A DNA stretch of 64,000 nucleotides from contig CAVPGK010000017.1 of assembly GCA_963703955.1 (NCBI GenBank), positions 160,001 to 224,000 of the forward strand, read 5' to 3'. Below, piece after piece: positions 1-64,000 of the stretch (position 1 is its first letter; each line of letters begins with the position of its first letter). The position numbers and the translations under genes were made by a program. The DNA is from Nitrospirota bacterium. GTDB lineage: Bacteria > Nitrospirota > Nitrospiria > Nitrospirales > Nitrospiraceae. A model generated the notes under the pieces. The model saw nothing but the letters and a program-made list of their open reading frames with translations, made no database searches and was not told the DNA's origin.

Positions 1-34
1 AGCCATCACATGATTGAACATGGAGGTTGGTGAG

Positions 35-640
35 ATGGGGGGCCTAGTTCTTCTTCGGCACGGGGAATCACAATGGAATCTGGAAAACCGCTTTACAGGA
101 TGGGTCGACGTGCCCCTGTCTCCGAAAGGAGAGCAGGAAGCTCGCATCGCCGGTAAGAAATTGACGGCCTATCGTTTTGATCGGGCCTTTGCGTCCGTGC
201 TTACACGAGCCATCGATACGCTGCGGATTGTCCTAGAGGTGATCGGGCAGACGAATATCCCGATCGAAAAGGACCAGGCGTTGAACGAGCGCATGTATGG
301 AGACCTACAAGGCCTCAACAAAGCCGAGACCGCCCAAAAGTACGGGGAGCAGCAGGTCAAGCTGTGGCGACGCAGCTACGACATCCGTCCGCCGGGCGGG
401 GAAAGCCTGAAAGATACGGCGGATCGAGTGCTGCCCTACTACGAGCAGCGCATCAAGCCCCACATGTTGGCGGGAGAAACGGCGTTGATCGCCGCTCACG
501 GGAATAGCCTGCGGGCTTTGGTCATGCATCTTGACCGGCTCACGCCCGAGCAAATCCTTGAACTGAATATTCCGACGGGCGCGCCGCTCTTGTATGAGGT
601 CGATCGGGCGGGGAAGATCCTCGGTCATCGGTACCTCTGA
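35..640 (+). CDS. gpmA: 2,3-bisphosphoglycerate-dependent phosphoglycerate mutase
   Basis: [24 protein letters not shown] and [10 protein letters not shown] motifs; SD GGAGGT precedes ATG at 35. Confidence 0.95.
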
Positions 641-648
641 TCATAGGA

Positions 649-992
649 TCAACCGAAAAGGTAGTGGTCTCCTTCAAGTTGGCCGATCGTCTCCGTCTGG
701 ATCAGATCGACAAACAAGGCCAGCAGCTTCTGGCGGTCCTCGGCGTGGGCGACCTGCTCCGACTCCAAGAGAACCATCCTCCGTCCTTCATTTCGATCCA
801 GGAAAACCCCACATCGTGACTCGGGTTTTTCAACCCAGGATGGCGTTCCGTCGGGAAACTTTGTCGATACGACACGGTCGCAAGCTTCTCACAATCCAAT
901 GCCGCTTGCGGTAGGAAGGACACTGATCTGTTTGACGCAATGCCGGTCTTGGCGACCCAGACGCCGACCGAAGCGATAAGAAGTACGAGCAC
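649..992 (-). pseudogene. Frameshifted, probably 5'-truncated hypothetical protein with N-terminal hydrophobic stretch
   Basis: ORF 702..992 (VLVLLIASVGVWV...SWIEMKDG) continues plausibly in another frame (RMVLLESEQVAHAEDRQKLLALF...HYLFG*) if one base is added at ~781. Confidence 0.4.
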
Positions 993-1002
993 GGAAGGCG
1001 AG

Positions 1003-1155
1003 TTGCTCGTCTATGATGTGATTGTCGATGGCATCAGTCTTATCAATAATTACCGCGGGCAATTCACAAAAATTCATCGTTCCTCTTCCTATGCGGAATC
1101 GGTCGAGATGTTGCGAAAGAAGACCGAAGGAGGAGTGACCGTTCATGCTGAATAG
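1003..1155 (+). pseudogene. C-terminal fragment of an MlaC/Ttg2D-like periplasmic lipid-binding protein
   Basis: LLVYDVIVDGISLINNYRGQFTKI...SYAESVEML resembles the MlaC C-terminal signature; the N-terminal part is absent. Confidence 0.6.
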
Positions 1156-1202
1156 CGTGTCGAATCCGTAAGAACGCTACTCAAAAAAAATGAAGGTGCG
1201 AT

Positions 1203-1328
1203 GTGGAAGAGTTGGCTGTCATCGGATTCGGAATCATGTTCGGCCTCTTGGCAGCATGGATAGACTATAGATGCAGCCGCCAGACCCTCCCTCGACGATG
1301 GCCTCTTCGCAAGAAAGAAGCTGCCTGA
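1203..1328 (+). CDS. Small single-pass membrane protein (41 aa)
   Basis: GTG after GAAGGT; MEELAVIGFGIMFGLLAAWIDYR...KKEAA, a TM helix with a basic tail; below the ORF-track cut-off. Confidence 0.45.
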   Translation: MEELAVIGFGIMFGLLAAWIDYRCSRQTLPRRWPLRKKEAA

Positions 1329-1563
1329 TTGTATCTGTAGGAAGCACTGGAAAAGGCCCCTGGTATCGCGGGGTTCCCGGATGGCGCTTGCTATGTTCAC
1401 GTGGTTATATCTGTTACCGCATTGGTACAGGTGAGACATTGATGAGGCATTATTTATGATGCCTGCGGTAAGACACTCCTACCTGTCTGATTTGTTTCAA
1501 TAATTTCATATCCCCGCTGGCACCGTTCTTGGTCCCCACCCCCTTTGCCTGACAGAGGGTCCT

Positions 1564-2361
1564 ATGATTGTGCTAAGGAGGTGTGACATGTGGTGCTTTC
1601 AGGGAAGATTCGGAGCACTGGCATTCGCATGTATCCTCTCAATCGCGGCTGAGCAAGGTTGGGGCTGGTGGAACCCGGAGGTCGGCATCTATAATCAGGC
1701 GACCGTGGAAGCTCGTCCTCAGGCTCAATCATTTCGCTCGGCTTCCGTCGGCATGGCTCGGATACACCCTTGGGAGTCTTGTCTTCAGACTACCGCTAGG
1801 AGAAGCGGAGTTCATCCGGCTCTCTTCCATGCGATCGTGAAAGTTGAATCGGGTCGCCATCCCTATGCGTTTGGGTGGTACGACGCCGGAGGGACATGGA
1901 AATCCTACCGAGCCCCAAGCTATAGGGATGCAGTCGCCCGGTTTCTAGAGTTGGAGCGGCGACAGATTCGCTTTGATGTTGGATTGGCCCAGGTCAGCAG
2001 TCGTAATCTCGTGGTTTTGCAGCAAAGAGTAGGTGTTTCACCTATCAAAGCCCTTGATCCGTGCTCCAACTTGTATCTGGCTGGTGTGATCCTGAAAGAG
2101 CAAATTAGAATCCATGGGTCAACATGGAAGGCGGTGGCTGGCTACAATGGCGCCCTGACCTATGCGCCAAGAGTCTACCGCGCCTATTGCTCCCAAGTGC
2201 CTGATGCCCTGCATTGTCGCACTGGGGTTTCCCTGCCCCATCTCCTCTCTTACCCACTTCCTGTCCTTCAGACGAGGCCGGCGCCACAAGGCGTTCATCA
2301 CGCCATGGGGAATGCCGATGGGAATGACTCTCTTACCAAAATAAAGTCCAAACCAAGTTAG
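1564..2361 (+). CDS. Lytic transglycosylase (SLT domain, VirB1/TrbN-like)
   Basis: AIVKVES catalytic Glu, DVGLAQV, ALDPCSNL and AVAGYNG motifs; signal-like N-terminus. Confidence 0.85.
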   Translation: MIVLRRCDMWCFQGRFGALAFACILSIAAEQGWGWWNPEVGIYNQATVEARPQAQSFRSASVGMARIHPWESCLQTTARRSGVHPALFHAIVKVESGRHPYAFGWYDAGGTWKSYRAPSYRDAVARFLELERRQIRFDVGLAQVSSRNLVVLQQRVGVSPIKALDPCSNLYLAGVILKEQIRIHGSTWKAVAGYNGALTYAPRVYRAYCSQVPDALHCRTGVSLPHLLSYPLPVLQTRPAPQGVHHAMGNADGNDSLTKIKSKPS

Positions 2362-2395
2362 AATGAAAGTCGCGCAATAGTTATGGTAGATGAGA

Positions 2396-2472
2396 TGGTG
2401 CGCCCGGCCCGACTTGAACGGGCGACCTGCGGGTTCGAAGCCCGACGCTCTATCCAACTGAGCTACGGGCGC
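2396..2472 (-). tRNA. tRNA-Arg (anticodon UCG)
   Basis: GCGCCCG acceptor stem, D arm, anticodon loop CT-TCG-AA, TTCAAGT T loop, encoded CCA. Confidence 0.95.
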
Positions 2473-2539
2473 ACATGCTATAAGAACCACTTTATGAAAA
2501 AGGTTGTCAAGGCACCCGCTCGATGTGCCGGCCGCGCGC

Positions 2540-2575
2540 AAAAAAAAGGACCGCTCTTCTGCGAGCGGTCCCTTT
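2540..2575 (-). terminator. Rho-independent terminator of the RRM gene
   Basis: GGACCGCTC-loop-GAGCGGTCC followed by T8 on the minus strand. Confidence 0.85.
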
Positions 2576-2595
2576 CCCGTGTCATTTTTCGGGGG

Positions 2596-2895
2596 TTACC
2601 AGCGATCCCGATCGCCACCACCACCACCACCGCCGTAGGGGCGCTTCTCCTGCGGCCGAGCCTCATTCACCACCAGCGTCCGTCCACCTAACGCCGAGCC
2701 GTTGAGCGCAGCAATCGCCTTCTGCGCCTCTTCGCTGGTTGCCATTTCCACAAAGCCGAACCCTCGTGACTGCCCGGTGTACCGGTCCGAGATTACCTTG
2801 GCGGACTGTACCGTGCCGTATTGCGAGAACAGTTCGCTCAATTGCTGTTCAGTTGTGGAGTAGGGAAGGCTTCCCACATACAGTTTGGTACTCAC
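2596..2895 (-). CDS. RRM (RNP-1) RNA-binding protein with Gly-rich tail
   Basis: RNP2 LYVGSL and RNP1 RGFGFVEM; GTG start 2895 after SD GAGGAGG. Confidence 0.93.
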   Translation of the reverse strand: MSTKLYVGSLPYSTTEQQLSELFSQYGTVQSAKVISDRYTGQSRGFGFVEMATSEEAQKAIAALNGSALGGRTLVVNEARPQEKRPYGGGGGGGDRDRW

Positions 2896-3096
2896 GGCTA
2901 CCTCCTCACTGCTGTTGATATTGTCTTGAGAAGAAGGAGTGGAAGGAGAGAGCGCGAAGGCACCGCACGACTGCACCGTTCAGGTCACTCACACTTTCCG
3001 ACTAACTTCCTTATCCTCTCTCAGGCAACATCCGTCAAGGACCCGCTTCACCTCGGCTCTCCATCACTCGGTCCTGCAGCGATGAATTGCAGGCTA

Positions 3097-3125
3097 AGAA
3101 TAGCATGGCAGGAGAAGCAGTTCAA
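3097..3125 (-). promoter_or_regulatory. Sigma-70 promoter of the RRM gene (extended -10)
   Basis: TTGAAC-N17-TATTCT with TG upstream of the -10. Confidence 0.6.
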
Positions 3126-3640
3126 CCATGGGACATCGGCTTGACCTGGGTCAGGATGGCCTCGGCGACTTGGTCGACCGAGCAATCGTCCGTGGGGATC
3201 ACGTGATCCGCCGCCATTTGGTATTTCGGCCGGCGCTCCCGCATAACTTCTTCAATTTCCTCGGTAAAGGATTTCATGCTGGTGAGAGACGGCCGCTGGG
3301 TGTCGCCTCCGATTCGCTTGCGGATGGTTTCAATCTCCGCGGTGAGCCAAAACACGAGTCCATTCGCCTTGAGGATGCCTACGTTCCGTGGTCTGAGAAT
3401 GATCCCTCCGCCGGTATCGACAACCAAGTTATCCCGGCCTGCCAACTCTTGACATACGTCAGATTCCAAATCGCGGAAATGGTCCCAGCCAAACTGCTTT
3501 ACGATCTCCGGGATCGAGAGGTTCGCCCGTTGGACAATCTCGTGATCCGTGGAGATAGCGGCTCGCTGCAGCCTGACGGAAAGAATCTTCGCCACACTGG
3601 TCTTTCCGGTGCCGCGGTAGCCAATTAAGACGATGTTCAT
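3122..3640 (-). CDS. aroK: Shikimate kinase
   Basis: IVLIGYRGTGKT P-loop, GWDHFRDLE, DTGGG, RPSL. Confidence 0.95.
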   Translation of the reverse strand: MNIVLIGYRGTGKTSVAKILSVRLQRAAISTDHEIVQRANLSIPEIVKQFGWDHFRDLESDVCQELAGRDNLVVDTGGGIILRPRNVGILKANGLVFWLTAEIETIRKRIGGDTQRPSLTSMKSFTEEIEEVMRERRPKYQMAADHVIPTDDCSVDQVAEAILTQVKPMSHG

Positions 3641-4494
3641 GAAAAGCGAGACTCAACCACGGTCCGCATCACATCGGCCGGCGCGGTCCGTCCGGTCCAC
3701 AGTTCGAACTGCATAACCGCCTGGTTGACGAACATGTCGAGGCCGCGAATCGTGCGGCAACCGGCAGTTTTCGCTTCTCGCAGCAACCGAGTTTCCAGGG
3801 GATTGTACACAATGTCCATCACGGTGAGAGACCGATGGAGCAGGGGCGCCGGGACGCACGTCTGGTCGACGTGGGGAAACATGCCGAGGGGGGTGCAGTG
3901 TACCATAATGTGATGGTCCGAGATCGCTCGCTGTAACGCTTCCTGGCTGAGATGGTCGCTTTTCACCGACAACCGAGTCTTCGTTTGCAGATCCTGAACC
4001 AGGGAGGTTCGCTCGGTCGCATCGATGCCCAAGATGGTCAGTTGTTGGATGCCCGCGCCGTTGGCAAGGGCAAAGGCAATCGCGCGTGCCGCTCCCCCAG
4101 AACCCAACATCAAGACGCTCTGTGCCCTCAAAGCGACGCCGGCATCGGTCAAGGCGCGCAGGGCTCCGGATGCATCTGTGTTGTAGCCGGTCAATTTGCC
4201 GTTCTCCACGACGATGGTGTTGACCGATCCGATGTGCCTCGCAGTCGCCTCGACCTCGTCCAGGTAAGGGATCACAGAGACCTTGTGCGGGATGGTCACA
4301 CTGAAGCCGCGGACATTGCCAAGCGCGCGGATGCCTTGTATGGCGCCCGCCAGATCCTCTACACGAAACGCCAGGTAGACAAAGTTGAGGCCCAGCTTCT
4401 GAAACGCCGCGTTGTGAATGGCCGGCGAGAGGGAGTGTTCGACGGGATTGCCGAGCAGGCCGCATAGCTGGGTCTTGGTATTAATCTCCATCAC
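3637..4494 (-). CDS. aroE: Shikimate dehydrogenase
   Basis: HSLSPAIHN, SVTIPHK, GYNTD, GSGGAARA, DIVYNPLET. Confidence 0.95.
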   Translation of the reverse strand: MMEINTKTQLCGLLGNPVEHSLSPAIHNAAFQKLGLNFVYLAFRVEDLAGAIQGIRALGNVRGFSVTIPHKVSVIPYLDEVEATARHIGSVNTIVVENGKLTGYNTDASGALRALTDAGVALRAQSVLMLGSGGAARAIAFALANGAGIQQLTILGIDATERTSLVQDLQTKTRLSVKSDHLSQEALQRAISDHHIMVHCTPLGMFPHVDQTCVPAPLLHRSLTVMDIVYNPLETRLLREAKTAGCRTIRGLDMFVNQAVMQFELWTGRTAPADVMRTVVESRFS

Positions 4495-4594
4495 GCGTTC
4501 GAACTTGATGATTTGATAACAGACTGATTAGGCGAATTGTTCGGACTCCAATCAAGCAACCATCACGTCTGTAGATCAACAGTCGCCGAATTCC

Positions 4595-4921
4595 TCATTT
4601 GCCCTTCGCCGCGACCTTCTGCGCGATGTACTGGCTCCCGACCACCGAGTAGGTGACCGTCACGTTGTCGCCTTTCTTGAGATCACCGAGGCCTTTGGGA
4701 CCACCACTGAATTGGGTCTTCTCGTTGACCACGAAGGTAAATCGAGTCCCACTCCCCTCCTTCTTCAAGGCGAGCTTGCCGGCTGCCGCATCGACTGAGA
4801 GGATGGTGCCTGGGAAGTCGGTACCAGTTTGTGCAGAGACTGAAATTACCCCTAAGTGGCAAAGGCCTGTAATGAGGAAGACAATGAGAAGTTCTTTCCG
4901 CCATGCTGTTTTGCGGATCAT
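4595..4921 (-). CDS. Small exported beta/OB-fold hypothetical protein
   Basis: Signal peptide followed by GTILSVD...DLKKGDNVTVTY; SD AAAGGAG before ATG 4921. Confidence 0.7.
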   Translation of the reverse strand: MIRKTAWRKELLIVFLITGLCHLGVISVSAQTGTDFPGTILSVDAAAGKLALKKEGSGTRFTFVVNEKTQFSGGPKGLGDLKKGDNVTVTYSVVGSQYIAQKVAAKGK

Positions 4922-4951
4922 GGGTAGCTTTCTCCTTTCAAGTAAGAGCCG

Positions 4952-5129
4952 AACAGGATGCTCAAAATGGTTATCCTGCAAGGCCGCAGGTGTACCCTCT
5001 GGGGCGCACGGTGCGACGAATAAGGAGCACCACGTTTGTGCGCGCCGCCGAGATGTGAGGCGGCAGGATCCCCATTGAGGACTTGGGCGAGCCGAGAACG
5101 AAGCTGGGAACCATTTTCAGCATCCTGTT
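4952..5129. mobile_element. MITE-like element copy 1 with 21-bp terminal inverted repeats
   Basis: AACAGGATGCTCAAAATGGTT ... AACCATTTTCAGCATCCTGTT (1 mismatch); internal GGCCGCAGG and GAGCCGAGAAC shared with copy 2. Confidence 0.75.
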
Positions 5130-5880
5130 AGTGGGCAGTTAACCCACCGTCAATCGTGAACGAACTCCCGGTCACCCATGCGGATTCGTCCGACGCGAGA
5201 TAGAGAATCAGTTTGGCCACTTCTTCTGGAGTTCCTACACGGCTGATGGGATAGGCGGCCAAGGCATCGGCTCTCATCTCAGGATTATTCAGCAAGGGCG
5301 CCGACATTGGAGTATCCACGAGCCCCGGACAGACTGAGTTACAGCGAATACCGTGTTGGGCATAGTCCATCGCCACGCAACGGGTGAAGATTTCAAGCCC
5401 ACCCTTGGTCGTGCCGTAGGGTGAGCTCCCCCAGAAGCCGACGAGCCCGCCGACGGAGGAGACGTTGACGATCGACCCTCCTCCAGCCTTGAGCATCTGA
5501 GGCACTGTCGCCCGTGTCACCCTGAAGACTCCGGTCAAATTGATATCCAGCACGTCATTCCACGTAGCGTCATCGACCTCATGCAGCACCTTGCCGAAGG
5601 CGCCGATCGCGGCGTTATTGACCAGGACATTCAGCTTGCCGAAGGTCCGCACGGCTTGATCAACGGCCAACCGGACGTGGGTTTCATCGGTCACGCTCCC
5701 GGTGACTGCCAGAGCTCGGCCCTTCTTTCGTTCGATGTCGGCGAGCACGTGATCGAGCGCATCCTTTCGCCGTCCTGTGATGACGACGACGGCGCCTTCC
5801 TCGGCAAAGAGTTTCGCTACCGCTGCGCCGATGCCGACCCCACCGCCTGTGACAAGGGCTACCTTACCGGCTAGTCTCAT
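5128..5880 (-). CDS. Short-chain dehydrogenase/reductase (SDR)
   Basis: TGGGVGIG, NNAA, YGTTK catalytic motif; true start MRLAGK after GGAGG, since the longer ORF runs through a repeat. Confidence 0.92.
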   Translation of the reverse strand: MRLAGKVALVTGGGVGIGAAVAKLFAEEGAVVVITGRRKDALDHVLADIERKKGRALAVTGSVTDETHVRLAVDQAVRTFGKLNVLVNNAAIGAFGKVLHEVDDATWNDVLDINLTGVFRVTRATVPQMLKAGGGSIVNVSSVGGLVGFWGSSPYGTTKGGLEIFTRCVAMDYAQHGIRCNSVCPGLVDTPMSAPLLNNPEMRADALAAYPISRVGTPEEVAKLILYLASDESAWVTGSSFTIDGGLTAH

Positions 5881-5888
5881 TCTTCCTC

Positions 5889-6063
5889 CAGGATGCTGAA
5901 AAAGGTCCCCCAACTTTGTTCTCGGCTCGTCAAAGCCCTCAGCGTACCCCACCTGGGAAAAGAGCCGGTCTAGGCCGGCTCGGGGCTGGGTGGGTGAAAA
6001 ACACAATGCCTCCGGCTTTGACTTCGCCTGCGGCCGCGTTGGTTCGCCTTTTTGAGCATCCTG
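5889..6063. mobile_element. MITE-like element copy 2 (inverted relative to copy 1) with nested hairpin repeat
   Basis: CAGGATGCTGAAAAAGG ... CCTTTTTGAGCATCCTG terminal inverted repeats. Confidence 0.75.
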
Positions 6064-6080
6064 CTCATAAGAACACCCCA

Positions 6081-6932
6081 CTACTCTTCCACGCTATTTT
6101 TTTCCACATCTTCCTGAAGCGTTGAGGATGGTTTCTTCCACAGTCCAGGCTCGACCTTGCGCGCGACCGTAATAAAGCCGGAATGGGCCACCATGCGGTG
6201 GTCTGGCCTGACGCTTCTCCCTTGGATATTCCAGGTTCTCAAGAGTGTCTCGAACGTGTGAATGAGTCCGAACACCGCGGCTCGCTCCAAGGCCTCCACC
6301 GTCCGCATGACTTGCGGGATGGTGGGAACAAAACTGAGATACAGGCCACCGGACCTAAGTGCGTCGGCGGCATGGGGAACGACCCGCCATGGCTCCGGAA
6401 GATCGAGGACGACCCGATCGAACGGGACATCCGCGTCTTCGGGAACAAACCCCTCGTACACATCCTTGCGCCGAACCAGGAGACTGGAAACGTGTCCCAG
6501 ATAGCGTTCGATGTTTTTCATCGCAGTTCGTGCAAAATCTTCCCGGACTTCATAGGTGATCAAGGTGCCTCGCTCTCCGACCGTTCGAAGCAGCGCCATT
6601 GTGAGCGCTCCCGAACCCGTCCCGGCTTCGAAAACACGGGCACCGGGGTAAATGTCCGCCCACATCGTGATCATCGCCAGGTCCTTCGGGTAGATGACCT
6701 GCGCGCCACGAGGCATCTTTAAGACATAGTCGCCCAGCGTGGGCACGAGTGCGAGCATCCGCTTCCCACGGGACAGCGTCACCAGCGATCCATCCGCCTG
6801 GCCGATCAGGGCGTCGTGTGGAATTGTGTCGCCGCTGTGCTGAAAGGTCTCCCCCGCTTTGAGGGTCAGCGCATAGTGCCGGCCGTTCTGATCGACCAAG
6901 TGGACCCGCTCGCCGTTCTGCAAGAGTCTCAT
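6081..6932 (-). CDS. trmI: tRNA (adenine-58-N1)-methyltransferase (GCD14 family)
   Basis: MPRGAQVIYPKD, EAGTGSGALT, LDLPEPW, VRPDHRMVAHSGF. Confidence 0.92.
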   Translation of the reverse strand: MRLLQNGERVHLVDQNGRHYALTLKAGETFQHSGDTIPHDALIGQADGSLVTLSRGKRMLALVPTLGDYVLKMPRGAQVIYPKDLAMITMWADIYPGARVFEAGTGSGALTMALLRTVGERGTLITYEVREDFARTAMKNIERYLGHVSSLLVRRKDVYEGFVPEDADVPFDRVVLDLPEPWRVVPHAADALRSGGLYLSFVPTIPQVMRTVEALERAAVFGLIHTFETLLRTWNIQGRSVRPDHRMVAHSGFITVARKVEPGLWKKPSSTLQEDVEKNSVEE

Positions 6933-6943
6933 GATTTCTACTT

Positions 6944-7185
6944 TCTCACGCGCCCGGCTGGCCGAGACCCCGCCTCCTTCCCCATCTCACCAGCCTACCC
7001 CATGCGCCAAGACACCCACTATTTCACTCTCCCCATCCCCAGCCGCGCCGAGACGCATTCTTTCCCAATTTCACCCCGCCCCGCCCTGAGCGCGCCGGGA
7101 CGCGCTCTACCCCAATTTCACCCCCCCGCCCCAAGCGTGCCGAGACACGCTTCTTCCCGTGGGACGCGCCTTCTTCCCAGGTCGG
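6944..7185 (+). repeat. Tandem array of five ~45-bp degenerate C-rich hairpin repeats
   Basis: Core GCC(G/A)(A/G)GAC at 6961, 7006, 7047, 7094 and 7139, each preceded by TCAC plus a C-rich tract. Confidence 0.8.
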
Positions 7186-7266
7186 CATTTTAGGAGAACT
7201 GTCCGGACCTTTTCAACACAACGTCCATCGCGCGCGCATTCCTTGACAGGCTCCGGCGGGGACCCT

Positions 7267-8631
7267 ATGATCGACCGTGAAACAACAATGACACGCCCCA
7301 TACGGATGCGCCCTGTGTACGTTCGGCGGAATCGCTTCTCCTGCCTTCCGCCACGCGGGCTTACGTTCCTTTTTAGCCTACTGCTCGTCTTCATCGCCCG
7401 GGTTGCCTTGGCTGGCTCCCCCGTCGTCGTCGCGAACTACGAAGGCGTGATCAATCCTGTCACCGCCGAATATTTCCACGACGCCTTGGCCTTTGCCGAG
7501 CAAGCGGACGCTCAGGCTCTGATCGTGCAACTCGACACGCCGGGCGGTCTCGACACCTCGATGCGGTTGATCATCAAGGATTTCACCGGCGCCTCGCTTC
7601 CTATTGTGGTCTACGTGTCTCCTTCTGGAGGCCGCGCGGCATCGGCCGGGGTTTTTCTGACTATGGCGGCCCATGTCGCGGCTATGGCTCCCGGCACCAA
7701 CATCGGCGCGGCGCATCCGGTGGCGATGGGTGGCGCAGAGATGGACAAGACGATGAAGGAGAAGGTCGAGAACGACTCGGTGGCCTACATCAAATCGATT
7801 GCGGAACAGCGTGAACGCAACGTGGCTTGGGCAGAGGATGCGGTTCGCAAGAGCGTCTCCGTGACGGAAAAGGAGGCGCTCGCCCTGAAGATCATCGACT
7901 TGATTGCCGACGATCGTTCCAGCTTGCTCGAAAAGCTGGATGGTCGGCGGGTGTCGCTTGCAACCACGTCCGTTGTCCTAAAGACCAAGGATGCGATCAT
8001 GATCGAATATCCGATGGGGTGGCGCCTGGAGGTGCTCAAGGCCCTCAGCGATCCCAACATTGCCTACCTGCTGATGACGATCGGGACCATCGGGTTGCTC
8101 GCGGAATTGTATAATCCCGGCGCCATTCTTCCCGGGATCGTGGGGGCGATCAGTCTCATTCTCGCCTTTTATTCCCTCCAGTCTTTGCCGATCAACTATG
8201 CAGGGGTCCTGCTCATGCTGCTCGGCGTGGTCTTCTTCGTGCTGGAAGCCACCGTCACGAGCTACGGCCTGCTGGCCATCGGTGGGGTGATTTCGATGAT
8301 CCTGGGGTCGGTGATGTTGGTCAAGACCGACGCACCGTTCCTTCAAGTTTCCTGGGCGGTAATTCTGCCGGTAGTGGGAGTGGCGGCAGGGCTCTCCCTA
8401 TTGATCGTCGGGATGGGCGTGAAAGCTATGCGTCGACGTCCGGTCACCGGTATGGAGGGAATGGTCGGCACGGTGGGGGTAGCGAAGACCACACTGGCGC
8501 CGCAAGGGAAAATCATGATTCATGGGGAAATCTGGGATGCCCTCAGCGAGCATCCCTTAGAACCCGGCGATTCGGTTGAAGTGGTGCGCATGGAAGGGCT
8601 CAAACTGTACGTCAAGCCCGCGCAAAAATAA
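7267..8631 (+). CDS. nfeD: NfeD-family membrane-bound serine protease
   Basis: LDTPGG, AASAG, APGTNIGAAHPV; multi-TM region; C-terminal OB domain (GEIWDA); start uncertain. Confidence 0.92.
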   Translation: MIDRETTMTRPIRMRPVYVRRNRFSCLPPRGLTFLFSLLLVFIARVALAGSPVVVANYEGVINPVTAEYFHDALAFAEQADAQALIVQLDTPGGLDTSMRLIIKDFTGASLPIVVYVSPSGGRAASAGVFLTMAAHVAAMAPGTNIGAAHPVAMGGAEMDKTMKEKVENDSVAYIKSIAEQRERNVAWAEDAVRKSVSVTEKEALALKIIDLIADDRSSLLEKLDGRRVSLATTSVVLKTKDAIMIEYPMGWRLEVLKALSDPNIAYLLMTIGTIGLLAELYNPGAILPGIVGAISLILAFYSLQSLPINYAGVLLMLLGVVFFVLEATVTSYGLLAIGGVISMILGSVMLVKTDAPFLQVSWAVILPVVGVAAGLSLLIVGMGVKAMRRRPVTGMEGMVGTVGVAKTTLAPQGKIMIHGEIWDALSEHPLEPGDSVEVVRMEGLKLYVKPAQK

Positions 8632-8649
8632 TCTGAAGGAGAGGCCGTT

Positions 8650-9416
8650 ATGCTGTTCAGCCCCTTGATAGTGACATTACTGGTGCTCCTGCTGGTGGGG
8701 ATGGGCTTTCATGTGTTGCGCGAATACGAACGAGCGGTCGTGTTCCGATGGGGACGGCTGGCGCAAGGGATCATCGGGGGAAACGGGCCCGGTGTGGTCG
8801 TAATCATTCCATTGATCGACAAGCTCGTGCGGGTGAGCTTGAGGACCGTCACGATGGACGTCCCCCCCAAGACGTGATCACGAAAGACAACGTGTCGGTG
8901 AAGGTCAATGCCGTCATTTATTTCCGCGTCGTCGATCAGCAGCGCGCCATTATCGAAGTGGAGGATTACCTCTATGCGACCTCGATGATGGCGCAAACAA
9001 CGCTCCGGAGCGTGCTGGGGCAGAGCCAATTGGATGATCTGTTGGCCAAGCGCGAGGAGATCAATACACAGCTCCAACGCATTATTGACCAGCAAACCGA
9101 GCCATGGGGCGTCAAGGTGTCGGCCGTTGAGGTGAAAAATGTGGATCTCCCGCAAGAGATGCAGCGGGCCATTGCCCGGCAGGCCGAAGCGGAACGCGAA
9201 CGACGGTCGAAAGTCATTCATGCGGAAGGCGAGTTTCAAGCCGCCCAGCGGTTAGCAGACGCCGCCGGTATCATGAGCCAGAATCCCGTGGCCCTCCAAC
9301 TCCGATATCTCCAGACCCTTGTTGAGATCGCGGCCGAGAAAAATTCAACGACCATTTTCCCCGTACCGATCGATATCCTCACTCCTTTCCTGAAAAGCAC
9401 GGAGAAAAAGGGGTAA
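8650..9416 (+). CDS. SPFH/stomatin (slipin) family protein, split by a 1-base deletion in a C7 run at 8862-8868
   Basis: [12 protein letters not shown]...[14 protein letters not shown]...AEAERERR; one extra C restores a single ORF. Confidence 0.88.
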
Positions 9417-9514
9417 GGAGAGCCAGCGTCTCCAGGGTTCTCAGTTAAGTTTCAACATCTTCGTCGTTCACTTGATTTCTTCCGCTCGCCGCCTTATCTC
9501 AAATTTGTTCAAAC

Positions 9515-9530
9515 TGGCACGTGTCTTGAA
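9515..9530 (+). promoter_or_regulatory. Possible sigma-54 (-24/-12) promoter
   Basis: TGGCAC-GTGTC-TTGAA (consensus TGGCAC-N5-TTGC; -12 element imperfect). Confidence 0.4.
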
Positions 9531-9610
9531 TCCTTTTGTGACACATCACTCTCTAATGTATGAAGGAGGACTCCGATCCCGCTGGGAACCGGAGAATTGA
9601 GGGCGATCCG

Positions 9611-10858
9611 ATGCGAAAAGACGAACTCATAGACGACAACCAAGAGCAGGCGGTCGCGCTGGATCTAGAGTCTGATGATCCGGAAGCTAATGATATTATT
9701 GAAGTTATTGAACGAGAATCCAACGCGTCCAGCGAGCCGGAAGTTCAGCCTGAACAGGCCGGAGTGGTCGAGAAAGAAGAGACCTCGTTTGCCTTAGAAT
9801 CTCTGTATTTTCGATCGTTTGGGCAGCGCGGGCTCTTAACTCGGGACGAAGAAATTGCCTTGGCTAAGCAGATTGATCAAGGAACGCGGGCTATTCGACG
9901 CGTCATCCGAGAGACTGTCGGAATTGCCTCACACCTGCGCAAGATTGACACAGTCCAGCAAGCGGTCGCGGAGCTTATCGAGATTCGAGGCTTGAGCGGC
10001 TTCTCCGCCACCGCCCTGGATCAGGCGGAGGAAAGCATCGCAGCGCTTGTGAAGGAAGCGAAGCAAGCCGGCCGACATGCCTATCGTGTGAAACGATTGC
10101 ACCAGTCCGCTGGTCAGATCCGTGAATCTCGCGGGATTCTTGAAAAAGCCAAGGATGAACTGGTGCGATGCAACCTTCGCCTAGTGGTCGATATCGCCAA
10201 ACATTACAACGGCCGGGGCCTTGGCCTACTGGACCTGGTTCAGGAAGGCAACATCGGGCTTATGAAAGCGGCGGAACGATATCAGTACCGTAAGGGATTT
10301 AAGTTCAGCACCTATGCCACGTGGTGGATTCGCCAAGGGATTACAAGAGCGCTCGCTGATCAGTCTCGAACCATTCGAATTCCGGTTCACATGACTGAAT
10401 CGTCACATCGTATCGTGCGAACCGCGCGTCGGCTGGCGCAGCAGCATGGACGCGAACCTCGGGCGGAAGACATCGGCAAGGTTCTGCACCTTCGAGCGGA
10501 CAAGATCCAAGAAACAATGCAGGTGTTCCAGGAGCCGATTTCTCTTGAAAACCCGATTGGGGACGGAGAAACCTTGTTTGGAGAGCTCATTGCCGACCGG
10601 AACAACATCACGCCGGACTCTCGTGTGAATCGCACCGAATTGACTCGAGAGCTGGATCGGATATTGGGAGCGCTGACGCCTCGTGAGCAAGTCGTGATTC
10701 GACTGCGGTTCGGCATCGGCCAGGATGAACCATTTACCCTTGAACAGGTTGGTCAAAACCTGTCGGTCACGCGTGAACGAATTCGTCAAATCGAAGCAAA
10801 AGCCCTCAAGAAACTCAAGACCCCCGAGATCAAGCAGATGTTTGCCGCTCTGAAATAA
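9611..10858 (+). CDS. RNA polymerase sigma-70 family factor (RpoD/RpoS-like)
   Basis: NLRLVV, DLVQEGNIGLMKA, FKFSTYATWWIRQ, VTRERIRQIE. Confidence 0.93.
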   Translation: MRKDELIDDNQEQAVALDLESDDPEANDIIEVIERESNASSEPEVQPEQAGVVEKEETSFALESLYFRSFGQRGLLTRDEEIALAKQIDQGTRAIRRVIRETVGIASHLRKIDTVQQAVAELIEIRGLSGFSATALDQAEESIAALVKEAKQAGRHAYRVKRLHQSAGQIRESRGILEKAKDELVRCNLRLVVDIAKHYNGRGLGLLDLVQEGNIGLMKAAERYQYRKGFKFSTYATWWIRQGITRALADQSRTIRIPVHMTESSHRIVRTARRLAQQHGREPRAEDIGKVLHLRADKIQETMQVFQEPISLENPIGDGETLFGELIADRNNITPDSRVNRTELTRELDRILGALTPREQVVIRLRFGIGQDEPFTLEQVGQNLSVTRERIRQIEAKALKKLKTPEIKQMFAALK

Positions 10859-11108
10859 GAGAGGCCGGCCGGGCGAGACCTGTTCTCGTCAGGCCGGAGC
10901 TTCGTAGCCCTCCACAAGAAATTCAGTCAGCCAAGGCGACCCCTTTTCTCATCAGTGACCAGGATGTAGGACGACCTGTCAACGTGAGCCGTTCGGACTT
11001 GATTCTGGCTGGCTAGACGGACGTCATCTCCAAGCTCTTCAAGAAACGACAGCATGACTTCTCAAGCAGCCGCTTCGGCACTGGCGGTCCCTTCGTGTCT
11101 TCGGTAGA

Positions 11109-12209
11109 ATGCTGAAGCCAGCCTCAACAGAGACATGGAGGTCTATGCCTGCTAGTCGAATGGTATATCTTGAAGGCCGGTTCATGACGGCGTGGAGTAT
11201 CACTCCCTTTATCGCGGTGTGTCTCGCGATTGTCGACTCGGCCGCTCAGACCATGGCTGACCCTATCGTCCAGAAGGAGTTGTCCGTTCCCGCTGTGGTA
11301 GCCATGGTTAGGCCCTCAGTCGTAACCGTGATGGTTCGGGGAATTCCTCCCAACTCCTCTCTCCATCCATCGCCTCCCGGTTCCGGGTCAGGCATCATCA
11401 TCGACGGGCAGGGCTACATTCTTACCAATAATCACTTGATAGAAGGGACAAAAGATGTAGTCATCGGTCTTCCGACCGGGCGACTTACTCCAGGTCGAGT
11501 GCTCGGTCGGGATTTTCTCCTTGACCTGGCGGTCATTAAGATCGAGGCGAAAGATCTCGTCCCCGCACGGCTCGGCCTCTCCTCGAACCTACAGATCGGC
11601 GAAACCGTGGTAGCGATTGGGAACCCCTTCGCACTGAAAGGCGGCTCAACAGTCACCGTAGGCGTGGTCAGCGCCCTGGATCGTTCGATTCTAGCTCCGA
11701 ACGGTGAAACGCTGTACGACCTCATCCAAACAGACGCGGCGATCAATCCAGGGAATAGCGGCGGTCCTCTTGTCGATTTATCCGGACGGGTGGTCGGCCT
11801 CAACGCAGCTGTCGCTCCGTCGGCACAGGCCATTAGTTATGCCATTTCGATCGACGCGGCGTATCCTCACATTCAATCCATGCTGGTGCGTGGTATGGTC
11901 TTGAGGCCGGACCTCGGATTTCTGCCGGTGACGGTGACCCCGAGCATTGTCGCCAGCTTTGCCCTCGACACCGACCGTGGGGTGTTGGCGGCGCAAGTGG
12001 AACCGTCCAAGCAAGCGGGGCAATCTGGTCTCCAAAATGGAGATGTCATTACGGCCATCGATAATACGCAGATCTACAACATGGGCGATTTCTGGCATGC
12101 ATACCTCAAGAACGAGGAACAACTTCCGGCCCAGCTCACGGTCTACGGAAAAAATGGCCAGATGACCGTGTCGCTCCCGCGTGCTCCGGTTCCGCACGCA
12201 TCACGTTAA
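11109..12209 (+). CDS. HtrA/DegP-like S1C serine protease with PDZ domain
   Basis: GSGII, LTNNH, DLAVIKI, QTDAAINPGNSGGPL; start may be downstream (~11184). Confidence 0.9.
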   Translation: MLKPASTETWRSMPASRMVYLEGRFMTAWSITPFIAVCLAIVDSAAQTMADPIVQKELSVPAVVAMVRPSVVTVMVRGIPPNSSLHPSPPGSGSGIIIDGQGYILTNNHLIEGTKDVVIGLPTGRLTPGRVLGRDFLLDLAVIKIEAKDLVPARLGLSSNLQIGETVVAIGNPFALKGGSTVTVGVVSALDRSILAPNGETLYDLIQTDAAINPGNSGGPLVDLSGRVVGLNAAVAPSAQAISYAISIDAAYPHIQSMLVRGMVLRPDLGFLPVTVTPSIVASFALDTDRGVLAAQVEPSKQAGQSGLQNGDVITAIDNTQIYNMGDFWHAYLKNEEQLPAQLTVYGKNGQMTVSLPRAPVPHASR

Positions 12210-12276
12210 TGCTTCGGGTTGTCGAAGGCCATCAGGCGGCGGGCATGACGGACATGGAGCGCTCTGCGAGAGATCG

Positions 12277-13020
12277 ATGACCTGTTCAGCGACATTGCTC
12301 ACCTACGGTCGGATGAACTATGCCTCAGCATGGGCACTGCAGCGGGCGTTCTTGGAGGAGAGAATTGAGGATCGGCGCATGGATACACTGATCGTGCTCG
12401 AGCACGAGCCGGTCTTCACTATTGGTCGGGTCTGTCAGCGAGAGCACTGTGACGAGAACAGCCTTCTCAAGGCCGGCTATCCGATCTATCATGTGGAACG
12501 GGGCGGATCGGTGACGTACCATGGACCTGGACAAATTGTGGGGTATCCGATCTTGCGTCTTGCCCGATACTGCGCAGGCCCCAAGACCTACATACGAATG
12601 CTTGAAGAGGTGGTGATTCGCACCCTCGCGGATTGGGGCATAACGGGCTCACGGACGGAGAAGCTGCCCGGTGTCTGGGTCGGTCAGGAGAAAATTGCCG
12701 CCGTAGGTGTACGCATCATCCGCGGTGTGACGATGCATGGATTTGCGCTCAATGCGACGGTGGACCTGGCTCCGTTTGCGCGGATCGTTCCGTGCGGAAT
12801 TGCTGGATGCCGCGTCACCTCGATGGCCCGTCTGTTGGGCAATTCTGTCGATGTTCTCAAGGTCGGGCAACGGATAACAGGAGTGTTTGCGGACATCTTT
12901 GGACTGGAATGGATCGAACAGGTGACCGCTAGTGGAACAAACGAAAGGGCATCAGCCTTGCGGACAAGTGAGACATCGCCGCATGCCAACACTGATGAAC
13001 TTGGTATGAGAATGGCCTGA
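12277..13020 (+). CDS. lipB: Lipoyl(octanoyl) transferase
   Basis: LEHEPVFTIG, RGGSVTYHGPGQ, KIAAVG, HGFALN, IVPCG. Confidence 0.93.
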   Translation: MTCSATLLTYGRMNYASAWALQRAFLEERIEDRRMDTLIVLEHEPVFTIGRVCQREHCDENSLLKAGYPIYHVERGGSVTYHGPGQIVGYPILRLARYCAGPKTYIRMLEEVVIRTLADWGITGSRTEKLPGVWVGQEKIAAVGVRIIRGVTMHGFALNATVDLAPFARIVPCGIAGCRVTSMARLLGNSVDVLKVGQRITGVFADIFGLEWIEQVTASGTNERASALRTSETSPHANTDELGMRMA

Positions 13021-13022
13021 GC

Positions 13023-14294
13023 ATGGGAACGCAACCGATGAATGAGTTGGATAACCCCACCTTTCGGCTAGCGGTCGCTCAGTTCGATCGGGCCGCCGAG
13101 CTGATGGAGCTGGACTCGAATCTTCGCGAGCGTCTCAAGGCGCCCGAGCGCTCACTCATCGTGAGCATTCCAGTGAGAATGGACAATGGCGCAGTCCAGG
13201 TGTTCACGGGGTATCGCGTGCAGCACGATTCCTCCCGAGGACCCTCCAAGGGAGGGATCCGATATCATCCCGATGTCAATCTCGGGGAGGTGGCCGCCCT
13301 CGCCATGTGGATGACCTGGAAATGCGCCCTGGCTGGGTTGCCCTACGGCGGAGCGAAGGGCGGTGTCCGGGTGGCTCCGAAGCAGCTTTCACGCGACGAG
13401 TTACAGCGGCTGACCCGCCGCTATGCCGCAGAAATCTTTCCGCTGATCGGACCGGATAAGGACGTTCCGGCACCAGACGTGGGCACCGATGCCCAGGTCA
13501 TGGCCTGGATCATGGATACCTATAGCCAGCAAGTGGGATTCGCTGTGCGAGGCGTGGTAACCGGCAAACCGTTATGCATCGGTGGCAGTCTCGGACGTGA
13601 AGAGGCTACTGGGCGCGGCGTGGTCTACGTAACACTGGAAGCGATGCGTCACCTCGGCCTGGATATCCGTCACGCGACCGTCGCTATCCAGGGGTTCGGC
13701 AATGTCGGGTCCAACACCGCACGGATCATGAGAGACGAGGGCGCGAAGGTCATTGCGGTGAGTGACGTATCAGGTGGTATCTATAACGCGAAAGGTCTGG
13801 ACATCCCGGAGTTACTCAGACGATACCAAGTGGAGCGTCAGCCGCTTCGTGACACCAAGTTGGGGGAGTGGATCAGCAACGAAGACCTATTAGAGCTGGA
13901 TTGCACGGTGCTGGTCCCTGCGGCTCTTTCTGAACAGATCACCGCGAAGAACGCCGCCAAGCTGCAGTGCAGAATCCTCGCGGAGGGAGCGAATGGCCCG
14001 ACCACGCTCGAGGCGGATCAGATTCTAACGGAGAGGGGCGTGTTCATCGTCCCGGACATCCTTGCCAATTCCGGTGGCGTGATCGTCTCCTATTTCGAGT
14101 GGGTTCAGGACGCCCAGCGATTTTTCTGGAAGGCGACGGATATCCAGGGCCGGCTGCATGAAATTATCACGGCGGCCTTTCAGCGAACGCTGGAGTTTTC
14201 GAAGGCGCAACGGGCGACCATGCGGATGGCGGCTCTCATGAATGGTATCGACCGCGTGGCACAGGCGCATCTGGCGCGTGGCCTCTATCCATAA
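13023..14294 (+). CDS. gdhA: Glutamate dehydrogenase (Glu/Leu/Phe/Val family)
   Basis: GPSKGGIRYHP, GGAKGG, DVPAPD, QGFGNVG, EGANGP. Confidence 0.92.
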   Translation: MGTQPMNELDNPTFRLAVAQFDRAAELMELDSNLRERLKAPERSLIVSIPVRMDNGAVQVFTGYRVQHDSSRGPSKGGIRYHPDVNLGEVAALAMWMTWKCALAGLPYGGAKGGVRVAPKQLSRDELQRLTRRYAAEIFPLIGPDKDVPAPDVGTDAQVMAWIMDTYSQQVGFAVRGVVTGKPLCIGGSLGREEATGRGVVYVTLEAMRHLGLDIRHATVAIQGFGNVGSNTARIMRDEGAKVIAVSDVSGGIYNAKGLDIPELLRRYQVERQPLRDTKLGEWISNEDLLELDCTVLVPAALSEQITAKNAAKLQCRILAEGANGPTTLEADQILTERGVFIVPDILANSGGVIVSYFEWVQDAQRFFWKATDIQGRLHEIITAAFQRTLEFSKAQRATMRMAALMNGIDRVAQAHLARGLYP

Positions 14295-14347
14295 CGGATG
14301 CGAACCGTTATTCGTGATTCTTTGTGCCACGCGAGTAGCGTCATCTC

Positions 14348-14734
14348 ATGAAATATTTCCTGGCAGCGATCGCGGGTATTTGGATGGCTGATGGGCTTGC
14401 CTTGCTCGTGGCGCCCCGCCATGTGATCGCGCGTGTTCGTGAGGTCTTGAGCCTGTCCCCGAGAATGCTGCGATGGGAGGGCGTGGCGGCCTCACTCGGC
14501 ATTCTGTTAGTCATCGGCGCCCAGGAGCTTCACTACCAATTGCTGTGGACGATTGCGGGCCTGACGATGCTGCTGAAAGGGTTGTTCCTAACTGCGGGGC
14601 CCGACCAGTGGCGGCATCAAGTGCTGGAGTGGTGCCTTCGACGCGAAGAGGTTGACTACCGGTTCTGGGGGCTAGGGCTTTGCATGTTGGCGATTCTGCT
14701 CCTTCATGCTCTGGGCTGGGTCGGATCTCAGTGA
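14348..14734 (+). CDS. Hypothetical integral membrane protein
   Basis: Four hydrophobic helices; co-oriented with gdh. Confidence 0.75.
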   Translation: MKYFLAAIAGIWMADGLALLVAPRHVIARVREVLSLSPRMLRWEGVAASLGILLVIGAQELHYQLLWTIAGLTMLLKGLFLTAGPDQWRHQVLEWCLRREEVDYRFWGLGLCMLAILLLHALGWVGSQ

Positions 14735-14771
14735 GAGCGGGTCCAATGGAAGACTCACGGGAAGAGGTGCG

Positions 14772-15062
14772 ATGAACGACATTCTCTCGCTGTGGCAAGT
14801 GCACCGGGACGCGGGCTGGCCAAAGGTCTCGGGGTCTCATGAGGGAGAGTTGATGACATTGGACACCGTAATCAGCGGATGCGTCACATACTTCTTAGAA
14901 TCGGAGGATGGCCTCGACCCGCAACGCGTCGAAATTCTCGAAAGTTGCCTGGCTGACTTGAATGGGTTGCTGCCTGATCTGGCTGATGAAGCCGGACCAT
15001 ATTTCGAACGGCTGCGCCGGCTGGCCGATCTGCTCTTGACCGCACATCACGGCCATCAATGA
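14772..15062 (+). CDS. Hypothetical helical protein
   Basis: SD GAGG before ATG 14772; protein-like composition. Confidence 0.7.
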   Translation: MNDILSLWQVHRDAGWPKVSGSHEGELMTLDTVISGCVTYFLESEDGLDPQRVEILESCLADLNGLLPDLADEAGPYFERLRRLADLLLTAHHGHQ

Positions 15063-15443
15063 GAACGAGCGGCTCCGCACGCGCAGCCGCTTCGTTCATC
15101 AGGTTCACATCAATTCCACAATGCCCTTCTTCATCGGTCCGAGAAGGCCAACAGTTCCCTCTTTACCGGCTGAGGCCCTTTGAACTTGTTCAGCGTTGCC
15201 ATGTGGTCTTCCAGCCCTTGAAGTCACCGGATGTGATCCTCACGTCGGCATGGGTGATGTTCATGTCACGACCGAGCTACGTATCCTTGCTAAATCCAAG
15301 CGTCCGAAGCAGGGTTCTGTTCCTTGCAAGTTCATGGTTGGTCCGTTACAATGGACTTGGTTCTACTTCTTCACGCTTAATATCACCCTGACCACACCTG
15401 TACCTGTTTGTAACGTTGACGCTCTCTTGTTAAGGAGGAACGA

Positions 15444-15977
15444 ATGGACTGGCGACAGTGGAGACGCGTACTTGTCTCGTTCAGTTTTCTACTCGCCGCG
15501 GGTTTGATGGAAATCGCGAAGGCGGAACCATATGAGCTCAGCAAGAATGATGTCATGGATCCAAAGAATGTGAAGAGTACAGAGATCTCATTGTTCGGTG
15601 TCAAGCTCGGAGATCCGGAAAGCAAGGCCTACGACATTCTCGTGAATGAAAAAATCCCTGGGGTGAAAGCCGAGCAGGAGGCGACGTTTATCCTACTCTT
15701 GGATCAGCGGAAGCCGACGGGTCCAATGGCGGGCGTTCGGGTTCTTGATGGAAAGGTGGACCTGATCTTTATCAATAATCGGTTTGCCTACAAGGCGAGA
15801 GGGATCTTTCGAAATGTGCTCAACAGCGAAAGCCCCGACGAAATCCGCAAACTGCTTGGTAAGGAAGACTACGGTGACGAAAACGTCATGGGCGCGGTGA
15901 TGAACTATGAAAAGCAGGGGTTTCTGGTCAACTATCTGGGCAAAGACGTCAACATAGAATTCAATTCCCCTCAGTAA
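15444..15977 (+). CDS. Exported hypothetical protein
   Basis: SD AAGGAGG; signal peptide ending AKA. Confidence 0.8.
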   Translation: MDWRQWRRVLVSFSFLLAAGLMEIAKAEPYELSKNDVMDPKNVKSTEISLFGVKLGDPESKAYDILVNEKIPGVKAEQEATFILLLDQRKPTGPMAGVRVLDGKVDLIFINNRFAYKARGIFRNVLNSESPDEIRKLLGKEDYGDENVMGAVMNYEKQGFLVNYLGKDVNIEFNSPQ

Positions 15978-16195
15978 GCCCGTCATCCGCGCAGCATCCT
16001 CTCCCTGGATCACACGAATTTGGCGCTTTGCGTCATCGTGCCGGCGGCCCCTGCTTGATCACTGGCGAGACAACCCTGTACGGAAAATGGCGGGGCTTTT
16101 CCGAAAGTCGAAGTTAGGCCGCTCAAGATCACTATCGACGCACGAACCCGTCGGCCGTGAGCACATCACCCGTTGCGTATGACATTGTCTGTGCG

Positions 16196-17182
16196 CTAGC
16201 GCAGGGCGGTCGGTGTCAGGTGAGGTGTCCGGAGTCCGTAGTTGATGAGATGCGTGGCGGTATTCCATCGACGGGGCGAATGGAGCAAGACCAAGAGAAG
16301 TTCTTTGCCTTCGTGCGAAACTTTGGCGATCAAGCACCGCCCGGCTTTCGAGGTAAACCCGGTCTTGACCCCTTCAATTCCGGGCAACCGGCCGAGCAGT
16401 CGGTTTGTCGTGCGAAGCAGATAGGACCGGTTGGTATTCACGGCGCTGATCACTTCCCGCTCTTCCTTGACGAAGGCTCGAAAAACAGGATGCTGTAAGG
16501 CAATCTCGCTCAGGGCCGCTAGATCATGCGCGGTGGTGTAGTGCTCTGGAGCGTCGAACCCGCACGCATTGCTGAAGTGCGTATCGACCAATCCTAGGGC
16601 CAGGGCCTTCTCATTCATCAAGCGCACAAACTGCTCTTCTGTCCCTCCGACGTGCATAGCGGCTGCGAGACAGGCGTCATTAGCAGACGTCATGAGCATG
16701 GCCTTGACGAGATCCGTCAACCGAAAGACTTGGCCGGCGCGAAGTCGCAAGCGGATCTTGTGAGCCAAAGCTGCCTCGCGACTGACAGTCGTCAAGTCAT
16801 CCAAATCCCCATGCTCCAGGATCACCAAGGCAGTCATGATTTTCGTGAGGCTAGCCGGCGAGAGTCGACGGCCGGATTCGAATTCGTACAGAATCCTGCC
16901 GGTGGTCTGATCCTTCAGCAAAATACTTTCAGCCGGCACACGGTAGCCGGGAAATATTCTGAGTGGTTTGAGACCGTGTGAGAATTGGATTTTCGGATGG
17001 TACCGGGACGATGGGACGTAGGGATCGGCGTCGGAGCGGGAGTGGCTGCAGCAGAGTCCCACGAGCGTGGCCAAGAGGATCAAGGCAAACCGTGATCCTA
17101 GAAAGCCGAGACATCCATTCATACGGTCAGGTCGGCCCACAGCAAGGCTCATCGTTGGACCATCAGAGGGTGAGCGTCTCAC
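16196..17182 (-). CDS. D-alanyl-D-alanine carboxypeptidase (peptidase S11)
   Basis: PASLTKIMT (SxxK), SANDA (SxN), KTGFT; start may be downstream. Confidence 0.92.
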   Translation of the reverse strand: MRRSPSDGPTMSLAVGRPDRMNGCLGFLGSRFALILLATLVGLCCSHSRSDADPYVPSSRYHPKIQFSHGLKPLRIFPGYRVPAESILLKDQTTGRILYEFESGRRLSPASLTKIMTALVILEHGDLDDLTTVSREAALAHKIRLRLRAGQVFRLTDLVKAMLMTSANDACLAAAMHVGGTEEQFVRLMNEKALALGLVDTHFSNACGFDAPEHYTTAHDLAALSEIALQHPVFRAFVKEEREVISAVNTNRSYLLRTTNRLLGRLPGIEGVKTGFTSKAGRCLIAKVSHEGKELLLVLLHSPRRWNTATHLINYGLRTPHLTPTALR

Positions 17183-17351
17183 GAACTTTCGATCCGCGAA
17201 ACCCGCTGTCGAGCACTTTGTGGAAGAACCTCAATAGGTCCGCAAGGTCCAGCCAGAACCCGCAATTGAGGCATCGGGCGTAGAGTCGACGGTTGAGCAG
17301 TGTATAGTGCCGCTCCACCATCATATAGCCTTTGCATTTCAAGCAGTTCAT
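17163..17351 (-). CDS. Small Zn-ribbon protein
   Basis: MNCLKCKGYM...RCLNCG, two CxxC motifs. Confidence 0.65.
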   Translation of the reverse strand: MNCLKCKGYMMVERHYTLLNRRLYARCLNCGFWLDLADLLRFFHKVLDSGFRGSKVRETLTL

Positions 17352-17456
17352 TCCGGGATACGTTCCGTCGTGTCTCAGTCATGTGAGGTGTGAACCCGCG
17401 GCGATCTTCCGGCTTCTACCCCGTGCCCGATCAGGGTGTCAAGCAAATTATGCCGG

Positions 17457-17657
17457 TCACCGAAGACGATTCATGATGAGGGCGAGACACCCGGCGAGCA
17501 GTCCACCACCCAAGATCGTCATGGCAAACGTCACAAATGCACCGGTCCTTCCGGTTGGTCTCGGGGCGTAGAACAGATCATGAACCCCTCCCTGCACCAT
17601 CAGGACGGATAAGGTTGTCAGCGCTCCCATACTGAACCACCAAACAAAGGTCCTCAC
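17457..17657 (-). CDS. Small two-TM membrane protein
   Basis: Two hydrophobic helices. Confidence 0.65.
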   Translation of the reverse strand: MRTFVWWFSMGALTTLSVLMVQGGVHDLFYAPRPTGRTGAFVTFAMTILGGGLLAGCLALIMNRLR

Positions 17658-17762
17658 CGCTCTGCCCTACATCCGCTCGTGACGCTGAAGAATCAGCGCC
17701 TTTGCCAATCTAGCCGAGGGGTTGCTAACTGTCAAGGATGGAGTCTCGAGCGTCATGGCCGG

Positions 17763-18983
17763 TCATGATGCGGTCTGAGCGGGCGGCGGGGTCACGGCTC
17801 GTAACCCTCTATGCAGGAAGATGGAGATGCTCCCTGCTCCGTTGTTGGCCGTAACTAATCCGGGCTCCTCAGACTCCTTAGTCGTCAAATGGAGTGTGGC
17901 AAGTGCAAAAGGGCCACCGCGAGTTCGGTAGTTCATCGGAGGATAGCGAAACGTACCATCCCCGCGACCGTACAGGATCGAGAGGTCGTTCGACTGCACG
18001 TTGACAATCGCGACGTCGGTGAGTCGATCCCCGTCGAAATCCCGCGCCAGCCCATAGACGGGACCTGCATCGGCTCCCGCTTCAATTCCCTTTTGGAATG
18101 TGCCGTCTCCATTGCCAAGAAAGGTGGTGAACGTATCCATTTCTCCATTGATGACCAGGAGGTCGGCCATACGATCGCCGTTGAAGTCCGCGAAGGAGAC
18201 GACGAGTGGCCGCTTGCCCGTGCGATAGTCGGTCGGCTGTCGGAAGGTCCCGTCCCCGTTGCCCAACCAGATCGACACCGCGCTGCTCATCGGCCCCCCA
18301 TTTGACACCGCCAAGTCAAGCTTTCCGTCCCGGTCCAAATCAGCGACCGCGAGTGAAGTCGGCGTGTCCCCGTACTCGTACTGCGGACCGTCCGAGAAGG
18401 TTCCGTCTCCCTCTCCCAGTAGGACCTTCACCTTATCATTACGAAGGGCCGAAACCAGGTCCGGCTTCTGGTCTCCGTTCAGATCGGCGCTGGCAATGGA
18501 AACGGGGGTTTTGTGTACGCTGTATCGTTGTCCGACGCCGAACGTCCCGTTTGCCAGACCGAAAAAAAGGGCGATTTGATCGCTTCCCGAACAGGCGACG
18601 GCAATGTCCAGCACACCGTCGTTATTGAAATCGTTCAGCGTGAGGGCTCGCGGTTCTTTGGCCACCTGAATTTGGATGTGCTCCTTGAACGTCCCGTCGC
18701 CATTACCGAACAGGACGGACAGAGAGCTGTCGCCGATATTCGTCGTGATCAAATCCGTTAGTCCGTCCTGATCAAAGTCGGCGGTTGTCACGGATGTGGG
18801 GTTTTTTCCAACGTTATAGGTGGCGAACAGATAGAAGACATCGGGAGGAACGTAAGGATCCTTTTGAGAACACGCACCGGCTGCCAGCAGGACCAGGAGC
18901 AACGTGACGAGACAGCAAGTCAATCCCATGCGGTGAAAGGCCAGTAATGGAGCGATCTGCGCCTCGACAGTGTTGGTTGGCAT
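17763..18983 (-). CDS. FG-GAP/VCBS repeat lipoprotein
   Basis: Repeated DFNGDGxxDL and LGNGDGTF; lipobox AGAC. Confidence 0.9.
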   Translation of the reverse strand: MPTNTVEAQIAPLLAFHRMGLTCCLVTLLLVLLAAGACSQKDPYVPPDVFYLFATYNVGKNPTSVTTADFDQDGLTDLITTNIGDSSLSVLFGNGDGTFKEHIQIQVAKEPRALTLNDFNNDGVLDIAVACSGSDQIALFFGLANGTFGVGQRYSVHKTPVSIASADLNGDQKPDLVSALRNDKVKVLLGEGDGTFSDGPQYEYGDTPTSLAVADLDRDGKLDLAVSNGGPMSSAVSIWLGNGDGTFRQPTDYRTGKRPLVVSFADFNGDRMADLLVINGEMDTFTTFLGNGDGTFQKGIEAGADAGPVYGLARDFDGDRLTDVAIVNVQSNDLSILYGRGDGTFRYPPMNYRTRGGPFALATLHLTTKESEEPGLVTANNGAGSISIFLHRGLRAVTPPPAQTAS

Positions 18984-19125
18984 CGTAGCGTGTCCGAGTA
19001 TACCCAGCCATCTTTAAGTTTCGCAATGACGAAGCCGGGTCGGATGCCTCCAAGACGGACGGTTCTTTTCACTAGAAGAAGCCCGTGGGAATGAGGTAAG
19101 ATACCGCCAACCGAGGAGGCGGATC

Positions 19126-19449
19126 ATGGGAGAAGAGAAGGTCAAAATCGAACTGACAATGTATGGAATCGCCGAAATCATCAAATGGTGTGTGGAAAGG
19201 AACAACGGCAGAATACCGGGCGTTGATACGGAGGGCTTTAAAAAGATGAAGACACTGCTAGCAGAACGTCCGCAGGTGAGTGATTATTATACGCTGGATC
19301 AGTTCTGGAAAAAACCCGTTGTCTTGGAGTTCACGCAGCAAGAGGTTGAGACGATTGACCGGTGCCTGTACGACATCCCAAATTTTGAGAACGTTCAACT
19401 TCCGCAAATCAGACACAAATTCTGGCCGAAAGAGTCGGCTGCCCATTGA
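19126..19449 (+). CDS. Hypothetical protein
   Basis: SD GAGGAGG; 107-aa ORF with protein-like composition. Confidence 0.8.
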   Translation: MGEEKVKIELTMYGIAEIIKWCVERNNGRIPGVDTEGFKKMKTLLAERPQVSDYYTLDQFWKKPVVLEFTQQEVETIDRCLYDIPNFENVQLPQIRHKFWPKESAAH

Positions 19450-19534
19450 GCGATCTCTCGGCTCCTGCATTCACCCGCTCTCCGCCCGCGGAGCAGCCCG
19501 GATATTGTTTGCCTCTATCCGACAGTCCCTGGCC

Positions 19535-19563
19535 TTGCCAAAACGGCATAGCTGTGTTTAATT
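19535..19563 (+). promoter_or_regulatory. Putative sigma-70 promoter for a small RNA
   Basis: TTGCCA-N17-TTAATT with extended TG; predicted start ~19569. Confidence 0.5.
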
Positions 19564-19568
19564 AAACT

Positions 19569-19647
19569 GGGTGGAGGACTTACTTTGGTTGTGCCCCGAA
19601 GTAAGGACGTCTCTCATCCTCCTGTAGAGATGTCCCCTCCACCTTTT
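19569..19647 (+). ncRNA. Candidate structured small RNA (three-way junction, anti-SD loop)
   Basis: P1 GGTGGAGG/CCTCCACC, P2 CTTACTTTGG/CCGAAGTAAG, P3 GACGTCTCT/AGAGATGTC with loop CATCCTCCTGT, then TTTT. Confidence 0.6.
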
Positions 19648-19891
19648 CTCTTCTCCTGATACCCTCTGCTCATCTTGTTCTTGAGGCGCACACGAGCGCT
19701 TACCGGAGCGCAATTGTTGACCTTCCGGCGAACCCCCTGCCGTATATAGAAAGTCAGATCGATGTGGAATGAGGGGAAGGAGGGACCTAGGCTTCTCCGG
19801 TAGATCGAGGATGGTCTCCTAGCCTATGAAATGGGCTGTTCAGAGGAGCACGGTTTGACCAGGTGTCCTGACCCGGAAGAGCCGGCTGGTA

Positions 19892-20896
19892 TCAGAGAGA
19901 GCCTTCACCTTTCAAGTATTTCCGGAATCGGTCCATAAGGTCGGCACCCAGGGTGCCGCCTTCCGGTTTCTTGGTTCCGGGATCGTTGAAGTGTTGCTTG
20001 ATCTCTTCCAAGCGCTTTTCCGCCTGTTCGTTGCCCTGGAGTCGCTTGGTTTTCTGAAGCGCCGTATCGAAGGCGTCAAAGGTGAGCTGGTCATAGCCGA
20101 ATGAGCGGATCCGTTTGACGGCTTTCATCATGGCTTGATTTCGGAACAGCGTCAGGTGTTCCGAGTCGATTTCCTTCAACCCCATCTTTCTCGCACGACG
20201 CTCAGCAGCCTTCCGAATGCCGCTTCGGACAAAATCCGGAGATGTCTGAAGACGTTTCCAGGCTTGGTCCGACCACAGGACGGAACCTTGCGGTGTGTCC
20301 CAAAGCTGCGCCAGAGCCGCTTCATCGATGCGAGTGAGGCCTTGCTCACGAGCCAGGTCCTCAGTATCCCTTCGAAGCATGTCGGTGACGAATTCGAGAG
20401 CGATCGGCGGGGTGTTCCTGATCTTTTCCTTGAGGCGCCCCAGTGCGCCTTTACTCCATTCCATCGACGAGCACGCCTGCTCCTGAATGTCGCCAAGCGC
20501 CTCCACTTTTTCGAACAGCTCCACGTTGACCTCGAGGTGACCCCGCTCCAGGGCGTGCTCTTCGGTAATCTGCCGGATCATGTGCCGCATAAACTCCGGA
20601 ACGGTCTCCAGTCGGGCCTGCGCAGCTGCGGTCCAGGGGACCTTCCCTTTTTCGAGTTGGTCGGCGGCGGTGGCCATTCCGGCCTCACCTCCCATTCGAC
20701 CCATCATTTGGCTCTTGAATTGATCTAGCACCTCGGCGGTTATTTCAGAGTAGCCTAGTTCGCGCGCTTTTTTTTCAGCAAGTCGTCTGACCATACCGCG
20801 AAGAAAGGCAGGGGCACGTTCCATGCGCGCCAGCGCTCCTTCGGTCCAACGAACTTCGGGTTCGGCGGCGTGTTCCTTTGAATCAAAAAGTTTCAT
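19892..20896 (-). CDS. Protein of four tandem PCP_red-like domains
   Basis: Four W(T/S)xxAxxRLxxxPxFxRxxxRxxxExxAxxxG repeats. Confidence 0.8.
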   Translation of the reverse strand: MKLFDSKEHAAEPEVRWTEGALARMERAPAFLRGMVRRLAEKKARELGYSEITAEVLDQFKSQMMGRMGGEAGMATAADQLEKGKVPWTAAAQARLETVPEFMRHMIRQITEEHALERGHLEVNVELFEKVEALGDIQEQACSSMEWSKGALGRLKEKIRNTPPIALEFVTDMLRRDTEDLAREQGLTRIDEAALAQLWDTPQGSVLWSDQAWKRLQTSPDFVRSGIRKAAERRARKMGLKEIDSEHLTLFRNQAMMKAVKRIRSFGYDQLTFDAFDTALQKTKRLQGNEQAEKRLEEIKQHFNDPGTKKPEGGTLGADLMDRFRKYLKGEGSL

Positions 20897-20916
20897 GATC
20901 GACTTTCAGGCGATGG

Positions 20917-21195
20917 CTATTTGTTTAGGAGTGCCTTAAGTTCCTTGCCCGCCTTAAAAAACGGCACTTTCTTGGCAGGTACATTGACTGTCGACCCGGT
21001 CTTGGGGTTGCGTCCTTCTTTCATTCGCCGCGATCGTAATCGGAAGCTCCCGAATCCACGAATTTCGGTCTTATCACCCTTCTGAAGCGAATCCCGAATG
21101 CTGTTGAAAATTGTGTTGACCACGATCTCGATTTGCCGCTTCGTGAGATGTGTGACCTGTTCCGAAACTCGTTCAATGATCTGTGCTTTCGTCAT
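20917..21195 (-). CDS. ihfB: Integration host factor beta / HU family protein
   Basis: MTKAQII, EIRGFGSF, GRNPKTG, PFFKAGKELK; follows rpsA-sppA. Confidence 0.88.
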   Translation of the reverse strand: MTKAQIIERVSEQVTHLTKRQIEIVVNTIFNSIRDSLQKGDKTEIRGFGSFRLRSRRMKEGRNPKTGSTVNVPAKKVPFFKAGKELKALLNK

Positions 21196-21257
21196 GTCGA
21201 TCCTCCTTGCCGATAGCTGTCACAACCGACTCGCGTGCGGCTCGCGGGAGACGGCGA

Positions 21258-22157
21258 TCAGAACGCCATAAGATAATTCAGGGTGACGCCCGTTTCGAAA
21301 CGAATTCTGGGGAGCGCGCCGAGCCGACTTTCGATTAGGTCTCTGATGGAAAACCGCTTTCTGGGCTCGACGACCTTCGGTTCTCCTTCCAGCCCCGTCA
21401 AGTCGGCTGCCAGCTTGATCGCATCGTTCAGGTTACCCAACTCATCCACCAGCTTTGCGTCCTTCGCCTGCCGGCCGGTGAAAATACGTCCATCGGCAAG
21501 CTCTTGCACCTCGGTCAGGCTCAGCGAGCGACCTTCCGCAACGGCCTCAATGAATTGCTTGTGCACGTCGTCCATGACGGACTGCAGTATCCGCCGATCC
21601 CCGGGATTCATAGTCCGAAACGGAGAGCCGATATCCTTGTGCTGCCCGCTCTTGACTACCACGTTCTGCACGCCGATCTTTTTGAGAAGGCCTTCCACGT
21701 TCGCCAGCTCCATGATCACGCCGATGCTGCCGGTGAGCGTGCCGGGGTTGGCAATGATGCGGTCCGTCGCGACGGCGATGTAATACCCCCCGGACGCGGC
21801 CACGGTCCCCATGGAGGCTATGACCGTTTTGTTGTTCGTGTTGCGAACCCGCAAGACGGCATCGTGAATCTCCTGGGATGGCACGACGCCGCCGCCGGGG
21901 CTGTCGATGCGCAGCACAATGGCTTTGACCAGAGGATGGTCCCCATACTTTTTGAGGTCGCTGACCGTCTGTTGTGCGTCCAGAATGACGCCTTCCACGC
22001 GAACGAGCGCGATCCGTTCCTCGCCGGACAGGTCCAGTTCAGGTAGAAGCAGGTTGATCAGCACAAGCAACCCGACCCCGACGAGCAGCGTCCAAAAAAT
22101 GAGCCGTCCTGTACGTCGCCGAGGAGGAGGACCGGAAGTGATCTCGTCGTGCGCCAT
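21258..22157 (-). CDS. sppA: Signal peptide peptidase SppA (S49)
   Basis: IDSPGGG, AASGGYY, TGSIGVI. Confidence 0.93.
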   Translation of the reverse strand: MAHDEITSGPPPRRRTGRLIFWTLLVGVGLLVLINLLLPELDLSGEERIALVRVEGVILDAQQTVSDLKKYGDHPLVKAIVLRIDSPGGGVVPSQEIHDAVLRVRNTNNKTVIASMGTVAASGGYYIAVATDRIIANPGTLTGSIGVIMELANVEGLLKKIGVQNVVVKSGQHKDIGSPFRTMNPGDRRILQSVMDDVHKQFIEAVAEGRSLSLTEVQELADGRIFTGRQAKDAKLVDELGNLNDAIKLAADLTGLEGEPKVVEPRKRFSIRDLIESRLGALPRIRFETGVTLNYLMAF

Positions 22158-22159
22158 GG

Positions 22160-23875
22160 CTATTCGTCTGACTCTGCATCCGCCCGCTTCTTGGTCGTTT
22201 TGGCCGCGCGTCCCAGGCTCTGATCGACGGCGCCCTGAGCCGCGTGGTATTCCTCCACTTGCTTTCGTTCGGAGTCCATCCGATGCTCGCGAAGGCTGAG
22301 CGCGATCTTTCGCTCCTCGCGGTCCGCTTTGATGATTTTTGCCGTGATGTCATCCTGAGGCTTGAACTTCTCTTCGAGCCTCGTGGGCGGCTCGAGTCCC
22401 GTTTCGCTGATGTGAATGAGCCCTTCCACGCCACCATCCAGCTCGACGAACACGCCAAAATCCGTAATCTTCGTGACCTTTCCGGTCGTACTGGCGCCGA
22501 CTTTATATCGTTGGGGGATCTCCTCGTCCCAGGGGTCGCGAGTCAATTGCTTGTAGCCGAGGGAAAGCCGTTCTTTGTCCCTGTCAATTTTGAGGACGAC
22601 AGCCTCCACCTTCTGTCCCTTCTTGAAGACCTCAGAGGGATGCTTAATGTGTTTGGTCCAGGATATATCAGAGATGTGGATGAGCCCGTCGATGCCCTCG
22701 TCCAGGCCGATGAAGGCGCCGAAGTCGGTCAGACTCTTAACTTTGCCCTCGATACGGGTACCCATGGGATACTTGGTTTCGACCATGTCCCACGGGTTTG
22801 GGGCGGTCTGTTTCATCCCCAAGGAAATCTTACGGCTGCCGGAGTCCACATTGAGTACCGCGGCCTCGACCTGATCACCCACCGAGACCAGCCGAGACGG
22901 ATGCCGTACTTCGTGCGTCCATGACATCTCGGAGACGTGCACGAGACCTTCGACACCTGGCTCCAACTCGACAAAGGCGCCGTAGTCGGTCAGACTGACG
23001 ACTTTTCCATTGACGCGGGTCCCGACCTGATATTTGCTGGCCACGTTGCTCCAGGGATCAGCGCTCTTCTGCTTCAGGCCGAGCGAGATGCGTCCGGTGT
23101 CCCTATCATACTTGAGCACCATGACTTCGATCTTATCGCCGACCACGAACAGCTCAGAAGGATGGCCGACGCGCCCCCAGGACATGTCGGTGATGTGCAA
23201 CAGACCGTCGATGCCGCCGAGGTCGATGAAGGCGCCGTACTCGGTAATATTCTTGACAGTGCCCTGGATCAGTTGCCCTTCCTTCAGGGTCGACAATGTG
23301 GTCTGCCGCTTCCGATCACGGGTCTCCTCGAGCAAGACACGTCGAGACACTACGACGTTTCCCCGGCGGTGATTAATCTTGATGATTTTCAACGGAAAGG
23401 TTTTTCCGACCAGCGAGTCGAGATCGCGGACAGGATGCAAATCGATCTGCGAACCGGGCAGGAAAGCCTTAACGCCGATGTCCACCATCATGCCGCCCTT
23501 GATGCGAGAGAGTATCCGCCCATCGACGATTCTTTCCTCTTTGTACGCTTTTTCCAAGTCTTCCCAAACTTTCATCTTGTCCGCTTTTTCCTTGGACAGG
23601 ACGAGGTTGCCCTCCGCATCTTCACGGTCTTCGATATAAACTTGGAGTCGGTCACCGACCTTGATCGCCTGGAGTTCCTCGCTCGAAAACTGGTCCCCCG
23701 GTATGATGCCTTCCGATTTATAGCCGATGTCCACGATCACTTTGTCTTTACCGGTCGCGACCACGTGCCCTTCGATGATCGTGCCTTCCTCGAAGTTGCG
23801 GAAGGTCTCCTCATATAGGGCGGCCAGCGCAACGCGGTCCATCTGTTCCTCAGTCTGCTTCGGCGCCATGTTCAT
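22160..23875 (-). CDS. rpsA: 30S ribosomal protein S1
   Basis: Six S1 domains (YGAFIDLGGIDGLLHITD etc.). Confidence 0.97.
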   Translation of the reverse strand: MNMAPKQTEEQMDRVALAALYEETFRNFEEGTIIEGHVVATGKDKVIVDIGYKSEGIIPGDQFSSEELQAIKVGDRLQVYIEDREDAEGNLVLSKEKADKMKVWEDLEKAYKEERIVDGRILSRIKGGMMVDIGVKAFLPGSQIDLHPVRDLDSLVGKTFPLKIIKINHRRGNVVVSRRVLLEETRDRKRQTTLSTLKEGQLIQGTVKNITEYGAFIDLGGIDGLLHITDMSWGRVGHPSELFVVGDKIEVMVLKYDRDTGRISLGLKQKSADPWSNVASKYQVGTRVNGKVVSLTDYGAFVELEPGVEGLVHVSEMSWTHEVRHPSRLVSVGDQVEAAVLNVDSGSRKISLGMKQTAPNPWDMVETKYPMGTRIEGKVKSLTDFGAFIGLDEGIDGLIHISDISWTKHIKHPSEVFKKGQKVEAVVLKIDRDKERLSLGYKQLTRDPWDEEIPQRYKVGASTTGKVTKITDFGVFVELDGGVEGLIHISETGLEPPTRLEEKFKPQDDITAKIIKADREERKIALSLREHRMDSERKQVEEYHAAQGAVDQSLGRAAKTTKKRADAESDE

Positions 23876-23972
23876 GCCTACGTGTCCAATCCTCCGACGA
23901 CGGTCGGGTGCTGATGGTGAAATGAAGCCGAGCCATTTTCAGCGCTAAATAGCTCGGCTGCCTGACGGTGGC

Positions 23973-24608
23973 TCAATGCGCCGGCGGAGCCACCCGCCCC
24001 GCCTCGGCGACATGCGCCATCACTGTCCGGCTCACGTGTCGATAAAACTCCTTCTTTCCTGCATAGCGTTGTGCGTCAGACGAGAAGTCAATGGGCTTTC
24101 CATAGGTGATTTGCACGGGATGAAATCGCAGCCGGAAAGTCCCCATCGGCAATGCTTCGTAGGTTCCGTCAATGTATGCTGGCACCACGGGGCAGCCGGT
24201 TGCCGCCACGATCGTCCCAATGCCGGGTTTCCCTGGCCGCAATCTTCCGTCCCGTGTTCGAGTGCCCTCTGGATAGATCACCACGATCTTGCCGCTCTTG
24301 ATCAGTTCAATCGCTCTTCCAAACCCCGTCCGGTCCAGTCGATCATGCCGGATCGGAATCCAGCCGAGCCATTGAAGCGTCCAATTCAACCCCGGGATCG
24401 GAAACAGATCCTCGCGGCCGAGAAATGCGACCCGACGCGGAATCCCGCATCCCAGCAAGGGAATGTCCAAGAAGCTGGCGTGATTCGCGGCTACTAGCGC
24501 TCCTCCCTGTTTCGGGATGTTCTCACGTCCGATCGCGCGGTAACGAAAGAACAGGCGCCCCAGCACATTGAACAGCAGCCAGAGAAACCAATAGATCAGC
24601 CCATTCAC
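23973..24608 (-). CDS. plsC: 1-acyl-sn-glycerol-3-phosphate acyltransferase
   Basis: NHASFLD (HxxxxD), YPEGTRT. Confidence 0.9.
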   Translation of the reverse strand: MNGLIYWFLWLLFNVLGRLFFRYRAIGRENIPKQGGALVAANHASFLDIPLLGCGIPRRVAFLGREDLFPIPGLNWTLQWLGWIPIRHDRLDRTGFGRAIELIKSGKIVVIYPEGTRTRDGRLRPGKPGIGTIVAATGCPVVPAYIDGTYEALPMGTFRLRFHPVQITYGKPIDFSSDAQRYAGKKEFYRHVSRTVMAHVAEAGRVAPPAH

Positions 24609-25264
24609 AATTTCGACGCAATAATGGCCAGCATCTGGTCAACAACTTGGCCCACCTCCAGGGCGGACGTATCGATGAAATGGGCATCCGTCGCCCGGGT
24701 CAGCGGAGCCAGTTCGCGAGAGCGATCCCGTGTATCGCGCAGGTGGACCTCTTGTCGGGTCTTATCCAAGGCAACCGCGTGGCCCGCTGTCGTAAGCTCG
24801 ACATGGCGACGTTTCGCACGAACGTCAGCATCGGCATCCAAAAAAAACTTGATGTCCGCAGCGGGAAACACACGAGTACCGATGTCCCTGCCTTCAACCA
24901 CGACGTCTCCGTCCGATCCCATCTCCTGTTGGATTGGAAGGAGCCAGTGTCGTACGGCCGGGATGGCTGAGACAATGGATGCCATCCCACTGATCTCCGC
25001 CGTGCGAATCTCATGCGTAACATCCTGTTCATCTATATAGACACGGGGTGATGCAGGATCCTTATGCATTGTGATGTGCGTGTTTAGCAGCAATTGTGCG
25101 ACAGCAGTATGATCTGATGGCATGACGCCAAACCTTCTTACCTTCCATGTCACAGCGCGGTACAGGGCTCCAGTGTCCAGATAGCGATAGCCCAGACGCG
25201 ATGCGACGAGCTTGGCTGCCGTACTTTTTCCGACACCGGCCGGTCCATCAATGGCAATAATCAG
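24605..25264 (-). CDS. cmk: Cytidylate kinase, apparently with a non-canonical CTG/ATT start
   Basis: In-frame IIAIDGPAGVGKST...YLDTGALYRA lies upstream of the ORF-track GTG; VEGRDIGT; SD GAGGAG at 25269-25274. Confidence 0.92.
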   Translation of the reverse strand: MIIAIDGPAGVGKSTAAKLVASRLGYRYLDTGALYRAVTWKVRRFGVMPSDHTAVAQLLLNTHITMHKDPASPRVYIDEQDVTHEIRTAEISGMASIVSAIPAVRHWLLPIQQEMGSDGDVVVEGRDIGTRVFPAADIKFFLDADADVRAKRRHVELTTAGHAVALDKTRQEVHLRDTRDRSRELAPLTRATDAHFIDTSALEVGQVVDQMLAIIASKL

Positions 25265-25296
25265 GAGGCTCCTCGAGTGCTTGGGTCCGCTGCTTA

Positions 25297-26616
25297 TTAT
25301 AAACTTCGACCAGAATCTGTCAATAATTCCAATCGTTTCGAGTCGAAATCCGGAAACGATGTGTCAATACATGCCGTATTGTCGATCCGTGTTGGCGAGT
25401 CGGCAACCAGGCCAGCGATCGCCACAGACATGGCGACGCGATGGTCGCCATGACTGGCGCACGAAGCGCCGTGAAGCGGTCGGCCGCATGATCCCTGGAT
25501 CACCAGCCCATCCGGCGTTTCGCGAATCGCCACGCCTATCTTTCCCAACTCTGAGGCCATGGTCGCGATCCGATCGCTCTCTTTGATCCGTAACTCTGCT
25601 GCGCCAGTGACAACGGTTTCGCCCTCCGCGACCGCGGCCGCCACGCAGAGGATCGGAAGTTCGTCGATCGTTTGGGGAATCCGGTCTGCTCCGATCCGGA
25701 CCCCGCGCAAGGCATGAGAGTGAACCCGAAGATCCGCCACGGGTTCTCCGGCTTGTTCGCGTTGGTTCAGCAACTGGATGCTGGCCCCCATCTCGGACAG
25801 GATGTGCAGCACGCCGTCCCGGGTGGGATTGATGCCGACGTTTGTAATCGTCACGTCGGATCCATCCAGAATCGATGCGCCCACGACAAAAAATGCCGCG
25901 GCCGAGAGGTCCCCGGGCACCACCAGGTCTGTCACTCCGGACCAGCTCACGGCCGGGCGTCCCTGAAGTGTCACGGTCTGGCCGACGTGCTCAACAGGAA
26001 TGCCGAAATAACGAAACATACGCTCCGTGTGATCTCGTGAACGTCTTGGCTCGGTGATGCAGGTGATACCGTCGGCATACAATCCTGCCAGAAGCAGCGA
26101 GGACTTGACCTGCGCGCTGGCAACGGGGGAAGCGAAATCGATTCCCCGCAGGCGGGCGCCCGTAATTGCCAGCGGCGCCAGTTCTCCGCCTTTTCGGCCT
26201 GTGATCATGCCTCCCATCGCGCGCAGGGGCTTGACCACGCGTCCCATGGGGCGCCGGCGAACGGAGTCATCCCCGGTGAGGATCGTGAAGAAATCCTGGC
26301 CGGCTAAGAGACCGGTGAGGAGTCGGATCCCGGTTCCGGAGTTTCCGCAATCGATCGGTCTCTCAGGTTCTGTCAGCCCCCAGAGGCCTTTGCCGATCAC
26401 ACGCAATTCGGTTGGACGTTCATCGATCGTCACGCCCATCTCGCGAAAAGCCTGTACCGTATGGAGGCAATCTTCGCCGCGACAATGCCCGGTGATGGTT
26501 GTCTCACCATCGGCAAGCGCGCTCAGCATGACAGCGCGATGCGTGATGGATTTGTCCCCGGGGACGGAGATCGTTCCCTTGAGGGGGCCGCCGGGTATGA
26601 TCGTCAACGACGCCAT
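25297..26616 (-). CDS. aroA: EPSP synthase
   Basis: PGDKSITHR, DCGNSGT, SAQVKS, RDHTE, KESDRI, DHRVAM. Confidence 0.96.
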   Translation of the reverse strand: MASLTIIPGGPLKGTISVPGDKSITHRAVMLSALADGETTITGHCRGEDCLHTVQAFREMGVTIDERPTELRVIGKGLWGLTEPERPIDCGNSGTGIRLLTGLLAGQDFFTILTGDDSVRRRPMGRVVKPLRAMGGMITGRKGGELAPLAITGARLRGIDFASPVASAQVKSSLLLAGLYADGITCITEPRRSRDHTERMFRYFGIPVEHVGQTVTLQGRPAVSWSGVTDLVVPGDLSAAAFFVVGASILDGSDVTITNVGINPTRDGVLHILSEMGASIQLLNQREQAGEPVADLRVHSHALRGVRIGADRIPQTIDELPILCVAAAVAEGETVVTGAAELRIKESDRIATMASELGKIGVAIRETPDGLVIQGSCGRPLHGASCASHGDHRVAMSVAIAGLVADSPTRIDNTACIDTSFPDFDSKRLELLTDSGRSL

Positions 26617-26619
26617 CGA

Positions 26620-27498
26620 TTATTTCGTGCTGAGTTGCTCTCTGGCCTGTTTCGCTCGCTCGAGGGTCTTTTCAATTCCGGGGCCATCTCCGTCGGCGAT
26701 GAGCCGTTTTAGGTCTCGGAGCCGAGTTTCGTAGTCATCGATCATGGCCACCAGGTTCTCTTTGTTCCACAAGAAAATGTCCCGCCACATTTCAGGGGAA
26801 CTCGCCGCGATGCGCGTCGTGTCCCGCAGACCGCCGCCGGCGTAGGACAAGAGATCCAGTTCGGGAACGCTCCGTTCCCGAATATCGATCAGAGCGTTGA
26901 CGAGGGAAAATGCCGCCACGTGGGGCAGATGGCTCACGGCCCCCAGCACCCGGTCGTGGAGGAACGGGTCCATCTCGTACACCACGGACCCGGCCTCCTC
27001 CCACAAGTCTCGGACCGTCTGAAGCGCCCGCTTATCCGTTCGTCCGGTCGGAGTGACGATGCAACGTGCTCCTCGAAAGAGGTCAACTGAGCCGGCGGCG
27101 ACGCCCGTCTTCTCCCGTCCGGCAATAGGGTGCGCGCCGACAAAGCGAACCCGATCAGGCAGGATTCGTTCCGCCTGCTCGACAAGCGGTCCCTTGACGC
27201 TCCCCACATCACTGACGATCGCTCCGCTTTGCACCGACGAGCCCCATTCTTTCAAGTGCCGTTCATAGGTATCGACCGGCGTGGCAAGGATAATCAGATC
27301 GGCCTGGCGCACGGCGTCACTGGGATCCGCGACGTATCGATCGATGGCGCCCAGCTCCACCGCCGTCTTCAAATTTTCCATCCGGCGGCCCACCCCCACC
27401 ACTGACGCGGCGAGTCCCTTTCGCTTGAGCACCATGCCGAGCGAGCCGCCGATGAGCCCGACTCCGATAATGACGACGTGTTGAAAATGGACAGCCAT
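26620..27498 (-). CDS. tyrA: Prephenate/arogenate dehydrogenase
   Basis: GVGLIGGS, DVGSVK, HPIAG, SHLPH, DTTRIA. Confidence 0.93.
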   Translation of the reverse strand: MAVHFQHVVIIGVGLIGGSLGMVLKRKGLAASVVGVGRRMENLKTAVELGAIDRYVADPSDAVRQADLIILATPVDTYERHLKEWGSSVQSGAIVSDVGSVKGPLVEQAERILPDRVRFVGAHPIAGREKTGVAAGSVDLFRGARCIVTPTGRTDKRALQTVRDLWEEAGSVVYEMDPFLHDRVLGAVSHLPHVAAFSLVNALIDIRERSVPELDLLSYAGGGLRDTTRIAASSPEMWRDIFLWNKENLVAMIDDYETRLRDLKRLIADGDGPGIEKTLERAKQAREQLSTK

Positions 27499-27622
27499 GT
27501 CTCAAGTAGGCCAAGCCCGAGGACTGAATGCTGAGCCCACACCAGCCTCAAAAAGCGAGTTGAGGTCTTATACGAGCGTCTCCTCGTGTGAGGCGCTGGT
27601 TACTTGCGTGGACCAGTCCTTA

Positions 27623-28636
27623 CTAAATCTCCCGGCCGACCGCCTCCGCGATCTTCTTCAATTCGTGCATCAGTTCCTTGAACTTGGTCGGCTTGATGGA
27701 TTCCTCACCGTCACACAGGGCGCATTCCGGATTGGAATGGACCTCGATGAGGAGACCGTCCGCACCGGCCGCGATCGCCGCCTTGGACATCGGCGCCACC
27801 AGGTTCCACTTGCCGGTCGCGTGACTGGGGTCCACGATCACCGGAAGGTGAGATAACTCCTTCAAAGAAGGGATGGCCGCCAAGTCCAACGTATTTCGGT
27901 ATTGGGTTTCAAAAGTTCTGATGCCACGCTCGCACAACATCACATTGCGGTTTCCCCGAGACATGATGTATTCGGCGGACAAGAGAAACTCTTTGATCGT
28001 GGCGGAAAGCCCACGCTTCAGCAACACTGGCTTGTCGTAGGCGCCCACTTCTTTGAGCAGCTCGAAGTTTTGCATATTGCGCGCACCGATCTGAATGATG
28101 TCGGCCTTTTGCAAGAATAGCTCGATATCCCGGGTGTCGAGGATTTCGCTGACCACCGGAAGTCCGGTTTGCTTCTTGGCTTCCAAGAGATAATCCAGTC
28201 CCTCCCGCCCGACACCTTGGAACGAATAGGGAGACGTGCGGGGTTTGTAGGCGCCTCCGCGCAAGACACTTCCACCACCTGCTTTCACCTCGTGCGCGAT
28301 GCCGACCGTCAATTCCAGCTTTTCGACGGCGCACGGTCCAGCCATAATGACGAGCTTCTTGCCGCCCACCTTGACGCCATCGATTTCGATGACCGTGTTT
28401 TCTTTCTTGAATTCTCGGCTGACGAGCTTCCACGGCGCCAGAATCGGGGTGACGCTCTCGACGCCGGGGAATGCCGTCAGGGGTTGGTTTTGAAGAATGC
28501 GATCATCGCCGATGACACCGATGATCGTGCGTTCCTCGCCCTTGGAGATGTGAGATCTCAATCCCAACTCGCGAAGTCGTTCCAACAAGTGATCGATTTC
28601 TCGTTCAGTGGCCTCGGGCTTTAAGACGATAATCAT
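27623..28636 (-). CDS. aroF: DAHP synthase (type I-beta, N-terminal regulatory domain)
   Basis: AGPCAVE, GGAYKPRTSPY, IGARNMQN, DPSH. Confidence 0.93.
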   Translation of the reverse strand: MIIVLKPEATEREIDHLLERLRELGLRSHISKGEERTIIGVIGDDRILQNQPLTAFPGVESVTPILAPWKLVSREFKKENTVIEIDGVKVGGKKLVIMAGPCAVEKLELTVGIAHEVKAGGGSVLRGGAYKPRTSPYSFQGVGREGLDYLLEAKKQTGLPVVSEILDTRDIELFLQKADIIQIGARNMQNFELLKEVGAYDKPVLLKRGLSATIKEFLLSAEYIMSRGNRNVMLCERGIRTFETQYRNTLDLAAIPSLKELSHLPVIVDPSHATGKWNLVAPMSKAAIAAGADGLLIEVHSNPECALCDGEESIKPTKFKELMHELKKIAEAVGREI

Positions 28637-28724
28637 GATGTCTCTTGCTCCTTACTCTGTGTTTCACGCACCCGGCCTGGGCTATCCGGAGCAGGGTCTG
28701 CGTCGTGCATCCGCCCCGCGCACG

Positions 28725-29843
28725 TCAAGACGCGCTTCTTCCCTGGGGTTGCGCCTTCTTCCCAAATGAAGAAAGGACCTGCTTGAGGGCATGAAGAAAG
28801 CGCCGGTTCTCCTCCGGTAGGCCGATGGTGACCCGTATCATGCGATCCTGGATGTGGCGGACAATGATGCCATGACGAAGCAAGGCCTGGAACACGTCTT
28901 GCCCATCCCGTCCGACATCGAAATAGAGAAAATTGGTTTCGCTCGGCAGCGGCCGCAACCCCAATGTGAGAAGCCCGGCTCGTACCACGGCCATCTCCGC
29001 CTCATTCAGGGATCGGCTCCGCGCCACGTGCTCCTCATCGTCCAGCGCGGCCAACGCGGCCTGCTGCGCCAGGCTGTTGGCGTTGAACGGCGGGCGAACG
29101 CGATTGAGATATCCGGCGATCTCGGGGGTGGTCAGCCCGTAGCCGATGCGCAACCCGGCGAGCCCGTAAATCTTCGAGAAGGTGCGCAGCACGATGGCGT
29201 GTCGGTCTTGCTTGACGAAGGCGAGCGCATCGGGAAATTCACGATCCCGGACATACTCGTAATAAGCTTCATCAAACACGACAATGACGTCATCGGGGAC
29301 ATGCGTCATCATCTCATTCACTTCAATCGCGTTGACCATGGTCCCCGTGGGGTTGTTGGGGTTACACACAAAGAGCAGTCTGGTCTTCGGGGTGACGGCG
29401 GCGGCCATGGTCGACAGGTCGTGGCGCCAGTCCTTCAAAGGAATGATGACCGGCACGCCGTGGGCCGCGGTCACCTCCATTCTGTAAATCGCAAATGTGT
29501 GGTCGGCCATCACGGCCTCGTCCCCGGGTGACAAGAAGGCCCTCGCCAGCATGCCGAGAATTTCGTCGGAGCCGTTGCCGAGGATCACGTGATCCGGCGT
29601 CACCTTCCAGCGTTCGGCCAAAGCCGCCCGCAAACGCTGCGCCCCGCCGTCCGGATAACGATTGAGACTCGTGGCGGCCTGGGCCAACACCGCGACGGCC
29701 TTCGGCGAGGGGCCGATCGGATTTTCATTGGACGCGAGTTTCACGGCTCGCGAGATGCCGAGTTCCCGTTCCAGATCGTCAATCGGTTTGCCCGGCACGT
29801 AGGGCACCAGGGATTCAATATTCTTGTGAACCTTCAGCGGCAT
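28725..29843 (-). CDS. hisC: Histidinol-phosphate aminotransferase
   Basis: KLASNENP, NPNNPTG, DEAY, RTFSKIYGLAGLRIGY. Confidence 0.93.
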   Translation of the reverse strand: MPLKVHKNIESLVPYVPGKPIDDLERELGISRAVKLASNENPIGPSPKAVAVLAQAATSLNRYPDGGAQRLRAALAERWKVTPDHVILGNGSDEILGMLARAFLSPGDEAVMADHTFAIYRMEVTAAHGVPVIIPLKDWRHDLSTMAAAVTPKTRLLFVCNPNNPTGTMVNAIEVNEMMTHVPDDVIVVFDEAYYEYVRDREFPDALAFVKQDRHAIVLRTFSKIYGLAGLRIGYGLTTPEIAGYLNRVRPPFNANSLAQQAALAALDDEEHVARSRSLNEAEMAVVRAGLLTLGLRPLPSETNFLYFDVGRDGQDVFQALLRHGIIVRHIQDRMIRVTIGLPEENRRFLHALKQVLSSFGKKAQPQGRSAS

Positions 29844-29847
29844 TGGA

Positions 29848-30930
29848 CTAATTGTGTGTGGGGTATGAGCCCAGGATTTTCAGGAAGAGGCATCGGCTCT
29901 TGATCTCTTCAAGCGCCTTTTTCACTCGATCCTCTTCAACGTGTCCTTCGACGTCGACGAAAAAGATGTATTCCCAGGCTTTGCGTCGCGAAGGGCGGGA
30001 CTCAATCTTGGTCAGGTTGATTCCGTGCGAGGCAAACGGACGAAGCAGGTCATACAGCGCGCCGACCTTGTCTTTGACGGAGAGCATGATCGAAGTCTTG
30101 TCTTTCCCTGTTCGCTCGGGCGGCTTCTGAGAGAGGACCAAAAATCTCGTGAAATTATTGAGGTTGTCTTCAATCCTCGCCTTGAGCACCTTCAGACCAT
30201 AGAGCTGACCGGCCAATTCAGAGGCAATGGCGGCCGTGGATGGATCATCCGCGCACAGTTCGGCGGCGCGAGCCGTGCTCGGGACCTCCGAGACCGGCAT
30301 GTGAGGGAGGTTTGATTCCAGCCAGTTACGGCATTGGGCAATCGCATGAGGGTGGGAATAGATTTTTTTGATGTCCTCGAGGCGTCCCGTTTTTGACAGC
30401 AGGTGATGAGAGACCTCTTGCAGCACCTCGCCGTAGATGAGGAGGTTGGAATCGATGAACATATCAAGGGTGTGGTTCACTACTCCTTCGGTCGAATTTT
30501 CGATCGGCACGACTCCAAAATTGGCTCGCCCGCGTTCGACCTCATTGAACACATCCTTAATACTGTTGACCGGGAGATACTGGGCGGAATTGCCGAATTT
30601 CTGAATGCAGGCCAAATGGGTAAAGGTCGCTCGGGGTCCCAAATAGGCGACCCGCTGCGGTCCTTCCAGCGACAGCGAGGCCGACATAATCTCCCGATAG
30701 ACCGATCGGATCGCCTCATTTGGGAAAGGACCGGTGTTTCGGTTCATGAGGCGGTCGACGATCTCGGCTTCCCGTCGTGGGGTGTGCAGATTGGCCTCGT
30801 TGTCCGATTGTTTTTTTAATCTTCCGATTTCAATCACGCTCTTCGAGCGTTCGTTCAAGAGACGCAGGATCTGGTCATCGAGCCGATCGATTTCTTTTCT
30901 GAAATGGGGGATGTCTTTATCGTGGGTCAA
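29848..30930 (-). CDS. pheA: Chorismate mutase/prephenate dehydratase
   Basis: RKEIDRLD CM domain, PIENSTEG, NFTRF, ESRP ACT; TTG start at 30930 after GGAG. Confidence 0.94.
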   Translation of the reverse strand: MTHDKDIPHFRKEIDRLDDQILRLLNERSKSVIEIGRLKKQSDNEANLHTPRREAEIVDRLMNRNTGPFPNEAIRSVYREIMSASLSLEGPQRVAYLGPRATFTHLACIQKFGNSAQYLPVNSIKDVFNEVERGRANFGVVPIENSTEGVVNHTLDMFIDSNLLIYGEVLQEVSHHLLSKTGRLEDIKKIYSHPHAIAQCRNWLESNLPHMPVSEVPSTARAAELCADDPSTAAIASELAGQLYGLKVLKARIEDNLNNFTRFLVLSQKPPERTGKDKTSIMLSVKDKVGALYDLLRPFASHGINLTKIESRPSRRKAWEYIFFVDVEGHVEEDRVKKALEEIKSRCLFLKILGSYPTHN

Positions 30931-31123
30931 ACCAGCTCCCCCTCTGTGTCGCTGAAAGATCGACCGACCAGGGTTTCCGCACGGAATTCGACGAGACAGA
31001 AAATCATACAGAATCACAATGCGGAATTGCAAGGATATCAATAGGATTTGTCTCTTAAGGGTGGAGGTCGCTCGGGAGCTTTCAGATTAACTGCCGATCG
31101 AAGAATCCCGGCATCATCGGCGT

Positions 31124-32128
31124 TCAGGACAAGAGATCTTTCATTTTTCCGAAATGCTCGAAGGCGGAGCGCGTGGCCTGACGCCCGCGGGCGGTCCGTT
31201 CAAGATAGCCGGACTGAATCAAGTATGGTTCGTAGACGTCTTCTAGCGTGTTCCGTTCCTCATTCACGGCCGCCGCCAAGCTTTCGATTCCTACAGGGCC
31301 GCCGCCGAACTTTTCAATGATGACCAGCAGAATTTTCTGGTCCATCTCATCGAAGCCGGCCGGATCAACGCCCAGCCAGGTCAGGGCATCGTGGGCAACG
31401 TCTCGAGTGATGCGTCCTTCCGCCTTGATCTGGGCATAGTCACGAACCCGTTTGATCAGCCGATTGACGATCCGTGGCGTGCCGCGAGCGCGACCGGCGA
31501 TCTCGGCGGCGCCCTCCGGGTCGATCGGCACGCTCAACAGGCCGGCCGAGCGGGTGACGATACTGTGCAGCTCCCCGGTGGAGTAGAAGTCCAACCGATT
31601 CACTAAGCCGAATCGCTCCCGCAATGGAGAGGTAAGCGCGCCGGCTCGAGTGGTGGCGCCGATCAACGTGAAGCGCGGCAGGTCCAGCTTGACGGTTCTA
31701 GTAGATGGTCCCTGGCCGATGACCAAATCGAGTTGGTAATCCTCCATTGCAGGATATAGGGCCTCTTCGACCGAGGCCGGCAAGCGGTGGATCTCGTCGA
31801 TAAACAGGACATCCCGTTCTTGCAGATTGGTGAGAATGGCGGCCAAATCTCCAGCATGGGCCAGCACCAGCCCTGAGGTGGAGCGGATGGCCACCCCCAT
31901 CTCTCGAGCAATAATGTGGGCGATGGTCGTCTTTCCGAGTCCTGGAGGGCCGTAGAAAATCGCATGGTCCAGCGCCTCGCCGCGACGCTTTGCCGCCTCG
32001 ATGCAGATGCGGAGAGACTCCTTCATCCGCTCCTGTCCGATGTACTCATCCAAGGTCTGCGGGCGCAGGGCGGCCTCGAGCCCGCGCTCATCATCGGTCA
32101 ATTGATTGGTCACGACGCGATCTGGCAT
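31124..32128 (-). CDS. ruvB: Holliday junction branch migration helicase RuvB
   Basis: [28 protein letters not shown]. Confidence 0.96.
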
Positions 32129-32167
32129 CGGATAGCTCTTTCACCTCGTCCGCGCTGGATGAGACCG

Positions 32168-32704
32168 CTAGTCGGCTTTTTTTTCCGGCGCTGGTTGGAA
32201 TTTCGGTGGAGGCGGAAGCGCACCCTGCCCGGGAGTTGCTGTGCCGCCACAGTTCGGAGGGCAGACGATGCCACCCTGAGTCGGATCCGGCAAGCCGCTT
32301 TCCATCTTCTGGAGCTGGCACTGGCTCATGTGACCACCGTCTGTCGAACCACAGCGGGAAGGCACCATCGAGCTTCCGACCTGCACATATCCCTCGGGAC
32401 ACGATCCGCAGACAGAGAGCAAGTTGGCTCCCGAGGGGACACACTGGACCACGGTATGATCTCCCTCTGGGCAGATTTTCTCATCGGTTGTCACACCGGT
32501 CAGGGCGTACCCGGATGGGCAGGTTCCACAGGTCATTCTGATGCTCTTCGGCTCAGAGGGCTCATCGGCCGCGATGAGGAAAGATGGGGAGCCGAACAAC
32601 AGGGCTGGGGTCAGGCTGACGGCCAGCGTCCAGATTATCAGCCGCCGGCAGGTAAAGCCCCAGTGAGAGAGAATGGCGCATGGTTGCCTCAGCATCTCAA
32701 TCAT
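32168..32704 (-). CDS. Cys-rich exported hypothetical protein with an internal duplication
   Basis: Signal-like helix; CGTCPSGY.../CGSCPEGY... repeats; Pro-rich tail. Confidence 0.7.
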   Translation of the reverse strand: MIEMLRQPCAILSHWGFTCRRLIIWTLAVSLTPALLFGSPSFLIAADEPSEPKSIRMTCGTCPSGYALTGVTTDEKICPEGDHTVVQCVPSGANLLSVCGSCPEGYVQVGSSMVPSRCGSTDGGHMSQCQLQKMESGLPDPTQGGIVCPPNCGGTATPGQGALPPPPKFQPAPEKKAD

Positions 32705-32706
32705 GG

Positions 32707-33321
32707 TTACCCCCTTGCTAAGTCCTTGAGCGCTTCCCGAATAAGATCCTTGAGCACCGGCGGGCTCTGTGCCGATCGCCCTTGCAGGATTCGCTTGAGC
32801 GCCTCTTTTGCGTCGGGTGCGCGGTACCCGAGGTTAACCAGCGCAGACAGGGCGTCATCCTGCAATTGATCCGTGGAGCCACGTGCGGCATCGGAGATTT
32901 TTGCAGGACTCGGGTGTAATCGCTCCAGTTTGTCTTTGAGTTCGAGGGCAATCCGTCCAGCGGATTTCTTTCCGATTCCAGGGACCGTGGCTAGCTTGTC
33001 CACATCACCCGCTTGGACAGCTGAAACCAAATCGGCGATGCTGAGCGCGGAAAGGACGCTGAGGGCCAGCTTAGGCCCGATTCCGGAGATGCCCGTGAGG
33101 AGAATGAAGGCGTCCTTTTCGGAACCGGTCAAGAACCCAAAGAGCTGAATCGCGTCATCTCTCAGATGGGTATGGATTTTCAACGAGGCAGACTCGTTCA
33201 AGGCGGGAAGGGCGTAAAAGGTACTGAGCGGGATAAAGACCTCATACCCGACACCATGAACGTCGAGGGTGATCTGCGAAGGCGACCTGAATGCCAGCCG
33301 GCCAGTCAGCGCGGCGATCAT
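32707..33321 (-). CDS. ruvA: Holliday junction DNA-binding protein RuvA
   Basis: GVGYEV, GISGIGPKLA, VPGIGKKSA, ALVNLGY. Confidence 0.96.
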   Translation of the reverse strand: MIAALTGRLAFRSPSQITLDVHGVGYEVFIPLSTFYALPALNESASLKIHTHLRDDAIQLFGFLTGSEKDAFILLTGISGIGPKLALSVLSALSIADLVSAVQAGDVDKLATVPGIGKKSAGRIALELKDKLERLHPSPAKISDAARGSTDQLQDDALSALVNLGYRAPDAKEALKRILQGRSAQSPPVLKDLIREALKDLARG

Positions 33322-33368
33322 GCAATATGAATGAGGGTGATACGGCTCACGACAACCTGATGAATACC

Positions 33369-34121
33369 CTAGCCGGCCGCCGCAACCTTCTCCATGATTT
33401 CGCTCGGGATGTCGAAATTGGCATGGACCTTCTGAACATCATCATGCTCGTCCAGAATTTCCATGAGCTTGAGCATCTGCTCGGCGGATTTCTCTTGCAA
33501 TTTGACGTAATTCTGCGGGACGAATGTCACTTCAGCCAGGGAGGGTTCGAGTTTCGCGTCCGCCAGCGCCTTTTTCACCGATTCGAAGTCATGAGGGTCG
33601 GTGATCACTTCGAAGGCTTTCTCGTCTACTTTCACATCTTCCGCGCCGGCTTCCAACGCCAGCGACAGGAGACGATCCTCGTCCACCTTGCCCTGCTCGA
33701 CCACCAGTAAGCCCTTCTTGTGAAATTGCCAGGCCACGGAGCCCGCCTCGGCCATGTTCCCGTTATTCTTGGTCAAGAGGCTTCTAACCTCGGCGACCGT
33801 GCGATTTCGGTTGTCGCTGGTAATTTCCAGGAGGAGAGCCGTTCCACCTGGCCCGTATCCTTCCAGGGTGAACTCTTCGTAATGCACGCCTGGCAACTCA
33901 CCGGTCCCGCGCTGGATCGCCTTCTTCATCGTGTCGCCCGGCATATTGGCGTCTTTGGCCTTGGCGATCGCCAGCCGGAGGCGCGGATTGCCGTCAGGAT
34001 CGCCACCCTGTCGCGCAGCAATCGTCAACTCGCGGATGACGCGGGTAAAAATCTTCCCCCGCTTCGCGTCGATGGCCGCCTTGTGTCGTTTCGTGGTGGC
34101 CCAGTGGCTATGGCCGCCCAT
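33369..34121 (-). CDS. yebC: YebC/PmpR family protein
   Basis: MGGHSHW, NPRLRLAI, EGYGPGG, DDVQKVHAN. Confidence 0.95.
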   Translation of the reverse strand: MGGHSHWATTKRHKAAIDAKRGKIFTRVIRELTIAARQGGDPDGNPRLRLAIAKAKDANMPGDTMKKAIQRGTGELPGVHYEEFTLEGYGPGGTALLLEITSDNRNRTVAEVRSLLTKNNGNMAEAGSVAWQFHKKGLLVVEQGKVDEDRLLSLALEAGAEDVKVDEKAFEVITDPHDFESVKKALADAKLEPSLAEVTFVPQNYVKLQEKSAEQMLKLMEILDEHDDVQKVHANFDIPSEIMEKVAAAG

Positions 34122-34134
34122 CTTCCCCTCCCTC

Positions 34135-34295
34135 GCAGGGCGATGAAAAAGGTCACCAGCTTCGTTCTCGGTTCACCCGTCGCCTCGTGTCCACGAAGAA
34201 TGCATCTCAGCGTCCGAACTTCCCTGCGGCCTTGCCACGGGAATGGGCACGTCTTGGGTGGGCGGGTGAAATGGAGGCCTTTTTGAGCGCCCTGC
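34135..34295. mobile_element. MITE-like element copy 3 (diverged)
   Basis: GCAGGGCGATGAAAAAGG ... CCTTTTTGAGCGCCCTGC inverted ends; internal CCAGCTTCGTTCTCGG and CTGCGGCCTTG as in copies 1-2. Confidence 0.7.
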
Positions 34296-34417
34296 AAACG
34301 CAAATCAATCTTTATTTGTGTGGTGGTCTAGCACACTCTCAAGAGACGTGTCAACGACGGCAGGTGACGGCGTAGCAAGAATCTGTTACGGGGGGTGACT
34401 GCTTGGCGATTTGCACA

Positions 34418-34446
34418 TTGACAGCCCCTGAAGTCGTTCCTAGAAT
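34418..34446 (+). promoter_or_regulatory. Near-consensus sigma-70 promoter
   Basis: TTGACA-N17-TAGAAT. Confidence 0.7.
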
Positions 34447-34539
34447 CTTGCTGATTCATTTCCAGCAGGCACTGTCCAGGAAATCTTTATCTCTACGCGA
34501 GGACGAGGAAGCAGGCTGAGATCGGGTGTCAAGTGCAAC

Positions 34540-34668
34540 ATGATATCACAAATAACTTTGCTTGAAGCGGCTCGTGTCGAAGGCAAAGCGATCCCACGAC
34601 TAGGTTATTGGCCGGCTATTTACCAGACTGCACCTAACCTGTGGTGCCTGTATGTCTACCGTGATTGA
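34540..34668 (+). pseudogene. HicB-like antitoxin C-terminal remnant
   Basis: LEAARVEGKAIPRLGYWPAIYQ resembles the HicB/UPF0150 C-terminal motif. Confidence 0.45.
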
Positions 34669-34677
34669 TTTGATGCG

Positions 34678-34911
34678 TTGGACGCGAAGCTGCGCGAGTG
34701 GCGGAAGCAGCACGATACGCCGGCGAAGGTGGCAGCGGTGCACCGGAAGGTTCTTCTGGACCGTGTGATTGAGTCCATGACGTTTGAGAACGAACCGATC
34801 AGAAAATCTCGCCTGAAGGTCTCCTCAAGAATCGGAAGAAGCTTAAGCAGACTATTGCGATTGCCGGACGTGTTGAACTTCCGGGTTCTCTCGACAGCTT
34901 ACTCCGTATAG
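34678..34911 (+). CDS. Small protein with a Fic-antitoxin-like motif (possible 3' frameshift)
   Basis: Helical 77 aa; SMTFEN fits (S/T)xxxE(G/N). Confidence 0.45.
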   Translation: MDAKLREWRKQHDTPAKVAAVHRKVLLDRVIESMTFENEPIRKSRLKVSSRIGRSLSRLLRLPDVLNFRVLSTAYSV

Positions 34912-35660
34912 ATCAGCAGTTGAAGCCCGATCAGCAGGACAAGGGCGGCCCAAGCGACTTCCCATAGGGACCGAGCGACTCGCTTAGGGGAACCGAATCG
35001 CATCGCCGCGTCTCGGCGGTTCCATTCGGACAGAAACTTGGAGGATCCGGCTGTAATCGCCATCATGCCCATGAAGGCATGGTGGAGCGCAATCTTGTAG
35101 GCCGCCGGGTGGACGCCGTGACTGTGGAGAAACAGCGAGAGCCCGCCGATGACAGCGAAGGTGGGGAGCGGGACCCTCCATAGTATGTGATCGAGGCGTC
35201 CGATCCGCCGCAGCAGTTCCACCGTCCCGATCAGCAGGGCGATGATGCCGAAGAGCTTGTGCTGAATCGTTTCCCAGTCACCGTTGGAGAATGTTTCGGT
35301 GAAGGTAAGAGACCCGATCGGCCAGGCATCATGGTCGCTCCAGATCAGCAGGTAAGTTCCCGTCACGAACAAGGCGCCGGGCAATAGCAATCTTGTCCAG
35401 GCCAGCGTCGAGATGCCCAGGGCAGGACGAAGTTCGCTCAGCCCGATAAGGATGACAAGAAATCCGGCAAGGTGATGATTAAATTCAGAGTAGGCTGTGC
35501 CTTCAGGGGAACCTTCCCAGCCCGGCATGGCCGGATCGCTGTGATGAGCAGGGTCATGATGATGCGCCGACTCGTGCTCCGTCTGAGCGAAGGTGGGAGC
35601 GCATAGGATGGCGAGTATGGCGATGAGATACAGACTTCCAGCCCAGAATCGCGTTGTCAT
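34899..35660 (-). CDS. His-rich polytopic membrane protein
   Basis: Signal, His-rich linker, ~6 TM helices with His residues (FNHH, QHK, LHSH, LHHA). Confidence 0.8.
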   Translation of the reverse strand: MTTRFWAGSLYLIAILAILCAPTFAQTEHESAHHHDPAHHSDPAMPGWEGSPEGTAYSEFNHHLAGFLVILIGLSELRPALGISTLAWTRLLLPGALFVTGTYLLIWSDHDAWPIGSLTFTETFSNGDWETIQHKLFGIIALLIGTVELLRRIGRLDHILWRVPLPTFAVIGGLSLFLHSHGVHPAAYKIALHHAFMGMMAITAGSSKFLSEWNRRDAAMRFGSPKRVARSLWEVAWAALVLLIGLQLLIYTE

Positions 35661-35689
35661 GTGCGGCCCTTGGTCGACCCTCGGTTCTA

Positions 35690-35726
35690 CAAAGAAAGGC
35701 CCATCCAGTCGGCCGGATGGGCCTTC
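35690..35726 (-). terminator. Rho-independent terminator
   Basis: AAGGCCCATCC-loop-GGATGGGCCTT followed by TCTTT on the minus strand. Confidence 0.7.
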
Positions 35727-35754
35727 GTCTTCAGGCAGGCTTCTCGATCTGTCA

Positions 35755-36528
35755 TTACATGAACTTCATGAATTTGTCTTTCGCCTCGTCCATGACTTCG
35801 GCGGTGATGGTGGTGGCGCCCCGCTCCTTTGCCAGGCGTTCGATTTCCCGGCGCGCCATGGGTCGGATAAAGTCCGGGATATTCTCCAGGCGCTTTTCTG
35901 CGTCCGATGACCACGCGATGCCGTTCGAGTCATTCTTCGAGTCATCCATGACCTGCAGATTGATCGTGTTAAACCCATGCTTGCGGGCATAGGCTTCGAC
36001 ACTGCTCTGCACCATGGGTTTGACGAATGAAGGGAGCCGATCCAATTTTTCCTTGGCGTCCGGAGACCACGTAAATTCCGGTCCTCCGGAGCCGCTATGG
36101 CCGGCCTGGCTTCCGGAGGTAAGGCCCATTTGTGCCACCATCGCGGAGAAGGGGCAGCCTCCTCCGGACTTCTCGCCCTCCTTGCCCTGGACGGAGCCTG
36201 CGGGTGTAGAAGTTTTGGTTCCGGTCTGTGCGACCGGTTGTCCTCCCTGAATTTTCTGGTTCAGATACGCCGCCATTTGTCCCGAGCCGGCTTGCGCCTC
36301 TTCTTTGAGCGTGCCCCGAGTCATCTCAAACGGTTCAGCCGGCGCCGTGCGACCACCGAGCTGCACCCCCAGCGAACTCACCATTTGGGTCTCTCCCGGG
36401 TTGGTCACCATTGAGAACTTGGCTCCGCAGGAGGGACAGCCGAAGAAGACTCCGAGGGAACCTTCCGCCGGCTTTTCGACTTTTTCGAAGTTCATGTACG
36501 TTTCGCAGTTGAGGCAAACGAATTTCAT
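35755..36528 (-). CDS. Zn-ribbon plus two PCP_red-like domains protein
   Basis: N-terminal CLNC/CPSC; GGCPF; two WSxDAxxxLxxxPxFxxPM repeats. Confidence 0.8.
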   Translation of the reverse strand: MKFVCLNCETYMNFEKVEKPAEGSLGVFFGCPSCGAKFSMVTNPGETQMVSSLGVQLGGRTAPAEPFEMTRGTLKEEAQAGSGQMAAYLNQKIQGGQPVAQTGTKTSTPAGSVQGKEGEKSGGGCPFSAMVAQMGLTSGSQAGHSGSGGPEFTWSPDAKEKLDRLPSFVKPMVQSSVEAYARKHGFNTINLQVMDDSKNDSNGIAWSSDAEKRLENIPDFIRPMARREIERLAKERGATTITAEVMDEAKDKFMKFM

Positions 36529-36552
36529 CGTAAATCCTCTTGTGACAAAGAC

Positions 36553-37473
36553 TCAGAGTTTCTCGGCGAGAACCTTTTTGTAGTCTAGGATCGACCGGAC
36601 CCGCTCTGCAATCTCCTGATACCGCTGGATCGTGGGATAAGTCTCATCCAAGAGGGGCGTCCCCTTGTCGAAGGTGCGCGCGAGTAAGCGGTCGAAGGGG
36701 ATGCGTCCCAGAAGCGGCACGTCTAAAGCCGCGCACATGGCCTCGGTATTTCCTTCGAACAGGTCGCTCTCGGCTCCGCAGGAGGGACATCGGTACTGGC
36801 TCATGTTTTCGACCATACCCAAAACCCGGATGCCCATGTCCCGCGCATAGGTCACTGACTTCTGCACGACATCGGAGGCCACTTCGGATGGAGTCGTGAC
36901 GACAATGGCACCGGCCAAGTCCGGAATAAATCCCGCCATGACCGGAGGCTTATCGGCTGCAGCTCCGGGCGGAAGGTCGGTGAGAAGATAATCCAGCTCT
37001 CCCCAGATCACATCCGATAGAAATTCCCGGATGACGTTCATTTCCATCAGCCCAAGCCAGACCGGGCTCAAATCCATAGGCCCTTTCCATCGAACCGGCG
37101 AGGCCGCATCAAGGAAGAAATCCATCGAGCCAACCTTGACGCCCAAAGGCCCAACGGGTGGGAGAGCGCCCTCAGGGGTCATGGTGAGTGTCTGTCCAGT
37201 CATCCCCAGCATGCGAGGGACGCAGGGTCCGTTCAAGTCCACGTCCAGCAAGCCGACCCGTGCGCCTTGGCGGGCGAGGGCCAGGGCCAAATTCACGGTG
37301 GTCATGCTCTTGCCGACGCCACCCTTTCCACTCATGACGACGAGCTTGTGCTGAATGCCGGCCATGCGGGCCTGCACCTGCCGCATCTGGTCAGTGATCT
37401 GCTGGACCACCTTCGCATCGTCGGCGTACTGTAACTTGCTCAGGATCCCTTTGAGGTCTTTTTCAAGGGCCAT
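36553..37473 (-). CDS. mrp: Mrp/NBP35 (ApbC-like) Fe-S cluster carrier ATPase
   Basis: MSGKGGVGKS, DLPPG, VENMS, CPSC. Confidence 0.9.
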   Translation of the reverse strand: MALEKDLKGILSKLQYADDAKVVQQITDQMRQVQARMAGIQHKLVVMSGKGGVGKSMTTVNLALALARQGARVGLLDVDLNGPCVPRMLGMTGQTLTMTPEGALPPVGPLGVKVGSMDFFLDAASPVRWKGPMDLSPVWLGLMEMNVIREFLSDVIWGELDYLLTDLPPGAAADKPPVMAGFIPDLAGAIVVTTPSEVASDVVQKSVTYARDMGIRVLGMVENMSQYRCPSCGAESDLFEGNTEAMCAALDVPLLGRIPFDRLLARTFDKGTPLLDETYPTIQRYQEIAERVRSILDYKKVLAEKL

Positions 37474-37583
37474 GGACGGCCACCGTAGCATAAGGATTTC
37501 TCATGAGTCAAACCGGCAGGCTGCTGGTGGCCAGGGCGCGATAAATGCCTTTTTTAAGCAACCCGCACATCTATTGTCCCTCC

Positions 37584-39437
37584 TTAGATGGAATATTGAA
37601 ACCTTGGCTTCGCGCCGATGGTGCGCGCCAAGACCCCGCGCTCTTTGAGAGCTTCGATGATCTGACGGGCGGACGCATCGTAATCCTTGGGCCCGGCAAA
37701 ATGCAGGTCGGTGCTCGGCGGCGGTTCTTCGTCGGTCTTGCTCATGTGGACGGCAACCACAGGCGCGGGATGCACGAGTGTCCGAATAGACTGGGTGACC
37801 TCATGAGGCGGCAGCCCGAAGGGATTCGTAGTTGAGACGACGATCAATCCGGTGTCGACGAGGAGCCGCGCTACCTCGCCGTACCGACGAACCATTTCCA
37901 CCGCATCGCCCGCATCGGACTCTGCCAGGTCGGCATCAAGGCCGCGCCGGAGATTTTCCGCATCCAAGAGGTACGCGTGTCGTCCCTCCGCGACGAGGAG
38001 GGATTCCAGTTTTCTGGCAAGAAACGATTTGCCCGTATGCTGCCCACCGGTAACCAGGACGATGGCGGCGCGATGCCCATAGTTCTGGGCACGATCCTCC
38101 GCGCCGACTTCTCCTTTGACCCATGCAAAATCACGCCGACGGGCCTCGTCCCGTAGGAATGCCTGCTCGTCGTGAACCAATTCCGTGATAATGCCCCCAC
38201 CGGAAATATCGTACTGGTCCACAAGGACGAACCGCCCGGTCGTCTCGAACTGCTGGTACAGATCGAAGGTCAACGGGAACTTGGTGCGCAGAGTCAGGTC
38301 GGCGACCTCATTGCGGCCGACGACGGTCTTTGATTGGCGCTCGCCGAGATCCGCGGCGTCGATAATCCGATGGATCGCGGCAACCTCGCAATCCACTTCG
38401 CGGGTGGCCAGCCGAAGGAGGTATTTCCGGCCTCGCTCGAGCGGTCGTTGCCCCAACCAGAACAGGTTGACACGAAAAGCTGTTGAAACGAGAGGAAGAG
38501 CCTCTCGATGGGAGGCGATCTCGCCCCGCTCGATAAATATCTGTTCATCCAACGTGATGCCGATGGATTGCCCGGCGTGGGCATCGGTCGGCGGCGGCTC
38601 GATGTTAAACGCTTCCACGGACTTCACGTTGGCGGACTTGTTGGACGGCGAGAAGACGACGCGATCACCGACTTTCAATCGTCCTGCGGTGATTCGGCCG
38701 ACGATGATTCGGCGGGCGTCGAATTTGTACACGTCCTGAATGGGAAATCGAAGCGGCTGTTCCGACCGAGCGGTCTCTTTCCTAAACAACTCCAACGTCT
38801 CCAGAACCGTCGGACCGTGGTACCACGTCATCTGCTGGCTGCGCAGGGCGATGTTGTCGCCGAGTTTGGCGCTGACGGGAACGACCCGTTCCGGCGCGAC
38901 ATTGAGCTGGGCGAGAAACTCGCGGTATTCCTTTTCGATTCCCTCGAAGACATCCTGACGATAACCGACGAGATCCATCTTGTTGACGACCACCGCCACC
39001 TGTTTGACGCCGAGCAGGGACAAGAGATAGCCGTGTTTCTTGGACTGCTCCTTGACTCCTTCGAGCGCATCGATCAGCAATAACGCCGCCTCAGCCCGCG
39101 CGGCGCCCGAGATCATATTCTTGAGAAACTCCTTGTGCCCTGGCGCGTCGATAATGATGTACTGCCGGGTGTTCCAGGTAAAAAACGTGCGAGCGGTGTC
39201 GATCGTGATGCCCTGCTCCTGCTCCTCAAGAAACGCATCGAACAGGAAGGCATACTCAAACTCCTTGCCCTGCTGGCGACAGATCGCCTGAACCTTTTCC
39301 AGCTTACCTTCCGGAAGAGAGCCGGTGTCGGCGTAGAGCCGGCCGAGCAACGTTGACTTGCCGTGGTCCACATGGCCGACGATGACGATATTCAAATGTT
39401 CGGTCGGTTTGATGACCGCAGTGGCCGTCGGTACCAT
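37584..39437 (-). CDS. cysN: Sulfate adenylyltransferase subunit 1 fused to a degenerate APS-kinase-like domain
   Basis: [28 protein letters not shown]-terminal TGGQHTGKS...[11 protein letters not shown]. Confidence 0.9.
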
Positions 39438-39440
39438 CGC

Positions 39441-40238
39441 CTACATGTACCCATCTTTTCTCAGTAGTTCCATCCCACGCCCTTCGTCTTGCGCTCGCCC
39501 TGAACGTTCGCTCACCGTAGTATGACGAAGTTCCTCGATGATGTCGTCGACGGTCTTAGCGGTGGACCGAATGGGAAACGTACAGGGGGCGCACCCCAAG
39601 CTCCGATAGCGTGTTCCGTCACCCTTGTCGAGGTAGAGATCGATGAACGGGATGTTTTCCAGCTTGATGTATTCCCAAATGTTGATCTCCGTCCAGTCCA
39701 GCAGGGGATGAATACGGATATGGGTTTCCTCCGGGAAGGTGGTCTTGAACTGATCCCAGAGCTCCGGCGGCTGATCCCTGAAATCCCAGTCCCCATGTTT
39801 GTCGCGTGGCGAGAAATACCGCTCCTTTGCCCGCGTGCCTTCCTCATCCGCCCGCACCCCCAGAATGACCCCTGTGTACCCCTTTTCAGCCAGAAGGTTC
39901 TTGAGGCCGTTGGTCTTGAGGGCCGTACAACACGTCACGCGTCCCAACGTATGGTTCATTCCGGCCGCAAGCGCCTCCTTGTTCTGCCCGATCACCAGAT
40001 TGAGTCTCCATTCACGCGCAAGCCGATCGCGGTATTCGATCATCGCTGGGATCTTGTAGCTGGTATCGACATGGAGGAGCGGAAAGGGGACATGCCCGAA
40101 GAAGGCTTTGCGTGCCAGCCAGAGCAACACGGTCGAATCCTTGCCCATGGACCATAGCATGGCCAGGTGATCGAAATGCTTGTAGGCTTCACGGAGAACA
40201 TAGACGCTCTGATCTTCCAATTGCCGAAGGTGCTTCAC
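39441..40238 (-). CDS. cysD: Sulfate adenylyltransferase subunit 2
   Basis: [29 protein letters not shown] 40238 after AAGGAG. Confidence 0.94.
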
Positions 40239-40248
40239 GCAAGGCTCC

Positions 40249-41316
40249 TTACGGGCACGATTCCTTGTCACCGTGAGCGACTCCGACCGGTATTGGCGGG
40301 ACGGCGAGGGTGGTCAGCTTGTTCGCCGCGGCTCCCGACTCAATGGCCTGGAGCGCCATCGGCACGGCGGCTGAGATGGAAGGCGCAAGCCCGGCAGCAT
40401 ACAGCAACATGGCGGCGTTCTGTACCACCCAATCGCGGTGAGGACCGCGGATTTCATTGCGCAGAATCCGCCTCAGCAGCGCGGCCTCCTGATCCGTGTG
40501 GGGGCCGGGGAAGCCAGCCATGTCGCGGAAGGAGCCCAACGCCAAGCCGATGTCTTTCGGCTGAAGATTCAGCGGAAGAACGCGCTCGTTTCTCATCTCC
40601 AGCACCTTCGTGATGGCCGCGATCGACAGCTCGGGGTCCCCTTCAACGCCGCGCACAATCAGCGCGCGCCGGGACCCGAGCATGTTCAGCGCTTCAGCCA
40701 TCTTTTCAAAGTAAGGCGGGTGAGTCAGGCCGATGACCTGGACCGGGGCGCGAGCGGGATTCAACATCTTGGCAACCGGATGAAAGAAACTTCGCACGCC
40801 GAGTTCCTGGCGCAGGTCCAAAAAACGAGAGAGTGGAGGATGATATAGGGCTATGTCCAAATAGCCGAATCCTTTGGCGGACACTTCCTCAGCCGCTTGT
40901 TTGGGGGTGAGATCAATAGAAATTCCCAATTGAGCCAACACCGCAGCGGTGCTGGTTCGTTCAGGAATGCCGTCATAGCCGTGCATGAGGACAGCTGCGC
41001 CCGCGGACGCCGCGACGATGGCGGCGCCCGTCAGGGCGTGGAACGTATCCTGTTTACCCGCGTAGGTCGGCAGATCGACCAGATGCGGCGTGTCAGATAT
41101 CCGCAGAGGCGCGACGTATTCACGAGCCGCGGACGTGAAGGCGGCAAGCTCGCTCACCGATTCCATCTTGATCCGCATGGCGAGGAGAAATCCGCCGACC
41201 TGAACCGGAGTGGCTTTCCCCTCGATGAGCAGCCGCATGGCCTGCTTGGCCTCATCCCAGGTGAGGTCCTTCCACGCCTTCTGGCCTTTACCTATTTTCG
41301 CAATGAACTGTTGCAT
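40249..41316 (-). CDS. Anthranilate phosphoribosyltransferase-like protein (YbiB/CnaT type)
   Basis: IGKGQK...[37 protein letters not shown]; lacks the TrpD GTGGD motif. Confidence 0.82.
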
Positions 41317-41727
41317 CAGAATGTCAGCACCCGGTCGGCCTTGGCGATTTCTTCCTTCCAGAAGGCCTCGGCCTTCTGCACTTCGTCGAGCTCCGGGATC
41401 AATTGATCGACGCGAGGGTCGAAATAGTCCAACGAGTCTCGACACACGGAGAATTTGACATCACCCTTCTCTTTGAGCTCGCGAAGAACGGCCGGGAAAT
41501 CGTTCAGTTTCCGCTCACGCAACATGTCTCGGACTTTTGCTGCGTCCTCGATAGGCATCACCGAACGTCAATTCCTTCGCTTTGTCGAACGTTAACTTGG
41601 CGGCTGCTTCGTCCCGGAAGAAAAAACTCACCTGAGTTCCTGTTTCAGCCGCGACGCGGGCCAATTGACAGGCCTGTAGCAGGTTGTTGTAGGCGCCTCG
41701 AGTCACGATGATCGCAAGCTTTTTCAT
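41316..41727 (-). CDS. DsrE/DsrF-like sulfur-relay protein, frameshifted at ~41541
   Basis: MKKLAIIVT...VSFFF joined to ...KFSVCRDSL...ADRVLTF; two ORF-track halves. Confidence 0.75.
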
Positions 41728-41749
41728 TCTCCCAACCCAATGGCTAACA

Positions 41750-41841
41750 AGCGATCAGCGTACAGCCATCAGCCGACAGATTAAGATTGAGAAAATATTC
41801 CTTTGCAGAAGCTGGTCACTGACGGCTGACCGCTGATGGCT
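41750..41841. repeat. Inverted heptamer repeats (GCCATCA-like / GCTGACG-like)
   Basis: GCGATCA GCGTACA GCCATCA GCCGACA ... ACTGACG GCTGACC GCTGATG. Confidence 0.6.
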
Positions 41842-42570
41842 TTATCTGTGCAGTCCACATTCGGTTTTATCGAAGTTGTTCCACCGGCCTGAGCGCGGAT
41901 CCTCCCCCGGCATCACCGGCGCGGTGCAATGGGTGCACCCGATGCTGGGGTAGTTGCGGTCATGAAGGGGGTTGTAAGGAACCTCATGGATCCGGATGTA
42001 AGCCCACACGTCTGTAGCGGTCCATTTCGCCAGTGGATTGAACTTCACGAGCTGAAATTTCTTGTCCCACTCGATCAGTCCGGCATGGGCCCGAGTAGGA
42101 GCTTGGTCCCGCCGGATCCCGGTAATCCATGCCGAGTAGCCGCTGAGGATTCGGCCCAGCGGTTCCACTTTTCGTAACTCACAGCATCGATCCGGATCTC
42201 GCGTCCAGAGCGCCTCCCCATACTGGGCGGCCTGCTGTTCCGGCGTCAGTTGTGATTTCACCTGAATGACCTGGTTCGGCAAGAATCCATACTTCTCAAT
42301 CAGACGGTCCCGCACCTCATGAGTTTCCTTGAACAGAAAGTCCGTATCCAAATAGAACAGCGGAACGCGCGGATTGATCCGGTGGATCATATCGACCAGC
42401 ACGACGTCCTCGGCGCCGAAACTGCATGCAAACACAATGTGAGGGAAGTACCGCTCGAGGGCATAGGCTAGCACGTCCTGCGGATGCTTGGACTCAAAAG
42501 ACTCGCTGAGCGCTTTCAGCGATTCTTGAGTAGGCCGTGCTGTTATTCCGACACTCTCTTCCACCGTCAC
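41842..42570 (-). CDS. cysH: Adenylyl-sulfate (APS) reductase, Fe-S type
   Basis: SFGAED, LDTDFLF, CCELRKVEPL, SIGCTHC, KTECGLH. Confidence 0.93.
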   Translation of the reverse strand: MTVEESVGITARPTQESLKALSESFESKHPQDVLAYALERYFPHIVFACSFGAEDVVLVDMIHRINPRVPLFYLDTDFLFKETHEVRDRLIEKYGFLPNQVIQVKSQLTPEQQAAQYGEALWTRDPDRCCELRKVEPLGRILSGYSAWITGIRRDQAPTRAHAGLIEWDKKFQLVKFNPLAKWTATDVWAYIRIHEVPYNPLHDRNYPSIGCTHCTAPVMPGEDPRSGRWNNFDKTECGLHR

Positions 42571-42576
42571 TCCTGA

Positions 42577-45075
42577 CTAGCCTTCAACTTTCTCCACCAG
42601 CACTTTGAAATGAGCGGCCTCCGGTTCCAACGGTTCCTCTGTAAGGATCTTGTGCCCGTCGTTGCGAAGGCTCATGGGTACGTTCTTGATCGGTTCGCCG
42701 GCATCCAACCACACTTCGAGCCGCTCACCTGCGTCCATCATTTCCAACTTGAGTTTTGTCTTCACGTAATTGAGCGGACACGCGACACCCCGGAGATCGT
42801 ACACAAGCGCAGCGCCTGCTTCTGAGGCAGGGCGTGCCGGTTGTTGGGGCGCCGCCGCTTGCGGGTGATCGACCTCAGGCGCGCTGTCGGTCTTCAGCTT
42901 CAAATCTTTCCCCATCTGCTCTGTCGCCGCCTTGCAGACCTCGACGAACCCTCGCGCGAACGTGATCTTGGCCCGCGCGAACTCCGGCGTCGTCTCCTTC
43001 GGTCCGAGATCGCCGATCTGCGACGCCAGCCCCCGATATGAGGCCGGCACCACATTTCTCAATGCGAAGCGTCGCTCAAACTCTGCGAAGGTGTCCGCAT
43101 CTGTCGCCGGATCGATGCCCTCCGTCACCAAGAGAGCCTTGGCAGCGGCCAGGACCGCGCGGTAGGCCTTATTGACCGAAACCGAGTACTGGTGCTTGTC
43201 CGCTAGGAGACGGGCTTGATAGAGTTCTTGTTCCGCTTCTAGAATGCGATTGTCGATCATTTCCAGGGCTCCGCCGGCGCATTCACCCGGACCAAGATCT
43301 TCGAGGATAAACTCCTCCTCACCCTCCCAATCGTAGTAATACGTCGAATCTTCTTCAAAGGACGGGATGATCGTATAGGGGATCAATTCGTCCTTGAGCC
43401 TGGCCTTGCCTGTTCTGGCGATGAAGGTCTGAAGGGTTTCGTCGTTCCGGCGATCGCGCCGGTAGACCATGAGCAGATGTGAAATCGCCGCTGGCACATT
43501 TTTCGCCGGGAGCTTCACGGTCATCTGACCGATCTGGGCTGTCCCGTTTACACGGCCGCCGAGGTGCAGCTCGTAGTGGGGCGCAAAATGCTCGCCCACG
43601 CGTTTGCCCACGCCATGCAAACCAATGGTCGCGATGTGGTGTTGGGCACACGAGTTGTGGCACCCGCTGATCTTGACACTGACGCCCTTCAGGTCTTCCG
43701 GTACCCGGCCGGGAGGAAAGATCTCGGCCATTGCGCGCGCAAGCCCCTTCGAAGAGGTAATACCGAGACCACAGGTGTCGGTCCCTGGACAGGCGATAAT
43801 ATCTTCAACCAGCTCTGCCCCCGGATCGGCCAACCCCATCGAAGCCAGATCGTCGTAGAGATCTTCCAAGCGAGACTCGGGCACCCATCGTAGAATCAGA
43901 TTCTGATTAATCGTTGTGCGAAGGTTGCCATTGGAGTACGTCTCCGCCAAATCCGCCACGAGGTTCATCTGCGACGACGTGATGTCCCCCATTTGTAGCT
44001 TGATGATGGCGGCCGCGTAACCGGCCTGTTTTTGGCTCATCACATTAGTCCGTTTCCACCTGTGATAGGGAGTCTCGTGCAAGGTGCCGTTTCCGTTACC
44101 ATCCCCATTGGGACCCGATGAACCAGACCGCCCCTGATTCGCTGTCGGCATGATCAGCGGCACAGGGTCGTCCTGATGTGGTAGCAATTTGATGGGGGCG
44201 TGGTCGGGGCGGGCATAGCCCATCGTGACGTAGGTTTCCTCCCAGCGTCGTTTGAACTCATCAAAGCCCAGCTTATCAATCACAAACTTCATCCGAGCCT
44301 TGTTGCGGTTCTTGCGGTTCCCGAGCGTGTCGAAGACTTTGATCACGGCCTCAATGGATGGGATGAGCTCGTTCATCGGGACGAACTCTCGGAGGACCTT
44401 CGCGATGCGAGGGGCCGAGCCTAAGCCACCGCCGACGGCCATTCGAAAGCCGATGGTTCCGTCGTCACGTTGTGCCGCCAATAGCCCAATGTCGTGGATC
44501 GGCGTGAGGGCGCAATCGTGGCGGCAGCCTGAAAAGGCGATTTTGAATTTTCTCGGCAGGCTCTGGTTGAGAGGATTGCGGAGGAGATGCAACGCGACCG
44601 TCTTGGCATAGGGGGTGACGTCGAACACCTCGCCCTGGCAGATTCCGGCCAAATGGCATGCCGTGACATTGCGAACCGTGTTAGCGCAGGCTTCGCGGGT
44701 TGTGACTCCCACCTCAGCCAGTCGTCGCATGATGGTACCTACGTTTCTGAGTAAGACGAAATGAAGCTGAATATCCTGGCGGGTGGTAACATGGCCGACT
44801 CCGGTCGCATAGGTATCGGCTATTTCGGCGATCCGACGCAATTGGTTGGCTGTGAGCCCGCCAAACGGGATTTTGATACGCACCATCTGAACGCCCGGCT
44901 GGCGCTGTCCATAAATCCCGTATTGCAAGCGAAAGGGCTTGAACAGATCAGTGGAAAGATCGCCGGCAGTGACCCGCCGGACTTCTCCTTCGAACGTTTC
45001 AATCTCTTCTATAATCGCAGGGGGAATGGGGATCGTCTTGATTTCACTGGTGCGAGTCGTCCTGACCGACCTCAT
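42577..45075 (-). CDS. Siroheme sulfite/nitrite reductase fused to HEPN-like and TusA domains
   Basis: TTRQDIQLH, LPRKFK, CPGTDTC, GCHNSC; helical NKAYRAVLAAAKALL; C-terminal DLRGVACPLNYVKTKL. Confidence 0.88.
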   Translation of the reverse strand: MRSVRTTRTSEIKTIPIPPAIIEEIETFEGEVRRVTAGDLSTDLFKPFRLQYGIYGQRQPGVQMVRIKIPFGGLTANQLRRIAEIADTYATGVGHVTTRQDIQLHFVLLRNVGTIMRRLAEVGVTTREACANTVRNVTACHLAGICQGEVFDVTPYAKTVALHLLRNPLNQSLPRKFKIAFSGCRHDCALTPIHDIGLLAAQRDDGTIGFRMAVGGGLGSAPRIAKVLREFVPMNELIPSIEAVIKVFDTLGNRKNRNKARMKFVIDKLGFDEFKRRWEETYVTMGYARPDHAPIKLLPHQDDPVPLIMPTANQGRSGSSGPNGDGNGNGTLHETPYHRWKRTNVMSQKQAGYAAAIIKLQMGDITSSQMNLVADLAETYSNGNLRTTINQNLILRWVPESRLEDLYDDLASMGLADPGAELVEDIIACPGTDTCGLGITSSKGLARAMAEIFPPGRVPEDLKGVSVKISGCHNSCAQHHIATIGLHGVGKRVGEHFAPHYELHLGGRVNGTAQIGQMTVKLPAKNVPAAISHLLMVYRRDRRNDETLQTFIARTGKARLKDELIPYTIIPSFEEDSTYYYDWEGEEEFILEDLGPGECAGGALEMIDNRILEAEQELYQARLLADKHQYSVSVNKAYRAVLAAAKALLVTEGIDPATDADTFAEFERRFALRNVVPASYRGLASQIGDLGPKETTPEFARAKITFARGFVEVCKAATEQMGKDLKLKTDSAPEVDHPQAAAPQQPARPASEAGAALVYDLRGVACPLNYVKTKLKLEMMDAGERLEVWLDAGEPIKNVPMSLRNDGHKILTEEPLEPEAAHFKVLVEKVEG

Positions 45076-45130
45076 GTCATCCTCTTTCGTGAGCAATCGT
45101 GACACAGAAGTCACGCTGCTGAACTCGGGC

Positions 45131-45583
45131 CTAGATGTGATACATCAAGGCCCGCTCTTGTTCGAGTTGTTGATGTCGCTCTGCCAATTCCTTCAAGGTC
45201 ACGGCGCTGAGTACCCCCAGCTCTGCTTGTCGGACCTGCTCCCACACACCCCCTAAGAGTCTGTCGGGCTTCGTCCGTTCCCGGGTCCGTCGGGCGCTGG
45301 TGGCATGCACCGGCTTCATCGTCAGCGACCCATCTAATGCTTCGACGATTTCAGCCAGGGAAATCTCCTGCGGAAACTTGCTGAGCAAATAGCCGCCTTG
45401 CGCTCCGCGCAGGCTATCCACAAGCCCTGCTTTTTTCATAGCCAGCAAGACTTGCTCAAGAAACCGGATAGGAATAGCTTGGCGTTTCGCGATAGCTTTG
45501 GACTGGATCGGGGTTCCTCCATTGCTGAGGGCCAAGTCCAGGGCAGCCAGGATACCGTACGTGGCTTTGAGTGAAACCTTCAT
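45131..45583 (-). CDS. Rrf2 family regulator (CymR-like, no Cys ligands)
   Basis: IPIRFLEQVL, VDSLRGAQGGY, ISLAEIVEALDG. Confidence 0.92.
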   Translation of the reverse strand: MKVSLKATYGILAALDLALSNGGTPIQSKAIAKRQAIPIRFLEQVLLAMKKAGLVDSLRGAQGGYLLSKFPQEISLAEIVEALDGSLTMKPVHATSARRTRERTKPDRLLGGVWEQVRQAELGVLSAVTLKELAERHQQLEQERALMYHI

Positions 45584-45593
45584 CTATTTCGAG

Positions 45594-45652
45594 TATTCCG
45601 ATAGGGAATAAAATGACATCTGAGGATACTTGTTAGTATGTGTGTCTGTCAA
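45594..45652 (-). promoter_or_regulatory. cys operon promoter with downstream palindromic operator
   Basis: TTGACA-N18-TATCCT; TATTCC-N5-GGAATA at 45594-45610. Confidence 0.55.
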
Positions 45653-46254
45653 GCAGGGATTGGAAGTTGTCAAGCCAATTTAGAGCAATGCCCTCTTCCT
45701 ACCAAATTTTAGAATGTCCAGTTTTTAGGTTCTCTCTGCAGCCCCGTGTGGGCTACGAACTGGCCGTACGCATTCACTGGATGATCGGCTTTAGGCCGAC
45801 CAGGGGACCGGGCGACGCGGTAACGTACCTGTCCGGCTTGGCCCCTTCACTGACAGCTGGGATTGGAAGCTCTGACAATCACAACACCACTGGGATAGGA
45901 CGTGAGTGTTTGTTGCTGTATCGAGAAGATCACACAGAAGGCGGACTAAACAATTGGAATCATTTTGGAGGGAGCCGATAGCAGAACCACCCATTTTCTT
46001 CCGATACCTCGAACGAGGTTCGGGGACGGGTTCTCCAGACACGAATTCTAAAACAGGCCGGGATCATTCATCGGATCCTTGCAAGGCAAACCGTCGCGCC
46101 TTCAAAACACTTTTCTACGCGCTCTGTTGCGTCTAGATCTTCGTCGCGAATGTGGTCGAGCACAAAGTGGCTGGGCGATGTTATGTCTTAAGAGTTCACG
46201 CGGCGCATGACTGCTTCCATGAAGAGGCGGGGTGAGCATGCTCCGTTTTCACGA

Positions 46255-46283
46255 TTGACATCCCTTGAACCTTGAGGGATAAT
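46255..46283 (+). promoter_or_regulatory. Sigma-70 promoter
   Basis: TTGACA-N17-GATAAT. Confidence 0.6.
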
Positions 46284-46309
46284 CCCGCCCTCGTCTCCGT
46301 GGTAGTCTC

Positions 46310-46894
46310 ATGACCATTCGACCATCACCCTTCAGTATCCTGCTACTCAGCCAGGACCCCGATCTTCAGTCACAGCTCAGGCAGGAGTTCAAAGATTCTG
46401 CGGTGACAGTGGCAAGGGATGTGGGATCGGCGGTCCGAGTGGCGGCCAAGCGTCGATTTGATGCCGTGCTACTGGAAACAAGGCGGGGACCCCTCAATGA
46501 GCTGGTTGACATGCAGCGGGCGATCGACCCTATGCACACGATGATTGTGGCCGCGCCGCGAAGTGTTCTGTGCCAGGCTTGCGGGTTGGTGCAAGCCATG
46601 CGCAACGGGAGCGGGCGGTTCCTCAATGGGACGGGGCAGAACCTTGGCCTTGAGGACTATATCGAATTGAAGCTGGGCGAATTTGTCAAAGAGATGAAGA
46701 GCAGTTCTGCTAGAAACCTTCATCACATGCTCATCTCCGCCGTCGAACGACCGCTGATCGCCCTCGTCCTCAAGGAAACCAACGGAAATCAGATAAAGGC
46801 TGCCCATCTGCTCGGAGTGAACCGCAACACGCTCCGGAAAAAAATCACTGAACTTAGGATCCCGGTCAAACGGGAAAAGGCTGGAAAGGTGTAA
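46310..46894 (+). CDS. Fis-type HTH regulator with a degenerate receiver-like N-terminus
   Basis: [10 protein letters not shown]...[20 protein letters not shown]. Confidence 0.85.
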
Positions 46895-47060
46895 GGCGAG
46901 CCCCTAACCAGGGTGCACCTAATCTCGGCCTTGGCGGTGCCGTCCGGGAACCTTTTCCGTGTGTTTCCCGTGGGGCTTTCTGCCGGAGATCATAAATTTT
47001 CTGCGCGTTTGAATTTCTTGACAGTGTGGATGGGCCTATATTAGCATTGCGCTGGACAAC

Positions 47061-47135
47061 GGGCGCGTAGCTCAGGGGGAGAGCGCTACCTTGACACGGT
47101 AGAGGTCGGCGGTTCAAGACCGCCCGCGCCTACCA
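47061..47135 (+). tRNA. tRNA-Val (anticodon GAC)
   Basis: GGGCGCG/CGCGCCT acceptor, CTACC-TTGACAC-GGTAG, GTTCAAG, CCA. Confidence 0.95.
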
Positions 47136-47143
47136 TCACCGTT

Positions 47144-47212
47144 GAGGCATCGGACCGCCAGGAGCCTGTTGGAGACTGGCTCCTCAGTTGGTGTGATGCC
47201 TTTCTTTGTTTT
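47144..47212 (+). terminator. Hairpin with T tract between tRNA-Val and thrS
   Basis: GAGGCATC...GATGCCTT enclosing AGGAGCC/GGCTCCT, then TTTCTTTGTTTT. Confidence 0.45.
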
Positions 47213-47263
47213 GGGGGGGACACCATGCCGGTTCGGGTCGGTGGATCACCCAGGACGTAAGCG

Positions 47264-49192
47264 TTGCAAGAATCCCAAGACCCACAAGAGATTCACATCA
47301 CCCTTCCAGACGGGACACACCGCAGTGTTCCGATAGGATCTACTGTCGGCGACGCGCTTAACATCAGCGGAGGTCTGACCTCTGGTGTGCTGGCGGCCAA
47401 GGTCGACGGTCGGCTCGTTGATTTGGCCACGGACCTAACCAGAGATATCTCGCTGGAACCTGTGACTTTCGATTCGCCCGAAGGGAAAGAAGTCTATCGG
47501 CACAGCAGCACCCACATTATGGCGCAGGCGGTCAAAGAAGTCTTTCCCTCTGCGCAACTCGCCATCGGTCCGGCGATCGAGGACGGATTCTATTACGATT
47601 TTGGATTCGAGCGGCCGTTTACTCCGGAAGATTTGCAGAAAATCGAAACGCGCGCGAATGAAATTATCAAGGCCAATCGTCCGTTCAAGCGGCAGGAGCT
47701 GCCGAGGCCGGACGCCATTGAATTTTTTGCGAACCGCGGCGAACGGTACAAGGTTGACATCCTGGAACACATCGAGGATCCCACGGCCTCCCTGTATAGC
47801 CAAGGCGAATTCATCGACCTCTGCCGGGGGCCGCACCTCCCTTCCACGGGTTGTGTGGGGGCGCTGAAGCTTCTCTCGAGCGGAGGCGCGTATTGGCGGG
47901 GGGACGAGCGAAATCCGATGCTCCAACGGATTTATGGAACATCCTTCCCCACCCAGGCAGCGTTGGATGCATACCTCGCCAAGCTTGAGGAAATCAAACG
48001 CCGTGATCATCGCAAGCTGAGCAAAGACCTTGACCTCGTCACGATTCAAGACGAAATCGGGCCGGGTCTCGTGCTCTGGCATCCCAAGGGGGCGTTGATT
48101 CGGCTGCTGATCGAGAACTTTTGGCGCGAGCAGCACCTGCGGGAGGGCTATGAGCTTGTGTACTCCCCGCACGTCGCGCGCTTAGATCTGTGGAAAACCA
48201 GCGGACATGTGGATTACTACCGCGAGAACATGTTTACGGCGATGAAGGTGGAGGCGAGTGAGTATCAGCTCAAGCCGATGAATTGCCCCTTCCACATTAT
48301 GATCTATAAGTCCCATCTTCGAAGTTATCGCGATCTGCCGATTCGGTATGGGGAACTGGGAACTGTCTATCGGTATGAGCGCACGGGCGTCCTGCATGGC
48401 CTGCTGCGGGTTCGTGGCTTTACGCAGGACGATGCGCATCTGTTTTGCCGGCCGGATCAGATCGAAGCGGAGGTCAGCCGCGTCTTGGAGTTCACGTTCT
48501 TTGTGCTTCGCACATTCGGCTTTTCTGAGTTTGAGGTCTATCTGTCCACTCGCCCGGAAAAAGCCGTTGGCTCGGCGGAAAATTGGGCGCAAGCGACTGA
48601 CGCTTTGGAAGCGGCCCTGAGAAATCGCGGTGTGGCCTATGAGATCGATCCGGGAGAAGGAGTCTTTTACGGTCCGAAGATTGATATCAAGATCAAGGAT
48701 GTGCTCGGACGCTCCTGGCAGTGCTCCACCGTGCAGATCGATTTCAACAATCCGGAACGGTTCGAGCTGGCGTACATCGGTGAGGACGGAAAGACCCATC
48801 AGCCGATCATGATCCACCGGGCGTTGATGGGATCGATCGAACGATTTTTCGGAATTCTGGTGGAACACTACGCTGGCGCGTTTCCCACTTGGCTGGCACC
48901 GGTCCAGGCCAAAGTACTCTGCATCACCGACAAACAACGGACCTATGCCGAGTCCGTCGTGGGGCAGCTCAAAGCCTCAGGGGTGCGGGCCGAAGCGGAC
49001 CTCCGCAATGAAAAGGTGGGCTTCAAGATTCGTGAGGCGGAAAAGGGGAAGATTCCTTACATGCTGGTGATTGGGGATCGTGAGGTAGAAGCCGGGACAG
49101 TCTCCGTCCGCGGACGAAGCGGCGCGAATCATGGCAGTCTTTCTGTCCAAACGTTTATTGACATGATTCGGGCCGATATCCCCCGATCCTAG
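47264..49192 (+). CDS. thrS: Threonine--tRNA ligase
   Basis: TGS domain, DLCRGPH, RDHRKL, KPMNCP, RVRGFTQDDAH. Confidence 0.97.
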   Translation: MQESQDPQEIHITLPDGTHRSVPIGSTVGDALNISGGLTSGVLAAKVDGRLVDLATDLTRDISLEPVTFDSPEGKEVYRHSSTHIMAQAVKEVFPSAQLAIGPAIEDGFYYDFGFERPFTPEDLQKIETRANEIIKANRPFKRQELPRPDAIEFFANRGERYKVDILEHIEDPTASLYSQGEFIDLCRGPHLPSTGCVGALKLLSSGGAYWRGDERNPMLQRIYGTSFPTQAALDAYLAKLEEIKRRDHRKLSKDLDLVTIQDEIGPGLVLWHPKGALIRLLIENFWREQHLREGYELVYSPHVARLDLWKTSGHVDYYRENMFTAMKVEASEYQLKPMNCPFHIMIYKSHLRSYRDLPIRYGELGTVYRYERTGVLHGLLRVRGFTQDDAHLFCRPDQIEAEVSRVLEFTFFVLRTFGFSEFEVYLSTRPEKAVGSAENWAQATDALEAALRNRGVAYEIDPGEGVFYGPKIDIKIKDVLGRSWQCSTVQIDFNNPERFELAYIGEDGKTHQPIMIHRALMGSIERFFGILVEHYAGAFPTWLAPVQAKVLCITDKQRTYAESVVGQLKASGVRAEADLRNEKVGFKIREAEKGKIPYMLVIGDREVEAGTVSVRGRSGANHGSLSVQTFIDMIRADIPRS

Positions 49193-49224
49193 AGATTATC
49201 AACCCTTTCACGACGAGGTGCCGT

Positions 49225-49734
49225 ATCGTTCCGAAACTGCGGGTCAATCGGGAAATCCGAATTCGTGAAGTTCGTGTGATCGGTCCAGAGGGAGAGCAGC
49301 TCGGAATTTTGCCCACTCCCGACGCGTTCCGGAAGGCCCAAGAGTTGGGCTATGATCTGGTTGAGGTGGCTCCGAATTCTCAGCCTCCTGTCTGCCGGAT
49401 CATGGATTATGGAAAATATAAGTACGAACTCCAAAAGAAGGAGCACCAGAGCCGTCGGCACCAAAAATCGACCCAGGTGAAGGAGATCAAGCTGAGGCCG
49501 AGAACCGACAAGCATGATCTGGAAATCAAGATCCGACAGATCAAAGAATTCTTGGTGGACGGCAACAAGACGAAGGTGACGGTGACGTTTCGTGGGCGTG
49601 AGATGGCGAACCAGGAGCCGGGACGCACTATGATGAACACGGTAGTTGAACAACTGGCTGACTCGGGAACGATCGAGTACGCGCCGCGGATGGAGGGGCG
49701 AAGCTTGATCATGATTGTGGCGCCGAAGAGTTAA
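49225..49734 (+). CDS. infC: Translation initiation factor IF-3 (ATC start)
   Basis: SD GAGGTG, then in-frame ATC GTT CCG AAA...RVNREIRIREVRVI, DLVEVAP, IMDYGKYKY. Confidence 0.95.
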   Translation: MVPKLRVNREIRIREVRVIGPEGEQLGILPTPDAFRKAQELGYDLVEVAPNSQPPVCRIMDYGKYKYELQKKEHQSRRHQKSTQVKEIKLRPRTDKHDLEIKIRQIKEFLVDGNKTKVTVTFRGREMANQEPGRTMMNTVVEQLADSGTIEYAPRMEGRSLIMIVAPKS

Positions 49735-49756
49735 GGTTTAGAGGGGTCCTAGGGCT

Positions 49757-49905
49757 ATCTCCGTGCTCGCGCACCGCGGCCATTTTCACCCAGGCCGCCC
49801 CAGGCGCCATCTCGCCCGCCCGCCCCGAGCCTGCCAAGACAGGCTCTCTTCCCGTAGGACGCCCCTTCCCGAGCAGAAGGTGCTCGGTGAACGCGCGGAG
49901 TGCCG
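49757..49905 (+). repeat. Intergenic repeat containing the C-rich hairpin unit
   Basis: TTTCACCC...CCCGCCCC GAGCCTG-CCAAGA-CAGGCTC TCTTCCCGTAGGACGC matches unit 5 of the 6944-7185 array. Confidence 0.7.
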
Positions 49906-49977
49906 CCCAGTCTCGGTGCCCGTGCATGCGTCATGTGTGAATTGATCGAAGGGGTTGAAGAGAAAGAGAGGGAGAAC

Positions 49978-50181
49978 ATGCCAAAACTGAAGACGCACAA
50001 GGGGGCCAGCAAACGATTCAAGCGGACGGGGACGGGTAAGCTGATGAGGCGCAGGGCCGGCAAACGGCACATTTTGACCAGCAAGACCCGCGATCGCAAG
50101 CGGCGACTGGCAGGCACGACCGCCGTCGATTCGACCAGCACGTACGCCGTCAGCCGACAGATGCCGTATCACTCGTCATGA
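49978..50181 (+). CDS. rpmI: 50S ribosomal protein L35
   Basis: [21 protein letters not shown]...HIL. Confidence 0.96.
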
Positions 50182-50230
50182 CCGCGGTCAGCGGAGGCTG
50201 ACTGCCAACGCAAAGTAAGGAGTCGGAACC

Positions 50231-50599
50231 ATGTCACGCGCAAAGGGCGGTCCCAAGACCAGGCAGCGAAGAAAGAAGCGAATCAAGTTAGCAAAAGGTC
50301 AATACGGCGCAAAGAGCCGGCTGTTCCGATCCGCGACCGAGTCGGTGGACAAAGGGCAAACCTATGCCTATGTCGAGCGCAAGAAGCGGAAGCGGAATTT
50401 TCGCCGTCTGTGGGTCACCCGGATCAGCGCTGCGGTTCGTCAACACGGGCTCACCTATAGCCGGTTCATGAATGCGCTCAGGAAAGCCAACATTCTTCTC
50501 GACCGGAAGGTGCTCTCGGACATGGCGATCAAGGATCCAGGCGGGTTCAATCAACTCACGGAGCTTGCGAAGCAGCACGCTGACTCGTCCGTAGGATAG
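50231..50599 (+). CDS. rplT: 50S ribosomal protein L20
   Basis: KRNFRRLWVTRISAA, YSRFM, DRKVLSDMA. Confidence 0.96.
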   Translation: MSRAKGGPKTRQRRKKRIKLAKGQYGAKSRLFRSATESVDKGQTYAYVERKKRKRNFRRLWVTRISAAVRQHGLTYSRFMNALRKANILLDRKVLSDMAIKDPGGFNQLTELAKQHADSSVG

Positions 50600-50616
50600 G
50601 TCTCGAGCGCATGGTC

Positions 50617-52332
50617 CTATTGCTCAAGGAGTCGGTTCACTGCAAACTCGAAAGCGACGCACGGCATCGCCACCTGCCATTGTTCCAACACTTCCGGGTG
50701 TAACTCGCCGATCACGCCGAGGGGCCGGCCGTCACACAGGATGCGGCCGGCTCGCCCGTCCAGGAACGAGGGATGGGCGAGGGGTTCCAATTCATACAGG
50801 TGTCCCAGATAATGGAAGAGGAGATCCAGGCACGAGTGGACCTCTGAAAAATTTGCCGTCGCGTGCGCAAGCAACACCCCTGCCGACATCACCGTCCGTC
50901 CGCCGAGTTCATGCGTGAGATCCGGAATCACGACCTCCCCCACCTCAAAAAGCCGATGAGGGTAAAAGGCTCGCGTGGAGACTGATTCAATGCGCAGCAA
51001 GGAGGGAAGGATGCCTTGCCTGAGGCAGGCGAAGTTCTGAGACATGACATTATCCACCTCGACCACCCGTTCCCACTCGGTCCCCGGGAGACGCATACGG
51101 TCGACCAGATCAGAGCGAGAGGTGAGGATATTGGAGATCACCTCCTGAAATCCCATTCCGATCAAGAGATCTCTGATGCGATCTGAGACCTGCTCCAGCC
51201 TCGACAGCCCGCCGACGGTAAATTCTGATGGCATGACGGGAACAAAGTCCCCGTATCCCCGGCTGATGGCGACATCCTCCACGACATCCATGGCATGCAT
51301 GACATCGTTTCGATAGGGTGGGAGTTTCACGGTGACCATCTCGCGGGCAAGGGCGACCTCATATCCATAGGTCAGCAAGGCCTGGCGGATCTGATCCGAC
51401 GCCAACGGCTGTCCTAAAGCCGATTCGATCGTCTTCATCGAGATGGTTCGGGACTTTCCGAAGTCGACTGGAGTACGAATCGCGGTCCCGAGGTCGGTCT
51501 GATACGGGTAGACCACCTCGATCGTCTCGATCGACGCCCCCCGGTCCGCCAGATTTACCGCGAGAATATTGAGCGTGAGTAGGACCATGGGCAGGTCCGT
51601 TCCGGTGACCTCCACGAAGAGTTCTCGATCGCCCACTCGGACTTCCCCGATTTCCCGGCTGTTGATAATCGGTGGGAGCGACAGCACCTGACCCTCGTCA
51701 TCCATCAAGAGCGGGACACGTTCATGACCGGCCAAAATGGGTCCGTACTCCAGCCCCTTGGGGTGCACGGACAATATTTCGCGCAAGGACATCTTTTCGT
51801 CGAATCCCAGCGGGGTAAACCGCGCGTCATCGGGCTTCACGAGCGCATAGGTGACGGGGAAGGCGATGGACGGGAGGCGGTACAGACCGATTGAGACCGT
51901 GCGACGCTGCCGTCCAAAAACCTCCGCCAACTTTTCTTGGCCTTGGATGAGCTGCGTCAACCCCGCTTCATTCACTTCATAGCCGACCGCCGAGCAAGCC
52001 GCGACATAGGGCCTGACGCTCTCCAATCCCGGAGAGACAATAAGCCGCCGAGTGGGACGACTCCTTGCATGAAAGAAGGGGTATGGTGACGGGGCGCCCG
52101 TTAACTTGGTGCGGATCTGTCGGGCGATGCCTTCGCAGGACCAGAGATCCGGACGATTGCTGTCCTGCAATTCCACGCGTAACTCATCTGTCTCCTGCTC
52201 ATGATCCTTCAGCTCGCCTTTCACCCAGCACAGCCAGGACTCAATCACCTCAGAAGTCATAGGTTCGGCCGTCGTCGAGCGTTGACCAAGGAGCTGCTCA
52301 AAATCTTTCCGATTAATCGAAATGGTCGGCAT
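50617..52332 (-). CDS. pheT: Phenylalanine--tRNA ligase beta subunit, archaeal/eukaryote-type (short)
   Basis: MPTISI, NRPDLWSCEGIAR, VRPYV, SLPPIINS, DVVEDVAI; 571 aa with no OB-fold or FDX-ACB. Confidence 0.9.
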   Translation of the reverse strand: MPTISINRKDFEQLLGQRSTTAEPMTSEVIESWLCWVKGELKDHEQETDELRVELQDSNRPDLWSCEGIARQIRTKLTGAPSPYPFFHARSRPTRRLIVSPGLESVRPYVAACSAVGYEVNEAGLTQLIQGQEKLAEVFGRQRRTVSIGLYRLPSIAFPVTYALVKPDDARFTPLGFDEKMSLREILSVHPKGLEYGPILAGHERVPLLMDDEGQVLSLPPIINSREIGEVRVGDRELFVEVTGTDLPMVLLTLNILAVNLADRGASIETIEVVYPYQTDLGTAIRTPVDFGKSRTISMKTIESALGQPLASDQIRQALLTYGYEVALAREMVTVKLPPYRNDVMHAMDVVEDVAISRGYGDFVPVMPSEFTVGGLSRLEQVSDRIRDLLIGMGFQEVISNILTSRSDLVDRMRLPGTEWERVVEVDNVMSQNFACLRQGILPSLLRIESVSTRAFYPHRLFEVGEVVIPDLTHELGGRTVMSAGVLLAHATANFSEVHSCLDLLFHYLGHLYELEPLAHPSFLDGRAGRILCDGRPLGVIGELHPEVLEQWQVAMPCVAFEFAVNRLLEQ

Positions 52333-52341
52333 TGTCTCTTA

Positions 52342-52424
52342 GAGTTCTGAGTTCTGAGTTCTGAGGCGTAAGCGAAGACGATCGTTGTTCGACTCTTGAA
52401 TTTGAACTCAGAACTTAGAACTTC
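52342..52424. repeat. Inverted heptamer repeats between pheS and pheT
   Basis: (GAGTTCT)x3 at 52342-52362 and GAACTCA GAACTTA GAACTTC at 52404-52424. Confidence 0.7.
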
Positions 52425-52430
52425 CTGGAA

Positions 52431-54005
52431 TTAGAAGCGCCCGCGCATGGTGCGAATCAACTCCAGATCGCTCGAAAACAGATCGCGGATGTCATGAATC
52501 TCCAGGGCAACCATAGCCATGCGGTCCAGCCCCAATCCCCATGCAATCACCGGAACCTCCACGCCGAGCGGCACGGTGACTTCCTGTCTGAATAAGCCCG
52601 CCCCGCCTAGCTCCATCCAGCCCAAGCGGGGATGCCGGACATGCAGCTCGACCGACGGTTCGGTGAACGGGAAATACGCCGGTAAAAACCGACTTTCTTT
52701 GGATTGGGCAACCTCGCGGGCAAAGAGATCGAGCAATCCCAGCAAGGTTCTAAAGTTAATGTCGGGACCTAGCACGATCCCCTCGACCTGAAAGAAATCG
52801 GTGGCGTGGGTTGCGTCCACTTGGTCGTAGCGAAAGCACCGCGCGATCGAAAAATACTTGCCCGGAATCTGCGGCCCTGAGGCCAAGGTGCGGGCTGACA
52901 CGGCCGTCCCCTGGCTGCGGAGGACCAAACGCTTCGCGCGCTCGCGATCGTAGGTGTATCCCCAGCCGGTGGACCCGGTCTTTCCTCCGTTCTGATGAGT
53001 GTCGGCCACCCTAGACAGAAATGGCTCAGGCGTCTCTCGCGCGTGGGTCGGCTCTTTCACAAAATACACATCATGGATGGCCCTGGCCGGATGGAACTGC
53101 GGCATGTAGAGGCTATCCATATTCCAGAACTCAGTCTCGATCAGCGACCCTCGCATTTCTTGGAAGCCCATACTGACCAACTTGTGCTTCACGAGATCAA
53201 GGAACTCGCGATAGGCATGGCGTCTCCCGATGGCAATACGGGGCGGGCGGAGGCTAATGGTGTATTTGCGAAACCGCTTGGTGCGCCAGGCTCCATCTTT
53301 GAGCAGCTCGGGAGTGAGCTGCGAGACCTCTTCTCCTGCGGTATCTTTTAGAAGACCCTGCGCCACCGTGCCCGCCGCTGTGAGGATATAGGACCGCTCC
53401 GGCCGTTCATCGATGCGGAACGGTTCACGAGGGTTCCCTCGTTTGACGGCATACTGTTTGATGACATCCTGCTGGGCCGGGGAGAAAGAGGCAAGATTTT
53501 TCTTTCTACCGTGGAGCCCAATTAACAGGTTGCGGAGCTCCTTACAGGTTGGACTGTCAGAACCGGTCAGTTCCAAGTATCCGCCAGGTACGACCCGGAC
53601 CGCTCCCTCTTTTTTCAACAATCCGATGGCCGCGCTCACCTCAGGTGGTTCCAGCCCTTCACGGGATTGAATATCCTTGATCGTGAGGCGTTTCCCTGAC
53701 TGTTCCGCCTCCTTCAACGAGGAGAAGATCCGTTCAATCGGCGCATACTTTTCAAAGTAGATCTCGCCGATCTCTGTGAGCGAGACGAGGGCAGTCGCGG
53801 ATTCTTCATGAACGCGAACGAGCCCCTTTGAGAGCAACCATCCGAGGGCCATACTGATCTGTGAGGGCTCAAGTGAGGTGGCCTGGCCGAGATCTTCTTC
53901 TCCCATGGCTGCCGAGGCAGAATCGGCTTGGTGGTCGCCGAGCGTGGAGAGCACTTTGATTTCCAGCGGATGCAGGCTGTCGATCAGGGTGGTAGGATCT
54001 TGCAT
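52431..54005 (-). CDS. pheS: Phenylalanine--tRNA ligase alpha subunit, archaeal/eukaryote-type (long N-terminus)
   Basis: FWNMDSLYMPQFHPAR, DATHATDFFQVEG, PAYFPFTEPS, AWGLGLDR, HDIRDLF. Confidence 0.92.
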   Translation of the reverse strand: MQDPTTLIDSLHPLEIKVLSTLGDHQADSASAAMGEEDLGQATSLEPSQISMALGWLLSKGLVRVHEESATALVSLTEIGEIYFEKYAPIERIFSSLKEAEQSGKRLTIKDIQSREGLEPPEVSAAIGLLKKEGAVRVVPGGYLELTGSDSPTCKELRNLLIGLHGRKKNLASFSPAQQDVIKQYAVKRGNPREPFRIDERPERSYILTAAGTVAQGLLKDTAGEEVSQLTPELLKDGAWRTKRFRKYTISLRPPRIAIGRRHAYREFLDLVKHKLVSMGFQEMRGSLIETEFWNMDSLYMPQFHPARAIHDVYFVKEPTHARETPEPFLSRVADTHQNGGKTGSTGWGYTYDRERAKRLVLRSQGTAVSARTLASGPQIPGKYFSIARCFRYDQVDATHATDFFQVEGIVLGPDINFRTLLGLLDLFAREVAQSKESRFLPAYFPFTEPSVELHVRHPRLGWMELGGAGLFRQEVTVPLGVEVPVIAWGLGLDRMAMVALEIHDIRDLFSSDLELIRTMRGRF

Positions 54006-54027
54006 GCTTACGGCTAACGGCGCCTCG

Positions 54028-54730
54028 TCACGTGGATTCGACCGGCTTCGCCTTATGCGTTCGCTGCGCGGCCTGCCGCATGGCAGTGATCGTCGCACGG
54101 TAGTCTTGGGTGGTGAAGATAGCAGACCCGGCCACTAGAATATCAGCGCCGGCCTCGATAATTCGTCCAGCATTGTCCACTTTCACACCTCCGTCTACCT
54201 CCAAAACGGCATGGCTGCGTGAGCGGTCGAGAATCTGGCGCGCGCGCATGATTTTTCCGAGGGTCGAGGGGATGAACTGCTGGCCGCCGAAGCCGGGACT
54301 TACGGACATGATAAGGAGAAGGTCCACATCTTCAATGATTTCCTCAATGGCGGTCAACGAGGTGGCGGGGTTCAGCGTCACCCCGGCCTTGACCCCGTGT
54401 TCCTTGATCGCCTGAATGGTCCGATGCAGATGCGGACACGTCTCCACGTGGACGGTCAGATAATCCGCCCCTGCCTCGGCAAATTCCGGAATAAACGCAT
54501 CGGGGTTGGTAATCATGAGATGCACGTCCAAGGGCAACTTCGTGACTTTTCGTAGTGCTTCGACAATAGGGGGCCCCGACCGTGAGATTTGGCACGAAAT
54601 GGCCGTCCATCACGTCGATGTGCAACAGATCGGCGCCTCCCTTTTCCACACAGGCGACCTCTTCGGCAAGCCGCGCAAAATCCGCTGAAAGAATTGACGG
54701 CGCAATCCGAACGTCTGCGCGGGCCATCAC
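54028..54730 (-). CDS. rpe: Ribulose-phosphate 3-epimerase, split by an extra G at ~54575
   Basis: [24 protein letters not shown] | [22 protein letters not shown]. Confidence 0.9.
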
Positions 54731-56175
54731 GCTGAGACCTTTCGGAGCCGGGCGGCAAAAAACCCATCCATGGAGTAAGGCGAGAACATGGTCGAGAGAT
54801 CTCCCTCAGCGTTCATGAGGGCTTGGCCGGCCGGCGGTAACCACGTGGCAACGGATTCGGGAGAGAATTCCGAGTGTTGCTCAAGAAACTGCGCAACCAC
54901 CTGCTCATTTTCTTCCGGTTCAGTCGAACAAGTACTATAGACTAATACGCCGCCAGGTCGCAAGGCGCGGCTGATCCGATCGAGTAGCCTCATCTGCATA
55001 GCCTGATGTCGCGCCAAGAGATCCTCTGCTTTTTGCCATTTGCCTTCGGGATGTCGGCGAAGGACGCCCAAGCCGCTGCACGGCGCATCCAGCAAAACGC
55101 GATCGAAGGGCACCGCCAGAGCGCTCAGAAGACGCGATGAACGTGATCGATCATCCGTGAACGACGGTATGGCTTGAGCGGCATCGGCTTGCATCGTGGT
55201 CACGATTCGAACGCCAAGCCGTCGGCAATTCTCTTCAAGCAGATGCAGGCGAGCCGCGCGCCGATCCAACGCGATGATTTCGCCACGATTCTGCATCAGC
55301 GCCGCAAGATGGGTAGCCTTTCCGCCGGGGGCGGCGCAAGCATCGAGCACGCGTTCGCCGGGCTGGGGATCAAGGATCGGCGGGACTAACTGTCCGGCCT
55401 CATCCTCGACATAAAACGCGCCTTCGCTGAAGAGCGGAAGCTCTGTCACCAGCCCACGCTTCTCCACGATCAAGCCTGTCGGGCTGACCTGAGTAGGGCA
55501 GGCCTCGCATCCCTCCTTCAGAAATTCCTGGAGCAGACGCTCGCGCGTCACCCGTAAGGTGTTGACTCGAAGTGTGAGAGGGGGGATTGAAGTTGTTGCC
55601 TTGCAGAGCAATTCGGCCCCCTCTGCGCCGAAACGATCGATCCATCGTCCTGACAGCCACTGCGGGCATCCATGTCGGACGGCAAAGGCGAAGGCCGGAT
55701 CGCGGGTCGAGTCCGGCCAGGCCGGAGCTGGCGTAGACCCTAATGCGCGAAGGACTGCATTCACGAACCCGGCCCAGTGTTGCCCAGAGCGTCGTTTGAC
55801 CAAAGAAACGGACTCGTTCACAGCGGCTGAGGCCGGCACGCGGTGCAAATACAGCAATTGGTAGGCGCCGATGCGCAGCGAGGAGCGGACCAGGAAGGGA
55901 AGGCGCTCGATGGACCGATCCGAGACCTGGACCAATCGCCAATCAAGCGTGGATCGATGGCGAAGGACACCATAGACCAGCTCAACGGCCAGCGCTCGAT
56001 CGCGGCCATCGAGCCGGGCTTGGGCGAGGGCTTGGTCCAACGATTCATCCGCAAAGACATTATTGCGTTCAACTTCCTGCAAGACCGCCATCGCCACCGA
56101 TCTGGCGCTAGGCCGGATGAAACGGGGCGTCACCAATGTCTTGGAAGTGTGCGGGGTGGGTTTCCCGCGTGTCAC
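54727..56175 (-). CDS. rsmB: 16S rRNA m5C967 methyltransferase
   Basis: NusB-like N-terminus, [21 protein letters not shown]. Confidence 0.93.
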
Positions 56176-57137
56176 TCAGGCCTCGCGTGGGGAGAAGATC
56201 GGAGTACCAACCCTGCTGAGAGAGAATGTCCGGCTACATAGCTCTGGACTGTCATTCTCCGGCTGTTGGCGGGTTGAAGTTCCGTGATCGCCAGCAGGCC
56301 TTCCCCCGTTGAGACAAGGATCGAATCATTATTGAGGGTCACAATCGTTCCAGCCGGGGTTTCCTTTGGGAGGCCGGCATCGCGATTCACCGAGTACGCA
56401 CGGCAGATTGTCCATCGATCTTCACCGGCATGGGTGTAGGCTCCTGGCCACGGTGACAGTCCGCGGACGCGATTGGCGATATCCGCGGCCGGCAAACTCC
56501 AATCGATCGCCCCATTTTCTTTCTTGAGCAGCGGAGCCATGGTGGCTCGTGAATGATCCTGCGGCTCAGGGATGACCGTGCCGGCCTTCAGCCGACGGAT
56601 GGTTTCGACCAGCAGCCGTCCTCCCACCTCGCCTAATTTCCGGGAGAGGGTTCCCGCCGTGTCTTCAGAACTAATCGGAACGCGCTCTTGGAGTAGAATG
56701 GCGCCGGTATCCATGCCGGCATCCATCATCATCGTGGTGATGCCCGTTTCCTTTTCTCCATTGATGAGAGCCCACTGGATTGGCCCGGCGCCTCGATATT
56801 TAGGAAGTAACGAGGCATGGACATTGACGCACCCTTTGTGCGGCAGGTCCAGGATTACCGTGGGGAGGATGCGGCCGAACGCCGCCACAGTAATGAGATC
56901 GGGTTTCCACGCGCGAAGGGACTCGAGGAAAGCCGAGTCTTTCATTTTTGTGGGTTGCACAAACGGAATCCGTTCGCGCTGGCAGATTAGTTTGATGGGT
57001 GGAGGGGTCAACGCGCCTCCGCGACCCTTGGGTCGATCCGGTTGGGTCACCACGCCCACGACGGTATCTTCTGAATGCAAGAGCGCCTCGAGGGAAGGCA
57101 CAGCAAATTCCGGTGTGCCCATAAACACGATATTCAT
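56172..57137 (-). CDS. fmt: Methionyl-tRNA formyltransferase
   Basis: FMGTPEFA, TQPDRP, NVHASLLPKYRGAGP. Confidence 0.96.
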   Translation of the reverse strand: MNIVFMGTPEFAVPSLEALLHSEDTVVGVVTQPDRPKGRGGALTPPPIKLICQRERIPFVQPTKMKDSAFLESLRAWKPDLITVAAFGRILPTVILDLPHKGCVNVHASLLPKYRGAGPIQWALINGEKETGITTMMMDAGMDTGAILLQERVPISSEDTAGTLSRKLGEVGGRLLVETIRRLKAGTVIPEPQDHSRATMAPLLKKENGAIDWSLPAADIANRVRGLSPWPGAYTHAGEDRWTICRAYSVNRDAGLPKETPAGTIVTLNNDSILVSTGEGLLAITELQPANSRRMTVQSYVAGHSLSAGLVLRSSPHARPE

Positions 57138-57227
57138 GGTATCGCTTTAACACTGCTGCACATTGGATTGCAACGCAGCGACGTTCGTTGTCTTGACTTG
57201 GGAATGACCCATTTGTTAGCATCCGAC

Positions 57228-57304
<77 letters not shown>

Positions 57305-57323
57305 ACGTAACTCATTGACGCTG

Positions 57324-57360
57324 AAGGCCTTGACCATCATTTGGTCAGGGCCTTTTTATT
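57324..57360 (+). terminator. Terminator after tRNA-fMet
   Basis: AAGGCCTTGACCA-loop-TGGTCAGGGCCTT followed by TTTATT. Confidence 0.85.
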
Positions 57361-57910
57361 TCAGTAGCGAATGTAGGTTGCGGCTGGGTTCGGATTCGGG
57401 CTAGTGGTCCGTGATTTCCTGCCCCGTGCGTCCCATCGAAGGTGTGGCACCCGAAAAACGCGCCTCTTCTGCGCACGTGGGAACCTCCACGCAGTGCATA
57501 TCCGGGTTTGACGTGTCCAAACTCTCTTCGTCCTTTCACCGGGGCCCTTTGAGGGTAGCTGCCAAGCCAACTTACAAGTTATAAGCGCGCGTCGGGTTTC
57601 TAACCCATGGTACGGAGGGCCTTGATTTGCCAAATAAAGTATTGTAACCAACGGGTACACTACATCTCAGGCCGACGTCACGTCAATAGCGAGTTGACGA
57701 TCATGATGGTCGGTAGGACCACTTTGCGTTTCCTTCTCAGTAACAATGGCCTGTACCGCTCAGGGCTGTTGAGTTGATCGTGGAGGTCGAGCTTTGCCAG
57801 GTATCGATCCATGCTCGGAGGGCTCCTATTTTGACAGGATGTCAGACAGCCCAGGCTTATAGGATACTGAGCGGTTGTCACCAACAGAGAGGGAAATCTC
57901 TTACGTGCAC

Positions 57911-58153
57911 ATGGCGAAGTATTCAGTTAACTTCTTCTGCAACGAGTGCTCGGAGGTTCATCCGATGAGGGGGATCGTCTTACCCCTTGACGACGGTCCT
58001 TCAGTCAGAGCGAGTGTAGGGGCTACTTACGCTGGCAAAGCACTACCGGCTATTTTAGCGAACATCGGAGCCAACGTGCTTACCTGCCCAAACACAGGAA
58101 AACTTACGTCACAGAAGGACAACGACAAGGTGTTCCTAGTCGCAATAGGGTAA
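57911..58153 (+). CDS. Small metal-binding hypothetical protein
   Basis: MAKYSVNFFCNECSEVH...CPNTG. Confidence 0.65.
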   Translation: MAKYSVNFFCNECSEVHPMRGIVLPLDDGPSVRASVGATYAGKALPAILANIGANVLTCPNTGKLTSQKDNDKVFLVAIG

Positions 58154-58197
58154 AGAGGATGGGCGCAAGCCGGGCAAACAGTCCGCATGTGGGGAAG

Positions 58198-58413
58198 ATG
58201 AATTACTTAGTAGAAGACTTTCTGGAAGAATCGAAAGAGCCAAGTCTTTGCCTTAAATGCTTTATCAAACTAAAAGTCGGGGTGACCGACGCGGAAAAGC
58301 CGTTCTTGCTGTCTGAGGAAGTTTCTACCTTGATGAATCAGAAGGGAATGTATTTTAAGCAAGGCACATGCGCTGAGTGCGGAAAGGAAGGCGAGGTCAT
58401 CGCTAGTCAATAA
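58198..58413 (+). CDS. Small Zn-finger hypothetical protein
   Basis: CLKC and CAEC motifs; ATG after GGGGAAG. Confidence 0.6.
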   Translation: MNYLVEDFLEESKEPSLCLKCFIKLKVGVTDAEKPFLLSEEVSTLMNQKGMYFKQGTCAECGKEGEVIASQ

Positions 58414-59028
58414 AGAAAGAACCCAAAACCGATCACTGCCTAGATTCTGCACCGATAGAGGTCATCTTCACTTCCCCACACCACGCGCCTTGACGAGAAA
58501 GCCGGGACATCGTTATACGGAGGCAGGCGGATCATCCGCGCCGCCCTGCAATAATGCCAGTGAACAAATAAGACCCTGCGCGGTCATCCTTCATCCACTC
58601 TCCTCCGTTGCCTTTCGCGGTCCTCTAAGCGTGCATATGAATTGACCACCCTTGTGGCAAAAGCATAAACTGAGGGGAAGAATACTTAGTGAGGGGCCTT
58701 TCTTCGCAATAGATGCATAGATGACAGACTGCAATCTCTCGGTTGTTTTGGTCCTCAAGGGGCGTGGTGCGCTACGGAGTGGTCCCATTATTACCTCCCA
58801 GGTATATACTTCTAAAGACTTATTACCATTCCATCTGGCTCGCAATTGCTCAGTTAGAGTTCCCATGGCCACTTGGTCTTCTGCACGCATCGGCAGGCGT
58901 ATTGTCAAACCTCCTCCTTGCATTTCCTCCTTAAACGCTCTGAATATCCCGCAATTCAGTTTAGTTTTAGGGGATGCTCTCTTGAGTCGGTCTCAACCTG
59001 CGGTTAAGCTTATAGGACAAACTGAGCT

Positions 59029-59760
59029 ATGAAATCACCAGTACAAAGTCGAATGGGCTTTGCTGCTCCGGGATGTTAGGGAAGAAATTATTGGACTTCT
59101 CGCCAACCGATACATCTTCAGAACAGTGCAGGAGATCATTCGACGCAATACCCGTTTTCGGGCATGTCCTGCGATGTTCAACCATTGGACATGGACCGTA
59201 TATTCTGCAGCGAATGGCATCGGGTCAGGCGTCTTGCGAGCGAGTCTTCCGAGAGTAACGATGTCAGCCTTGACCGTTTGTTCAGCGAGATGATTCGGGA
59301 TGCCGGTAAACTCTGGGAGCCTTTCCAGCATCATTTTCGGATCGATCTGGCTAAGGCGTATGCCGAGGCAGCGAAGGGAGTCTCCAACGACGATAAGCAA
59401 TGCAAAGTGGAGGCGTGCAGACGGCTGATTAGTGCAGATCGCAAGTTGCTCCGCAAAGCGACAGACAAGGCCATTCATTTCGCCAGTAAGAGAGTCGCGC
59501 ATAGGAATCCGACCATGCCGGTACATACGACGTTCAATGATCTTGATCAGGCCGTTGACATGGTAAAGAATCTAACTGAGAAGTATCTCTTGCTGGTGTA
59601 TGACAGGAACTTCGATCTGCTCAAAGACATGAAAGAGAAAAAACTGACGAAGAGATGGGATGAAGTCTTTTTGATTCCGTGGGCGACACCAGAAATTCTT
59701 GCGCTACCTTTAGGGGATATACCGCCATCACGAGTTCCTGGACGTTCCCGCAACACATGA
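59029..59760 (+). pseudogene. HEPN (AbiU2-like) protein with two homopolymer frameshifts
   Basis: Joins as MNHQYKVEW...AANGIG|VRRL...VSLDRL...ASKRVAH; shifts at A3 59032-34 and G3 59222-24. Confidence 0.55.
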
Positions 59761-59812
59761 ACTGCTGCATCCGTCAAACCTGATATTGCTCTCTCTCCTG
59801 AGTTGGCATGTC

Positions 59813-60455
59813 TCAGTCCTTCCATGCCATGGGCCTCAAAGTGATCTCACCTACGAGATTCCGAATTTGTTCCCGCATCGGGTCGATGTGACGCAGAGGA
59901 ACGTTGGCCAAAATGTTGACCACCGCCTCGTATCGTTCCCTGGCACGGGGCAGCAAGTTTACCACCTTATCGAACTGCTGCGCGCCATTCTCAAGCCGTG
60001 CGCGTAGCCGGTCGCGTGAGGCTTCTAAGCGTTCGAGTTCGGCTTTCGTGCTCGCTGTGAAGATCCCCTGCTTGATTGCGTTCAGCAGGTGGGCGATCTC
60101 CGATTCGACCGTGGCGAGGTCCTTGTGCACCCGGCCGAGGTCCGGTCCTTGCTGTCGCTTGCGCTCAGCCAGTAGGCGCGTCATCTCCTTGACAAAGAGG
60201 GCAAACCGCTCTGGCGTAAACAACTCCCGCCGAAGTCCGTCAAGGCAACGCGCCTCGACCAGGTCACGACGGACGCGTAACGTGTTCGAGTAGGCTCGCC
60301 GATTAAGGGCGCCCGCGCAGCCATAGCGATAGGTGTCCGCCATGACGAACCGACTCCCGCACACACCACAGGTCAACAGTCCGGAGAACAGATATTTACC
60401 GTTGATCACCGGTGTCCCCTTCTTCATTTCCGGACGAGATTTGTGGCGCGCCTTC
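59813..60455 (-). pseudogene. C-terminal fragment of a large serine recombinase (Zn-ribbon/coiled coil)
   Basis: KYLFSGLLTCGVCGSRF...YGC, coiled coil; catalytic domain missing. Confidence 0.8.
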
Positions 60456-60722
60456 TGGTTGACGAACACAGCGATTTCTTCGGCCCGTCTCTATTGGGAA
60501 AATAAGTTCAGCTATTTCAACGCCAAAAACGTCTCCATCCCGGCTGCCGTAAGCGTCTTTCCTGACGAGCTCTATCAAGCGCCGCGGAGTTGGACAGAGC
60601 GGGCGTATCCCAAACTCATCCATTACAACAAGCTCGACAAAGGCGGGCACTTTGCGGCCTGGGAACAGCCGCAACTCTTTTCAGAAGAGGTTCGTGCGGG
60701 CTTCAGACCACTGCGCAAATAG
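60453..60722 (+). pseudogene. C-terminal fragment of an epoxide hydrolase
   Basis: FWLTNTAISSARLYWE...VFPDE...GGHFAAWEQP. Confidence 0.85.
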
Positions 60723-60889
60723 TGGAGCAGAGGATGTTCTATTGCCTTCACGTTTGACCGCATCTCGCGATCTGGGTTTCTTGTGGGCTTAGGTTGTCGT
60801 AGGTTGGACTATCTGATTCGTAAACCGCAGGTGAGTTCCGATCTCCACTCACTTCACGGGAATGCGCAGGGGGGTCCGAAATGCCGCTA

Positions 60890-60961
60890 AAATCGGGCCT
60901 CCGCAACCAAAGGATCAAAGGTTCCCCTAAGGGGTTAGCCAACGGTTGGTTAACCCTTTTT
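60890..60961 (+). other. Degenerate tRNA-fMet 3'-end duplicate (att-like) plus terminator hairpin
   Basis: AAATCGGGCCTCCGCAACCAA vs 57285-57305 AAATCCTTCCCCCGCAACCAA (17/21), followed by GGGTTAGCCAA-CGG-TTGGTTAACCC-TTTTT. Confidence 0.55.
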
Positions 60962-61137
60962 ATGTTCTGATGGTTGATTGTCGGTGTTTTGACCGCGTTC
61001 TTCTCCCATCCTCGCCCCTACGGCCAAGAGGCTGCCTGCACAAACTGGACACGAGCCATTGAGACGCGCGGGGAAGGAGGGAGTGGCGATCTCATCCTGA
61101 AGGCTGGAAATTCACAACCAAGGACCAGGATCGGGAC

Positions 61138-61392
61138 TTACTCGTTGCGTTCTGGTCCCGAGGCAACACTCGCTAGCGTGGATGTCATCCTGGGAAACAG
61201 GGCGAGTTCACCGTCTCCCACTTTGAGGCGATATCCGTCCTCTCGCTTCTCTAAATACGTCCACGACACCTGTTCAATCCTCCCGGAAGGGAGGACCACT
61301 TCGGCGATCAGTGGGTTCAGGGCGGTCTGATCTAAGAGCACGCGGGAAAGGTGTCCCCAGGGTTTGCCATTGCGCTTATAGAAGGGCGACAT
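61138..61392 (-). CDS. Small hypothetical protein
   Basis: MSPFYKRNGKPWGHLSRV...; overlaps the stop of the upstream membrane peptide; the ORF track allows a start at 61458. Confidence 0.5.
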   Translation of the reverse strand: MSPFYKRNGKPWGHLSRVLLDQTALNPLIAEVVLPSGRIEQVSWTYLEKREDGYRLKVGDGELALFPRMTSTLASVASGPERNE

Positions 61393-61546
61393 CGGGAATA
61401 CGTCCTTTCGACGCGCCGTGTGTGAGGTGGGCGTGTCGGTATCGGCAGTACCACTCATGACCTAAGGAGGCGCCCAAGAAGAGTCCCGCAACGATCATCA
61501 GCAGGATTAGGGCAACGACGCAATAGATCACCACGAACAGATCCAT
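61376..61546 (-). CDS. Small single-pass membrane protein (56 aa)
   Basis: SD AGAGGAG; MDLFVVIYCVVALILLMIVAGLFLGASL. Confidence 0.55.
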   Translation of the reverse strand: MDLFVVIYCVVALILLMIVAGLFLGASLGHEWYCRYRHAHLTHGASKGRIPDVALL

Positions 61547-62179
61547 CGGGGGTCTCCTCTAAAAGCGAACGGGACATCATCATTTAGCGGAAATGGAAAC
61601 GGGATTCCTATTGGACAACGGTCGTACACCCAACGGAGGAGTCGGAGCGTGAGGACGCCGCCAGTTCATCCCGCGGTGTCGCTGCGCGATCGGATTAGCT
61701 GTCGAACCTCCGACAGAACCGGCGTCCGCCCTTTAAGGCGGTCCCACTGCTCACACCGCTGAAGATGAGCTACGAGCGGCGAAGAACGAGCCGAAAATCC
61801 TACACGGCGATCGTTGGTGGGTTAGAGGAGATGCGGCGGGAGACGGTCGACCTTGTTCGTGAACCCGCGGCAGGGGGGTATGGAGCACATAGGCTGGTCA
61901 ACAACCCAGCCGAAGGGAATGCGCCACTCACACTTCAGCTATTGGTGGACCTGTAGCATGAACGAAGTGCAGTGTTAGTGATTCTGTCTCATGGTGTATC
62001 ACTTCAGATAAAGGCGTTATCTCATCTGATATATCCGTAACGAGACGGACGCTTCCTTCCATGTTCAGACCCGTATATTTCGTTGAAATTACGGCGATCT
62101 TGGTGGTGTGCAGCATTAATGAAATGGGCACTTATCTTGCTCACTCCATCAAAGCAAGGCATTGAATAGGGAGTTCCAC

Positions 62180-62266
62180 ATGGTCATTGTAATTGCTGTC
62201 GTTGCGTGGTTGTTCATCATTGGATACCTGGGTACGGAGGTATCGTCATGGCTATCGGAGTTCTGA
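62180..62266 (+). CDS. 28-aa hydrophobic peptide
   Basis: SD GGGAG; MVIVIAVVAWLFIIGYLGTEVSSWLSEF. Confidence 0.4.
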   Translation: MVIVIAVVAWLFIIGYLGTEVSSWLSEF

Positions 62267-62481
62267 AAACCGCGCTAAGACTGATCGGAGTGTTGGTGGC
62301 GTATGCTCGGCACCTAACACTCTGTAGGACGGAACCTTCCGGTAGCTCTTCTGAAGAGTATTTGGGTGCCGAGGCCATAGTGCCCACAGAAGCGATGCGT
62401 TACTTGGCGGCAAATAGTAAAGGTACGCATCCCAGGCTTTTCTTTTCAAAACTCCGAACTCGAATCACCGAAGCCGCCTAA
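62248..62481 (+). CDS. Hypothetical protein
   Basis: SD GGAGGT before ATG 62248. Confidence 0.35.
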   Translation: MAIGVLKTALRLIGVLVAYARHLTLCRTEPSGSSSEEYLGAEAIVPTEAMRYLAANSKGTHPRLFFSKLRTRITEAA

Positions 62482-62997
62482 CAATGAAGCCACATTTGCT
62501 TGTGGCAGGTTATTAAACTCTCGTCAAGAGCCGGGCCGACCAAAGCTGTCATTTGTCATTCTCACCCGTGACGGATTAGGCTCTACGCAGCGAATATCAC
62601 TTATCCCAGTCCCCGCTTCCCGGCATCATCCTCATGCGCATGTCTTACGACAACCTTTCTCACTCGTGCCTCTTCCGCTCTACGAGCACGGATAGTCTGT
62701 TCAGTTAGGCGAGGGGAATTCAAGCATCCTACTACGCGAAAAAAGTCCCGTGAGAACAGCCATGAATTGATCTGATTGCTAGGAGGATAAACTCGGAGCG
62801 CGAAGAATCTACATATATATGGAGGTCACGATGAGATGAGGTGCATCAAACGCTTGACCCGTCCACGGATTCACCGAGAGCAATTGAAGGCGGGACTGTG
62901 CAACGTCTGGTCGACGGACATGAGAAGATTCTGGAGGGCGAGGCGCCTTACGTGTCGCCTTGGTGGTTCGATGAGGAGGAGAGGAGGCTCCTGTGCA

Positions 62998-63261
62998 TTA
63001 AGCGACGTCCATTCTGGGATTGGGGGAAATCTTGGCGCAGACGCGGATACGCCGTCCCGCAAGCTCTGCTCCATTGAGAATCTCGATCGCGTGCGCAGCT
63101 TGTGCCGGACTCGCAAAGACGACAAATCCAAATCCTAGGCACCCCCCGGCTTTGGACATTGCTATGATCACGCGAAGCGCCCCATAGGGCTGGAAGAAGG
63201 TGTGAAAATCTTCGTTCGTGAGATGGGGAGGTAAGTTATCGACAAAGACCGTATTGGACAT
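62998..63261 (-). CDS. RRM RNA-binding protein
   Basis: VFVDNL (RNP2), LGFGFVVF (RNP1), AIEILNG...GRRIRV; SD GGAG. Confidence 0.85.
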   Translation of the reverse strand: MSNTVFVDNLPPHLTNEDFHTFFQPYGALRVIIAMSKAGGCLGFGFVVFASPAQAAHAIEILNGAELAGRRIRVCAKISPNPRMDVA

Positions 63262-63300
63262 GCGCCCATTCTCCGCTGCATGATGGCCCTTCCCAGTACA

Positions 63301-63564
63301 TCACGTGGCGTGCAGCGTGGGATCGGAGGTATGCATCGCACGGACATGGATGCGCCTCCCCTTGAGTTCAGCGTCATTCAAGGTTTGAATCGCTTGCTCG
63401 GCAGCAGCAGGTGTGTAGCAAACTACGAGACCAAAGCTATTGTGCGTACGTGGCCTGTCCCAGGCCAGGATGACGTGGACGGGCCCAAAGGGTGCAAATA
63501 GGTCCTCCAGCTGTGCTGTTGTGAGATCGAAGGGATGGTTTTCCACGAAGACTGTGGTGTCCAC
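63301..63564 (-). CDS. Divergent RRM RNA-binding protein
   Basis: VFVENHP, LFAPFG, NSFGLVVC (degenerate RNP1), AIQTLND...GRRIHV. Confidence 0.75.
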   Translation of the reverse strand: MDTTVFVENHPFDLTTAQLEDLFAPFGPVHVILAWDRPRTHNSFGLVVCYTPAAAEQAIQTLNDAELKGRRIHVRAMHTSDPTLHAT

Positions 63565-64000
63565 CGGGAATGCTCGTCAATAACCGTCAATATGCGCGTG
63601 CCTCATCACCATAACAATTGGACGAAGGTCGTAAGCCTTCCCGGTATGGCATCTGATTTGCCCCCAATGTTAGGCCATCGTCAGGTTCGCAAGGCCGGCG
63701 CAGCACCTCTGGACTCCGGTGACCAATCCCCAGCGCACTGTGTATCCGGTGTGTGTTGTAATGTTTCCGCCGCTATGATGATGCGGTGCTGGCGAGTTTA
63801 GATGTTGAAACTTGGTGCGCGTTCAAATTACTTCCCATTGGTGAGTAGCCAGCGCAATCAACGCCGCGTCAGATCAGCAGCGCGTTCCGCCTACTGCACA
63901 CACTTTCCTGCGTAAGTGGCAGGTCGGTGGTCCGATCACATGGTGGCAAATTACTACTCCAACTCCAAAGGCAATTCATAAGGACGTGAGCGGTCCAATG

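Follow-up and report, generated by a model that had tools for sequence, protein, structure and literature searches.

A sulfate-assimilation operon of a Nitrospirota bacterium encodes a sulfite reductase with a TusA domain at its own C-terminus, and this raises the question of where the sulfur goes when it leaves the siroheme. The locus was examined within a window of 64,000 nucleotides, the whole stretch of DNA analysed. The initial annotation had proposed that the sulfur leaves as a TusA persulfide and is passed by the DsrE-like protein of the operon to Fe-S or cofactor synthesis; Mrp is encoded directly downstream. The answer suggested here turns on a cysteine arm that lies between the reductase core and the rest of the tail.

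Organisation and control of the operon

The genes rrf2, SiR-HEPN-TusA, Fe-S cysH, dsrE, trpD-like, cysD and cysN follow each other in this order, every one on the minus strand, as first annotated. The tight coupling described was also found: sir and cysH are 6 nt apart, cysD and cysN 3 nt, and the TGA of dsrE overlaps the ATG of the trpD-like gene. The cluster had been said to lack cysteine synthase and serine acetyltransferase, and indeed no cysK or cysE was found within 30-54 kb of the window; both are on other contigs of the same genome. The domain scan that had been proposed was run with Pfam and assigned Rrf2, NIR_SIR, HEPN, TusA, PAPS_reduct, DsrE and Glycos_transf_3, with PAPS_reduct also for CysD, GTP_EFTU and APS_kinase for CysN, and ParA/NUBPL for Mrp.

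The Rrf2-family regulator (45131..45583, minus strand; Pfam) contains no cysteines, and CymR was its best NCBIfam subfamily with a score below the cut-off. Upstream, the pattern TTGACA-18-TATCCT (45623..45652, minus strand) resembles a sigma-70-type promoter; its TTGACA box gives the operon region its outer end at 45652, and relatives have a TTGACA in a comparable position ahead of rrf2. The imperfect palindrome TATTCC-N5-GGAATA (45594..45610) is likely to be the operator to which the Rrf2 protein would bind, a prediction resting on a pattern matched in 33 of 35 upstream regions. It scored highest in its own genome, with 31.6 bits, the runner-up reaching 19.1. The own-genome scan gave no strong copy upstream of a ThiS/MoaD carrier cluster on contig C11, and with only one strong operator site in the genome, no regulon shared by the operon and that cluster was found. 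In two RNA runs, less than 0.1 of the words were present.

CysH (41842..42570, minus strand) is of the Fe-S (APS reductase) type, with CC..CxxC and a C-terminal ECGLH; it scored 238.5 with TIGR02055 (cut-off 235.3) and below the cut-off of TIGR02057. In relatives, its gene is the next one after the reductase at 38 of 39 loci, and the remaining locus stops at a contig edge. CysD (39441..40238, minus strand; 265 aa) was assigned by profile match, and CysN (37584..39437, minus strand) ends in an APS-kinase-like domain with a variable, degenerate P-loop.

The TrpD-like protein (40249..41316, minus strand; Glycos_transf_3) is encoded in 36 of 37 loci when only those of relatives extending past cysH are counted. 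It has DLPTYAGKQ and MHGY instead of DxxGTGGD and KHGN, the Gly-rich and companion motifs of TrpD. A second trpD on contig C10 looks canonical, with DTCGTGGD and KHGNRS. The operon protein exceeded the cut-off of TIGR01245, the trpD domain (224.3 against 199.05), and fell below those of YbiB (160.7 against 185), PRK09071 (182.7 against 257) and PRK07394 (145.9 against 287). It is probably of the TrpD2 type. YbiB and cyanobacterial CnaT, a TrpD-like protein, share with it a TrpD fold and a canonical trpD elsewhere. For YbiB, DNA binding without TrpD activity is described (PMC10123104), and cnaT lies within a nitrate-assimilation cluster (PMC9430850).

The reductase core

The fusion (42577..45075, minus strand) has 832 residues from the ATG at 45075, or 845 from a GTG at 45114. 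Along the chain a core of about residues 1-575 is followed by the arm, HEPN-like helices, a linker and TusA. Pfam placed NIR_SIR and NIR_SIR_ferr on the core, two stretches each, and the CX5C..CX3C motif occurs in both halves, as C140/146/184/188 and C429/435/472/476. The second-half cysteines C429, C435, C472 and C476, ligands of the siroheme-cluster site, are kept in 66 of 66 arm-bearing loci, and the distal assimilatory residues R58, R135, K176 and K178 in 63-66 of 66 arm-bearing homologues.

The ferredoxin-type assimilatory reductases, Mycobacterium NirA/SirA (PDB 1zj8) and plant NiR/SiR, have the same two-fold core and, as the best PDB matches, share the second-half CX5C..CX3C and the distal Arg/Lys set; an EAC motif and a Tyr are common to the fusion and 1zj8. 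The four first-half cysteines, in contrast, are absent from the aligned solved enzymes, and ferredoxin-type enzymes have nothing that corresponds to the C-terminal arm, HEPN or TusA. C140, C146, C184 and C188 align with the second-half ligands of 1zj8; they are invariant in 34 close homologues and variable in more distant ones. Thus the first half has not lost its cluster motif, contrary to what is expected of an assimilatory siroheme sulfite reductase, a group described as having lost this site (PMC10229431). The fusion scored below the cut-offs of the curated NirA, CysI and sir models, and specificity for sulfite was assigned because of the operon context and a separate NirA-like gene on contig C4.

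A conserved cysteine arm behind the core

Directly after the core lies an arm that the initial annotation had overlooked, D582-W...F589...G597-E598-C599 (43273..43332, minus strand; Cys codon 43279-43281), of the pattern D-x14-16-GEC. It is invariant in 34/34 close homologues, its Cys is present in 135 of 139 distant representatives, and the arm profile matches 115/115 same-class genomes. Among full-length distant representatives the arm Cys was found in 40/40 and TusA in 34/40, the query itself having included the arm. A set of 78 named homologous loci was chosen with six peptide patterns lying outside the arm, so that the arm was not selected for, and 71 of these loci, from several phyla, have it.

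In 48 of the 71 the protein ends with the Cys third from the C-terminus, two residues following it, and in one with the Cys fourth; 11 run on into helices and 11 into helices and TusA. The shortest arm reductases are about 580 aa and end GEC-x-x. This Gly-flanked Cys, third from the C-terminus, recurs across Acidobacteriota, Chloroflexota, Omnitrophota, Planctomycetota and others. A search for the arm among longer proteins gave mostly Nitrospira, adding names and no wider range. In a covariation set of 300 sequences the effective depth was 54-86; these sequences were picked by motif, which makes arm conservation within them circular.

The arm had no match in Pfam or PDB, and ESM Atlas returned for this region only HEPN-type clusters, under 0.8, which is a lead only. 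There is no sequence similarity to DsrC and the likeness is positional. In a literature search that covered mainly open-access papers, neither the arm nor the fusion's biochemistry turned up as a subject. A TusA review, Tanabe 2019, reportedly may describe the SiR-HEPN-TusA fusion. The fusion is order-wide and already in public annotation, where such reductases are often called 'TusA family' or 'HEPN domain' proteins.

HEPN and TusA

Pfam and motif both bear out the appended HEPN-like domain and the C-terminal TusA with CPLN. The HEPN-like helical domain (42910..43257, minus strand; PF05168, 25.5 bits, cut-off 22) lacks the Rx4-6H nuclease motif, and no conserved His was seen in the homologue alignments. 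The TusA domain (42589..42801, minus strand; PF01206, 55.7 bits, cut-off 28.6) contains C766-P-L-N, the Cys codon being 42778-42780. This Cys was conserved when checked, being invariant in 39/39 relatives' loci and present in 75 of 78 distant representatives. The usual TusA motif is CPxP. Here it is CPxN instead, with Asn in 76/78 representatives, and a free TusA paralogue on contig C15 also has CPYN.

Fused TusA is absent in 60 of the 71 arm-bearing named loci, and where the reductase ends with the arm, its neighbourhood mostly contains neither a tusA nor a carrier gene. A split form occurs at one locus (L153), where an arm-HEPN reductase is directly followed by a separate tusA gene. Among the HEPN families catalogued by Anantharaman et al. 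2013 (PMC3710099), HEPN-T family Cpin_6617 comprises motif-less HEPN domains of Bacteroidetes and Nitrospirae fused to a dyad of ferredoxin domains, most likely the architecture found here; the family's entry gives no function and names neither sulfite reductase, arm nor TusA.

Where the sulfur may go

The reading we favour, though with a little less than even confidence, is that the operon carries out APS-type sulfate assimilation and that Cys599 takes sulfur off the siroheme and passes it to TusA Cys766 and on to ThiS/MoaD-type carriers encoded elsewhere. From family knowledge, CysDN and the Fe-S CysH would convert sulfate via APS to sulfite. Electrons would come from a ferredoxin, because there is no flavoprotein gene in the operon. 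Formation of a persulfide from free sulfide and a thiol requires a two-electron oxidation; therefore capture would have to occur before full reduction or via a disulfide. The arm may reach the siroheme and take partly reduced sulfur, or else sulfide may open a Cys599-Cys766 disulfide. The product would be a persulfide or trisulfide, as with DsrC on DsrAB, and the nuclease-dead HEPN domain could act as a spacer.

DsrC is described as binding sulfur on the penultimate Cys of a flexible C-terminus (PMC3397948) and as taking a sulfur intermediate from DsrAB (PMC10229431). In both systems there is a catalytic cluster site and possibly a structural one as well, and both offer a near-terminal Cys on a Gly-rich tail to the sulfur. 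Unlike DsrAB with DsrC, the fusion is a single chain in an assimilatory operon and keeps the assimilatory arginine; its arm has one Cys where DsrC has two, and is not homologous to DsrC.

TusA would most plausibly hand the sulfane sulfur to the carriers of a thiS-cysK-E1-thrC-like-moaD-E1-JAB cluster. The ThiS/MoaD, E1 and JAB genes are not in the reductase neighbourhood here but on contig C11, and both E1 enzymes are without a rhodanese domain; among 41 relatives, JAB was detected in 39. Elsewhere E1/MoaD/CysK genes lie beside arm reductases (L086, L104, L140), and at L134 E1 and cysK flank the fusion. A thiocarboxylate pathway is reportedly the subject of work on Wolinella by Krishnamoorthy and Begley 2011. 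Iyer et al. 2006 (PMC1779556) list, in row 4e, rhodanese-less E1, ThiS/MoaD, JAB and a sulfite reductase always with SirA (TusA), and describe ThiS fused to sulfite reductase in sulfur-assimilation neighbourhoods. Row 4e and the present case have in common that one genome encodes a sulfite reductase, SirA/TusA and a rhodanese-less E1, and that the proposed flow leads to a ubiquitin-like carrier; here, unlike there, TusA is fused and the carrier cluster is on another contig without the operator.

Several observations were counted against the relay: the assimilatory active-site residues are kept, cysE and cysK are present, most arm-terminal loci have no tusA or carrier gene, the C11 cluster has no strong operator and the arm has no similarity to DsrC.

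A rather unlikely alternative, though the next best, is that the enzyme is an ordinary six-electron assimilatory reductase releasing HS- for CysK. The arm Cys would then have a structural role, bind a metal or serve as a redox gate, and TusA would be a secondary addition supplying cofactor pathways. In the alignment with Mycobacterium 1zj8, Y55 and C130 fall on the positions of its crosslinked Cys-Tyr pair. A free-sulfide route is available, because 37 of 41 genomes have cysE and the cysK match exceeds its cut-off, and the 60 arm-bearing loci without fused TusA fit such an enzyme too. So does the retention of the distal residues, as the active-site arginine has been tied to full six-electron reduction with HS- release (PMC10229431). 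However, a Gly-flanked Cys third from the C-terminus in several phyla is unlike a structural residue, and no solved reductase matches the arm. Moreover, the arm Cys is kept with or without an intact first-half motif (about 16 of 40 sequences have all four cysteines, counted by eye), so it is unlikely to be a ligand of the first-half site.

It is improbable that the arm works on the input side, bringing to the siroheme for reduction either sulfite, taken over as an S-sulfonate from the Cys at the C-terminus of CysH, or sulfane sulfur supplied by TusA. The near-constant position of cysH behind the reductase and the ECG tail of CysH itself fit this, as does the binding of sulfite by the terminal Cys of DsrC (PMC3397948). 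On the other hand, many arm-terminal loci have no cysH nearby, and arm and TusA both persist at loci with aprAB and sat in place of cysH and cysDN (L072-L078, L150, L152, L157, L158). AprAB releases free sulfite.

The dsrE gene and the proposed route to Mrp

The initial annotation recognised a DsrE-like gene with a conserved Cys. Family and Cys hold, but the frame is not intact: dsrE is a pseudogene here (41316..41727, minus strand), split by a 2-bp deletion near 41541 into a 70-codon piece (41515-41727) and an other-frame piece that holds the Cys (41316-41561). The window is 2 bases short at this point compared with four intact orthologues. An assembly error is disfavoured on the basis of one 151-base contig of low depth (2.4) from run X1, possibly the source sample, which equals 41499-41649 without difference; a contig of run X2 has 2 more bases at the break site. 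Programmed frameshifting was discarded as an explanation, since in sister lineages dsrE is deleted or lost. A contig of run X3, from a close relative, skips 259 bases inside the gene, Cys codon included, dsrE is frameshifted in genome G020 too, and in the two closest genomes of the relatives' tree, a quick version, it is missing between cysH and the trpD-like gene.

An orthologue was found in 16 of 115 same-class genomes and not found in 99, and no operon-type dsrE lies near any of the 78 homologous reductases from other lineages. Where intact, the protein is a genuine family member (PF02635, 34.9 bits against a cut-off of 22.7), and its Cys proved conserved in 11/11 intact orthologues. Given this conservation, and given that three families have dsrE next to the fusion, including a locus with aprAB/sat instead of cysH/cysDN (L150), it is a real but dispensable partner. 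The TusA-DsrEFH-DsrC relay and the E. coli TusA-TusBCD-TusE relay (PMC3397948) likewise combine TusA with a DsrE that has a conserved Cys. Unlike them, the operon has a single dsrE, broken here and mostly lost elsewhere, and no DsrF/H or DsrC gene.

The Fe-S carrier Mrp/ApbC (36553..37491, minus strand) is encoded next downstream solely in families f1 and f3, together with a protein with CxxC and two PCP_red domains (35755..36528, minus strand) that travels with it. The mrp gene follows cysN in 21 of 32 loci with downstream sequence and in 0/6 of family f2, which speaks against Mrp as the relay end point; more simply, it may supply Fe-S clusters to SiR and CysH.

The route from TusA persulfide through the operon DsrE to Mrp is thus very improbable: its cysteine conservation, the 14 of 16 same-class orthologues within about 3 kb of the arm and the tusA-dsrE adjacency common in sulfur oxidisers (PMC10839748) are set against a dsrE that is frameshifted here and in G020, partly deleted in the X3 relative, missing at its usual place in the two closest genomes and found in 16/115 genomes where the arm is in 115/115, and against the 11 of 32 loci without mrp. 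As a required step in this strain it is refuted, unless full-length DsrE is made. What stands of the original proposal is that sulfur leaving the reductase bound to protein is reasonable, the TusA Cys being invariant in relatives' loci.

Implications

The accepted view is that assimilatory sulfite reductases give off free sulfide and that only dissimilatory ones pass sulfur on to a carrier protein. The arm may, we suggest with considerable reserve, define a class of assimilatory sulfite reductases, widespread and unstudied, with their own DsrC-like cysteine arm. Sulfur would leave the siroheme of these enzymes as a protein persulfide or trisulfide, and no free sulfide would arise at any stage. 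The HEPN and TusA domains would be later additions to the arm, and the single chain of Nitrospira, with two cysteines on tethers and a further cluster site, would mirror DsrAB with DsrC. The arm finding corrects the annotation of proteins now named 'TusA family' or 'HEPN domain'. If the arm relay is true, the division between assimilatory and dissimilatory enzymes would not hold in a large group of bacteria from soil, groundwater and wastewater. Apparently the whole of the Nitrospiria belongs to this group, and its aerobic nitrifying members would gain by keeping sulfide off their metal enzymes.

Operon composition and the reductase fusion

The operon lies on the minus strand and consists of rrf2 (45131–45583), a siroheme reductase gene with HEPN and TusA domains at its end (42577–45075), cysH (Fe-S, APS-reducing type, 41842–42570), a broken dsrE-like gene (41316–41727), a trpD-like gene (40249–41316), cysD (39441–40238) and cysN (37584–39437), with mrp and then a PCP_red gene beyond cysN on the same strand. 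These gene names, including HEPN and TusA on the reductase, are confirmed by Pfam and NCBIfam. The operon is real and order-wide, with mrp downstream in 21 of 32 informative loci. Given the type of CysH and the degenerate P-loop in the APS-kinase-like tail of CysN (37584–38100), the pathway most likely runs from sulfate to APS to sulfite, an order drawn from knowledge of these families. This P-loop differs between relatives, and the CysN tail is probably inactive yet kept. A NirA-like gene is separate from the operon on contig C4 of the same genome (G000), thus leaving sulfite to the operon reductase. CysD has CC and CxxC motifs resembling those of Fe-S type CysH and, on this likeness, may bind a cluster. 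The gene immediately 3' of mrp (35755–36528) encodes a CxxC and two PCP_red domains and always accompanies mrp; the genome has several further PCP_red proteins and a second mrp-like gene (G000:C15:50574–51468), matching in two adjacent ORFs and possibly frameshifted. Elsewhere in the window (50617–54098), phenylalanyl-tRNA synthetase genes that by eye look archaeal in size (alpha about 520–555 aa, beta 571 aa) lie opposite thrS-infC-rpmI-rplT.

This conserved fusion has been catalogued before. It occurs in 40 of 41 order-level genomes, as a single piece in 36, and the TusA motif noted earlier on the reductase is kept as CP[LMI]N in 39/39 loci. Named close homologues of the reductase are from Nitrospiraceae or Nitrospirota. 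One public record (P0312) is titled 'putative Sulfite reductase, contains SirA-like domain (Modular protein)', and Anantharaman 2013 has a table entry for a motif-less HEPN family that is joined to dyads of ferredoxin domains and occurs in Bacteroidetes and Nitrospirae (PMC3710099). In one relative (G040; L046 506–2647) four ORFs, one nuclease-like, lie between rrf2 and the reductase. Other Nitrospiria (L073 6298–12560, L150, L152, L157, L158) have the fusion inside rrf2-aprA-aprB-SiR-sat operons, where dissimilatory-type enzymes are apparently used for assimilation.

A conserved cysteine arm

Between the reductase core and HEPN lies an arm, D582-W-x5-F-x7-G-E-C599. With the arm and its surrounding residues in the query, phmmer gave 404 matches at E 0.001 among 50%-identity representatives. 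Among the best 150, C599 was kept in 135 of 139 covering rows and the TusA cysteine, C766, in 75 of 78; full-length rows from these 150 kept the arm cysteine in 40/40 and had a TusA in 34/40. Since the query contained the arm, a second test matters, and a genome scan seeded by a distant fusion with six seed peptides outside the arm yielded 78 loci from the best 80 of 86 matches. The arm was present in 71 of the 78, missing from six and cut off in one; these counts are not natural frequencies, since the seeds bias the sample and Acidobacteriota are heavily represented in it. The cysteine was third from the C-terminus in 48 of the 78 loci and fourth in one, arm-ending loci coming from Acidobacteriota, Dehalococcoidia, Omnitrophota, Thermaceae, Planctomycetales and others. 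The arm was extended into helices in 11 loci and into helices plus TusA in 11 (Nitrospirae, Aquificales, Pirellulales). This distribution suggests an initial arm to which HEPN and TusA were appended afterwards. A split form exists in locus L153, an arm-HEPN reductase with a free tusA directly after it. In a phylum survey (an even draw of 300 genomes, 115 of the same class) the arm profile matched 115/115 same-class genomes; it matched no Pfam family or solved structure. The arm is the most conserved addition to the reductase.

Two cysteine pairs persist in the first half of the reductase, C140-x5-C146 and C184-x3-C188. In alignment they fall on the second-half cluster ligands of 1zj8; this four-cysteine pattern is absent from the aligned solved enzymes. 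These cysteines are invariant in 34 close homologues, and each position is kept in 50–66 of the 66 arm-bearing loci; all four occur together in only about 16 of 40 distant representatives. A cluster site is described as lost in aSirs and retained as a structural one in DsrAB (PMC10229431). From its sequence, a second cluster is predicted in the first half of this reductase.

Accessory genes and regulation

The dsrE-like gene is split over two reading frames, both pieces matching DsrE in register (profile positions 1–46 and 56–116), and near 41541 four intact orthologues are longer by 2 bases. Public contigs showed the short allele to be common to a near-identical strain and the 2 bases to be present in a roughly 96% relative; another relative (run X3) has a 259-base deletion in which the Cys codon is gone. 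With dsrE broken, the relay through DsrE to Mrp that was first proposed fails in this strain. Of 39 loci from relatives, 10 have dsrE between cysH and the trpD-like gene (nine intact, one broken) and 18 have cysH abutting the trpD-like gene; nine have other orders and two end too early. The gene is absent from the two genomes grouping with this one on a quick reductase tree (support 99). At E 1e-15 an orthologue was found in 16 of the 115 same-class genomes, beside the reductase in 14 of them. As dsrE adjoins the fusion in three families and its cysteine is kept in 11/11 intact copies, it is an old accessory, and it has been lost repeatedly. Around the 78 distant loci, 64 of which have 3 kb or more of downstream sequence, profiles that recovered their targets in the own genome found no operon-type dsrE or trpD-like gene; the sole DsrE-like matches were weak ones in L074 and L075, lying upstream at a distance of about 8.5 kb. 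Two other DsrE-like genes are present on contig C6 (G000:C6:115763–116182 and 121484–122344), one adjoining a third tusA amid histidine-utilisation-like genes. The cysH-dsrE gap (41745–41841) is filled with short repeated GCTGA-type elements, and the X3 relative skips 81 bases of it.

The trpD-like gene is present in 36 of 37 order-level loci extending beyond cysH and comes after the reductase in one aprAB operon (L157). The operon copy does not have the motifs seen in the canonical copy (contig C10), yet scores above the trpD domain cut-off. By analogy with cnaT (PMC9430850), our guess is that its product could be a helper for siroheme enzymes. Loci of one family (f4; L055 6390–6896, L069 2373–2879) are without cysDN and have a cytidylyltransferase-like gene between cysH and the trpD-like gene.

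A palindrome (consensus ATTCCTATCGGAAT) is located at 45594–45610, between the promoter and rrf2, and is the single strong copy in the genome. The pattern occurs in 33 of 35 upstream regions, one match (G013) lying beside the visible site; of the other two regions, one is cut off and one carries a one-base variant. The Rrf2 of the operon is cysteine-free, and the palindrome is likely to be its operator, for autoregulation.

A proposed sulfur relay

DsrC is described as having a flexible C-terminus whose penultimate cysteine binds sulfur (PMC3397948), and as accepting partly reduced sulfur from DsrAB (PMC10229431). The arm matches this tail in position and make-up but is not homologous to DsrC. 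By standard chemistry, a thiol does not become a persulfide through free sulfide unless an oxidation takes place, and interception at the siroheme or the opening of a disulfide is therefore proposed. Cys599 would intercept sulfur at the siroheme or, alternatively, a Cys599–Cys766 disulfide would be opened by sulfide. Following interception or disulfide opening, the sulfane sulfur would be carried further by TusA; its likeliest acceptors are encoded on contig C11 by a cluster of thiS, cysK, E1, a thrC-like PLP enzyme, moaD, E1 and JAB (L070 1408–6831 = G000:C11:103907–109330). Both E1 proteins are short and without a rhodanese domain. Iyer 2006 places E1 proteins of this kind in sulfur-assimilation neighbourhoods that always include SirA, and proposed ThiS/MoaD as the recipients (PMC1779556). 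Genes like those on C11 lie beside the arm reductases of L086, L104, L140 and L134. Because a second thrC is present on C6, the C11 thrC-like enzyme may use a thiocarboxylate to make a sulfur amino acid. A free tusA (L071 8698–8976, G000:C15:159697–159975; 53% identity to the fused domain) lies upstream of ccsA/ccsB and of tetrapyrrole genes that include the one for uroporphyrinogen methyltransferase, needed for siroheme; hemA, hemC and hemB were named by eye.

Several findings count against the proposed relay: the reductase active site is assimilatory in type, cysE was found in 37 of 41 genomes, cysK is canonical, the operator is absent at the C11 cluster and no carrier gene appears at most arm-only loci. 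The relay and an ordinary free-sulfide route may operate in parallel. The rrf2-aprA-aprB-SiR-sat operons, which retain the fusion, weaken the case for an input role of the arm linked to CysH. The arm makes this reductase an unstudied variant of sulfite reductase.
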